A DNA stretch of 62,830 bases, counting the filler, from Stramenopiles sp. TOSAG23-2 (Eukaryota), in assembly GCA_900128395.1 (NCBI GenBank). It is 34 parts of 34 records of this genome, joined end to end, with 100 filler letters (N's around TTAATTAATTAA, not from the genome) between each part and the next. Parts side by side here need not be neighbours in the genome. Positions count along the whole stretch, not along the records: positions 14,864 to 16,619 come from LT652391.1; positions 16,720 to 18,475 come from LT652392.1; 32 more parts are not named here. One strand, 5' to 3'. The notes beneath the pieces are model-generated. The model was not told the DNA's origin, ran no database searches, and saw only the letters and a program-made list of their open reading frames with translations. Positions 1 through 62,830 of the stretch are shown in pieces. The first letter of the stretch is position 1. Each line of letters starts with the position of its first letter. The translations under genes were made by a program, and so were the position numbers.

Positions 1-79
1 ATTCCATTAATAATTTACATACATGTCCTGCTGCATATCCTGATGCACCTGTTACAACCACAATTGGTTTACTTGCCAT
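1..79 (-). CDS. NAD-dependent epimerase/dehydratase (extended SDR), 5' end only
   Basis: ATG at 79 gives MASKPIVVVTGASGYAAGHVCKLLME, a Rossmann TGxxGY motif. Runs off the contig and is not in the ORF track. Confidence 0.75.
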   Translation of the reverse strand, partial: MASKPIVVVTGASGYAAGHVCKLLME

Positions 80-661
80 TGTTTATTTTCTTTTTTTTTG
101 TAAAATAAGAGTCTTAATTATTATGGTTGTTGTTGTTATATGAACAATTCGTGTATAGATATGACATGTACACAAACTCTGTGTATGTCACCTCCCTACA
201 TAGTATATAGTATAATAGTATATCTTTTTTTTCTACCTTTCTACTTTCTACCATAAAATTGCCAGATTGGGTATTTTAGCTGAATGTAAATGGCAGACCA
301 GCTGAAACCAAATACGAAGAGAATCTTCCGAATCTATAAATCGCGAATCGCTCAACCGATTCCCTCCTATCAAATAACTGTACAGTAATATATACTTGAA
401 TGGTCCAGTCAAGTCATCATGTAAAACTTGCCGTTTATTCCGGACAATTTCGTGACTCAAAAACAATATAATATTTAGAAACCAAAAATTCTAATGTTGT
501 TGTAGCGTTTAGTGATACAGACATGTGATGGAAGTTAATTAATTTATCATCATCAACATAAACTAATACAAAATATGTATATTTAATAATACCCTTGTTA
601 GTAGTTAGTTGATTAATTTTAATAAACCTCATATTATTACTCTCATTAGACTGTAGATTCT

Positions 662-856
662 TTACTTCACCACCTGGCTTTTGTACTCTTTCCATGTTAT
701 TGTTATTCTAACTTTACAGCCATCAATGGCCCCCCACACTCCATATCTTTCCCGATCTGGATACTTTTTCTTCACTAATTCAGCTAACCTATTCCTTTCT
801 TCATGTGTTGGCCAAGAGACCTGGCTGTCCTCAGATAAGTGCAAGCACTCAACCAT
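662..856 (-). mobile_element. PIF/Harbinger-type DDE transposase fragment (degenerate)
   Basis: WPTHEERNRLAELVKKKYP...VWGAIDGCKVRI resembles the DDE_Tnp_4 first-Asp motif (GAIDGxxxxI). RVQKP continues in another frame and the rest of the domain is not recognisable. Confidence 0.6.
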
Positions 857-1760
857 TAATGGTACATATTATTAATATATATATTGTATTATATGTATTA
901 TTATTATGCAGTAACCCATAATAACAAACATGTTTATGATAGCATTGTAGCTAGAATTATGGTTGGAATAAATGTGACTAGAGATATTTGCAGAAGGTAT
1001 TTTTACTTTCGCAAATATTCCAACTATGTATAAATTGATTGAGGTTACACCTCTAGGTATAATCCTTGGCTGTTGCAAACACGGTTTGAGTACTATGCAG
1101 AAACCCTGAATGATGAAAAACTGGTATTTGGTTTGCAAGTGATTATCGATTATATTTTGCTTTTTGCACAGCTGCTTTGTTTTTTCTAATAGATGCATTT
1201 CCGGGTAAACATCATTTTCTTCATACATTGCTACAATCTCAACACATACGATTTCTAAACAACAACGACAACAACAACAAACAAGAGAAAGAAGATGAAA
1301 AGGACAGAGACCGCTGAATTCAAAGTTGCAACAGTCATCTGGAAATCGTTGAAAAGAGGTGAATTATATGACAACAGTATGACAAACATACATAAAATAG
1401 TACCGAAAAAACATGCTGAATATGTTATATTGTTAAAACACCTTGTAACATTAATCAAAGCAAATGTACCAATACAAAGTTGTGTTGCATTGTCATGATA
1501 AAAAAAGATGCAAGCAATCCCCTTTTCCATATGTCGCACTGTTGAATAAGGCTTTAGAACTACTAAATTCCCAAAGAGTATGATGCAGCAATTCCGGGCC
1601 ATGGCAGGAGAGGATATTGCAACCTATACCGGTGAATAATATAAAACAGGAAAAGAAAAGGCGTTTTTTATTTTTTCAAACATTACCGAAGAGCGTTTAG
1701 AACAATAAAGTGTATGTATATAATATGTGTTTTGTTTTTTTTCTTATTCCCCAGCTTCCA

Positions 1761-1860
1761 NNNNNNNNNNNNNNNNNNNNNNNNNNNNNNNNNNNNNNNN
1801 NNNNTTAATTAATTAANNNNNNNNNNNNNNNNNNNNNNNNNNNNNNNNNNNNNNNNNNNN
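1761..1860. other. Artificial contig linker (first of 33; recurs about every 1.85 kb)
   Basis: 44 N + TTAATTAATTAA + 44 N, repeated identically. The flanking contigs decrease steadily in length from 1760 to 1744 bp. Confidence 0.99.
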
Positions 1861-2747
1861 TATATGTATAGTGAAATATGTAATATAAGTTTTAGAATAA
1901 AAACAATCAAATTTTTAAAATGATCTAAAGAATGATTTATACAAGGTGTAAATGGTTCTTTAATATAGTATATATGTATATGTATTTGTTAATTGTATAT
2001 ATGGGTATCTGTTCTTATATGTTTATGTATTTCTTTATGATTATACAGCAGCTTTACACACGTAAGAGCGTCACTCATCAATAATACGGTATAATATTAT
2101 AGAATATTATTAATATGATGTGGGTGGTGTGAATATTTGCTTTTTTGCAATGGCACAATGTGCATAATAATAATGTGGGTTTTGTGTTTTTGTGGTGGAC
2201 GGCACAAAGAGTAATGCTGTGTGGATGCTATTTTGATTAGTGTAATGTACAGTACAGTATTTTAGCCGATGTCAATCCTATATGTACCTGCTAACGTTGT
2301 TTATTTTTGTATTATATATAATATATTAATATGAATATCGTGTTATAAATGTTATTGTTTCTTATCTCTACGTTTGTTTGTGTCTTAAAAGTATATATAT
2401 ATATATATTTAATTATTAATTTTTAAATACAAAGTATATAGAAAAAAAAGTGCAATGGTATGTCCATGGCCGTAAATGTGCAACGGAATGTTTTATTAAC
2501 GATTTATTTCATTTATTGTGAAAGATTTGAATTTTTATAGGCTCAGCTTGGCTTGTCCCAAAAGGCTTGCTAACCGAGCGAAAGATCAGGTAATAATTGT
2601 TTATACTCTTAGCGGTTGATAGCCGCCTATTTCTTTCTGAGAAAATAATAGATGAAACAATTAAAAAACACCTTAATATTACTACTTTTCTGTACATTAT
2701 TATACTTTTTTTACCCCAGAATTTTCTAGAACAACACACTCCACTTT

Positions 2748-3287
2748 TTACATAAATGTGATGGTATAATCTTCTTCATCTTCTTTTCTTCTTCTAGTTG
2801 TATTATTGTTGTGTTTACCACCCTGTCTCCTTCTATTGCTATTTCTATCGTTTTTACGTTTTCTTCTTCTTCTTCTTCTTCTACTTTTATAATCATCATC
2901 ATCATCATCGCTATTGTTATCATATTTTCTTCTTGTATTCGTCGTTTTTTTAGTATCGTCTCCAGATGACGATAATGCACTTTGAAATAATTTATGTCCA
3001 TCATTGGCAGCAAGTTTTCGCGCTTTCCTGGCTTTTCTTAATCGTCGTTTTTCCTTCTCGCGTGCTCGTCTTTGTTTATCATATTCCATCGTTGCTCTTC
3101 GTGTTTGTTTTGATCGATTCTTTACTTTAAAGCCCTTTACTTTTCTTTGTCTAGTTGCATTGAAAACACCTCTTCTCTTTGCATTTTCTGTAACTCGTCT
3201 ACATATATCTTCATGATCTTTCAAACGGGCTATTTGAAATTTTCTACCACATATGGCACATGGTAATAATTGAGTACGATAAGACAT
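2748..3287 (-). CDS. C2HC zinc-finger protein (zf-C2HC_2, ZC2HC1-like N-terminus)
   Basis: LLPCAICGRKF...RLKDHEDIC followed by KRRGVFNATRQR, then a basic/acidic low-complexity tail. Confidence 0.75.
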   Translation of the reverse strand: MSYRTQLLPCAICGRKFQIARLKDHEDICRRVTENAKRRGVFNATRQRKVKGFKVKNRSKQTRRATMEYDKQRRAREKEKRRLRKARKARKLAANDGHKLFQSALSSSGDDTKKTTNTRRKYDNNSDDDDDDYKSRRRRRRRKRKNDRNSNRRRQGGKHNNNTTRRRKEDEEDYTITFM

Positions 3288-3719
3288 TGTTGTTATATTT
3301 GGATTTATACAATTGTGTATCTCTGTATCCTCTATCTATCTATCTATATTCATTATTGATTTGGTTTTTATTTGTATTTCACCCACAACAAAATAACTAC
3401 CTACTAAAGATTTTCGCTTTTATTCAATTTCCACCACCTTAAATATAATACCAGCTCCTTACACCCTTCAGATTCCAGACACATTAACATACTAATATAA
3501 TAATTTACCTATTAGCAGTATACACAGCAGCGCACATATCCGGATATGCGCCATCTATCACACCCTTCCAATCAAAAACAATGAATTGAAAATAATAATA
3601 TATATATATCTGTATGGAGNNNNNNNNNNNNNNNNNNNNNNNNNNNNNNNNNNNNNNNNNNNNTTAATTAATTAANNNNNNNNNNNNNNNNNNNNNNNNN
3701 NNNNNNNNNNNNNNNNNNN

Positions 3720-5017
3720 ATATAACATTTAGCATAGCCATGGCAGTTATGTTTATTTTTTCCCTTGTTTTTATAGAGAATATACATCCATATTTTATGT
3801 CTTCTTTTATATATTTATTATTTTCAATAATTTTTGCGTTGACTGCTTATTTTTACAAAGAACATCCAGATGAAAGATTATATTGGATCATGCCAGGTGG
3901 TAGAGTGATATTAGCTGGTTGGATGATGGTATTTTTAATGTTAATTATACGTTTAACATCGTTCCAACTTTACAATTCATCAATTTTTTCATTTGATTTC
4001 GGTCCAAAAAATTGTTATGAAACAAATGGTTTTGATAATAAATTGAATAAAACTAAAAGTATTTTGAAATGTGAAGAAATTCATCAATATAGTTTTACAT
4101 TTGATGATGCTAAAGATGCATTTAATACATTAGGCCATACATTTCAAGGATTTTTATGTATCTGTATGTTTTGCCAAGCTAGATTTTATATAACAAATTT
4201 TATGGTAAAGATCCTCTATAAATTATTTCATAAAGATGTAGTACCTAATAATAATACCATTGATAATATGACAATGCAGACTCCGAGGAATAATCAATTT
4301 TTTACTCAAAGTGAAATTTATTTTATTAAAATTAGTAGAATGTTTGATATTTTCTTGTTGATAGTATGGGTATATCCATTTTACAATGCAATGAAGCGTA
4401 TAATTAAATCTGCGGATACATTTTCAACATCTAGCTATGGAAATAATTCTTTTGAATGGGCTATTGGATTTTTATTTGGTTTATCAATCGGTTTTTTAAT
4501 TGAAATTCATGGCCGTAATGTTCACGACCATAAAATATTAAGTAAAAATCATCAACATTTAAAATCAACCTTTTCAACTGCAACTTTAAAATCATATGAA
4601 AGTGATGTGTTGTTAAAAGCATTGAAAACAACGGATAGTAAAATTGCTCATTTCGAACATAGATGGTACCTTGCACGTGTCGCGTCTGGTATATTATTAA
4701 TTATTGCAAGTATTGTTGCGATAATGTTTTACATAATGACTTGGGGTTCTTCAATAGAAGATAATGAAACTGTTACTGATAGTAATGTTAATTCGCTTAG
4801 CGAAGCGTTAGCTACAGTTTCGTTAATTTGTGTATTTCTACCATGTTTTTCATGCTTTTTCATACCATTATGTACAAAACATGAAATAATACATAGACAA
4901 TCTTCATTGATGTCCTTTTCTACCAACTTGGAGGATTTTGATGGTGTAGGAAGTCGTAATAGTGCGGTTGTTTTAAAAGATGGTGAGGAGATATCAATAG
5001 AGTTTGGTCGAAAATGA
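3720..5017 (+). CDS. Multi-pass membrane protein, unknown function, 5'-truncated
   Basis: At least 425 codons, open to the contig edge, with about 8 hydrophobic segments. Confidence 0.8.
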
Positions 5018-5577
5018 AAAAAAAAGTGTGTGTGGTGTGGATAATGATCTTCTTTGTTAAATCTTGAAGTAATGATATGATATCATCATATTTATAAAAA
5101 AAAAAATTCCACTATTTTAAGGAAATAATTACAACTTTTACCATAATATTTTGTAGAAATACATAGGTAAATTTCTATTTATATACGAAAATAAGTATAA
5201 ATTATAAAAATATTTTATCATAATTTCTGTGAAATTTTTCAAAATTGACACGTCGAATAATATAAATTTCACTGTTCTTACCTATATCTTTCATGAAAAT
5301 GTACATTTTTGCCACGAAGGTGCAGGAAATGACATGATTGGGATTTTGATAAATTCATATTTACCTATCAAATTTATACTTAGAATATTATATATAATTA
5401 CCTATCATTGTGCCATTGTACTTAGCAATCTGATGAAAGACGACTGCTAAATATCATAGGGGATTGTAGTTTACAGANNNNNNNNNNNNNNNNNNNNNNN
5501 NNNNNNNNNNNNNNNNNNNNNTTAATTAATTAANNNNNNNNNNNNNNNNNNNNNNNNNNNNNNNNNNNNNNNNNNNN

Positions 5578-6376
5578 AAAAAAATAACGATGCTTTTTTA
5601 TTATCACCATTACTATTTACGACACGTGGCATAAAATCCCTTTCCTTTAAAATTCTTTTTAAAATATATTTACTTTCATGCTCTTTTTCTTCCTCAGTTC
5701 TTGAATCTAGATGTATTGCTTCTACAATTGTTTTCATTGGTTCATTTTGGCCACCAATTTTTTTTTTCAACATTCTTTTCCTTTTTTTTTCGGATAGATT
5801 TGGTGAATTTTTAATAATAATTTTTGTCCTCGTGTCTTGCTTTTTAACAGAATATTTTACACTACGGATTGTATCCGTACCATCATCTTCATCATCATCT
5901 TCTTCTTTATCTTCATCATCGCTACTTGATATTATATCCTCCTTGTTTCTTATATTTTCCTTTAGATCAGATGGTTCTATTCCTAATTTTTCATATCGTC
6001 GTTTTGCCAATATGGTTAATCTTTCGCTTAATTCTTTCTCTAATTGCTTTTGTTCTTCATCATCTTTGTCTACTATGTTGCTTTTTGTGGATTCTATATG
6101 CAAAGGTGCACTAACTTTATATTTACTATGTACAGTGTTTTTATTGGACATTGTTGTTGTAGTAGTAGTAGTGATTGTACCATATTCATGTGTATAATTT
6201 TGTTGATGTTTTGAATCTGATATTAAAGCACATGTACGACCATATGGACATATTGGTTTGTTACTTTTATATAAAGGAATCTCATCAAATGTAATATCTA
6301 ATTTATGCTTTTTTTTTGGTAATCGTATTGCTTTTAATTTGATTCTTGTTCTTCTTAATACTTTTTTCAAATCCAT
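5578..6376 (-). CDS. PBZ (poly-ADP-ribose-binding zinc finger) protein, 3'-truncated
   Basis: KPICPYGRTCALISDSKHQQNYTH fits KxxCxYGxxCx7HxxxYxH. The remainder is charged low-complexity sequence. Confidence 0.7.
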
Positions 6377-7683
6377 ATTATTATATATCCGATTTCTTCT
6401 TCGTAGGGGGTTCTATTGATATATATATATATATGTATGTAATTATTATTATATATAATAATTGAAGTCCAGATGGGAGGACATGTAAGGACCATGATGT
6501 TAAATTGTATTATTAATATGTACACTATGTGCATATATGAAATATATTATCATTATTCGTGAGGTGTTGTGTTTTTAGTTTCCATTTTTTTATACCTAGT
6601 ATGGTAACGTTTCTATATAAGTTAAAATAAGGTTTGTACATATCTATTGAGGAGATGCTTTTTGTATTCTATTTTTATATCAGCACATCACAGGAACAAA
6701 TATTGATATATTTCAACCGTACTCTCTGTTACTTTTCTATTTACTTAAATTATAGAGACAATACACATTTAGTCCTACAGTATATGGAATTAACCTCACA
6801 ACATCATTGTAACCTAATAGTAACTACGAGTCGTAAACCTTAACCTACTGTTTATGCGAATACCATACTAGTAGCGGGGTTTCCTGAGTAGGGCCAATAA
6901 AGGAAGGAGTAAATATTTTAAGGGAATACATGTGTACATGATCCATGTGGCAAATTATACGAGGCCTCGTACTGGTAGCTACGTTTTTTTTTTTTTTACA
7001 TTGTAGTACCGGGGGTTTTTGCTGAGACGTGTTTTTTAGGATTATTATAAATTTTGTTGTTCTTCTATATATAATAAATAATTTTTTATAATAAATACTG
7101 GTAGCTACCTCGTACATTCTACCGATCAGGTATCGCAATTATTATTGACACTTGATATTACAGTAATTTCTACTCTTTCAAAAGAATACTAATACATAGT
7201 AACTAAACCTTAACCTGCGCACCAGCTGCCAGCTGCCAAGCTTACGTGAGAATTCTCTCTGACTGTACCTGGTATGTGACGTATAGTTGTTTCCTGAGTG
7301 ACGAGGCCCCTTAATTAAAATAAAGGAAGGAGTAANNNNNNNNNNNNNNNNNNNNNNNNNNNNNNNNNNNNNNNNNNNNTTAATTAATTAANNNNNNNNN
7401 NNNNNNNNNNNNNNNNNNNNNNNNNNNNNNNNNNNTATATCAATATATATATATATATATGTATATAATAATAAAAAATATTTTTTTTTACGAATAAAAT
7501 AATTTTTATGTACTTCGTACGAGCGTACATATGATCAAATGTTTTTTTTTACGAACATATTCGCATTTTGCTTTTATTTTTATTTTTATCCTCATATGTA
7601 GCGCATATGATCATCGTAAAAAAATAAATACAACCCAGGGTATCAAATACATCTCCCTCTTTCTGTCTCTTTCTTATCTGTTT

Positions 7684-8817
7684 TTACATGACATGTTTTA
7701 CATCTTGTCCAAATTGCTTTAAAAAGTTGGTTATATCATTACTTTCTGGACCATAACCTCTGAAGTATGATGGACATGATGGATATGCAATTTTTGCTGC
7801 TTGATCAATTGCATCAACAATATTAGCAGGCAATGGTCCGCCTTCACAACATTCAATATTCATTTCGAAATGTTTTAAACTAGAGACACCAAATATAATA
7901 CCATCATCGTGTTTTGCGGATATATATGAATGATTCAATACCCATCGAAATGCTGCGTTTACCATGCTTATATTTTCTTTATCACATTCTGATTTAATAT
8001 GGTTAATAGCTTCAATAAATGCTGCTTTGCCATATCTTTTGACGTACATTTTCCCCCACGGAAAGTCTGCAGAAAATCTACCTACAGTGCTTGATGTTAT
8101 TTCTTCCATTTTGGTATATCGTCCAGTCAATAAACCGCCAGCGAGGGGGTTGTACATCATTGCACGCATATTAAATTCTCTTAATACAGGCACTACTTCC
8201 CGTACATAATCTCTCGTTATAGCATTGTACATTCCTTGATATACGGTTGGTACGATATAATTTTTATTTTTACAACGATAGTAAATATCAACAACTTTCC
8301 ATGCAGGAAAGTTGGAAAGTCCGAATTCTTTAATTTTCCCACTTTTATGCAATTCATCAATACCAGCTAATGTATCGTCAATATCTGTATCAATATCTGG
8401 CATGTGCAAATAAAAAAGATCAATAGATTCGATTCGCAATTTTCGAATGCATTCCGTAGCTTGTGCAATAATACTAGCTTTCGTATTGCCTTTTCCAGCA
8501 TTCAAGGGAACGCCAAGCAATGGATGAGCTTTTGTTGCTATGTGGCATTTTGATCTAATATCAGGATTCTCCTCAAATATTTCTCCCAATACCGTTTCCG
8601 TATCGAATTCAGGCGTCCCGGATTGATAAACTCTCGCAGTATCAATCAAAACCTTCCCATCTAAATTTGCAACAGGCCCGGCTTTAGAGTTTATTAAACA
8701 TTTTAATATTGCTAATGCTTCTTCTTTTTTTACCTGACCGACTCCACCATCAGCTGAAAAGGTCATTGTTCCCAAACATACTCGTGGACGGGTAGCAGTA
8801 GATGTGATTTCTGACAT
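7684..8817 (-). CDS. Aldo-keto reductase, AKR7/aflatoxin aldehyde reductase-like
   Basis: LGTMTF, IDTARVY, IATKA, IDLFYLHMPD, GKIKEFGLSNF, PTVYQGMYNAITR, YNPLAGGLLTGRY. ATG at 8817. Confidence 0.93.
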   Translation of the reverse strand: MSEITSTATRPRVCLGTMTFSADGGVGQVKKEEALAILKCLINSKAGPVANLDGKVLIDTARVYQSGTPEFDTETVLGEIFEENPDIRSKCHIATKAHPLLGVPLNAGKGNTKASIIAQATECIRKLRIESIDLFYLHMPDIDTDIDDTLAGIDELHKSGKIKEFGLSNFPAWKVVDIYYRCKNKNYIVPTVYQGMYNAITRDYVREVVPVLREFNMRAMMYNPLAGGLLTGRYTKMEEITSSTVGRFSADFPWGKMYVKRYGKAAFIEAINHIKSECDKENISMVNAAFRWVLNHSYISAKHDDGIIFGVSSLKHFEMNIECCEGGPLPANIVDAIDQAAKIAYPSCPSYFRGYGPESNDITNFLKQFGQDVKHVM

Positions 8818-9472
8818 AGTCAAACTTTTGTTATTTCAGCCTTTTTATAATATTACGAGATTATTGTTATATTGTATTATAAATTTTGTCTTTATTATAT
8901 TTTTATCACTACATATAGGTGCATAGGCTGATTAAAATTAATGTAAATTATATAATGTATATTTTGATGCAAAAGATATTTATATATATATATATATAAT
9001 CTTTAATAATAATAATATTCGTCTTTTACCATAAGTATAGGTTGCTATAATATCAAGTACAAATACCTATATCTGTAAATGTAGCTGGAAAGGTTGGATC
9101 GAAAAAAAAAGTTGTTGTTGTTGTTGTTGGTTCAACGTCCTCCATGACTACCACTATCCATATATTGATTGCGATAATTGACAATGGTAGGCNNNNNNNN
9201 NNNNNNNNNNNNNNNNNNNNNNNNNNNNNNNNNNNNTTAATTAATTAANNNNNNNNNNNNNNNNNNNNNNNNNNNNNNNNNNNNNNNNNNNNATTCCTTA
9301 TATTGATTTCCGTCTTTAAAAAATCCCGTTATGCCCCGGTCATCATCTATCATATCATAATATATTAGATTAAGATACATCACGAGACGAACTTTTCAGA
9401 CAAAATCAGTTTTGCAAAGTTTTTACTACACAACACATCACAACCACTAAGATAATATCCATATAATATATA

Positions 9473-11049
9473 TTAGGATTCCTCATTGATTTCATTTAAT
9501 TTTATAGCAGCTTTTAAACCAGCACCATAAACATTCATTTCCTCTGGTTGTTCTATTTCAATTACTTTTAAATCGGTACAACCTGCATCCATGAAACATT
9601 TTTTCACACCACTAACAAGGGAAGGCATTCTGGCCATTCCACCTAAAACTAATAAATGTGCATTGACCAATTCATCTTTATCTACCTCACTTTCATTAAT
9701 AGCTTTTTTGCATACGTTAAAAACTTTTTCCATAGCATCTCTCGATAATGATTCTAATTTAGATCTCGACATATCATGCATTAAATGCTTTGGACCGGTC
9801 GCATCGGCTGTAATGAAAGGTTCATTGATTTCAGATTGCAATTTACTTGAAAGTTCAATCCTTGCATTACGAGCTGCTTCCGTTACACGTTTCATGGTCA
9901 TTTTATCACTCGTCAAATCTAATTTATTTTCTTTTTCGAAATCTGAAACTAAAAAATCAATAATTGCATTATCAAAAACACGACCACCAGCAAATTGGTC
10001 AGATGTCATATACACAGTTTCAACATGTTCTTCTAAGTGTGGCACTAAACCAATATGTTCCATATCATGATCATCATCTGCATCAATAATTCTTAAAATG
10101 GATACATCCGTTGATCTACCAACGTCGCATATGATGACTAAACTTGGTGTCTCCATTCCATCTTCACCACCACCAATATTTTCCATACCACCTAATGATG
10201 CAATTGATCCTAATAAACCACACAACGGCTCTTGGGCAGCACCTAATAGACGTAAATTTGCTTGTTCAGCTGCAATTTGCATTGCGGAATGTACACGTGG
10301 TGAAATTGCAGCTTCTGCTGGTAATGCTAAAAAAGCATGGGAGCAATTTCCTGTATCAATATGGGATGATGCAACAGTTCTCATATGCGATATTAACTGC
10401 GATGTTAATAATTCTGGTGATGATGCTACACTATCTTCACCACCATCACCAACAATTAATTGCATTGTACCACCAATTCCTTGTTTCACATTTCCTTCAT
10501 ATTGTAAATCTTTAATAAATGCAGATGCTTTTTCATCATCAAAACGTCTACCAATTAACGCATTTGGTGCATAGATATGATCTAACGTTTCAGCTTGTGT
10601 ACCAACTAGAAAGGATGATTCGCCCTCATCTCCATCTTGTACACCAACACATGATGGTGTTGCACGTTGACCTTCCGCATTTTCAACCACTTGTACTTTT
10701 CCTGTATCTGTTGATAATACGGATACCCTAGAATATAAGGTTCCAGTATCCAAACCCATGATTCCTGTAACTTTACCAAATTCAACACTACCACCCCATA
10801 AATCTTCCGCAGATTCTTTTTTATCTTTTTTCTCTCCTATTTTTTTTTCTCTCTTTCGAGGTTTATTTAATTCACCACTTTCCTTTGCAGCATAGTATTT
10901 TTGAAGAAAACGTGCACCAACATAAATAACACCAGCAGCTACAAGAATAGGCCATACTTCAGCTTTTCTTGTTACATGAAAATTGTGTTTCTGCACTAGC
11001 TGTTGATTATTGTCAGCAGCAGTTGTATTATTTACATTGTTATTATTAT
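9473..11049 (-). CDS. Divergent Hsp70/DnaK-like protein: N-terminal TM helix plus nucleotide-binding domain only, 5'-truncated
   Basis: GLDTGT, VENAEGQRATPS, GGRVFD, ARIELSS, INEPFITADATGPKHL, LGGMARMP. Stop comes right after the NBD (GAGLKAA). Confidence 0.88.
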
Positions 11050-13247
11050 NNNNNNNNNNNNNNNNNNNNNNNNNNNNNNNNNNNNNNNNNNNNTTAATTA
11101 ATTAANNNNNNNNNNNNNNNNNNNNNNNNNNNNNNNNNNNNNNNNNNNNAAATATACTAACAAGTACAAATATATGAAATTTGGTAAAATCTGGTAGTGT
11201 CCTGCTCTACTAAGGGAGACTGGTCACAAGGTTCAAACCTTTGTAAACCCTAGGTCCTAACCCGACCATTCAACATTGCAAAAACGTTATAAAATTGTAA
11301 AAAATAGTATTAAAATTGAATGAAGTCTAGAAATAAAATGTGATCGTAAACAGTATTATGTACAATTGGAAATAGAATCAAGTTACTTGATATTTATAGT
11401 TTGTGTGTGTGCATATATATATATATCACTTCTGAATTGAATTTTTTTACATTATATTTATTGTTTGTGTGTGTGTGTGTATATATATATCACTTCTGAA
11501 TTTAAATTTTTTTTACCATATTCTAATTAAATTCCGTTATATTTTAGTATACTAATGTTTTGTACTTAGTCCTATCAAATAGTATTATTCGAGTCCGATT
11601 TTAGATTTTAGATTTTAGATTTGTTACTTTTTCTTTATGCGGCATTTAGGATGTCGAATATTCTAATAGTATTCTATGTATGAGTATACTACTATTTTGA
11701 TACTTAAATGATACATCTCCTATCAACAATGATATTCGCATCCGAGTGAAAACAAAAAAAAGATATACACATATATACATTTTTAGTTACGAAAGATATG
11801 AAAGTCAGATAGATAGACCTGAACTCGTTTACACGTGTCCACATTGCAGAAAAATGTTACCAATTCCTGACTGGATTAAGGAGACACAAGTTGGTGTATC
11901 AAAAATGGCACAGCTGATAGCAGAATCATGCCCTGGTTTGCCGTACAAGCCAATATTGTTGAACGATGTATACTGTTAATTTTATATCTATACTGTACCA
12001 TCCTTTCTATCTCAGAGCATCTCTATTCTTCTGTCTTCAGGCATGGTTATATATATTTTCTTTGTGTTACAATTATCAGCGAGTGTGTAAAAGATATATA
12101 TGTAAATAAAAATTCAATTCTTTTTGATTAAAATATTTATAATAAATAATAATATCTAGGTTGAAAATATAATTTCTTTCTAAATACCGCGCACTTGTTT
12201 TTCTCAACATCGCAGTAAATTTTATAAAACTTCGTTGATTGTTTTAATCCTTCTTTTGCTTTTCTTTCTTTTGTTTTTGACGTTTCTGCTTTTGTTAGTT
12301 TGTTTCTTGTTTGACGTTTCTGCTTTTGTTAGTTTGTTTCTTGTAATATATATATTTAAACCATTGTCTAACCAACACTTCTCCCACTTTTCTATATTTC
12401 TTTCGTTCTACTCTCTACTTGTCACTTTCCTAAAAAAATGGGCTAGCATGGGTTAGCACTACCGATTTCGAGGAATCATTAACATCGGCTATTTCCCATT
12501 TCACCGACATCGGGAGAATCTGCATCGCGATAGCATTGCAGAAATTAGAGGGTGTAAAAAACCTATTTTTTTTCTCTTATCCATATGTTGATTATTTTTT
12601 TACATGTTTACCTATTAGAACTAAATAGGATTCCCATTTTTGGGTCACTTTCCATTGGGCTGTGATATGTCTAGAAAAGTCCGAGGCGGATTTATTCTTC
12701 GGATATTTTACCTATTCAGAAGGTCTCAATGCTAAACGCCTGTACGTTTAAGTATGTGAAAGCCTATCAAAAAGTGTAGACCTATGTTTTTTTAGGAGTT
12801 AAGTATTTTAGTATATTTAGCAGGTACACACTGTTGTCTAATGCTATTTCTATGTATAACGTTAAGTTCAGGCTACTTTTCTCGGGAACACTGCGTAGCA
12901 AGCCAANNNNNNNNNNNNNNNNNNNNNNNNNNNNNNNNNNNNNNNNNNNNTTAATTAATTAANNNNNNNNNNNNNNNNNNNNNNNNNNNNNNNNNNNNNN
13001 NNNNNNTGTTTCCGTTTTTTGTATCTATCTTACATATGTACTTGATGGAAGTGATAACTATTTATTATGAGTAATATTATTGATAAAAAAATATATATAG
13101 AAATTGTATAGTTGTGGTGCACAGTCCTATCTATCTCTAACACCTATAATATATTATATATCGATACCAGGTATTATTATTATTATTTGATTATTTGTGA
13201 GGTGTGAGGTGCTGAGGGTCTGAGGCTGAGGCTATGCTATATTTTTG

Positions 13248-13526
13248 AGATGCATATTATAGTATACTAAAATTTGTACTAAAAATATTTAGTGCCTGGA
13301 CACTATCTGGCAAGGAAAATCTCTGGTGTCCAGAGTAAATATAGCACAGAAGACCCCGCGGATGATTAAATTCGCAGACTGGCAGACCAAGATGCATATT
13401 ATAGTATACTAAAATTTGTACTAAAAATATTTAGTGCCTGGACAATATCAACACTAGAAACAAGGAGAAGGCTGGAAGGCGGCTGGAAGGCAGAAGACCC
13501 GCCCGCGGATGATTAAATTCGCAGAC
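13248..13526. repeat. Imperfect direct duplication, about 142-bp period
   Basis: The 55-bp block 13248-13302 is identical to 13390-13444. CAGAAGACCC..CGCGGATGATTAAATTCGCAGAC also occurs twice. Confidence 0.9.
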
Positions 13527-13751
13527 GACTGTGCTGGACTGTGGCAGAGTCATCCTCCCACACAGCTGGACAGCTGAGATTTCCTTCTTCCAGCTTAAGC
13601 TTATATTATATTATACATGTATAAATTTACTAGCTGGCGGCTGGAGGAAAAAAACTGGTAAAGAAGTCAAGCAGTCAAGTTTTTTCAAAATATTTATTCT
13701 TTAAAACATGCAATATTATTCATATATGTACGCCGAAGAAAGTAATACACC

Positions 13752-14450
13752 ATGAATACATTGCAAATAAAACTAACGATTGTTGGAATATTAACAGTAT
13801 TTTCGGCTTATTCTATTAAGCGTGTATCATGGTCACAAAAGACTAATTTTGGAAGTAACAGTAAATCACAGAGTTTTAGTATTAGTAATAGTCACAGTCA
13901 TAATCCAGAAGAGGATCGTTCAACTGATTCTATACAAGGTACCGGTAGGAAGCTAGGTCCAAGTGACTGGGTAAATGACCTACCAACAAATTATTCTTTG
14001 TTAAATCAAACATGTCCATATAAACCAAAGTCTGCCTTAAATTCTGCATTATTAATGGCATTTGTAGGATTTGGACTTGAATATTGGTATTTAGGATTTT
14101 ACTCCGCGTTTCAATATAAAGCAGCTTTTTTTCTTTTTACTTTAATTTTGACTATATGGATACGTTTAATACCAATACCGAAAGGCGGTGACAGCTTTTT
14201 TACACTTTTTGGAACTAGTATTGCATGCATGGTCAGTTTTACTTGTTGGACATGGCAAGTTAGTAATTTTCTTGACATGTATTATGGAAGAGCAGTTGAT
14301 GCTTGTACCCGAGTACCTGATCCTATATGGAGTTTTATGAAAATTTATTACTGGAGGAAAGAGGTTGTGGAAATATCATCTAACATATTATTGAATAATA
14401 CGAATACAACTATCACAAATGCAACAAATATAACGAATAGTTCTGTATAA
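13752..14450 (+). CDS. TM2-domain-like membrane protein with signal peptide/anchor
   Basis: CPYKPKSALNSALLMAFVGFGLEYWYLGFY...K resembles the TM2 consensus (KS..TA.LL..F.G.FG...FYLG). Hydrophobic N-terminus. Confidence 0.65.
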   Translation: MNTLQIKLTIVGILTVFSAYSIKRVSWSQKTNFGSNSKSQSFSISNSHSHNPEEDRSTDSIQGTGRKLGPSDWVNDLPTNYSLLNQTCPYKPKSALNSALLMAFVGFGLEYWYLGFYSAFQYKAAFFLFTLILTIWIRLIPIPKGGDSFFTLFGTSIACMVSFTCWTWQVSNFLDMYYGRAVDACTRVPDPIWSFMKIYYWRKEVVEISSNILLNNTNTTITNATNITNSSV

Positions 14451-14645
14451 CAGTTTAATTATCTTAAAAATATACATTTTATGTATATGAATTATGAAAA
14501 TTTATTACTGGAGGAAAGAGGTTGTGGAAATATCATCTAACATATTATTGAATAATACGAATACAACTATCACAAATGCAACAAATATAACGAATAGTTC
14601 TGTATAACAGTTTAATTATCTTAAAAATATACATTTTATGTATAT
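14335..14645. repeat. Tandem duplication of the gene's 3' end (154 bp x2)
   Basis: 14335-14488 is identical to 14492-14645. Confidence 0.95.
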
Positions 14646-14863
14646 CATATATATATATATATATTAATATATATATATAGTAATATAATATATATTTATT
14701 AATATGAATATCTCATAGTGGGGATAGTAAAATTAGCAGGTAAATATAATTGGTAGTGTCTAGNNNNNNNNNNNNNNNNNNNNNNNNNNNNNNNNNNNNN
14801 NNNNNNNTTAATTAATTAANNNNNNNNNNNNNNNNNNNNNNNNNNNNNNNNNNNNNNNNNNNN

Positions 14864-15247
14864 ATGTTGTAATGATTTTAATCGATTTACCTCAATATCG
14901 TAATTAGCAATTTTTGTTTCCAATTCTTCAATTCGTTGTTTGTAATTTAAATACAATGCATTTGTTTTATTATAACGTTGTTTGATGTTATGATGTTCAT
15001 TTGTCAATACTTGCGTCAATTTAAACGTATTATCAATACGTTTATTAACAGATGTTGTTTCTGCAAATAAAACTTTCATATTACATAACATACGATCACA
15101 TTGAATTTTAATATTTTCATTTTCACGTTTTAAATTTGTATCAGACGTTGCTTGTTCTAATTTCAATTTTAAATCTAAATTTAACATATTTAATTCTTCA
15201 ACACGTTTCATTAAATTTTGATTCACGCTTTGTAAATGTGTTTTCAT
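14864..15247 (-). CDS. Coiled-coil protein, partial
   Basis: Heptad-rich ORF running off the contig. It may extend 5' to about 15345 across a frameshift in an A9 run. Confidence 0.6.
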
Positions 15248-15353
15248 TTGAACCGTTTCCGTATTTTTTTTTCAAATTCTTCATATAAACTACTTTCCGC
15301 TAATGTTTTTTCATTTTCAACAGAATTAATACGATTTTCATCATATAGTAGTA

Positions 15354-16592
15354 TTAATATTTCATGACTTGTTTTGTTTTAAAATCATATACTTTAAATC
15401 TCCTATCACCAAAAACTTTGGCCAAAACATCTGCAACAGTATTTTGCTTATTGTCAATAATTGGCGAGCATTCGAAAACTAAGCATGCTCGATGGCCAAT
15501 ACCACCATGTGGTACTTCATGCAATGCATTAGCATTCAAACCTGCACCAAATGCTATTGCAGTACCTGGTTTTAACACTACTGGAATGTTATTATCAGCA
15601 CCATCACAATACATTGGGTGTGTAGGTAGAAGTGTGAAAAAAATAGTACGTTGCGAACCCAAATTCAACAATATTCGCATGGTCGACATTCGTTTATGCG
15701 ATGATGGTTTTGTATCAATTTCCCACAATTTCCCGCCTGGGCCTAAAAATACATTACCAGTAACAACATCCTCTGTAAAAGTTCCTGGAAATACTTTTTG
15801 AACATTTTCCTTTGAATGTATTGCACCCATATAATCTTTATGCGGAGGTGTGTAACTTCGTTTGTATGCAATGTCATCGTACTCCTTTTGTAAGAAGGTT
15901 TCAACACAAATATCCAAATTGTCATCATTTGATAAAAATGCAAATATATTTCTTACCAAGGTATCGTTTTTTACAATTTCAAGCATTACCTTTGATGAAC
16001 CAAATGCAGATTTTAAAAATGCGCCAAACATTTTCACACCCTCTAGACCATTAGTATTAATAGAATCAACAACATTGATTCCATTGCTCTCTAAAGTTTC
16101 TGCAGTATGGTATAATGCTTTTAAATGTATAAATCGTAAAACATGCAAATAACAGAAAACTTCATAAATCATCTCATGAAGTACACTTCCAATGCTAGTT
16201 ATTTTGAAGTTATCATATGCAGTCCTTGGTGGATAGAAGTTCCCATTGAACATTAATACCAGCGCTTGGCTCACCCGATGTGGTTTGCAAATTTTTAAAA
16301 AATCTTCATTTTTGTCTTTTATCATATTGTGAATTGGATGCGATGCCGATATTAATGCATCGCAAATATGCAATCCAAAATTTTGTGGATTTAATTGTCG
16401 TGGATCAAAAAATTGTTGCATTTGACGGAAACACCATGCTCCAGAATTGAAATCATTTTTCCCTGGAATTGCTGTCAATTCTTTGCCGCTTAAATCGACT
16501 ACCTGGTAGTTTTTTGATGTTGTTTTTTCTTTCCTAGGACTGACTTTTGATTTTTTGGGCTCCCTTTTCTTTGCTGCTGCTCTTGCTGCCAT
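15354..16592 (-). CDS. AlkB-like 2OG-Fe(II) dioxygenase with basic N-terminus
   Basis: HxD (YTPPHKD), LNLGSQRTIFF, VVLKPGTAIAF, distal His (HEVP) and 2OG-binding Arg (HRACLVF). Confidence 0.75.
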   Translation of the reverse strand: MAARAAAKKREPKKSKVSPRKEKTTSKNYQVVDLSGKELTAIPGKNDFNSGAWCFRQMQQFFDPRQLNPQNFGLHICDALISASHPIHNMIKDKNEDFLKICKPHRVSQALVLMFNGNFYPPRTAYDNFKITSIGSVLHEMIYEVFCYLHVLRFIHLKALYHTAETLESNGINVVDSINTNGLEGVKMFGAFLKSAFGSSKVMLEIVKNDTLVRNIFAFLSNDDNLDICVETFLQKEYDDIAYKRSYTPPHKDYMGAIHSKENVQKVFPGTFTEDVVTGNVFLGPGGKLWEIDTKPSSHKRMSTMRILLNLGSQRTIFFTLLPTHPMYCDGADNNIPVVLKPGTAIAFGAGLNANALHEVPHGGIGHRACLVFECSPIIDNKQNTVADVLAKVFGDRRFKVYDFKTKQVMKY

Positions 16593-17173
16593 CTTGGCCT
16601 TCTTTGCTTCAGCTTATTANNNNNNNNNNNNNNNNNNNNNNNNNNNNNNNNNNNNNNNNNNNNTTAATTAATTAANNNNNNNNNNNNNNNNNNNNNNNNN
16701 NNNNNNNNNNNNNNNNNNNTAATAATGATAATGGAAGGGTACAACATCGTAGTCGCTTGTGAAAACATTTTTTTCATATAATATGCGAGAACGAGTTCGT
16801 ATAAAATACGAGCGAGTCGTATTATTTTTCTTATGCGTCGTAATAAATACGACGTATCTCTCTCAAAATAAATTGGTACACGCATCAGTATGAGTAGTAA
16901 AGGATAAAATTCTGGTCGGGAAGGTATTTTAAGGTAATTTTTTCTTTTCTAATGCTATTATGCTGTTAAGCATAAAAATAAATCTCAAAATTTATGTTTT
17001 TTACCTTAAAATTAGGCTAAAAAAGACCCCAATTTTGAGATTTTTTAGTGCTATTTCTATGCTAATTTGAAATAGCCCTAATCTTAACTATATCTACAAG
17101 TTATTGGGAAATCAAAATCCCATTAACACCGTTATTGGGAAATGAAAATCCTAATTAAATTAGTAGAAACAAA

Positions 17174-17584
17174 CTATTTTTTTTTAGCATTCTTCTTTCT
17201 ACCTTTATTAACTTTGGATTTTGTAATCTTTTTAGATTGAACTTTTGTATCTTTATTATCTTCTTCTTTTAGTTTTCTAAATGGCTCTCCTGTTTTAGGA
17301 TTAATAACAGGGTCAGTTTTCTTTTTAAAGGAAGTGCTACTTTTATTAATTCGTTTCCAATTTTTAAACATATCATTTAACGATGTTGAATTAGCTATTT
17401 GTTTAGCTTCCTCAACTGTTCGTGCTTCTATTGTATTAACAAATTCGTAATGTATCTTACGATGTATTTTATATAATTTAATAGGCATTTTTTCACGCTG
17501 TTTTTCAATAGCATTTAATTTAACAGCTTGTTCTTGAAGCTTAATATTTGCTTCATTAGCAATTCTTTTTTGCTCTTCTAATTG
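17174..17584 (-). pseudogene. Second internal gene fragment (Lys-rich) of the TIR element
   Basis: Frame QLEEQKRIANEANIKLQEQAVKLNAIEKQREK-MPIKLYK...INPKTG...KKK* is joined out of frame to the protease fragment. Confidence 0.45.
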
Positions 17585-17748
17585 AAATTTTGACAGTTGT
17601 TATTAAAAGCAGAATAAGGAAGAAACTTACGACCCATATGTTTTTTGGTATTAGCCATTACAGTATTTAATGTTAATGACTTATTTACTGGAACTAACTT
17701 ACTTTCAGCATTTTTACGAACACCAGCCATTCCCATTCTAATAACTTT
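17578..17748 (-). pseudogene. Fragment of permuted papain-like (PPPDE/NlpC-type) protein inside the TIR element
   Basis: KVIRMGMAGVRKNAESKLVPVNKSLTLNTVMANTKKHMGRKFLPYSAFNNNCQNF, containing a YxxxxNNCQxF catalytic-Cys motif. Cut at both ends. Confidence 0.55.
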
Positions 17749-18055
17749 AAGATTAGGGCTATTTCAAATTAGCATAGAAATAGCACTAAAAAATCTCAAA
17801 ATTGGGGTCTTTTTTAGCCTAATTTTAAGGTAAAAAACATAAATTTTGAGATTTATTTTTATGCTTAACAGCATAATAGCATTAGAAAAGAAAAAATTAC
17901 CTTAAAATACCTTCCCGACCAGAATTTTATCCTTTACTACTATATACGATATATATGTATGCATATATATATATAATACAATATCATATCCTCTAAAATA
18001 TACATATCATATTTTTAAATATAAATATTAATTTTTTATATATAATTTTGTCAAT

Positions 18056-18475
18056 TTACTCTACTTTACCACCTTCACCTCCCATCAACACCATTCGTTG
18101 GTGTTGTTCCGTTAACGTTAACGGACTATGCTCTTTTGAAAACCCTGTAGCTGAATGCGCACCAGCTGTTGCCTCGATTACACCGGTTGGTGCAATATTG
18201 TCGGGTATATCATTGGCGCTTGCTGCTGCAGTTGCACCACTTGCTCCACTCATGCTACCCGTTGCAGCATCTTGTTCACCAGCTGAAGATGTTGCACCAC
18301 TTTCGTGAACACCAGTTGGTCCACGTACTTCATCTGCTCCAGTTGCACCAGAAATACCTGTTGATCCGCTAAAACCAGTACCACCTGTACCGTCAACACC
18401 TAGAATTGCTTCCAATTCTTTCTCTGTTGCATTTACCGCGTTTTTCGTCACAAGGTAACTAGTTGCGCTTTTATT
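18056..18475 (-). CDS. Gly/Ala/Thr/Ser-rich low-complexity protein, 3' end
   Basis: Open frame with repeated SGATG/GATA motifs and coding-like GC content. Confidence 0.6.
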   Translation of the reverse strand, partial: NKSATSYLVTKNAVNATEKELEAILGVDGTGGTGFSGSTGISGATGADEVRGPTGVHESGATSSAGEQDAATGSMSGASGATAAASANDIPDNIAPTGVIEATAGAHSATGFSKEHSPLTLTEQHQRMVLMGGEGGKVE

Positions 18476-18631
18476 NNNNNNNNNNNNNNNNNNNNNNNNN
18501 NNNNNNNNNNNNNNNNNNNTTAATTAATTAANNNNNNNNNNNNNNNNNNNNNNNNNNNNNNNNNNNNNNNNNNNNTTTGATACTAAAGATGCCATCGTAT
18601 TTTCATTTGTTTATCTTTCTGTTTTTTTGTA

Positions 18632-18664
<33 letters not shown>

Positions 18665-18840
18665 GTTATTGTTTATTTTTTGTTTTGTGTTTTACATTTT
18701 ATTTCTATATATATATATGCATTTTATAAATTAAGAAGAAAAAATATAATAAAACAACAACACAACACAATATAGACTATAATATATACTAGTAGTAGTA
18801 GTAGTAGTATTATAAGATATATAAAAATATAATTTTTAAC

Positions 18841-20014
18841 TTAGATTAAGAAAAAATATATTTTTATACTGTGCAGACTTGCAACTGGTTTTACGAAAAA
18901 GTAAAAGTTGTTTACAGCTGTGCTCACAATTAATTTAATTAGATATATATTAGCATCGTTTTCCAGTGTGTTCACAATTTTTAATGGCCGGAGTTCTTCA
19001 CCTTTATTTAGGGCGTTCGTTATCATATCTGTTATCTTGGAATAATCAACACTAGTACCTCGTTCGTCGACATCTACGATTTGTTTAAAATCCAATAATC
19101 GTATATCCATATTATTTAGCCATCCAAAAACTAGCAAAATCATGATTGTAGTCACCCTTGCGACTGGCGCAAAGGTTTCATGGTACTCATCTTTTCTTTG
19201 ATCATACCCCAAAGCTACTAACCTTGCTTTGAATTTTACCACTTCTCCATTTTCATCACTTTTGATATCATAAACCATTCTCGTTGGATGTTGGCGTAAC
19301 CATCTTATTTGACTGAGTAAGTTCACATCTCCTTTCTCATTAATAATAACATCTTTTGCTTCTCCAACGTCTGCTATCTGTGTTGTCTTGATAGAGCCAG
19401 ATTGGGTTTGAAGAATAAATTCTTCTTCTCTGATATTCGTTGCATTGTCTTTATTTGTTTTGATGTGACCTCCACTTCCACTATCCATTATCCACACATC
19501 TTTGTCATTTTGACTAACCTGATACGTTTCAACCATAAATAAACAAGCGCATCTTGAACATTTTTTTTCATCAATACAATGGCAACAAATATAATATTCA
19601 TCTGTTGAAAATAATTCTTTCAATAAATTCTTCATCCTCTTTTCTTACTTCATCCTCTCTTTCTCTTTCTCTTTTTAAACGGTTATTTCTTTTTGATTCT
19701 CTTTGTGCTTTACTGATATACTCCTTTTGGTTGTGGTAAAACTTCCTCAAATTTTTATACTGAAAACTAAAAAACAATGAGATAGCAAAATATCTTACCT
19801 CTCTTTTTTCCTTGATTTGATTTGTAAAATTAATTAGACTTGGTATATCGTTAATAACTATATCAATATATTTTTGTTGAAAAAAAGTGAAAGGAGTACT
19901 ATTTTTTGCAATGAATCTCCATACCTGTGATTTTTCCACCGATGTCATATATCTTTTGTTTAAAGTGATATCAGTTGATTCAAGGATATTATAATTGCAT
20001 AATATTGTATTCAT
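18841..20014 (-). mobile_element. Internally deleted Ty1/copia retrotransposon relic (gag?-protease-RT fragments)
   Basis: Protease WIMDSGSGGHI. RVT_2 motifs VYDIK...KFKARLVALGYDQ...YHETFAPVA...LDFK. No integrase, YVDD or RNase H. Confidence 0.88.
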
Positions 20015-20077
20015 ATATAATTATAAATGTGTCATGATTTTCATGTTCTTGGTAGGGTTGCTACTATGGACACAGCA

Positions 20078-20248
20078 TGTTAAAATATCCTATCAAAATT
20101 ATTTAGAATACACTAAGTGTGTACACAAGGAAGAAATATGTTGAAATGAAGAATTGTAAAATGAATAAATAACACAAATAGAGAAAATATTCATCACATG
20201 CATCTATAGATAGAAAATATCTCTAGTATGTGTTAGTGTGTGTCAACA
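20078..20248 (-). repeat. Candidate 5' LTR of the copia relic
   Basis: Minus strand reads TGTTGA...TTTAACA directly upstream of the gag-like ORF. No second LTR and no canonical PBS seen. Confidence 0.3.
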
Positions 20249-20285
20249 GAAACAAAAACAAAATATCAACATTCAAATCATCATC

Positions 20286-20331
20286 ATGGCAGACGAGGAT
20301 AAATTAGAACAAGAAACATTTGAAATTGCTG
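20286..20331 (+). CDS. 5' end of a gene, possibly eIF5A
   Basis: MADEDKLEQETFEIA at the contig edge resembles eIF5A N-termini (MSDEE..FE.ADAG). Only 15 codons. Confidence 0.25.
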
Positions 20332-21644
20332 NNNNNNNNNNNNNNNNNNNNNNNNNNNNNNNNNNNNNNNNNNNNTTAATTAATTAANNNNNNNNNNNNN
20401 NNNNNNNNNNNNNNNNNNNNNNNNNNNNNNNTACTTAAACACTATATTTACCTATCAAACACACAAATTAATCCATTTTTTTCTATGTTCCATTTTTTTA
20501 TCAAAATTGAAAAAAAAGAAAAAGAAAGAAGTTTCAATTCAATTCTGTATGGAAAAAAAAAACATTTACTTCGATTCACGTATTTCGAATTAAAGGTGTT
20601 AACATCTCATTTAGATCAAAATTACATAATAATTTCAAACATATAAGATATTTGGCATAATATTAAGAATTTGTGAAGCTACAAGAGTATTTTAACTGGA
20701 GAAAGGATTTTAAAATTAAACGGACTTACACAGCCTTTTTATCATGGTTATTGATTCAATAGAGATAAAAACACTAGAAAAATTTAAACTAAAATTCATA
20801 CGAGCGATAAAACATCAAATATGGTCGATATATCTACATAAAACTGTTGGATTAAAGCTAAGAAAGTATTTTTTAAGAATATGTAATGATATATATAATG
20901 TCGTGGGTATATGTACGTGTCTAAGCAACGGAATGTGTGGTGTACATATTGCTAGTTCGTTAGCATTTAAACTAGAAAACATGTCTTTTTCTTGTACTAT
21001 AATTATACACCATGTCAAGCATCAAAAATTTTTCAACGTTATAATCTTCCCAGCTTCGCCATTTCTTTAGACATTTTTGGGTTGAAGCGGCAACGCAAAG
21101 AGTCATGGATATATGTAATGTCAGTTAGAAAAATTGTTTGCGTTTGACTTATATCCTATTTCCACTTTTTACACCGGTAATCTTGTCGATACGAGTAGTG
21201 CTTTTCTTGTTGCAACTTAGGTCAGCTAGTTTATTGTATGATATGTATAATAAATTTAGTATATTATTATTGTTGTTGAAATAAAAAATATAATAATACT
21301 AGATCTATAATATTAATATTAAATATAGTTTTTTAATAAATAATAAGTTAATAATAATAATGATATATAATAATAATTCTAATAATAAATATAAAAAAAT
21401 AATACTGTACCTGAATAAAGTTACGGGAAAACGTAGATTTGGACCTGGAAATGCCTCTGGTGTCCATAGAATGGTACCAGGTTAAGTCGATCGCGATTAA
21501 AAAGTTCTACCAGGCGATTGTTATTTTAGAAGAGTTTGAGGCCACTGGTGAACTACACAGGAGCGTCAAAAGCCTATACGATCTGTTGAAGGGTGTGTTA
21601 GACGAGGCGAAGGGTTTGTGGCACTCTAAAAAATCTTGTATAAC

Positions 21645-22186
21645 TTAAATTTCTGCTTTACGTGTCATTTCTATGCCTCCATCTACTACAACCTTCACCT
21701 TTTCCGAATGTCCCCCCTTTTTCCTCTGCCCTCTTTTCAAACACAGCGTCAGTAATAAATGTGCTGCTAATATCACTGCGATAATATTATCCCATCCTGC
21801 TTTGTACGGTTTCTTAAGTATGAGCAAACCTGCCCAAAACGCACAGATAATAATACCCAAAAATACTATCTACATTCATTATCTACCAAGAATATTTCCT
21901 TCCTTGTACTTAAACTTTCCATATTTCCCATACCGTTTTCTCTTACAAAAGCCTCCACGATAGCATTTGCATTTGACATTTGTCTAGGGTAATAGGTATG
22001 TTGAAAATTCTCATTTATTTTTATGGCATTTATTTGGACAATTTGATTTCTGAAAAGATAATTTGATTTAAGTATCAAGAAGAGTTGAGAATAATACCAT
22101 GATTCTGCGTCCCATTTCGGTTCATAAGGTAACAACATATGGATACTAGATCTATGAAATGCAGTGAATGCTCCATCGTACCAATC
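21645..22186 (-). pseudogene. Disrupted C-terminal TM region of a large multi-TM surface protein
   Basis: LLPYEPKW...RK...GIIICAFWAGLLILKKPYKAGWDN split over two frames with stops. Same motif style as the 48176-49921 protein (LYLKPY). Confidence 0.5.
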
Positions 22187-22286
22187 NNNNNNNNNNNNNN
22201 NNNNNNNNNNNNNNNNNNNNNNNNNNNNNNTTAATTAATTAANNNNNNNNNNNNNNNNNNNNNNNNNNNNNNNNNNNNNNNNNNNN

Positions 22287-22424
22287 GGTAAGAGCAACAA
22301 TTAAAGTGCTTTGAAGGGCAATGGAATCAAATCTATCTTTATAATATGTAACTTCTGCTTCTCTAATTTTTAATAAATGTTGTACGGCTGCTGATTCCAA
22401 TGCATAATGTTCAGCTGATAACAT
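22287..22424 (-). CDS. 5' end of a membrane protein (possibly Orai/PGG-like)
   Basis: MLSAEHYALESAAVQHLLKIREAEVTYYKDRFDSIALQSTLIVALT runs off the contig. Amphipathic helix leading into a TM start. Confidence 0.45.
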
Positions 22425-23138
22425 TTCTTTTGTTTAGAAAGACAAATAAAAATGATTTCCGCTCGGGGTAATTGTAATATTTTTATCGTAAATAAAAATG
22501 ATTTAAAAAGGAATATAAAATGTTTTTAAATATAATATATTTATGATAGTTATACTATATCTCTTAGAGAATTGTTCAATATATTATATATATCTTGAAT
22601 ATATATTAATTTTCTTTTTTACGCTGAACTAAAAAAAAAAAGGCATTCTGGCATTCCTTGTATTAATAAATGAGGTATTATTGGATATTATACAAAAAAT
22701 CGGATATTCTTAGTATATTCATCAAAATAACTATTGGCTGTTTTTGGATTTTTTGTATTTTCCAATCTCTCTCTATCAAATATACATAAATTAGTATACT
22801 AAATTAGTACTTAAATTAACAACCATTTTGAAATCCACTAAATAAAATCCATCTCATATTTTTAGAATTTTACATGCGATATAGGCAAATTAAAAGCCTT
22901 GAATTCGATTGGGCAACAAATAATGGTTTTGCTAAAAAATGCTGCTTTTTTGAAAAACAACATTTATTTAATTATAGATTAATATTGTATACATATGTGT
23001 GTGATTGAACAAACACCATCAACAGATAGAAAAGAACATTACAAAAGAAAAACAATAGAACATATATGTATATTAATACAAGAAATAAACATATTGTACA
23101 TAAGAAAGATATACTATAAATTTGAATATATATAAAAA

Positions 23139-23750
23139 ATGAAAAATAAATGTCAAAAAAATAATTATAACAAATTTATCATATTATTCATTGTAATAAA
23201 TATAAACATGATAATAAATAAAAACATGGTTCATGGACGATATGAGGATCCTGGAAGAGGTTGGGGGAAAAAACCAAATATAACGTGGTATAAAGGGATA
23301 GATAGTGGATTAGAACAAGCACGGTTACAACAAAAACCATTTTTGATGTTAGTTCATACTAAATCGGATAGTTGTTATGCTTGTACTAAACTTGGATATG
23401 AATTTGATTGCGCAGAAATTTGCNNNNNNNNNNNNNNNNNNNNNNNNNNNNNNGAAATTTGGGAATTATCAAAACGTTTTGTTATGATTAATGTACTTAA
23501 TGATGAAGAGCCAGATGAAGATGAAGGATTTGCACCAGATGGTATCTATCACCCACGAATTTTATTCGGTGGAACAAATGGTAAAGTCGAAGCAACATTA
23601 CATCATAAAGATGAAATATATATAACAGATGTGGAAGGTGATAGTCGAGAATTTTATCCAGATCCTGTACGAATGAAATATTATTATCCAGATAAAGCAT
23701 CTATGATAAATGGAATGAGGCGTGCTATGAAGTTTTATGGTTTGCGATGA
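23139..23750 (+). CDS. TXNDC12: TXNDC12/ERp18 (AGR family) thioredoxin-like protein; 30-N internal gap
   Basis: GWG..ITW, KPFLMLVH, CYAC active site, LSKRFVMINV..DEEP, FAPDGIYHPRILF, KYYY. Confidence 0.85.
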   Translation: MKNKCQKNNYNKFIILFIVININMIINKNMVHGRYEDPGRGWGKKPNITWYKGIDSGLEQARLQQKPFLMLVHTKSDSCYACTKLGYEFDCAEICXXXXXXXXXXEIWELSKRFVMINVLNDEEPDEDEGFAPDGIYHPRILFGGTNGKVEATLHHKDEIYITDVEGDSREFYPDPVRMKYYYPDKASMINGMRRAMKFYGLR

Positions 23751-24141
23751 TGTGACCACACTGTGTATAATACAGAAAAAATAGATTTTTACACACACAG
23801 CAGTCGTAAAAATTAAGTTTTGGAGCGAATCTATGATATATTAATTATTAATGTATTACTTCGTATATTATTATTCCGTACCCGTATGATATTCGTACAC
23901 TCTATAAAATTATGGTTGTCAAATACCACCGAGAAATATTTTTTTATTTTTTATATAAACCATCTTTTATTTTTTTGTGTCCTCTCAAAAATCTAATTTA
24001 CAATAATCTTTGCATACATTATTATACGATCCATTATATGANNNNNNNNNNNNNNNNNNNNNNNNNNNNNNNNNNNNNNNNNNNNTTAATTAATTAANNN
24101 NNNNNNNNNNNNNNNNNNNNNNNNNNNNNNNNNNNNNNNNN

Positions 24142-24491
24142 AAAAAAAAGAATGGGTTGCGGTAGTGAATTTAAATACGCAAGATAAAAATAGTTATTTA
24201 CAAAGTGAATTGCCATATTGCGAAGATCGTGATTATTTAATTGGTGCAAAAGTTGTTGTAAAGGCATATATTGATAATACGCAATGTTGCAAACATTTAA
24301 AAGATTATAACAAATGCATTGGTAAATCTACATGTAAAAGTAAAATGATCAAATTAAATGATAAAATGAATAGACATTATTCAAAAGATGTAGTATTGAC
24401 GGGAACACAATATGAAGTGAAGAGTATCTACGATGTGAACAGAAGAAGAAGAATATTGCAAGATCGTAGTAAGGGTGATTGCAGGCTTTGA
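24142..24491 (+). CDS. 3' end of a Cys-containing, probably secreted protein
   Basis: Open frame with 6 Cys, ending NRRRRILQDRSKGDCRL*. Confidence 0.5.
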
Positions 24492-37096: not shown

Positions 37097-37587
37097 TTTT
37101 GTTTGAAGATGTGCGGTATAAAAATGAAAAAGATAGATTTGCAAATTATCGCAATAAAGTATTTGCAAATCGTGTAAATAGTAAGAAAACAGAAGGATAT
37201 CGAGAACGATTTATCCAATTAGAAAAACAAGGACAACGTACTGCTATCCTTCGTGAAAAAGCACGTGTTGCTGCTAAATATTTAAGAAAAGAAGCATATG
37301 ATAAACCAATCCGTGAAAGAGGAGCGATGGAATACGAGGTAAGCTTAAAATCAGGTGGCGGCAAAAAAATTGTGAAAACACATTTTGATCATAGAAAACA
37401 TCAATGGAAACAACAGATTGGAATAAAAGAATATAAAGAAGCAATGCAACGACGAGGTCATAATATACTTATGATGTCTCCAGATTACATACGCGTGTTT
37501 GGTGTGCAACCTAACATGGGATGGAGTATTGACAGACGACGACAAGGTAGAGGTAGAGATTCAACAAGTAAACGGTTGTTTGGGTGA
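37097..37587 (+). CDS. 3' end of a basic protein, unknown function
   Basis: 162-codon frame open from the contig edge. Confidence 0.6.
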
Positions 37588-37605
37588 AAAGAAGAAGATG
37601 TATTA

Positions 37606-38601
37606 TTATAATGTATTTTTTATATTTGTCGCCATATCAACACTACCTTTTTTTTCATTTCCAACTACGCTGGGTTTTTTTAATTCCTCCGGCTGTTGTT
37701 TCATTTTTTTTTTCTCAATCATGTTCTTATTATGATGGTAATCTTTCAATTGTTTTAAAAAACTATCATTTGGTCTGCAAAATGGCCTTGCTTTTTTACA
37801 CATATTGACAGCTTGACTGCTTGACATACGAAATTCAGAAATCAAATATGCTGCCAAAATTGTAGTAGAACGACTTATACCTGCACCACAATGAATTAAT
37901 ACATTACCTGCTGTATTTAATGCATTATTTATGAATTCATTTGTTTCTTTAAAAAATTTTGTCATATTTTGTGAAGTATTATCATCACATTTTATATTTA
38001 AATACTTAAAATCATTTGGGAAACGTATTGCATTCGAAGTATCAACTGCTACGATTATATGTGTTATTTTATTTGTTTTTAAATATTTCTTCTCGGATGC
38101 AGGTTTCCAACCTGAAATGTATATACCAGGTACAACAGCTTGCATTTCATCTTTGAAGATTTTAACTTCATTCGCTTCATCTTTTGATGATAGAGTACTA
38201 ATATTCATATGCAAAGACATTTGCAAAGAGCCATTATCGTTGATATTTTTGATTATCTCATCCAAATTAGCTTTAATTTTCTTTTTTTCAATTTTATAAT
38301 TTTCACCTACTTTTGGATTAGTAATAATCATACGATAATCCACCAACGCTTTTTCTACCTTTTTATATTCAGATATATACCGTTTAAATTTTTTCTTTTG
38401 TTTTTGCAACGTGGCATAATATTTAAAATACAGTTTTAAATCATTTTCTTGGACTTCATTTTCATTATTATTATTATTATTTTTCTTGCTTTTATTTTTT
38501 TTCACTACAACAAATTTCTTCTCTTTAATCTCTTTTTGTTTTGGTTTTAAAACATATGCAAAATCAAGCGTTCCAATGGCATGATCAGTTAATCTACTCA
38601 T
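37606..38601 (-). CDS. Dual-specificity protein phosphatase
   Basis: VVPGIYISG, ITHII, general-acid CDD, VLIHCGAGISRS, AYLI, RP...PNDSF..QL. Confidence 0.93.
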   Translation of the reverse strand: MSRLTDHAIGTLDFAYVLKPKQKEIKEKKFVVVKKNKSKKNNNNNNENEVQENDLKLYFKYYATLQKQKKKFKRYISEYKKVEKALVDYRMIITNPKVGENYKIEKKKIKANLDEIIKNINDNGSLQMSLHMNISTLSSKDEANEVKIFKDEMQAVVPGIYISGWKPASEKKYLKTNKITHIIVAVDTSNAIRFPNDFKYLNIKCDDNTSQNMTKFFKETNEFINNALNTAGNVLIHCGAGISRSTTILAAYLISEFRMSSSQAVNMCKKARPFCRPNDSFLKQLKDYHHNKNMIEKKKMKQQPEELKKPSVVGNEKKGSVDMATNIKNTL

Positions 38602-38944
38602 ATTGATTAATTTATTATTTTTTATTATATATTATATATGTATAGATTGTTTTATATTATAATATTGTATAAGTGTGGTATGCACGTACAAATATATAAT
38701 AATAATATTACCAACAAAGGTGAAATTAAAATGTCATTCAAAATTCAAACAATAATTTAATAATAAATTTTAGAGTGTTACAAAAAATAATAATAGAACA
38801 AGACTTACGAAGAGAATATTACAAAACAAATACGCATATATGTTNNNNNNNNNNNNNNNNNNNNNNNNNNNNNNNNNNNNNNNNNNNNTTAATTAATTAA
38901 NNNNNNNNNNNNNNNNNNNNNNNNNNNNNNNNNNNNNNNNNNNN

Positions 38945-40168
38945 TGTGATGTATGGGTATGATGGATCTGGATCGCAGCGGACACCTAACGAAGATGGGG
39001 ATTGGTCAGCACATTCCGTACCAGTTATTCCAAAATCGAGACACATGTTACCGCTGGTAGCGTATGAGCACGGTTTTGCTTGTGTAGACTCGAATAAGTC
39101 TACCGAGCCCATATTTATGCGTTGATAGATTCCATTATTGATATTGAAATTATTGCCCGTTTTCCTATACGAATTTATGAACGTGGATTGCACTAATGTC
39201 AATTTTAATTGACTAGTGGCCCAAACAAAAAAAGTACTATATATATTACTAGAGCTTACAATATCACCTTCTACTGTAACATATTTTAGAGTAATATCTA
39301 CAGCTCCGTCAATATATATGTCGGTTCCCTCATGGCTTGTAAACGAGCCGCCATTATCATTATTCCATCTTTTATTTTTTATTATTAAGCTGTTCTCGAT
39401 GGATACAGTACCCGCTAATTTCATGCCACATCCAAATTCGTTTGCACCATTTGTTTGTGTACACAAATTCCCGGATACCTTGGAATTCCTTATAAATGTC
39501 TTGCCCCCCCCTCCAGCGTAAATCCCGGAAGATTTTGCTGCTGAATTTTCAGAAATAATACAATTATTTATGTTTACAACAGCAACTGAAAGGGCGGTCT
39601 GAACATATATTCCACCAATAGAACTAGATGCGTCATCTGACTTGGCTTTGTTGTTACTTATGACGGTATCAATTATGTCTAGGTTACCTGCAGCTGAAAT
39701 GTAAACCCCCCCAGCAAATGATTCCGCATAATTTTTTTCTACAACTGCATTACGCATAATAAAATGCTGGCTTGATCCGTAATGAATTGCACCCCCATAG
39801 TCAGCATAGCCATGCGTCAATACAATATTTTCTAAAATGAAGTTTTCGTTCGATTGTCCGCTTAGTCTGAATAATTGGACTCCTATATTTGAGTCTTCAA
39901 TTTCATCCCACCCTCCATCTATTACAGGTTTTATTCCAGTCGAATCTGCAATACCTGTAACTTTTAAAGGACCACTACTAAATACAGTAGATGTTAACGA
40001 ACAGTTTGCAGAAATTGAGTATTCTCCAGTATACCATTTGTCACCACTGCTCCACGTATCACCATCTTGATTTGTCCATGCTCCAAAGTCACACAAACTG
40101 TAACGTTGGAGCGAGGTTGTAGTATGGATAAGCAAGGCGGCCAACACTACCTTCAAAATTTTTATCAT
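38945..40168 (-). CDS. Secreted/surface protein with right-handed beta-helix (pectin-lyase/Pmp-like) repeats, 3'-truncated
   Basis: Signal peptide, GGAI/GGVY/GGIY with ISNNxA repeats, then a Cys-rich segment. Confidence 0.8.
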
Positions 40169-40791
40169 TTAGTGATATTGGTTGCTCAATAATACCAATG
40201 AAAACTCATGCAAGAAAAGAAATCGTAAAGAGCGTTGATTCACTTGTATCAATATAATTCTTATACTAGCTTTTTCAAAGGAATAATACAAGAAGTTATA
40301 CCATACCTGGCATAAGAAAAGTTACAAAAAAAAAAAAAAAAAAAAGTGCAACAACTTCTTCTTTGTTGTTGTTTTTTCGTTTTCCTCCCAGTGCCCAGCA
40401 GTGTGTTAAGTGCTAGACTATGCTAAAATTAGAATATCAAAAAAAAACCTTCGAGTACGTAAATAGGATATTATAGTTGGTAGTATATAAATATATAGAT
40501 AATTTTATAATTATACTGTGCGTATCGTCATCCATTCCTGTTGATACCCGTTTGATCCATCTCTTTTATATTGTTGTATAGCTTCTAATTGTGATATCAT
40601 ATTATCACTAAGTTGATTATTAGCTAGGTGCAAGTAATTTAATGTATTGTTTGTTTTTAATACATCAATAATACTTTGTATTCCACCATCANNNNNNNNN
40701 NNNNNNNNNNNNNNNNNNNNNNNNNNNNNNNNNNNTTAATTAATTAANNNNNNNNNNNNNNNNNNNNNNNNNNNNNNNNNNNNNNNNNNNN

Positions 40792-41811
40792 CCATTGTTC
40801 TGCGCTGCAGCAATGAACCGCTTGGAATGTTTGAAATTTTTATGTGGGCTTGCAATACAACATCCACGTATGGTAAATCTTGCTGATCATCGCGGTGATA
40901 CTGCATTGCATGCTGCTGCTGCTAATGGCAATGTGCAATGCGTTATTTTATTATTAGATGTCGCTGTAAATGTAAATGCGAAAAATGTTAGAGGTTTGAC
41001 ACCAAGAGAAGTTGCAGCAAGAAATAACCACGATTCGGTGTTAACCCTATTCGAAGCCGAAGATGCAAAACATAATAATAATGATAATAATGAGAACAAC
41101 GGTATTGGTAGTAACGGCAATGGTGGTACGAGTAATGCGAACTATTCGCAACAACAACAATATAGCCCAACGCATAAGAAAGCTTTAAATGAAGTATATG
41201 AACAACCAGTTGCTGGATATAATAAATATGGCAACATTTCTGAACGTAATTATTCAAATAATAATAATAATAATACATCACATAATTACTTTAATTTCAA
41301 TCAACATACATCCAATGATTTCTCTAGGACAAATGTAGCAATGGTATCTACGGAAAGGCTGCCATCATCAAATGATAGGGATTTATCAAAATTGCAAGCA
41401 ATATTGCATCAAAATAATACCAGTAGTCGAAGTAGTAGTACTGTTCAAAACGATAGCTACCGAGAGGATGAGGATGATGGTTTGAAACGTTTGCAAAGTG
41501 TTATTAATTCGTCGCGAATGACCAATAAGAATGATGACGCAAACGAAAATGTAAACAATGGGGACAATGATGGCGACGATGGTTTGAAACGATTACAATC
41601 TATCATTAATACACCAGGAAGGGGAGCAACAACAAACGACGATGATGATGTTCAAAGATTGTTAAAAGTTGTAAATAGTAGTCGCGAGGATATAAATAAT
41701 AGCGCAAATACACCACAACAGCAATGGATTGAAATGACAGACCCAACTAGTGGACATATCTACTATCAAAATGTTTCGACAGGGGAATCGCAATGGGAAA
41801 GGCCATTTTAA
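40792..41811 (+). CDS. Ankyrin-repeat plus C-terminal WW-domain protein, 5'-truncated
   Basis: GDTALHAAA, GLTP, WIEMTDPTSGHIYYQNVSTGESQWERP. DDxLxRLQxxxN helix repeated 3-4 times. Confidence 0.9.
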   Translation, partial: PLFCAAAMNRLECLKFLCGLAIQHPRMVNLADHRGDTALHAAAANGNVQCVILLLDVAVNVNAKNVRGLTPREVAARNNHDSVLTLFEAEDAKHNNNDNNENNGIGSNGNGGTSNANYSQQQQYSPTHKKALNEVYEQPVAGYNKYGNISERNYSNNNNNNTSHNYFNFNQHTSNDFSRTNVAMVSTERLPSSNDRDLSKLQAILHQNNTSSRSSSTVQNDSYREDEDDGLKRLQSVINSSRMTNKNDDANENVNNGDNDGDDGLKRLQSIINTPGRGATTNDDDDVQRLLKVVNSSREDINNSANTPQQQWIEMTDPTSGHIYYQNVSTGESQWERPF

Positions 41812-42320
41812 TTTGTTGTATCATACATATATTATAGTGCATTCCCTCTAGGAATTGTCATGGGTAATGTATCATATATCATATGATATATGTAGAAACA
41901 AAACATTTGAAATACGCGTATCATACTCGTACTTTACTACGTAAATAATTATATTACATATATATATTGTACATTTATGATAGAGATGGTTAAAATCTAA
42001 TTTTACTTCCCGTGGCATTCATGATATACTAAGTATATCAGTGAATATAACATTATGAGTGTAAATAAAATCTTTAAATTATATAAAATAAGAGAATTAT
42101 TATATATATACCTTTTTATTAAAATATTTATACAAAAACAATAAATTATGCGTATGATATATGATAAATTAAATTATTATACATCATATATCAATATATA
42201 ATCTTGATATAAATCGTCTCTCATATCTTTTTCCTTTTACACACCTCTACAGATTTATGTATATATCTGATGCATATTATATACATATACAATATATAAC
42301 ATCGTTTTATGCTTTCACTA

Positions 42321-42537
42321 TTAATAATATACACCAGCTTTAACCATTGCATCTGCGTATTTAGTTTCAGCACAACTTAATTTTGGATTAATACCAGAAA
42401 GAATTTGGTCATAATCAACTTTTTCCCAACCTAACCCCATTGATGTAGTCATAGGCTCGTGAAAACATTCTTTTGGTGTTGCTTTTAGAAGCTTATTTGC
42501 GCTATTATTTATATCCTCGCGACTACTATTTTCATCT
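42321..42537 (-). CDS. 3' end of a gene with FAM183/CFAP144-like ciliary motif (not in ORF track)
   Basis: 71 codons, DENSSREDINNSANKLLKATPKECFHEPMTTSMGLGW...SCAETKYADAMVKAGVYY*, with a P.E.F..P.T.S...GW motif. Confidence 0.5.
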
Positions 42538-42637
42538 NNNNNNNNNNNNNNNNNNNNNNNNNNNNNNNNNNNNNNNNNNNNTTAATTAATTAANNNNNNN
42601 NNNNNNNNNNNNNNNNNNNNNNNNNNNNNNNNNNNNN

Positions 42638-44383
42638 CATTGTATATAAGGCAATCGTACGTATAAGAAAATAAATCAATTTCATATTATCATTTGAAGC
42701 CAATGTTACAGCACCCTTATTATTTCCATCTCGTGGACCATCTTTTTTCTTATTATTGTCATACAATTGTTGTTCTTCAACATCTGAATTGGAACGACTG
42801 CGTTTTCTACTACGTCCATCAAATGGTGGGCGACCTTTTATCCAAACAAATACATGTACATAAAACAACACAATGATTTGCATTACTTTCAGTGTTAATA
42901 AAATGGATAAATGACCTACAATAAGGCATCCACTTGATATAATAATCATGATACAATATGTAAAAGTTGATAGCTTACAATCATCTGCTGAAGCATGTAT
43001 TTTCATGTCTGCTTCAACCATAGTTGGCGTAGAATTAGTGCAAGTAAAAAATAATTTTAAACTTGCAAGAAACGTTAAGCCAATTATCATATACAAAACA
43101 TGTTTCGTTTCAAATATTACCTTAGGCAACGACATAGGTATTTTTTGCTCTTTTTTCCAAGAAAACAATTGAATGGAAACTAAAATAATTCCGGTAACAA
43201 ATGTCAATGAAAATGATTTTGGCAAGATATACCTATTAAAAGCATTCGGTACATTCAATAGATCTACGTTTAAGTGGACGTTATATGAACATGTTGGATC
43301 CGAAATTAAATTTATAACAATTGAATCAACCTTACGGTAATGCCCATTTATATTATATTTATATACATTTCCTTTGAAAGAAAGTGGCCGTGGCGATGCG
43401 ATTGATTCTTCTACTACTTCTAAATTGTTGTGAATTTTATTACGATGCAAAAAGGATTCGTTATAATATATGTATCTAACCACCGGTTGAAAATTTTCAT
43501 GGTGTGAAACTTTCATTTTATGCCCATGATGTTGTTGGAATGTAACAAGTGGCTTTTTACATTTTATTTTTTCAATTGTTAATAGTTGTGGTAAAAAACG
43601 GTTGTTAAACATTCGTACAGCGGGTGATATGTCAATTACCATTGGGTGATTTATTGGTAAAACCATTGTTTCTGTACCAAATAATAAATAAGTAAAGAAT
43701 GTATAATATCCATAGCTATTGTAAGAGGATGCATATCCTTCATTATTGTTGTGATTAGTATCAATTTTATTGTTTGCATTCTCCTTCTTTTTTGTCCTTA
43801 TATATTGAGCAGATATGAAGATATTTTTTCTATTTTCATCTGTCACATCATTCCATTTGTTATCCTTATTTGTATTGTCGTTTTCTTTATTCATCATTAT
43901 TCGTATTGATTGATGGCCATCTTGCAAATATGAATTTGAAATATACAACAAATTCAAACTTCCACCTAAACTATCATCATTTTCAAAATTATCTAACAAG
44001 GCAACTTTAGAAGCCCGTGTCCATTTATAGACGTGTCTTTTTTCACCATAATTCATTTCAGGATCATAACTATGATGTAAATGCGTGCGTTTTAAACCAT
44101 TTGGAAACCTTTGGAGAATCGCTTTTATTTCTGTTGTTGATAATGGCGATTCACACGAATTACATGATAAACCTCTACACAAAGATAATTCTACCTTGTT
44201 TTGAAGAAATATAGATGAGGCATTTGACAATAATACAAAAGCAGAATCCATAATCCTATCATTATTCTTGTTACTACTCTCTCCATTATTTATACAATGG
44301 GAAACTGTATCAACATCTTTTGCTAGATTTAAAAATATTTCCGTAGACTTTTTTGTGCTTGTCATGATTGTATTACCATCATT
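42638..44383 (-). CDS. Large membrane protein, possibly PGAP1/Bst1 GPI inositol-deacylase C-terminal region; both ends truncated
   Basis: Open across the whole contig. LISDPTCSYNVHLNVD...RY immediately before the TM helices resembles PGAP1. Confidence 0.5.
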
Positions 44384-44837
44384 NNNNNNNNNNNNNNNNN
44401 NNNNNNNNNNNNNNNNNNNNNNNNNNNTTAATTAATTAANNNNNNNNNNNNNNNNNNNNNNNNNNNNNNNNNNNNNNNNNNNNGAATATCCTAATGCTTT
44501 TAATTGCTTTAATGTTGGTGGAGTAGATGGGTTCATTTCTTTTTATATTTTGGTATAGTTGTTGGAGAAGTTACCATCAATGATGATGATTTTACAAAAA
44601 AAGAATGGTGGCAATGTTGTTTGTTTTTATGATATGTAGATATAGAGAGAAGTATTTTTATATGTAATACTGATATCTTATTATTTGAAAAAAAAAATTG
44701 TAGTGGTAGTATTTTATACTAATTCTTCTCCTCGATGTTTTCATCATTTTATTTTTCTAATACTGTGCTGTTTTATTTTCTGAAGATCAAATAAGGAGAA
44801 AGTCAAGGAGAAGGATATCAAAAAAAGAACACAAGTA

Positions 44838-44877
44838 TAGTCTGCGTCGTCAGACTCTTTCTCGAAAGAAAGAATCT
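44838..44877 (+). repeat. Dispersed double-hairpin repeat (reverse-complement copy at 59951-59989)
   Basis: TAGTCTGCGTCGTCAGACTCTTTC (24 nt) is exact in both copies, followed by GAAAGAAAGA. Confidence 0.85.
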
Positions 44878-45682
44878 CAGAGAGAACACAAGGAAGGTTG
44901 TTAAATAAATATAATAAATTAAATTATAATGGAATAATCATTTAATTCGTAAAAAATTTACTGCTCTAGTGCCCGTAATGCATTTTTATATTCGTCTGAC
45001 TGCGTCGACGAAAAAATGTCGCTCTGTTGTACTTAGCATTCCCTTTTTTTTGTATATCGTCACTCAGCTTACAACAAATTTTTAAATTTGTCGTGGCCAC
45101 AAATAGATTTTCTATTTAATAGAACAAAAAAAGGTTTTCAATGGTGTTGCTTTGCTTTTTTGATCTCTATTAATCAAATTATGACGATTTTAGAGAATGC
45201 ACATGAAACTCCTGCTGTTACTGTACAGTACATGTATCGATATTATCTACATGTAAAAAAGATGATCTATCAAAAAGCATTGTGTCCCGATATATACTGT
45301 AATTGTTCCCGCGGCCAGTCACCGATTTTCGGTACAAATTGTTTCGTATACTTATACACTATATTACCTATCAAATACACAAATTAATCGTTTTTCGGTT
45401 TAGCATGATGATATAATGTACCCCGGATTGATCTTCCATAGTACCATGTGTTATTTATGGCCTAATAACTGTTTCACATCTCACCAAATCATCATCGAAC
45501 ATAGCTGTTAGAAAATATATATACCCATCAATAAATAGTTAATCTCTGCACATACTGGATGTAGTAAGAGTATCATACAACAAAAGAAGTACAAGCGATT
45601 GTACCAAAAACAAACTGTAAGAACATATATAATATACATATATACACAAAGAACACAACAACAATTATAATATATAAATACA

Positions 45683-46162
45683 ATGACGTCAACACAAGAG
45701 GAAGCAAGGAAATATATAGTGGAAAAAGATTTACAAGGAATTAGTGAAAATATGATGCGAGTAAGTATATATTAGTAACAAACAATAAATATACTATACA
45801 ACAAACAATCAGTTTTGTTTACACCTATAATAAATATCAAATTACTTTATGAGAATAATTTCTTCAAACAAAAATCTGCTTTAAATACAATGTTCTAACA
45901 TATACTTTTTTTCTACCATATTTAAAAAAAAAAATAATAAAAATAGGGATTATTATTATCAAGACCTACTGATATTAATGCATGTCTTGTATCAATATTA
46001 AAAGGTGAAGAACAAGGTGGTAATGGTATTGACCGTGCTGCGTCTGATAAATATGCACAAGATAATAATTTAAAAGAAATGTTTAAAAATTTAATGGCAG
46101 ATGTAGTAAAAGCACGTGAAGATGACCCTGTAGCATATTTAATCAAAAAATTGTCTGCATAG
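45683..46162 (+). CDS. 97-aa protein with two RIIa/Dpy-30-like dimerisation-docking domains; exons 45683-45760 and 45947-46162
   Basis: GTAAGT donor at 45761, CTAAC branch point near 45895, TAG acceptor at 45946. The spliced frame is intact: ARKYIVEKDL...LLLSRPTDIN and KYAQDNNL...VVKAREDDPVAYLI. Confidence 0.8.
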
Positions 46163-46329
46163 AAGATTTATATACGTAAGATGTTGTGAGAGAGAATTAT
46201 AAATTGTAAAAAAAATGAAATATTTTAAANNNNNNNNNNNNNNNNNNNNNNNNNNNNNNNNNNNNNNNNNNNNTTAATTAATTAANNNNNNNNNNNNNNN
46301 NNNNNNNNNNNNNNNNNNNNNNNNNNNNN

Positions 46330-46843
46330 TTACAAACGAATTAAATTTAAATCTTTGTGAAACGTATTGTATTCCAGTCAATGCTAACAAAAAACCAAGT
46401 ATCACAACCCATACATCAGCTTTAGCTAATCGACTTTCACCATATACTGGGCGGAATCGTGCTGGAATAGAAGCAATAAATTCATCATATTCTTTTCTTT
46501 TATCTTCATCTTTTAATATTTCGTATGCTCCACTAATTTCTAAAAATTTATTTGCTGCTTCATCTTTTGTAAATACTTGTTTGATTTCGGGGCCACTCGT
46601 TTCATATTTGTCAGGATGAAATGTTCTTGCTAGTTTTCGATATACTTTTTTCAATTCTCTTGTTTCAACATCTTTGGAAACACCTAGCATACCATAAAAA
46701 TCTGAATTCCACCATGTTGTTTGCTCTGCATATGTTGCTGCTTCAACTTTTTTTATTAAGACAAATGATGTTATAAAACAATAATAATAAATGAAAAATG
46801 ATGGCATGAAGATTGATCGTAACATATATTTTGTATTGACCAT
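46330..46843 (-). CDS. ER-type DnaJ protein (signal peptide, J-domain, TM; DNAJC25-like), 3'-truncated
   Basis: DFYGMLGV, LKKVYRKLARTFHPDK, AYEILKD...R..YD, then a TM helix. Confidence 0.9.
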
Positions 46844-47587
46844 TTTATATATGTGTGTGTGTGAGAGAGAGGTATTATTATTAATAATAATAATAGATGG
46901 TTTCAGTATAGAATATGATGTGTATATACTTCTACTTACATATATATATATATATTTGTTCTCATCTGTATGTCTGTGTATGTGTATTTATATTTATTCA
47001 AATAAATTCAATAAATATTATTAATAACATCATCATCAAAAAAAAATAATAAACATACTAATACAATAACAACAACAACTTTTTGTTTTTTTTTGTGATA
47101 GTACGATATATAATTAAGGTTTTGTATCGATTTTTGTGATTTAGATTTATGTACATATTTAGTATATAAATAATACTTAATATTATTTGTATACTAATTT
47201 GTGGATGATAGGGGAAACCAAACCAATTCAAGTGTGTTTTTCAAATAATTTTTTAAAAATTTTGTATTTTTTTTTTTGTGATGAGGAGTGATTTTTTGAA
47301 ATGCTGCCATGGCTTGCAATGGTGTGTTCATATTATATAGCGAATTTAGATTTCACACATATGATGAATTCTAAATAATAACAGTGAATATATAGATATA
47401 TAGATGTACATATAAAAGTATATGTATCTGTGTCTTTCTGTTAGCTACGTTTGATCAATATAACCAAAATTATCATCCTTTTCTTCATTTGTATTTTCCA
47501 AAAGAGAAAAAATATATTATCAAAACAAGATAATATATATATAATATATATATATATCATTTGAATTATAATATTATACACATAAAG

Positions 47588-48075
47588 ATGAAATTTAAAA
47601 CGACACAACAACCAGTTAATGTCCATAAGCAAATGGTAACTGCTACTTGTTGGACACCATCCAATGAATTATATACTTGTGGCGATGATAAAGTTATTAT
47701 GAAATGGAATTTGCAAGGTGAACATTTAGGTAAAGTATGCGATTTAGATGCATTTGTTACCGACATGAGTTGGTTTCCAAGTGCTGGACAACAAACTTCT
47801 GATATGTTTGCCATTTCTTGCTCGGATGGGACTATACGCTTATTATCAAAAAGTGGTAATGAACAGAAAAAAATAAAAGAAGCTTCAGGTGGTGCCGTTA
47901 TTTGCTTGAAATGGAGTTTCGATGGGAATTCTTTAGCATCTGGTGGCGAAGATGGTAGTGTCAAATTATGGTCTAGATCAGGGATGTTGCGAAATAACTT
48001 CTCGCAGCAAGGTGCTGCTGTTTATACTTTAGCATGGGGTCCAGATAGCAACCAATTACTTTTCGGTAGTGGTTC
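47588..48075 (+). CDS. IFT80: Intraflagellar transport protein 80, 5' part
   Basis: H...V....WT..NELYTCGDD..I.KW, WFP, GEDG.VKLWSRSGMLR, VY.LAWGPDS match the IFT80 WD40 N-terminus. Confidence 0.9.
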
Positions 48076-48175
48076 NNNNNNNNNNNNNNNNNNNNNNNNN
48101 NNNNNNNNNNNNNNNNNNNTTAATTAATTAANNNNNNNNNNNNNNNNNNNNNNNNNNNNNNNNNNNNNNNNNNNN

Positions 48176-49921
48176 AAAACAAAGCAAACGTTGAATGTAT
48201 CCTGCTTTCGTGGAGTGTATCATGCACATGGTGTGCCCAACGATGTTGTGGGTGTGAGCGAACGCCAAGCGTTTTCGACATGGATCGTCTGAAAAACAGA
48301 ACATGAGCTTGGAAGCGCCACCAATTGAACGTGAAATATCCCATAAAGCTAAACAATGTAACCCATTCTAACGAATTAAATAATTCTGGATATTCAAATA
48401 GACGGTAATCAAATGTGAGCCAGGCAACAAATGATAGCAAACTAACTAAAACTGCCACTAAGCAAGCAGATATTAATGATGACACGATCCATCCACCAGA
48501 TTTACGATATGGCTTTAAGTATAAAATTGAAGTCGCGAAACCCATGAGCACAACTATGTTAACCCCCAACGCACCTGATCTTGATTCATTCCCAGTAAAA
48601 AATGCTGCAGAACCAGCAAGGCAAGCGACTGTAATTTGGCGAATTTCCCGAAAAAAATAATATTCTTTTTTCAAATCGCTTCTGGTCCAAAATGAAAGTA
48701 CAGATAATTTTGGTGCTCGGTGGTCTTTTTGCCCTGCCAAAGTTCTGCTTACAACTAAATAACTTGCAATTGGAAAACCAATTGTAAACACCATTATCAT
48801 TACCCAAGATATGCCAGCTGCATATCCATGTGAACCTTCGTAACATATTACTGATGGCCGCCTTGATAAACGATACTGACCGAGTTTTGTTTGACAATTT
48901 ACCAGATCAAAGGCATTGACAGCTACAGCGCCATACGACAGTTGTAAAAACGACAACATACCTTGTTGCAAGTAACCATATGCTTTCTTATCGAATTTAT
49001 TCTTTTTGCATAATGGCCATGATACACATGATTTTTTCACACAGCTTATAGACATGAATCCCAACAAAAGCAAGACTCCAAGTACAAACAACATCCCTGC
49101 AGTTTCAAACAAAAATGGGGTATAATTCATTTCTCCAACACATTGCGAATATACTTGGCCACGAAAATCAAAAAGACTAACATAAAAGCCTTGAAAAATG
49201 TTCCTCAACCACGTAAAATATTCAGAATTAACGGGCATTCCTGCAATTGCTATAAGTTGTGCAGCTAATAGTGATTCAAAAAGGAATCGCATCGTCATTT
49301 CAATAGCTGACAGTATTGTTGAACCAGCTAATACTGTTGATATATACACCAGTGATGTTACGATAAGGAAAACTAGGAAACAAAAGATTAATGCATTTAT
49401 TAATGGAAGGGCAATCGAATCCCAAAACCCATTAATATGTCCACAAGAATGGCATTTTCCGTCTATCGTTTCATAATAACCAGCTGCGCATAGATCACAA
49501 AATTCTGTTCCTGGGTCATACCCTTCCTTGCATTCCGATTTCCTAGACGTGATATTATATCCTTCACAACGACCATATGAAGGCGTTCTACAACGAAAAA
49601 TTTCATTTCCAAATTCTGTTGGGCTCCAATACCCCTCTAAAGGCCATGCCCGTGCTCCACCAGGACAGATAGAATTCTCTGGGCAATTTTCACATCCTGA
49701 TCCACTTCCAAATGCACATTTTTCCGAACTTTGTTTCGGATCAAAGCATATGGAAGCAGAAGATTCAAAGCTTGAATCGGTGCATTCTTCATAATAGTAA
49801 ATCATACTTGTAAATGCAATACCACCAGTAGAACCATTTATGGTATTTGGATTATTTAAAGTCAAATTTTGATAACCGTTTTCTTTTTCACAATCAATGT
49901 TTTCACAGACAGTGGAGTACG
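48176..49921 (-). CDS. Large surface protein: Cys-rich (GCC2/ephrin-like) repeats plus about 7-TM region; both ends truncated
   Basis: CENCPENSICPGG...GYW, CKEGY...CDLCAAGYY, C.EGSH, LKPY, multiple TM helices. Confidence 0.85.
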
Positions 49922-50468
49922 NNNNNNNNNNNNNNNNNNNNNNNNNNNNNNNNNNNNNNNNNNNNTTAATTAATTAANNNNNNNNNNNNNNNNNNNNNNN
50001 NNNNNNNNNNNNNNNNNNNNNTTCGGATCATATTGCGATGGTACTTTCAAATATGTAAAAGTATTTGAGAGTCATTAAAAAAAGGTATATATATTTTATA
50101 TATTGAATATTGATACTGCTGGGTTTTTTAATACGAAATCCTTTTCCCGTACAAAATATGAAGTCGTATAAAAGAGAGTAGTAATAATGCGGCAGCAATA
50201 TATTTAACAAAAAACTTTTTTTATTGTCAGTCTAAGTCATAATTTTTTATAATAAATATAAAAAATATTTTTTTTTATTTTTTTATTTTTTATATGATAA
50301 TAAAGCTCTTTTTAAATATTAAAAAATGATTTATTGTTTATTTTACGCTCGTATGTTTTTTATAAAAAAATATACGTATAAAAATTTTTCCTCCTGGCGC
50401 CACTTTATTCCGAATAATAATATATAATATATTAATTATATTAATTACGTACTTCGAACAATGAAATA

Positions 50469-50484
50469 TTAATGCTCTCTTTGG

Positions 50485-50516
<32 letters not shown>

Positions 50517-50636
50517 CCGTAATGTTAAGAACACCCATGAATCTCCAGATTTAATCCTACCGTGCATTTGCCTTCCTTCTACATAAATAACGGTGGTAAA
50601 ACATAGAAATGCAATGAAAAATATATAACTTTTCAT
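50469..50636 (-). pseudogene. 5' fragment of TMEM145/GPR180-like gene ending in a (GA)12 microsatellite
   Basis: MKSYIFFIAFLCFTTVIYVEG-RQMHGRIKSGDSWVFLT: signal peptide plus G.I.S...WVFLT motif. Similarity stops at about 50523 with no GT donor. Confidence 0.45.
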
Positions 50637-51543
50637 GATTGTTTAATGTTTTGTTGTATAATAATTTATTGTATATGTTTTGTTATGTGATATAGTATAT
50701 ATGTGTGTGTGCGTGTGATGTTTGTGGTTGGGAAAGTATCTGTTAATTTGTAATTGTTTCTCTTTGTTCTCTTCCATATCTATCGCGATGAATTTATATT
50801 AATAAATATATATCTTAGTTGAAAATAAATAAATAACGTGTTTATATTTAGCATGTAAATATAACCACCTTTTTTGTCGAAATCACACCGTTGGCATCAA
50901 AATCCTTGTGCATTCCAGCATGCATTCCAAAATGTGTCCGAATATAAAATGTGTGATCATTTTGTTCTACAAGTAACCATGCTGGTAGTCTACAAACATA
51001 CCCTGTGCTATATATTATATATTTTTGATTTTTTCAACATTCATTTTTCCTCTCTGATTTTTCGAAAGTTTTCATATTCTTTTTCACTTCTAATTTAAGG
51101 TATATATAATATGTATATGTATATAACGAGAAGGGAATCGAGTTGGATCGTCTGATTAATATGCTGGTATGCCTTTTGGTATTCTAATTTCACTTTCAAG
51201 TATAGCCAGATGCCTTACATTTTTTTATTAGATATTTGATATTTAGCACATAATAGCACTATACTATAAGTATTAAGTTTCATAGACTATTTATCGCTCC
51301 ACAATTTTACATTATGGTTGCTTATCATCACAACCACACCACAAAAAAATGCAAATTAAAATTATTATTCACACAAATTCAACATAGAATAATTAGAGTT
51401 TTTTTTAATACTGTACTGTATTAATTGAATTAATACAAGTACAAATTCAACATAGAAAATAATAGAAAAAAAATATATAAAAAATTCAAAGCTACAGTTC
51501 TAATTGTAGAATATTGTATATAGACAGAAAGAATAACAAACGA

Positions 51544-51688
51544 AAGAGTATCAATAATTTATTTTAAACACAAACAATTATAATATATAAAAATAACAAC
51601 CAAAAAAAAACAAACGGGAGAGTATATCAATAAATTATATTTAAAAACGAACAATTATAATATATAAAAATAACAACCAAAAAAAACA
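51544..51688. repeat. Imperfect direct repeat of about 75 bp, x2
   Basis: GAGAGTAT..CAATAA...AACAATTATAATATATAAAAATAACAACCAAAAAAA occurs twice. Confidence 0.8.
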
Positions 51689-52270
51689 ATTTATATATAA
51701 AGAAAAAAGGGGAAGATGAAAAATTATCATACTATCTTCAAATCATCAATATTCATAATAATAATANNNNNNNNNNNNNNNNNNNNNNNNNNNNNNNNNN
51801 NNNNNNNNNNTTAATTAATTAANNNNNNNNNNNNNNNNNNNNNNNNNNNNNNNNNNNNNNNNNNNNGGTTGCATCACAAGGCTATGGAAGCTGGAAGGAT
51901 CCCATTCAGACTTTTTTTTTCTTGTACCTGTGTAAGCGGTAAGCCAGTAAGCTGGTAAGGTAAGCCAGTATTATAAGCTGGTAAGTTATTATTAGTAATA
52001 TAGCCATAGCTGGATAGCCTATAGCTCAAGTCCACACAGTCCACAGTAGAGCACACATATGATGATGCGAGGAGATGATGAGTTTAATAATTAATAATAA
52101 CACATGCACCTCACACCTATACCTGGTATAGTATTTATGTCTTTTTAATCATAATATTATTCAATAGTTATTGCAAATAAAATAGTTATTGCAAATAAAA
52201 AAGGATTAATATTATCTACAAAATATTCTATACTTTTGCTCATAAGATGTACTAGTTGGATATTCATTCC

Positions 52271-53191
52271 ATGTTGGCCCCTACAGTTAAGGTTAGTCCT
52301 TCATATCTCAATAATGTTGAAAATCCAGAAGATGAAGATGAAATATTATTGGCCAATGAGCAAATAGCCCTAGATAATAAAACAGACGACTGTAATATCA
52401 TATCATTATATAATCTATTTGCAACATATTTAGGTGGCGAAACTGGATTCTACATTATTCTAAATATATTGGAAATGTTAGATATAAAATCACTGGTATA
52501 TTTAACGTATACGTCATTTATTCAACAATTTTGTAAAAGTCGAGAGGATATGACATTGAATCAAATTGTTAGGCAGAAAATACAAAGTTGTTTTGAAATA
52601 CAAAGTTGTTTTGAGGATGAAGGTACTCTTGGTTTTGAACTTGAAGAAGAACCTGGTGGACTATTTGTGAAGAAAGTTCTTCAAAACCACGGGACAAATT
52701 GGCTGCATCCTGAAATTAAAACCTCGCTTCGTTTAATAAAAATCAATGAAACAGATGTTTCACTGGCTTCGCTTGACGATGTTGTAAGAATAGTGAATTC
52801 TGTTGGAAAGCCAGTCACACTCACGTGGTGTCGGAAGGGGCGTGCTGTCAGAGAAGCAAAGCGTGCCGCTGCCAGAGACCGTGCCGTTCTCAGAGCGGCA
52901 GCTCTCAGAGCTATCGAAGCAACCACAGCAGCCAGAGAAGCAAACGAGGAAATCCGTGCAATTAGCCGTAGTGGCATGCAAAACGCTTCCTTTAAAACGA
53001 ATTTCAAAGCCGGAATTGTTGTTTCGGTTATTGGTTTATTAGTATATGTTGTTGTTTCTGGGGGAAGAAACGTAGTTCTATGGTTCTTCCTGGGTTTTGC
53101 AGCTATAGGGGTAACCATGTCAGACCTTTGTTGCCCTACATTTACAGACGAGGCAAGGCGGGTTAGAGAAGCAAGGCGGGCAGGGGAATAG
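52271..53191 (+). CDS. PDZ-domain protein with F-box-like segment and two C-terminal TM helices
   Basis: GTLGFEL...LFVKKV...RLIKINETDV...VVRIV...KPVTLTW (PDZ). ILNILEMLDIKSL is F-box-like. Confidence 0.65.
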   Translation: MLAPTVKVSPSYLNNVENPEDEDEILLANEQIALDNKTDDCNIISLYNLFATYLGGETGFYIILNILEMLDIKSLVYLTYTSFIQQFCKSREDMTLNQIVRQKIQSCFEIQSCFEDEGTLGFELEEEPGGLFVKKVLQNHGTNWLHPEIKTSLRLIKINETDVSLASLDDVVRIVNSVGKPVTLTWCRKGRAVREAKRAAARDRAVLRAAALRAIEATTAAREANEEIRAISRSGMQNASFKTNFKAGIVVSVIGLLVYVVVSGGRNVVLWFFLGFAAIGVTMSDLCCPTFTDEARRVREARRAGE

Positions 53192-54172
53192 GTGTGATGT
53201 ACTTTTTAATTTGTACAATCAATCATTATATATTTTATACGGTTCGTAAATATTATTTTTTGGTTTTTGGAATAATTAATTAGAAGAAATATTATTATTT
53301 TTTTTTAATAAAATGGTTGCAAATGGGAAAGTAAGAAGGCGCTGATTTTATTATTGGGTAAAATATTATCATGTACTTATTATAGTATAAATATCTTAAT
53401 ATTCCTATATAATATCTTCCTCCCTGGTATGGCCCCTTCCTGTCCTGTAGGCTGTAGGGGGTGGTCGAATGGCCACTTATACTTAGTATATACTAATTAC
53501 TATTGATTACCGATATAACACGATGTAATGCTATGTGATGCTACTGGAAATAGTTAGACCCATTTTCCAATAGTGTATCGATATAATTTATTGATGTTTT
53601 TTAGCCCATGNNNNNNNNNNNNNNNNNNNNNNNNNNNNNNNNNNNNNNNNNNNNTTAATTAATTAANNNNNNNNNNNNNNNNNNNNNNNNNNNNNNNNNN
53701 NNNNNNNNNNATAATTTTAAAGTGATAAAATACTGGAATTTTGGGCATGAAATCATGATTCTCGGCAAGCCTAAAGGCAAGATTGGTTATCATTTATTTT
53801 AAATGTCACCCTCCTGTTGCTCTAGATCGATTTATTATGTGTGTGGGTTTGGGTGAGGAAGATACAATTAGTAAGAAGAAAATTGAAAACACGGATTTAT
53901 TATATAGTTTTATAAGAGGAGACGAATCATTGTAATAATTGAAACAAACAAGCAGAAGAAGAAAACAATTCTAATAACATTGATAGGATATATAATACTC
54001 CTTATTATATAACAAATTTATTATTTAATTAATTAGTAACAAAAATCGTCAAATTATTATCACATTTAACGGTTAACGTTACAAAAAAAAAAATAATTTA
54101 TAACCGTAATAAAATTATAGTTTTTTAATTTTTTATAACACGCGTTGTACAAGCAAAAAAACAAATAAAAAT

Positions 54173-54802
54173 ATGAATTGTTGTAAATCAAATAAAAATA
54201 AATATAATAATAATAAAATAGATATTGAAAAACAAGGAACATATAATGATAATAATTATGAACAAAATAATACGTCGAAAAAATTAATAGAAATTAATCA
54301 AAATATACGTTTACAATTTATACGTAAAGTATTTATTATATTAACTTTGCAATTAATATTAACATTTTCCATCATTATGTTATTTACCATTGTAGATGCG
54401 ATTTCATCGTTTTGTATAGCATATCCATTGTTAATGTGGATACCATTTACACTTGCAATGGTAATATATTGTTATATTGTTTGTAAACCAAAATTTGCAC
54501 GTACACATCCATATAATATTATATCATTATTTGTATTTTCATTGTTTTTATCAATTTTTTTAGGTATGTTATCTGCATTTTATACAACAATGACAATATT
54601 ATTTGTTATTTTATTTGTATTGGTAATATCATTTAGTTTAATATTATTTGCTATGCAAAGTAAAATTGATTTTACATCAAAATTTGCATATTTATATATT
54701 ATATTATGGTTAACCATTGTTTTTAGTTGTATTATTCCATTTGCGATGGATCGTTTAGGAAATTTAATTTTCAGTTTTATTTTTGGTATAATATTAACCT
54801 AG
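54173..54802 (+). CDS. Lifeguard/TMBIM (Bax inhibitor-1 family) protein, C-terminally cut
   Basis: IRLQFIRKVFIILTLQL, RTHPYN, FAMQSKIDFT. Stops in TM6 before the conserved Asp residues. Confidence 0.88.
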   Translation: MNCCKSNKNKYNNNKIDIEKQGTYNDNNYEQNNTSKKLIEINQNIRLQFIRKVFIILTLQLILTFSIIMLFTIVDAISSFCIAYPLLMWIPFTLAMVIYCYIVCKPKFARTHPYNIISLFVFSLFLSIFLGMLSAFYTTMTILFVILFVLVISFSLILFAMQSKIDFTSKFAYLYIILWLTIVFSCIIPFAMDRLGNLIFSFIFGIILT

Positions 54803-55064
54803 AATCACTTCCAGCAACTTCTCGTACAGTATGTGAATTTTCTTTTCTTATAGAAAATGGTGTACCATTGCAACTAAAATGGTAATTCGTTGGTAAATTT
54901 GAAAAGTCTTCACTTTCCAATAATATTTCTTTCCTTGCATCTGCTAATGTTGCATCTTCACATACATCAATAGCAACAATTGCTTCATTATTAATTACAA
55001 TTGTTACGGTAAATTGTGGTATAATTTTTTTATTGCCTCTGTTTTTTGATGTACCACCACCCAT
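54777..55064 (-). CDS. N-myristoylated protein with ubiquitin-like stretch, probably truncated
   Basis: MGGGTSK myristoylation motif and ATLADARKEI...LPTNYHF. Overlaps the TMBIM ORF tail to tail. Confidence 0.55.
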   Translation of the reverse strand: MGGGTSKNRGNKKIIPQFTVTIVINNEAIVAIDVCEDATLADARKEILLESEDFSNLPTNYHFSCNGTPFSIRKENSHTVREVAGSDSRLILYQK

Positions 55065-55913
55065 CGTTTCAAATTAATTGTATCTACACGCAAATGTTCT
55101 TTCAAATAATGTATGATATGATTTATTCCAATTGTGTACAAGATAGATATATATATATTATACATTGAAGCTCATACATTCTTACATTGGTGACATTTGC
55201 GTACATCAATTCATTCCATTTTAATATACACTAATACATGTGTAATGGTAGTAGTGCCAAAAATGTGTGCAAGTTGCAAGTTTGGATTGGATTGTATGTA
55301 GATAGGACGAGTTTGTACTGGAAGACATTTACACTAGGAAAGTCCAACGGGAAAAAATCCAACATTCCTCTCATTATATACCTGTGCCGAATGCAGTGCT
55401 ACCATCTAAACCGTGGCAAAAATGACAAACCGTGCAAAACTGTACACTTAACACNNNNNNNNNNNNNNNNNNNNNNNNNNNNNNNNNNNNNNNNNNNNTT
55501 AATTAATTAANNNNNNNNNNNNNNNNNNNNNNNNNNNNNNNNNNNNNNNNNNNNTAAAATTAACTGAACTCGGAACTCAAAACTCAAAACTCAACAGCTC
55601 AAGACGTGTTTTTAGCACGCGTACAAGTGCGGTGGTAAATCAAAAAATTAATATTATATTTCATTTTACTCATCTTTTCTTCTCTGCATATACATACAGT
55701 ATGTATTTTTCCAAAATCAAAAACTATGATATATTATATATCACATACTTTTATGTGACCAAAATGATTTTTTATCATATATTTAATGATACGTCGTGTC
55801 GATGTGTGGGATAAATTTGTATATAATTAACTATATGCTGTACTAATCCAAGTTCTAATAATGAGTTCTCAACAACATGCATCATATCATAATTCATAAA
55901 AATGAATAAAAAT

Positions 55914-57298
55914 TCAAAATAATATTTTATTCATCTCTTCTTCTGCATATTGTATTGGTGTAATAATTGTATTCCAATCAATACCAAAATGATGAAAATT
56001 ATTACGTGCTAAATTTGTATTGACTAATCCAGGTTCTAATAAATTCAACATAACACCTTTTTGTTCCATACTTGTTTTCATTTTCAATGCCCATTGATGC
56101 AAATTAGCCATCGCATATATATAACCTGTTTCCCCATCACTTGCTCCTTTACCTTCTTTCATTTCAATCTCTTCTTTAAAATTTGGTTTACCTGCTTGTG
56201 ATCCAATCAATATAATATGTGGTGGTCGTTTAGACGTCGTTTCATCACCTTTTTGTGATAATAATGGTTGATAATTATCTGGTAGCATTAATGGTATTAA
56301 TGCTTCACATACATGTTTCTTTGTATTAAAATTTGCATTTTCTAAATATTCATTTGGATTTTCATTCTTTGGTACATCTTTATCCCATAAGAAATTTCCA
56401 GCACTGTTGACTAATATACTAATTGTACCACGCTTTTTACCAAATGTTGAACGTATATAATCACGTAACATGTAACATTCTGCTTTTTCCATACAATCAC
56501 ATTGAAATGTATAAATGCTATTATTATTATTATTATTATTACTATTATTATCGGTAGATGATGCCATTAATTTTCTTTTTGCATCATTTAATCGTTCGAC
56601 ATTTCTACCAACTAAAAGAATTGTGTATGATGCTACAACATCATTGTTTTTATTATAAAAAAACGATGCAAATCCATAACCTATACCATTTGATCCACCA
56701 ACAATTACAACTAATTTGGAATTTGAAAGTATAGACGGTTCTTTTGTATGTTTCTTTTTCTTTTTTTTCTTCTTCTTGTTTTTCTTTTCTATATCTTCTA
56801 TCATGACATGATTGCTACTACTGCTACTATGAACACCATCATCATCACTAATAAACTCATTTTTAATTTTCAAATCTTTTCGACTTGGTATTCCATTTTT
56901 AAATGTTGTAATCCAATTATCAGAATTATAACGTGATAATAAAATGTCATAACAATGATTCACTGTTAAAATATGTGTACCACTATTGATGGTACAATAC
57001 TGCTGCAATGGAAATCGTGCAGTTTCTATCTTTTGTTCCAATGCTTTTTCATATGTAATATTTTTATAACGATTTCTATCGACTATACCACCTAAAATAT
57101 AAATTTTATCATTATCAATAGTTTCTAATATATTTGGTGAATCTGCACTTAAATATATTAATTTCTTTTTATCAAATAATTCTTCATAACCTTTACATTC
57201 ATGATCAACGTTACACCCTAGCCAATTAGTTGGAAATCCGGATATTTTCTTCAAACATTCTTCTGTTTTCCCATTCAACTTAGATAGAAACATATTGA
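55914..57298 (-). CDS. TRMT10: TRMT10 (tRNA m1R9 SPOUT methyltransferase) fused to a C-terminal atypical SDR; 5'-truncated
   Basis: TRMT10: LIYLSADS, IYILGGIVDRNRYK, TARFPL, ILTVNH, W...IPSRK. SDR: VVIVGGSNGIG, LVGRN, ILVNSAG, ILIGS, EPGLVNT. One uninterrupted frame. Confidence 0.88.
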
Positions 57299-57462
57299 NN
57301 NNNNNNNNNNNNNNNNNNNNNNNNNNNNNNNNNNNNNNNNNNTTAATTAATTAANNNNNNNNNNNNNNNNNNNNNNNNNNNNNNNNNNNNNNNNNNNNTT
57401 TCGTCGTTATCTTTCGTGTTACTTGATCCATGGTGATGATGGATGGATGGATGAAATTATTA

Positions 57463-57517
57463 TCTGTTGTCTGTTGTCTGTTGTCTGTTGTCTGTTGTCT
57501 GTTGTCTGTTGTCTGTT
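57463..57517. repeat. (TGTTGTC)n heptamer microsatellite
   Basis: About 7 tandem copies. Confidence 0.95.
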
Positions 57518-58378
57518 CTTATATATGTGGCTATTATAGATTGTATCTATCTCTAGATCTATCTTATACATCTTATTACATCAATTATATAAATAAATAT
57601 AAATATAATATGCAAATATAACTGCCAAATTTTATCCCACTTCCTTCCCCCTTCGAAACGTTTTCGATTTGTCATGGGGAGCTACCACTGGTGGTAGCCC
57701 GGCTAGTATACGAAATTTCCTTTCAAGTATAAATTATGCCGTATGCCGTGGTCACGGGAAGATCAATTTTTTGTGTTGTTATGATGTTATGAATTATCCA
57801 ATATCTACCTATATTAATGAATAAAAATTGGTATACTAAAATCTATACTTAATAGAATGAAACACACGAAGATATATTTTTAGCACACATATTAAAAAAG
57901 TTGTTTTTTTTTGGGTTCCGTTCTTTCTATTTTATATATACAGTTCAAAAATATACGAAATAATCCAAATATTTTATCATTCCAAATACTATATTAATTA
58001 TATATTAAATGGGTGTAATAATTGATATAAATATTGATACAATATATCCTATTATAAATTATAAAAACAGCAGTATGTTAAGATCTTTCTTATAAAGTTT
58101 ACCAGTTAAACACACACATTTATACACCAGATATATACATATAGACATTGTGAGTGCGTAGTGTCATTGAAAGAGAGACACATTGAATCAATTATAGAAA
58201 TTTATAATATCGAAGTTAATTGCATATTTATTTATATCTTTACATTAATTCGTAGTTTGTATTTAGTTACACTTTATTTTAACATTTATATTCAATTAGT
58301 GAATTATACACACATATATAGTTACAAAGGCATATATATTAAAATATAATAAGGATTATTCGACATTAAAAAAAAAAT

Positions 58379-59029
58379 ATGTCAACTACATCAAAAAGGC
58401 GTTTATATGGACGTAGACAACAACAAAATAATAACAACAACAACAATAGTAACGAACAACAAGATACAGCAGATGATTATTTATTATTTAATAATCCACC
58501 AACAATGCAACAACAACAACAAGATGGACAACCAAAAAAACGATTATATGGAAGAAGAAATACAGATGATGTTGTATTAAGACCTAATACGGCATCAACT
58601 AATACGAAAAAATCAACACGTAATGTTGGTTTACGAACACCAAATGAAAATTTACAAGTAAAAGAATGGCAATTACCACCACAAACAGAAGCAGAGAAAA
58701 TATGGGATGAAGATGCATTTGATCAATATGAAATGGAAAAAAAACGCTCGCTTGCTGCGGAAAAAATTCAAGCAAGACAACGTTCCATTGCAGCACGTCA
58801 AGATTTTTTAGAAAAGGTTGGTACATTGTTAAATGGTTTTAGACCAGGACAAGCATTAGCACCTCGACCACCACCACAACGCGTACCACCACCACCACTT
58901 AAAAATCGAGTATCCTTTGCAGATGATTTTAAAGGTGGTAGTAATAATGTGAAGGCATCACCATTAAAAGCAACACGTATTTTAACTAGCAGGCAAGTGC
59001 ATAATTATTCCAAGTATCATAATCATTAA
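58379..59029 (+). CDS. Hypothetical disordered protein, 216 aa
   Basis: Complete ATG-TAA frame with poly-N/Q tracts, a twice-repeated RLYGRR and a Pro-rich tail. Confidence 0.7.
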   Translation: MSTTSKRRLYGRRQQQNNNNNNNSNEQQDTADDYLLFNNPPTMQQQQQDGQPKKRLYGRRNTDDVVLRPNTASTNTKKSTRNVGLRTPNENLQVKEWQLPPQTEAEKIWDEDAFDQYEMEKKRSLAAEKIQARQRSIAARQDFLEKVGTLLNGFRPGQALAPRPPPQRVPPPPLKNRVSFADDFKGGSNNVKASPLKATRILTSRQVHNYSKYHNH

Positions 59030-59245
59030 AAAAGATAGAGAGAGAGGGAAGTGTGTGCATGATCCAGCAGAGGTATTATATAAAAATTATGATGGTTAAA
59101 ATCTAAGTTATAATATTTTTACACTTCTCGTGTTAAGTAATANNNNNNNNNNNNNNNNNNNNNNNNNNNNNNNNNNNNNNNNNNNNTTAATTAATTAANN
59201 NNNNNNNNNNNNNNNNNNNNNNNNNNNNNNNNNNNNNNNNNNTTT

Positions 59246-59446
59246 TCAAGCAGAAGACGGCATACGATATCTTGTTGTATAATTAGCAGGTGAGTTCAAA
59301 AGTGGTTTTTGTTGAAAGTTTACATTAAAATTATCTTCATCTAAAAACAAAGGTTGCCCAGCACTGGATACAGAGGATGAGAAGGATGAATTCTTTTCAA
59401 TTAAATCATCAATGTCATCTGCACGACAACAAAACGTTTGCCCCAT
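59246..59446 (-). CDS. Short protein or first exon with N-myristoylation/palmitoylation motif
   Basis: MGQTFCCRADD... with a stop 3 nt from the contig edge. Confidence 0.4.
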   Translation of the reverse strand: MGQTFCCRADDIDDLIEKNSSFSSSVSSAGQPLFLDEDNFNVNFQQKPLLNSPANYTTRYRMPSSA

Positions 59447-60075
59447 CTTATGTGTTATAGTTGGTTTTCTTTTGATTGTCACAAAAAAGCCTACAATGGT
59501 TGCAATATGACGACTAGATAGATATATGATACACGTGACAAATAGTATAATTTCACCCAGTTTTTGTGTTGAATTTGTGGCTGAAATCCTGGAAATGCAA
59601 ATGTGCAAATTATAAAGCTACCAGGTAAATACCACCAGTGTTACTTACCACTTGGTACTGTATATTCATACTTCATACACAAAAATTTCTGAAATCGTTC
59701 ATACTTTTTAAAAAATATATATTAAGTATATATAATTGTATACTAAGATTCCAATTTGATTTGATTGAACTATTAGTATACAAATATATATACTTAAGTT
59801 AATATAAAATAGTTATGAGACGAAGAAAATAGAAGGTCAGTCAGGGTTTATTCCCTTAAACGTGAAATTATATAAAACTCTTAACTTCACACATCATACA
59901 GGTTAAGGTAAAATCATGCAAAATTCAAAAATACTAATAAATACTAGGATTAGACTCTTTCTTTCGAAAGAGTCTGACGACGCAGACTAAGAGAGGATCC
60001 TCTCTAATAAATACGTATGATAGTAAAAATAATTATAAACTTTAAAAAAATAAGATATATATATATATAGTTTTT

Positions 60076-60986
60076 TTACAAATTACTCTTCTTTAGCTGG
60101 CTTTGGCGACCTACATAATATGTTGGATCACCAAGTTTTGCAATTTTTGTAGATATATTTCCTGCTTTACTTAATTTTCCTAATGGATATGCGGCCCCTA
60201 ATGGCAAAGAACGGATGCCTTTGTCTAATGCCACGGCATCGTCACCTACTAAAATAGCCCATTGATCATTTTCAACACCATTCAAAATAATTTTTGCTGC
60301 ATCAGGTGCTGGTAAACCAATTCTTACATTATCTGGATTGTTTTGCCCTGTTTTACCTTTCCATCGATTTACTAATTGTTCTGTTGGTGGCCGTCCTTTT
60401 TGCACAGTATAGCCTTGTACAGCAGACAGACGATCTATATTTGTAGAAACAAAACCAGGCATGACACAATGAACATTTAAATGAGGTGCATTATCTTGGA
60501 AATCTTTAATCAATCCTTCGGAAAAGCCTTTCACAGCAAACTTAGCAACAGAATATGCAGTTCCAGCAGATGCATGGAATCCACATACCGATGCGGTATT
60601 TATAAGTGCACCTTTATCGCTATTAGCAAGTAAATCAATAAAGGCCCTTGTAATGTTAATTACCCCATGTAAATCAACATCCAATATAAAATCAAATAAT
60701 GCATCATCTTTCTTTTTAAAAATATTTGGAAATCCACCCAGACCTGCATTGTTAAAGACTAAATTCACATGTGTCGTATTAAACGCCTTTGACACATCTT
60801 CAGCAAAATTTTTACAAGTGTCTGGAAATCTTACATCGCATTTCGTACCAAAAAACTTGGCATTCTCATCAGAACTTACATTACTTAAAATGGCAATAGT
60901 TTCTTCTATTGATTCTTGATTCAAATCACAAAATGCTACGCTAACTCCTTTTTTTGCTAATGCAATACATAATTCTCGTCCCATAA
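60076..60986 (-). CDS. Classical short-chain dehydrogenase/reductase, 5'-truncated, PTS1-like end (KKSNL)
   Basis: MGRELC, CDV, VFNNAG, INTAS, YSVAKFAVKGFSE, VMPGFVST. Confidence 0.93.
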
Positions 60987-61425
60987 NNNNNNNNNNNNNN
61001 NNNNNNNNNNNNNNNNNNNNNNNNNNNNNNTTAATTAATTAANNNNNNNNNNNNNNNNNNNNNNNNNNNNNNNNNNNNNNNNNNNNTTAAAGATCATATT
61101 GTTTCTAATCATATCCAAGTTTCACCAAAATATAAGAAGAAGAATATGAAAAAGAAGATTGATGTATTCCATAAATTAGGTGTTATTGGTCATAGTGGAG
61201 GAGGAGAGAATACCGATCAAGATATCAAGACCACTTGATGTTGATTGAAAACTTAAAATCCGACGATTTTTTACAATTTGGATTTTTGTTTCTTTCTAAA
61301 GCTTGAAATTAATAAACCAATTAGCATAATAATACTACTAGAGACGAAATATATATGATATGTAACCAAAATTAAAACGTTGAGATTTGCTACGAAACGT
61401 ACGCAAGATTTTTCCTGACGATTTT

Positions 61426-62460
61426 TTACAATTTGGATTTTTGTTTCTTTCTCTCACTTTTTATCATAGTCATCGCCAGAACAAATTTAGGATCTTTTTT
61501 CTCTTCATCTGTTAATGGATCTCCATTTCCTAACATTGCAAGATAATTCATTGATGTTGCACTGCCAAATTTTTGGACTGCATAATTAGCATGTTCGACA
61601 TATGATAAATCTCTTGGCATTTCCCCTTGTTTTTCTGCTCTAATTTCTTCTATAATTTCTCTCCATTCTTCTATAGCAAGCTCTTCCATATTTGCTAATT
61701 CATTAAGTTCTTCATCTGTTCCAATCCATTGCGCCCAATCCCGCGGTTGGCCTTTTGCCTGCCCATAAAGTTTATCTCCAAGAAGCTTTAATGTCCATTT
61801 TGGATATGGACGATGTACTAACTCAACAGTATCGCCTACACAAACTTTCCCTCCCTCCGTCATTGGTTTCATAAACCAGCCAGCAATTGTATTTTGCAAC
61901 ATAAAATGTCTAACTCCTTTTTCCCTTTTACCTAAAGCATCATATTTAATATCCCATTTTCCGCAAGGTCTTCTCGGTGATGTTACTTGAAATAATACTT
62001 CAATCCCATTACTTCTATCAGATGAATTTGATTTGACTCGAAACACATCACCAATGCATACATTATTTTTATTTAAACCATGAAGGCACATATTTTCACC
62101 ACTTCCATGTTTATTATAACTCATACCAAACTTTTCAGCTTTAACTGGAAATTTGTTTTGCATTTCTATATAATGGATATCAGACTGGACTAAGATGGCC
62201 CTTTCTCTTGAACCTGAAGTTTGTGCATACTAATAATTTGAAATGAGTTAAAAAATGGTTAGTTAGATTTGGACCAGGCAGATCTATGGTGTCCAGGGAA
62301 TACTTACAGTCCAATCCTCTAAAAACCCATTAAGATCAACAAACAATTCAGACTTGGATTTTCTTACAAATGGTACATCATATTTTGGATATTCCCCATT
62401 GATTTTTGGTCGTACAGACAGATTGATTATCTGTCCAGCTATTTTTGGTGTTGTTGCCAT
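61426..62460 (-). CDS. MOSC-domain (YiiM-like) protein with PTS1 SKL; exons 62460-62308 and 62229-61426
   Basis: GENM, VCIGDVF, QVTSPRRPCGKW, GWF, G.V..GD. A 78-nt GTAAGT..CTAAC..TAG intron (62307-62230) keeps the frame. An alternative ATG lies at 62493. Confidence 0.87.
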
Positions 62461-62830
62461 GATTGCGGTATTGATGGTTCCTTTCTCTAGCATATTTAAT
62501 AATAATTGATGATGATGAGTTCTCTCAATATGGTATATTATTTTAAGATCTTTTAACCTTTCCAAACCCTTCAATATATGTGAATATATATATATGTATA
62601 TACAAATAATTATTCGCTCGGAGCGATGGATACGTATGTATGTGTATCTTTTTTCCAGTTATCTTGATACTCCATACTATATACTGTATAGTAATGATAT
62701 ATATAGATATATTGTTTTTTTTCTACTTCTTTGGATATAAAATAAGTCCAAAAACCGGATATATAGTTCTCAAAAATATGCGATTTATGGAAAAACAATA
62801 AATTAATAAAGCAATTAGCATAAAAACAGC

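Follow-up and report, generated by a model that had tools for sequence, protein, structure and literature searches.

What is a segment of about one kilobase that carries the ends of a Polinton and almost nothing between them? The question is raised by a 1,049-bp element at positions 16893-17941 of the window, the 62,830-nucleotide stretch of the Stramenopiles sp. TOSAG23-2 assembly analysed here. An original prediction, made from the DNA alone, had read it as a defective or MITE-like derivative of a Polinton or Polinton-like virus (PLV) that could be mobilised in trans.

Structure of the element

The element is real and sits on a single 1,756-bp contig (C10; window 16720-18475). The window itself chains 35 pieces, nearly all of about 1.75 kb, via N linkers, so the rest of it is no neighbourhood of the element. 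The left (16893-17087, plus strand, opening with AGTAGT) and right (17747-17941, minus strand, closing with ACTACT) terminal inverted repeats (TIRs) have the predicted positions and length: the arms are 195 nt, 100% complementary and spaced 659 nt apart. Among the window's 1,411 inverted pairs they are the longest; the remaining 24 pairs listed all fall on N linkers. Both arms start with AGTAGT, as predicted, and outward identity between them halts exactly at that motif. GC content is 27% in the element, and 34% and 40% in its flanks. Written as (AGT)2//(ACT)2, these ends are a Maverick-Polinton end motif, the commonest among vertebrate Mavericks, most copies of which are defective, according to passages of PMC8097293; the claim of Polinton-type ends is thereby borne out. 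No target-site duplication (TSD) of 1-12 nt is found, in agreement with the predicted absence of a 6-bp duplication (flanking 6-mers AGTATG and ATATAC, 1/6 alike).

A 21-bp direct repeat had been placed within the left arm. It does exist, but its two copies (17100-17120 and 17131-17151) lie just inward of the 195-bp arm, in a subterminal segment (17088-17173, plus strand) and on the left side only; in read run X4, described below, the repeat has a 31-bp period and occurs in variant, longer arrays. This segment is probably the inner part of a longer parental TIR of ~280 bp, gone from the right arm. From terminus to ORF-A stop the element measures 284 bp, against 246 bp in a sister element whose TIR reaches the ORF-A stop. 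Given this 246-bp sister TIR and the 284-bp distance, the right arm appears to have been clipped, or re-copied from the left end.

Two broken genes

The element is short, non-coding and TIR-bounded, and both of its ORFs are broken. With 659 bp, its internal space is too small for pPolB, rve integrase, ATPase, protease and capsid genes. The interior consists, as foreseen, of two gene scraps joined out of frame, both on the minus strand. The first (17174-17584) is the 3' part of ORF-A, with 136 codons and the stop, the start codon and first 20 codons being lost. These 136 codons are 100% identical to an intact database protein (P0036). Intact ORF-A is a 156-aa coiled-coil, lysine-tailed orphan with 29 close relatives among 39 candidates; no Pfam family reaches its cut-off, neither IMG/VR nor GTDB yielded a relative, atlas scores were <=0.83, and there are 12 representatives only.

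The second scrap (17583-17747) is a middle fragment of ORF-C, 54 codons long, that keeps the Cys motif YSAFNNNCQNF. Intact ORF-C is a 216-257-aa permuted papain-like protein (PPPDE/LRAT-type) with 15 close relatives among 72 candidates, and H93, E109 and C163 are invariant in a 13-sequence alignment; because the invariant His and Glu are absent from its 54 codons, the fragment cannot be catalytic. An intact natural homologue, modelled at pLDDT 73, matched a protein of Yellowstone Lake virophage 5 (A0A0A0RS01; E 6e-18) and, in VIA, the deSUMOylase 2wp7 (Z 8.9, rmsd 4.0, 136 aligned), followed by CLN5, Aichivirus 2A, YiiX and TseH, while Foldseek matches in the PDB were weak (best E 0.098, PPPDE1). 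The top six VIA rows all belong to the permuted papain-like fold class. On this modelling, intact ORF-C is predicted to have a permuted NlpC/P60 fold with the His before Cys dyad. It thus resembles PPPDE/DeSI-LRAT proteins and the virophage 5 protein in fold and in its invariant His and Cys, but lies below the curated Pfam LRAT cut-off of 24.3 (21 bits for P0006, 17.9 for the fragment in the element), and the element itself holds 54 codons without the His. The codon comparison over this fragment (3 silent, 8 changed) is based on too few differences to interpret, and at a short ORF-C-like match elsewhere (L022) no TIR was seen.

In IMG/VR, 128 of 284 candidate stretches encode an ORF-C relative. 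Among the best 80 of these loci, a virophage MCP is encoded at 16, a second MCP-sized protein at 36 and an A32 ATPase at 31. The second MCP-sized protein has no Pfam match; we take it to be PLV-type. The prediction had placed similar NNCQ papain-like proteins in virophage and PLV genomes, and these IMG/VR loci bear it out: the family is permuted papain-like and is carried by virophages and PLV-like contigs. The homologue searches for ORF-A and ORF-C ruled out a host-gene origin of the interior peptides, one of the outcomes that would have refuted the prediction.

Deletion junctions and read evidence

Junction 1 (17583-17584) joins ORF-C to ORF-A out of frame with 2 nt of microhomology, and junction 2 (17747) joins the right TIR into mid ORF-C with a 1-nt overlap. 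The element arose through these two deletions, with microhomologies of 2 and 1 nt. Four of 24 listed read runs (X1-X4) were compared with it. X1 is probably the source run and hence not independent, X4 comes from the same study under another organism label, X3 is a metagenome from another study, and X2 gave no matching record. In X1, record 4 (17496-17670, 175 nt, no other letters) bridges junction 1, and record 5 (17668-17776) spans junction 2 with 30 TIR-side letters, one short of the bridging rule; depths are 28 and 27 for the junction records, 34 for the right flank and 66 for the arm. The ORF-A and ORF-C continuations among those shown in X1 are sister-type only, and among its loose ends sequences of the sister contigs C6541 and C6243 are also present. 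The junctions of the element were seen in this one run, probably its source sample.

Run X4 has three records that match 16927-17410, 17381-17584 and 17583-17747 without any difference. Its records 21 and 22 share positions 17583-17584 and differ beyond them, record 21 running on into the missing 5' part as intact ORF-A and record 22 as intact ORF-C; at 17747, X3 also continues as the upstream part of ORF-C. One X4 record stops ~80 nt upstream of the ORF-C start, where C6243 ends in TIR-inner sequence, and from these two ends we conclude that ORF-C adjoins the right end. The description as a defective deletion derivative therefore stands, on two junctions and on genes that are intact and 100% identical in X4, with ORF-C also in X3. 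Sequence searches of the contigs found no identical parent in the assembly, only sisters at 87-93%. In eight RNA runs 20-31% of the words are present, a word share and not a measure of expression.

Sister elements

Searches of the assembly with TIR and interior gave four sister contigs (C8173, C5475, C6541 and C6243) at 84-93% identity, and the sister ends on C8173 and C5475 are 84% identical over 141 nt to the left TIR of the element. The terminal pattern occurs at five places in the assembly, adding C2137; a reversed control of the pattern had 4 matches at <=2 mismatches, and the five places were counted because they are exact and extend into TIR homology. At C2137 (L045:632-716) lies a third sister terminus; its TIR is a variant, it has a flank of its own, and its other end was not found. 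By 55-nt end overlaps, C8173 leads to C6541, which branches to C5475 or C6243. The path C8173-C6541-C5475 (pieces L002:456-853, L004 and L023:409-3412) measures 3,867 bp between AGTAGT ends, with 246-bp TIRs and a perfect 6-bp TSD, TATGAC, on both sides, for which the chance is ~3-6 x 10^-4 per pairing, three pairings being possible. This 3.9-kb sister encodes ORF-A, ORF-B, a RING protein, a 410-aa orphan and two short ORFs, five intact ORFs lying inside C5475. No polymerase, integrase, capsid gene or helicase was recognised among them. For the 410-aa ORF, 0 of 2,531 candidates were accepted, none was found in IMG/VR and atlas scores were <=0.82; ORF-A, ORF-B, the RING ORF and the 410-aa ORF had matches at 0 of 89 viral loci.

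C6243 has the layout of C5475 minus ~2.2 kb, fused to a 3'-truncated ORF-C. Because C5475 breaks a gene that C6243 continues, neither derives from the other; both also hold a truncated further gene, and the two point to a larger ancestor. Three differently deleted forms thus coexist in the assembly, each with two breaks and its ends kept, and the 3.9-kb sister is arguably a better candidate for trans-integration than the 1,049-bp element. What is new here is a sister subfamily at 84% TIR identity, a TSD-flanked element of ~3.9 kb and a third, differently deleted form.

Two smaller features of the sisters may be recorded. A 38-55 bp motif lies just upstream of three starts (L023:1179-1216, 1496-1550 and 2790-2827) and is a candidate viral promoter, and the split point of C5475 and C6243 (L023:1158-1174, L005:78-94) ends in AGTAGT, by chance or as a cryptic end. 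Public assemblies hold two further ORF-C/ORF-A fusions with other breakpoints (P0015, on a 1,264-bp contig, and P0059). P0014, P0020, P0062 and P0064 are ORF-A or ORF-C fused to bacterial genes, probably on chimeric contigs; Pfam identifies DegT and rotamase among the partners. In P0061, ORF-A and ORF-C stand in inverted order. As the bacterial-gene and inverted fusions mark artefacts within this public set, we give it little weight.

Class membership and the search for a parent

The 32.8-Mb assembly contains one copy of the element, a lower bound in so fragmented an assembly. The TIR search proposed with the prediction thus returned the single copy and its 84-93% sisters, but not the expected parent with pPolB, ATPase, MCP and integrase. 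No pPolB, integrase or capsid gene was found linked to the ends of the element, and a parent with these ends and core genes was not found in IMG/VR, GTDB or the assembly, the last searched by its ends and for ATPase, pPolB and MCP. A pPolB family search of the assembly gave one weak match, an intron-containing host B-family polymerase that we take to be Pol delta, and the virophage MCP family and one PLV-type MCP protein had no match there, in a search run without a positive control. The TIR patterns gave 0 matches in IMG/VR and then 2 that do not extend into TIR similarity, and 0 in GTDB. Three A32-ATPase contigs of PLV build are present in the assembly (C2422, C2965 and C1829; L009-L012), with an A32 ATPase, a helicase or primase, methyltransferases and a fibre with Peptidase_S74; they share no DNA with the ends of the element.

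To which class, then, would the parent belong? Its ends and the sister TSD speak for a Maverick-Polinton, and ORF-C speaks for the PLV/virophage gene pool. The likeness to Maverick-Polintons lies in TIRs within the range of 100-1,500 bp (195 bp and 100% identical in the element, 246 bp in the sister), in the (AGT)2//(ACT)2 ends, where (AG)3//(CT)3 is the other accepted form, and in a 6/6 match on the sister path C8173/C5475, where a 5-8 bp TSD is expected (passages of PMC8097293; bioRxiv 10.1101/2023.08.22.554363). A 6-bp TSD is what rve integrases leave (PMC12220804, in part). Maverick-Polintons as described in those passages are 13-25 kb long, whereas the element has 1 kb and the sisters 2-4 kb, in a protist host; neither the element nor the 3.9-kb sister has a core gene (pPolB, rve integrase, ATPase, protease or capsid), and the element lacks a TSD. 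With PLVs and virophages it shares a gene, through the ORF-C relatives in IMG/VR, while MCP and packaging ATPase are absent from it.

MITEs are derivatives of cut-and-paste transposons, short, non-coding, TIR-bounded and internally deleted. The element resembles them as a short, non-coding, TIR-bounded internal deletion derivative, but it has a viral interior, lacks many near-identical copies and shows neither a TSD nor an empty-site allele. The MITE-like character that had been proposed could not be upheld, with one copy in the assembly, no TSD and flanks from two loci. Transpovirons are linear DNAs of ~7 kb with a helicase that are tied to mimiviruses; no helicase was recognised in the element or the 3.9-kb sister, and integration here is into the host, with a TSD. 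The element works like a non-autonomous Polinton derivative, yet fits neither class: it is not filed as a Maverick-Polinton because it has no core genes and no TSD, nor as a MITE because there is one copy.

Host flanks

The left host flank (16720-16892, plus strand) contains the last codons of a PRELI-like-domain gene, followed by intergenic DNA, and the right host flank (17942-18475, minus strand) the 3' end of a host gene that is very large and rich in repeats. Contig C2441 is element-free and aligns with the left flank as far as the edge of the element, beyond which it enters an oxidoreductase gene; C1305, also element-free, aligns in the same way with the right flank and carries on for another 17 kb unrelated to the left flank. 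Compared as whole contigs, C2441 shares no sequence with C1305 and C1454 at E <= 1e-15, and no flank-to-flank joint lacking the element occurs in the 4 runs compared, X2 giving no record. The empty-site allele that had been suggested as a check was thus not obtained: the element-free counterparts exist on C2441 and C1305 but do not join. By these alignments the element would join two host loci, and the TSD would be missing because the left and right flanks come from different loci. C1305 is possibly a paralogue, three other copies of the right-flank gene existing at 81-93%.

In the proposed read check at the host sides, X1 covers the right flank at the depth given above; for the left flank X1, with records partly filtered, gives no cover. 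The X1 word share, 0.92, falls between the values expected with the left flank (0.97) and without it (0.85). Two points favour a real join: the X1 arm record is exactly 195 nt long, which implies a branch at the outer end of the arm, and no other contig of the assembly has this terminus. Only two flanks touch the TIR in the assembly.

Among further observations on the host sequences, the C2441 gene whose last codons form the left flank (L144:1245-2888) has a weak LRAT-like permuted papain domain (E 0.045) beside its PRELI-like domain (E 1.5e-9). The right-flank gene (window 18056-18475, L143, L145 and L146 cover its 3' end) encodes a very large coiled-coil protein rich in repeats, of which there are four diverged copies or haplotypes (C10, C1305, C1454 and C3305). 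In intergenic C1305, 35 nt (L136:2777-2811) are 83% like part of the TIR, which may be AT-rich chance.

Origin of the element

Its single copy, the clipped-looking right arm and the flanks on two loci make one origin the most likely, and we consider it somewhat better than an even prospect: a dead, end-retaining double-deletion remnant of a Maverick-Polinton-type virus element, seated at a host rearrangement junction, that encodes nothing functional and has not amplified. Full-length members would have replicated by protein-primed strand displacement starting at their TIRs, and an rve-type integrase would have inserted them. Repeated template switches or end-joining would have taken out the interior but spared the ends, and clipping, or re-copying of the left end, would have brought the right arm to 195 bp. 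Two insertions at separate host loci would have been involved, the left end of one being joined to the right end of the other by ectopic recombination between TIRs or by a deletion uniting two copies; this step would best explain the missing TSD, and the element would mark a host rearrangement. A parallel is provided by eri-6/7 of C. elegans, where Polinton remnants, largely deleted, and their TIRs lie at the breakpoints of host inversions attributed to ectopic recombination (passages of bioRxiv 10.1101/2024.01.15.575659); that rearrangement was mapped in 550 strains, whereas ours is deduced from two element-free counterparts in one fragmented assembly. Truncated EMALEs of Cafeteria are likewise shortened integrated virus genomes of a heterotrophic flagellate with TIRs kept, which "must have regenerated" (PMC8547959, in part), but they measure 5-15 kb against 1-4 kb here, where several nested forms occur and no virophage MCP was found in the assembly in the search noted above.

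It is doubtful, though worth weighing, that the element is instead a mini-genome deleted on free linear DNA, which kept both origins, was copied by a helper pPolB and inserted by a helper integrase, the mismatched flanks then reflecting two collapsed copies or a chromosome break that captured it. Its two ends are intact, with 100% identity, each of the three forms in the assembly retains its ends and has two breaks, the 3.9-kb sister has its perfect TSD, and P0015 and P0059 add fusions with other breakpoints. However, each form is single-copy and none stands at two sites, and a TSD cannot separate deletion before insertion from deletion after it. The interior depth in X1 is not double that of the flank, a weak measure, no further contig has this terminus, and the other database fusions (P0014, P0020, P0062, P0064 and P0061) involve bacterial genes or inverted order.

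Amplification or assembly could also have created what we see, if direct MDA chimeras, or a mis-join across the identical 195-bp arms, had produced the short interior or the pairing of flanks. With contigs amounting to 5-8 million letters, the source resembles small single-cell runs; the microhomologies are short ones, two loci supply the flanks, 10 of 15 ORF-C cluster members among those listed are truncated, and short-read assemblies of protist EVEs are error-prone according to parts of PMC10120064. Against this, two co-linear chimeras 165 bp apart would be needed at flank-like depth, an identical full-length template was found in neither X1 nor the assembly, only two flanks touch the TIR, and inverted joins make up as much as 91% of MDA chimeras (bioRxiv 10.64898/2026.06.11.730069, in part). 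A chimera is hence quite unlikely, and keeps that small probability because the left junction has no cover in the runs compared. The simple fold-back chimera that the prediction had named as its own undoing is ruled out, since the flanks differ and the repeat halts exactly at AGTAGT, which a fold-back would not do.

The least probable account is a parent natively small (~4 kb), a modular capsid-less satellite with Polinton ends and accessory genes (ORF-A, ORF-B, RING and the protease-like ORF-C) that borrows the rest from co-resident PLVs: close ORF-C and ORF-A homologues with a recorded contig are all on contigs of <=2,624 and <=2,473 bp, respectively, none is found in IMG/VR or GTDB, and C5475 has five intact ORFs and a conserved motif upstream of three starts, but terminal genes beside TIRs break short-read assemblies anyway, the truncated gene in both C5475 and C6243 implies a larger ancestor, and distant ORF-C homologues lie in capsid-encoding genomes at 52 of the 80 best IMG/VR loci.

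Wider meaning and other features of the window

Non-autonomous copies are reportedly mentioned in the Polinton/Maverick papers of 2006-2007. The literature searched, most of it open access, gave no account of non-autonomous PLV or Polinton minis of 1-4 kb in protists, and the accessible parts of PMC3014272, PMC12945077, bioRxiv 10.1101/2025.02.07.637071 and 10.64898/2026.07.28.741278 contain nothing on them. Descriptions of protist EVEs usually present full-length, intact elements, which are found by capsid genes or size filters; passages of PMC10120064 call them largely intact and hard to assemble. A large PLV survey retained 6-80 kb inserts only (PMC12220804, in part), so that MCP-based or size-filtered surveys of this kind would miss 1-4 kb minis by design. 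Nested, end-retaining derivatives of this size in one assembly reveal how such elements decay and that host rearrangement junctions are among the places they can occupy.

As a tentative conjecture, more doubtful than not, marine protists may carry 1-4 kb Polinton minis without capsid or polymerase, arising by recurrent end-retaining deletions, relying on full-length PLVs or Maverick-Polintons for copying and integration in trans, acting like defective-interfering genomes or MITEs and seeding host rearrangements. Identical deleted forms at several loci, each with its own TSD, would directly demonstrate Polinton-type trans-mobilisation and hint at parasites of parasites; if there are no such forms, the element is a tidy fossil.

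Elsewhere in the window, exact two-copy tandem duplications of 157, 143 and 34 bp (14335-14645, 29225-29510 and 12276-12344, respectively) are possibly assembly artefacts, and positions 26175-27325 hold a layered GAT-rich minisatellite with periods from 15 to 268 bp.

Follow-up and report, generated by a model that had tools for sequence, protein, structure and literature searches.

Analysis of the window, i.e., the whole 62,830-nucleotide stretch of Stramenopiles sp. TOSAG23-2 DNA under study, revealed a Trm10-SDR fusion that is real, natural, covalent, old, and conserved and is not an assembly artefact. The sequence probably represents an incomplete copy, lacking the 5' end, of a real nuclear gene that is ancient and belongs to an AT-rich marine protist; this gene would encode a two-enzyme protein of about 583 amino acids whose halves act as independent working modules. 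The SDR half is assigned on sequence grounds to a distinct, undescribed family of its own, the YxxxM family. No published description of a Trm10-SDR fusion was found in the literature searched, supplementary files aside. The first-pass annotation had recognized the fusion and had compared it with the TRMT10C-SDR5C1 core of mitochondrial RNase P. This parallel is at most convergent, with a likeness at the level of domain superfamilies only.

The window is not continuous DNA and consists of about 34 short contigs chained via spacers of an N run, TTAATTAATTAA, and another N run. A total of 33 TTAATTAATTAA spacers were seen, compared to a chance expectation of 0.15. The chimera signs reported earlier from elsewhere in the assembly have a simple cause in short contigs joined by these spacers. 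The fusion gene lies entirely within one contig (55555-57298), inside which there are zero spacers or Ns. The following features were assigned.

55499-55510 and 57343-57354: spacer cores flanking the fusion contig, assigned from the spacer count.
55555-57298, no strand: contig with the fusion, 1744 bases (1.74 kb), with N/TTAATTAATTAA/N spacers on either side.
55914-55916, minus strand: stop codon TGA, read from the sequence.
55917-56741, minus strand: complete SDR domain of the YxxxM family, 275 residues, Pfam PF00106.
56109-56123, minus strand: YIYAM, with the Tyr retained and Met replacing the Lys of YxxxK (Y in 31/31 and M in 31/31 family members).
56199-56201, minus strand: Ser at the catalytic Ser position (GSQAG), Ser in 31/31 family members.
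56676-56702, minus strand: Gly-rich dinucleotide-binding loop GGSNGIGYG (G15 in 30/31, G19 in 29/31, and G21 in 29/31 family members).
56742-56876, minus strand: low-complexity Ser/His/poly-Lys linker, predicted to be disordered, 45 residues (pLDDT below 50 for residues 274-310 of the full-length relative P0002).
56877-57296, minus strand: Trm10 (SPOUT) methyltransferase domain, C-terminal 140 residues (residues 124-263 of P0002), with the 5' end lost at the contig end.
57078-57080, minus strand: Asp within the motif GGIVDRNR (P0002 residue D196), which aligns with the Asp of IVDKN in S. pombe Trm10.

The stop-to-stop frame extends over 55914-57350 on the minus strand, and translation from 57296 to 55917 yields 460 residues without a stop (P0001). 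Pfam analysis of this protein identified tRNA_m1G_MT (PF01746) at residues 35-140, corresponding to profile positions 73-195 of 195, and adh_short (PF00106) at residues 194-434 with 40.5 bits (cut-off, 26.6). The cut-short Trm10 part scored 73.2 bits against PF01746 (cut-off, 27.3), and the full-length relative P0002 scored 97.5 bits. The open frame and the Pfam matches thus bear out the earlier reading of the C-terminal part of Trm10, a linker, and a full SDR in one frame. The missing N terminus had also been correctly noted for this copy, but it is absent because the contig stops at 57298 and not because the gene is broken. P0002 (583 aa, 99% identical to the window protein) is full length and provides residues 1-123. 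An Rfam scan of the whole window gave 0 matches.

Searching for homologs revealed that both the Trm10 and the adh_short domain are present in 11 of 55 matches (P0002-P0012, 99 to 29% identity), and fused relatives on independent contigs reach down to about 23% identity. A tblastn search with P0002 gave a single-frame match over residues 12-582 in 6 of 13 metagenome loci (L001-L004, L008, and L009), and the match in L001 spans residues 1-583. One open frame of 570 to 624 codons was present in 8 of the 12 loci examined, and the two-domain architecture was also found in L002. The fusion-bearing loci (L001-L010 and L012) have GC contents of 26 to 47%, which points to many lineages; the two loci with the highest GC content, L011 (56%) and L013 (60%), gave an SDR match only. 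The PF01746 plus PF00106 architecture, for which a database search had been proposed, was also found in a protein from an MMETSP transcript (P0111) and in an NCBI/UniRef protein of the labyrinthulomycete Hondaea fermentalgiana (P0112). Both Pfam cut-offs were passed by all six full-length type B proteins and by P0103.

The Hondaea protein has the two-domain architecture of the window protein. Both Pfam domains pass, and its SDR half matches the family profile at 1.8e-38, but the identity to the window protein is 24 to 28% per domain, the acidic N terminus is longer, and the SDR carries a long insert. It is annotated as a plain Trm10 ("tRNA guanine9-N1-methyltransferase"), and no paper on this protein was found in the literature searched. 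The closest named stand-alone Trm10 proteins are from oomycetes (44 to 48% identity). Together with the presence of type B fusions in a labyrinthulomycete, this makes a stramenopile the most likely source of the window sequence.

Comparison by domain with P0002 gave 52% identity for Trm10, 48% for the SDR, and 6% for the linker in P0007, and 29%, 28%, and 12%, respectively, in P0111. By this measure, the SDR domain has diverged at about the same slow pace as the Trm10 domain and therefore does not look like a decayed scaffold. The subclades (P0009, P0010), (P0011, P0103), (window/P0002, P0003, P0005), and the type B core are common to the Trm10 and SDR trees, which were both generated by a quick method and have backbones without resolution. 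Type A (SH-aLRT 92) and type B (SH-aLRT 77) could be separate fusion events.

The linker, VHSSSSSNHVMIEDIEKKNKKKKKKKKKHTKEP, agrees with its earlier description, and its identity to relatives is only 0 to 41%. It stays in frame throughout although its sequence turns over wholly between lineages. In the full-length AF2 model of P0002 (pTM, 0.52), both domains are well folded and the linker has a pLDDT below 50; the model therefore does not predict that the domains pack in a fixed arrangement. Mapping of DNA and RNA across the linker had been proposed as a check. At the DNA level the link was recovered, since a contig from an independent metagenome (X4, record 12) spans 56558-57298 and so crosses the linker. 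At the RNA level, the polyadenylated RNA run X15 provided three contigs of at least 99% identity that cover the SDR part (56170-56416 and 56607-56740) and the Trm10 part (57035-57294) and end at low-complexity repeats. The run X16 provided one contig over 56819-57298, and no RNA contig across 56741-56818 was present in X15 or X16. The contigs of these two runs are neither proof of transcription nor a sign of a break.

The Trm10 half was compared with characterized Trm10 enzymes. The window domain matched S. pombe Trm10 (Protein Data Bank entry 4jwh) at 5.8e-26 and TRMT10A (4fmw) at 3.3e-22. The bit scores of P0002 were 126.5 for S. pombe Trm10 and 112.1 for TRMT10A versus 76 to 78 for TRMT10C; the corresponding scores of P0111 were 94.9, 82.6, and 66 to 68. 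Superposition of the AF2 model of P0002 with solved Trm10 structures gave TMt values of 0.87 to 0.91 at 32 to 40% identity (4jwf_A: TMt 0.87, rmsd 1.5, 40% identity; 4fmw_A: TMt 0.91, rmsd 2.2). Judged by these scores, the Trm10 half belongs with the cytosolic Trm10/TRMT10A enzymes and is nearer to TRMT10A than to TRMT10C, in line with the first-pass description of its motifs as TRMT10A/yeast-like. The Asp of the VD(K/R/H)N motif (D196), which we take from the Trm10 literature to be the catalytic base, is kept in 17/17 fused proteins.

The fused Trm10 halves retain the full N-terminal basic region and the methyltransferase domain, as in self-sufficient Trm10 enzymes. S. pombe and yeast Trm10 and human TRMT10A share the family, the fold, the basic N-terminal region, and GGIVD(R/K)N with the fusion; they are single-domain monomers that end after the SPOUT domain, whereas the fusion adds the linker of about 45 residues and the 275-residue SDR. 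In terms of composition, type A proteins are rich in Lys and Arg over their first 30 residues, around a conserved SKNAKKRQL, and the same stretch in type B proteins includes 5 to 10 acidic residues. By this measure alone, neither the basic nor the acidic N termini look like a mitochondrial presequence. The mitochondrial RNase P context that had been suggested is not supported by these N termini or by the Trm10 scores.

The SDR domain was analyzed in 31 members of the YxxxM family. The earlier observation that the YxxxK lysine is missing (GYIYAM, 56109-56126) holds for the entire family. The catalytic tetrad Asn-Ser-Tyr-Lys is accordingly incomplete, with Asn in 30/31 members, Ser and Tyr in all of them, and Met at the Lys position. 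Residues R46, D82, G115, F117, W119, D120, L133, S181, Y207, M211, and P237 are kept in 31/31 members, and position 141 of the SDR piece is K or R in 31/31. The PG motif reads EPGLVNT in the window copy (P237 in 31/31 and T242 in 30/31). The family signature R..D..GxFxWD..Nxx(S/T)(K/R)..S..YxxxM..P....T..F..W is present at all positions in the window copy; the R follows strand 2, the P element has the form P-x-x-x-x-T, and the invariant aromatic F-x-W-D adjoins the cofactor site. These motifs suggest that the SDR half binds NADP(H). With the Lys lost in every member, the family may no longer carry out classical SDR chemistry.

Among Pfam and NCBIfam models, none at family level reached its cut-off for the SDR half except the generic adh_short, and a Protein Atlas search with the SDR part gave generic fungal and bacterial SDR clusters only. 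An AF2 model of the SDR domain (pLDDT, 91.2; pTM, 0.90) had as its best structural match listed the sepiapterin reductase of Chlorobium tepidum (2bd0; Z 24.1, rmsd 2.5, 219 residues). The row after 2bd0 had a Z of 22.8, and many solved SDRs matched with Z values of 21 to 23 over 200 to 226 residues. The margin of 2bd0 is small, amounting to about 1.3 against that row and to about 2 against most of the plateau, and the idea of a pterin reductase is a lead only. The classical NADP(H) SDRs, e.g., 2bd0 and YciK (3g1t and 3f1k; TMt about 0.7), have the Rossmann SDR fold, the Gly-rich loop, the basic residue after strand 2, Asn, Ser, Tyr, and the PG motif in common with the fusion SDR. The latter differs in its low identity to them (14 to 24%), the exchange of the catalytic Lys for Met, the invariant F-x-W-D, and an extra segment of about 10 to 20 residues (KPNFKEEIEMKEGKGASDGE) from Ser to Tyr.

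No specific kinship with SDR5C1/HSD17B10 was apparent among the matches listed. HSD17B10 was absent among the best 60 of 484 PDB matches listed for the SDR family profile and among the structure matches listed for the full-length and SDR-domain models. The SDR appears to be an orphan family, and an older partnership with SDR5C1 finds no support among these matches.

The YxxxM family is also present apart from Trm10. A word-based search with the SDR part alone gave only 4 matches and was too insensitive; an exhaustive profile search was used instead and yielded 27 representatives at E<=1e-30. One of these relatives (P0014) is a Nudix-SDR fusion whose Nudix part is of the NUDX1/NUDT15 type (5.8e-36 to NUDX1). 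A Cyanophora paradoxa protein and CPR-bacterial proteins are also members; in Cyanophora and a few CPR bacteria with tiny genomes, the SDR seems to occur as a stand-alone protein. From a pattern scan of prokaryote genomes with EPG[LI]I[DN]Tx[ML]A, which is generic to SDRs, 80 loci were kept, and L014-L017 and L023 alone were taken as family members. L014, L016, L017, and L023 matched the family profile at 7e-62 to 6e-99, and L015 was assigned via 57% identity to P0123. The stand-alone CPR gene is located directly or one gene downstream of fusA in the rpsL-rpsG-fusA-tuf region in all three CPR loci examined. Among 401 Patescibacteria genomes searched, the family was found at E<=1e-25 in 0 of the 400 genomes besides G002, the search center. 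The family is rare in CPR bacteria, and the fusA linkage, which therefore rests on three genomes, is an observation and not a rule.

In the reading that we favor, the parts follow the order basic N-terminal region, cytosolic/nuclear-type Trm10 SPOUT domain, variable disordered linker, and C-terminal YxxxM SDR. The Trm10 half alone would make m1G9 (or m1R9) on cytosolic tRNA, by analogy with yeast Trm10 and TRMT10A. The SDR half, with NADP(H) bound, would be a working module, catalytic or cofactor sensing, rather than a decayed scaffold. The lost Lys may be replaced by the conserved basic residue that lies one helical turn past the Asn, and the two halves would be tethered flexibly and not packed together.

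A more specific and less probable proposal is that the SDR either catalyzes or senses a step that depends on NADPH, with tRNA or a nucleotide resembling a purine or pterin as the substrate, so that the protein would be a bifunctional RNA/nucleotide-modifying protein. Both fusion partners of the SDR handle guanine-type nucleotides, namely, Trm10 (tRNA purine 9) and the NUDX1/NUDT15-type Nudix domain. Plant NUDX1 is active on dihydroneopterin triphosphate. The position of the stand-alone gene at or near fusA, the pterin enzyme as the best structural match, and the invariant F-x-W-D beside the cofactor site are consistent with this proposal. However, we know of no SDR that acts on tRNA, the Z margin over other SDRs is small, the CPR linkage comes from a rare family and three genomes, and gene fusions can mean co-regulation only.

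It is rather unlikely that the SDR is instead a platform without catalysis that the Trm10 half needs in cis for tRNA binding or methylation, i.e., a convergent covalent counterpart of TRMT10C-SDR5C1. The pair of superfamilies is the same as in the animal complex, the YxxxK Lys is replaced in all members, and the fusion has been retained over deep divergence. According to passages in PMC10941002, Trm10 enzymes are taken as monomeric and self-sufficient, and TRMT10C is the sole one known to need a partner, which would make a second case meaningful; the SDR partner of TRMT10C comes up there in the context of constructive neutral acquisition. The human TRMT10C-SDR5C1 (MRPP1-MRPP2) complex likewise associates a Trm10-family methyltransferase with an SDR-superfamily protein. 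The same passages describe this association as noncovalent, mitochondrial, and restricted to animals, with an SDR tetramer whose active site is intact (PMC10941002), whereas the link here is covalent, the host is most likely a stramenopile, and the SDR belongs to another family with Met for Lys. The non-catalytic scaffold of the first-pass annotation is disfavored by the SDR itself, in which only the Lys is replaced while Ser, Tyr, the Gly loop, Arg, and the PG motif show little or no variation, and which is about as conserved as the Trm10 domain. The occurrence of the family without Trm10 (Nudix fusion, Cyanophora, and CPR bacteria), the complete Trm10 halves, the disordered linker with no fixed packing predicted, and the absence of HSD17B10 among the matches listed also argue against it. 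A merger of neighboring genes by mis-assembly or read-through gene prediction, as a short contig in a fragmented assembly, a low-complexity linker offering assemblers a possible misjoin site, and the missing RNA contig over the linker might suggest, is effectively refuted by the unbroken frame in the raw DNA, the repeated architecture at independent loci, the MMETSP transcript and the Hondaea genome annotation, the linker-crossing metagenome contig, and a linker that stays in frame through complete sequence change.

A second Trm10-SDR pairing, covalent and long conserved in an unrelated eukaryotic lineage, provides a test case supplied by nature. Should the SDR half contribute to tRNA methylation, the Trm10-SDR pairing is no accident; if it is irrelevant to methylation, the animal case is unique and the fusion points to another link between tRNA methylation and NADP(H) chemistry. 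Thraustochytrids are culturable, which opens the fusion to bench study, and the question can therefore be addressed at the bench. The analysis also defines an orphan SDR family in which Met invariably takes the place of the Lys and which is represented in protists, a glaucophyte, and CPR bacteria with tiny genomes. It is conceivable, though on balance doubtful, that an SDR was recruited to Trm10 in stramenopiles separately from the animal case and that this SDR takes part in tRNA work, either by holding the tRNA or by carrying out an NADPH-dependent step at or close to the methylated purine. If so, the Trm10-SDR partnership would be a solution reached more than once instead of a single accident of animal mitochondria, and the YxxxM family, with its CPR members beside fusA, would represent a new class of translation-linked SDR.

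The motif TTAATTAATTAA occurs 33 times within runs of N in the window, once about every 1.85 kb, whereas chance would give 0.15 occurrences. This shows that the window is an artificial series of about 34 short contigs (about 1.75 to 1.86 kb), placed in falling order of length with six-frame-stop spacers between them. Any neighbourhood or "chimera" that seems to cross a spacer is meaningless, and the chimera signs that the first-pass annotation suspected elsewhere in the assembly are accounted for by the joined contigs and their spacers. The fusion lies entirely inside one contig. The relevant features are as follows:

55499-55510 and 57343-57354, examples of spacer cores with the motif TTAATTAATTAA between N runs
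55555-57298, contig with the fusion
57298 (contig end) to the TGA at 55914-55916, minus strand, open frame of 460 residues (P0001)
P0001 residues 35-140, last two thirds of a Trm10 domain (PF01746, 73.2 bits; Pfam cut-off, 27.3)
P0001, between the two domains, Ser/His/poly-Lys stretch
P0001 residues 194-434, full adh_short domain (PF00106, 40.5 bits; Pfam cut-off, 26.6)

The frame and the Pfam matches bear out the earlier reading of the C-terminal part of a Trm10 domain, a Ser/His/poly-Lys linker, and a full SDR in one frame, as well as the loss of the YxxxK lysine, since the window copy reads GYIYAM, with Met at the Lys position. The N-terminus is indeed missing, as the frame runs off the contig end at 57298; it is completed by P0002, a 583-aa protein with 99% identity to the window copy. 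Another contig (60079-60984, minus strand) encodes an ordinary SDR of the classical type (adh_short, 112.2 bits) that keeps its YSVAK motif, so the organism also has normal YxxxK SDRs. The window also holds a Ty1/copia-type reverse transcriptase fragment (18844-19644, minus strand; RVT_2, 1.6e-10) and, in the contig neighbouring that of the fusion, a short tandem heptamer array of ACAGACA/CAGACAA (57470-57530, about 8 copies).

The Trm10-SDR fusion is real and conserved. Both domains were present in 11 of the 55 proteins found (P0002 to P0012, from 99% down to 29% identity), the remainder being 43 plain Trm10s and one Nudix-SDR protein (P0014). Metagenome contigs scanned with an alignment of the SDR part alone yielded 13 loci. 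tblastn of P0002 gave a single same-frame match covering residues 12-582 in six of them (L001 to L004, L008, and L009), and the match in L001 spans residues 1-583. In two related loci (L006 and L010), the match breaks into two frames inside the Trm10 part, near residue 195 of P0002; the frame changes over about 65 bases, pointing to a short intron in this lineage. The gene lacks an intron in most other lineages, and 8 of the 12 loci examined carry a single open frame of 570 to 624 codons. L011 (56% GC) and L013 (60% GC) revealed the SDR match alone. The GC content of the fusion-bearing loci ranges from 26 to 47%; therefore, many lineages carry the fusion. The contig with the fusion shares 96.8% DNA identity with L001. 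Of the 24 listed sequencing runs, 20 (from 14 studies) contain the stretch wholly or in part; these runs are marine, and three of the 20 are a possible source sample. The linker is bridged by one contig from an independent DNA metagenome (X4), which covers 56558-57298. The same two-domain architecture was also found in more distant fused relatives, including an MMETSP transcript (P0111) and an NCBI/UniRef "tRNA guanine9-N1-methyltransferase" from the thraustochytrid labyrinthulomycete Hondaea fermentalgiana (P0112).

The SDR alignment, used as a profile in an exhaustive search of 1.84 billion representatives, yielded 27 at E<=1e-30. Among these hits, a second, more divergent fusion set (type B) comprises P0111, P0112, P0113, P0117, P0121, and the truncated P0124. 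The five full-length type-B proteins and full-length P0103, six tested in all, passed both Pfam cut-offs; P0124 passed only the Trm10 cut-off and also matched the SDR family profile. In a Trm10-domain tree (61 rows, quick method, backbone unresolved), type A formed one group (SH-aLRT 92) and type B another (77, core 97). The SDR tree (31 rows) recovered the same subclades, (P0009,P0010), (P0011,P0103), (window,P0003,P0005), and the type-B core, which indicates that the halves diverged together inside those groups. The nearest named stand-alone Trm10s are from oomycetes (44 to 48% identity). Together with the labyrinthulomycete source of type B and the marine runs, this makes a marine stramenopile the most likely source organism.

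Comparison of P0002 with characterized enzymes gave 126.5 bits for Schizosaccharomyces pombe Trm10 and 112.1 bits for human TRMT10A versus 76 to 78 bits for TRMT10C, bearing out the TRMT10A/yeast-like character noted at first pass; P0111 gave the same ranking. Superposition of the AF2 model on 4jwf and 4fmw revealed TMt values of 0.87 to 0.91 and rmsd values of 1.5 to 2.2. The Asp of GGIVDRNR, which we take to be catalytic, aligns with the Asp of the S. pombe enzyme and is invariant in all 17 fusions. Lys and Arg abound in the type-A N-termini, around a conserved SKNAKKRQL, and type-B N-termini have 5 to 10 acidic residues among the first 30; judged on composition, neither resembles a mitochondrial presequence. 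The Trm10 half is of the cytosolic/nuclear type, with everything a self-sufficient Trm10 has; it would be an ordinary cytosolic Trm10, most likely one making m1G9.

The SDR half belongs to an orphan, undescribed SDR family. Its profile matched only generic SDRs in the PDB, chiefly via the N-terminal half; HSD17B10 was absent from the best 60 of 484 matches, and NCBIfam gave weak generic matches far under the cut-offs. The SDR-only AF2 model (pLDDT 91.2, pTM 0.90) had as its top structural match among 48,161 chains the sepiapterin reductase of Chlorobium tepidum (Z 24.1, slightly above the SDR plateau at Z 21 to 23; rmsd 2.5, 219 residues, 22% identity). Across 31 family members, R46, D82, G115, F117, W119, D120, L133, S181, Y207, M211, and P237 are invariant, and Asn137 is present in 30. 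An Arg after strand 2, here R46, is the usual sign of NADP(H) preference in SDRs. The Lys-to-Met exchange is a fixed trait of the whole family, with all other active-site marks kept. Position 141, one helical turn past Asn137, is Lys in 27 members and Arg in 4, and this conserved basic residue might stand in for the lost Lys. Identity to P0002 is 52% (Trm10), 48% (SDR), and 6% (linker) in P0007 and 29%, 28%, and 12%, respectively, in P0111. Conservation of the SDR domain nearly equals that of the Trm10 domain while the linker varies, which is unlike a decaying scaffold. From its sequence, the SDR half is probably a constrained NADP(H) binder.

The YxxxM family also occurs outside Trm10 fusions. 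P0014 (EukProt, 443 aa) carries at its N-terminus a Nudix domain that is an orthologue of NUDX1 from Arabidopsis (5.8e-36) and of human NUDT15 (1.4e-34); here the family has been fused a second time, independently, to an enzyme that handles nucleotides. An apparently stand-alone member with its C-terminus cut off is present in Cyanophora paradoxa (P0108), and short stand-alone forms (220 to 247 aa) occur in bacterial MAGs, including one labelled Berkelbacteria (P0110). The stand-alone genes in the prokaryote loci are as follows:

L016, 1067-1729, Saccharibacteria (CPR)
L017, 5992-6735, Paceibacterota (CPR)
L023, 5848-6525, Saccharibacteria (CPR)
L014, 5980-6711, "Gammaproteobacteria"
L015, 2383-3093, "Gammaproteobacteria"

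The genomes holding L014, L016, L017, and L023 (G001 to G004) are 0.5 to 0.9 Mb in size. In all three CPR loci examined, the SDR gene is found downstream of fusA (EF-G), either immediately next to it or with one small gene in between, within the rpsL-rpsG-fusA-tuf (str-operon) region. The family is rare: among 401 Patescibacteria genomes searched, centred on G002, which has it, none of the 400 others did. In L014 and L015, the SDR gene is divergent to an adjoining thioredoxin-reductase-like gene, with ruvC, yebC, and rpoC close by. The genome holding L014 is about 0.9 Mb, and L014 has a split transketolase. The "Gammaproteobacteria" label of these MAGs may be questionable.

The full-length AF2 model revealed two well-folded domains and a linker (residues 274-310) with pLDDT below 50; the pTM was 0.52, and no fixed packing between the domains was predicted. 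On the safest reading of the evidence as a whole, the protein would be bifunctional, with a cytosolic Trm10 half flexibly tethered to a constrained SDR half. Coincidental joining is a serious alternative because SDR domains are fused to other proteins very often. Trm10 may also have been joined a second time, independently of TRMT10C-SDR5C1, to an SDR that aids it, and in this weak form the Rosetta-stone idea of the first-pass annotation may stand. Its strong form, a specific parallel to TRMT10C-SDR5C1 with a non-catalytic SDR scaffold, finds no support in the sequences: HSD17B10 (SDR5C1) is absent from the best 60 PDB matches of the SDR profile, the N-termini show no mitochondrial sign in their composition, and the SDR domain is constrained rather than degenerate. 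In one review, mitochondrial Trm10 is reported from metazoans only, and TRMT10C is so far the sole Trm10 requiring a partner (PMC10941002). For the bifunctional protein, three weak hints point to tRNA, or a purine- or pterin-like nucleotide, as the target of the SDR: Trm10 and Nudix, the two fusion partners, handle guanine-type nucleotides, the CPR genes adjoin fusA, and the best structural match is a pterin reductase.

The architecture is already visible publicly in precomputed Pfam domains, and the Hondaea entry is annotated merely as Trm10. Full-text literature searching found no description of a Trm10-SDR fusion. On this search, the fusion is undescribed, a variant Trm10 enzyme that carries a member of an orphan SDR family, and its main interest is as a testable natural experiment on the reason for a Trm10 keeping an SDR.
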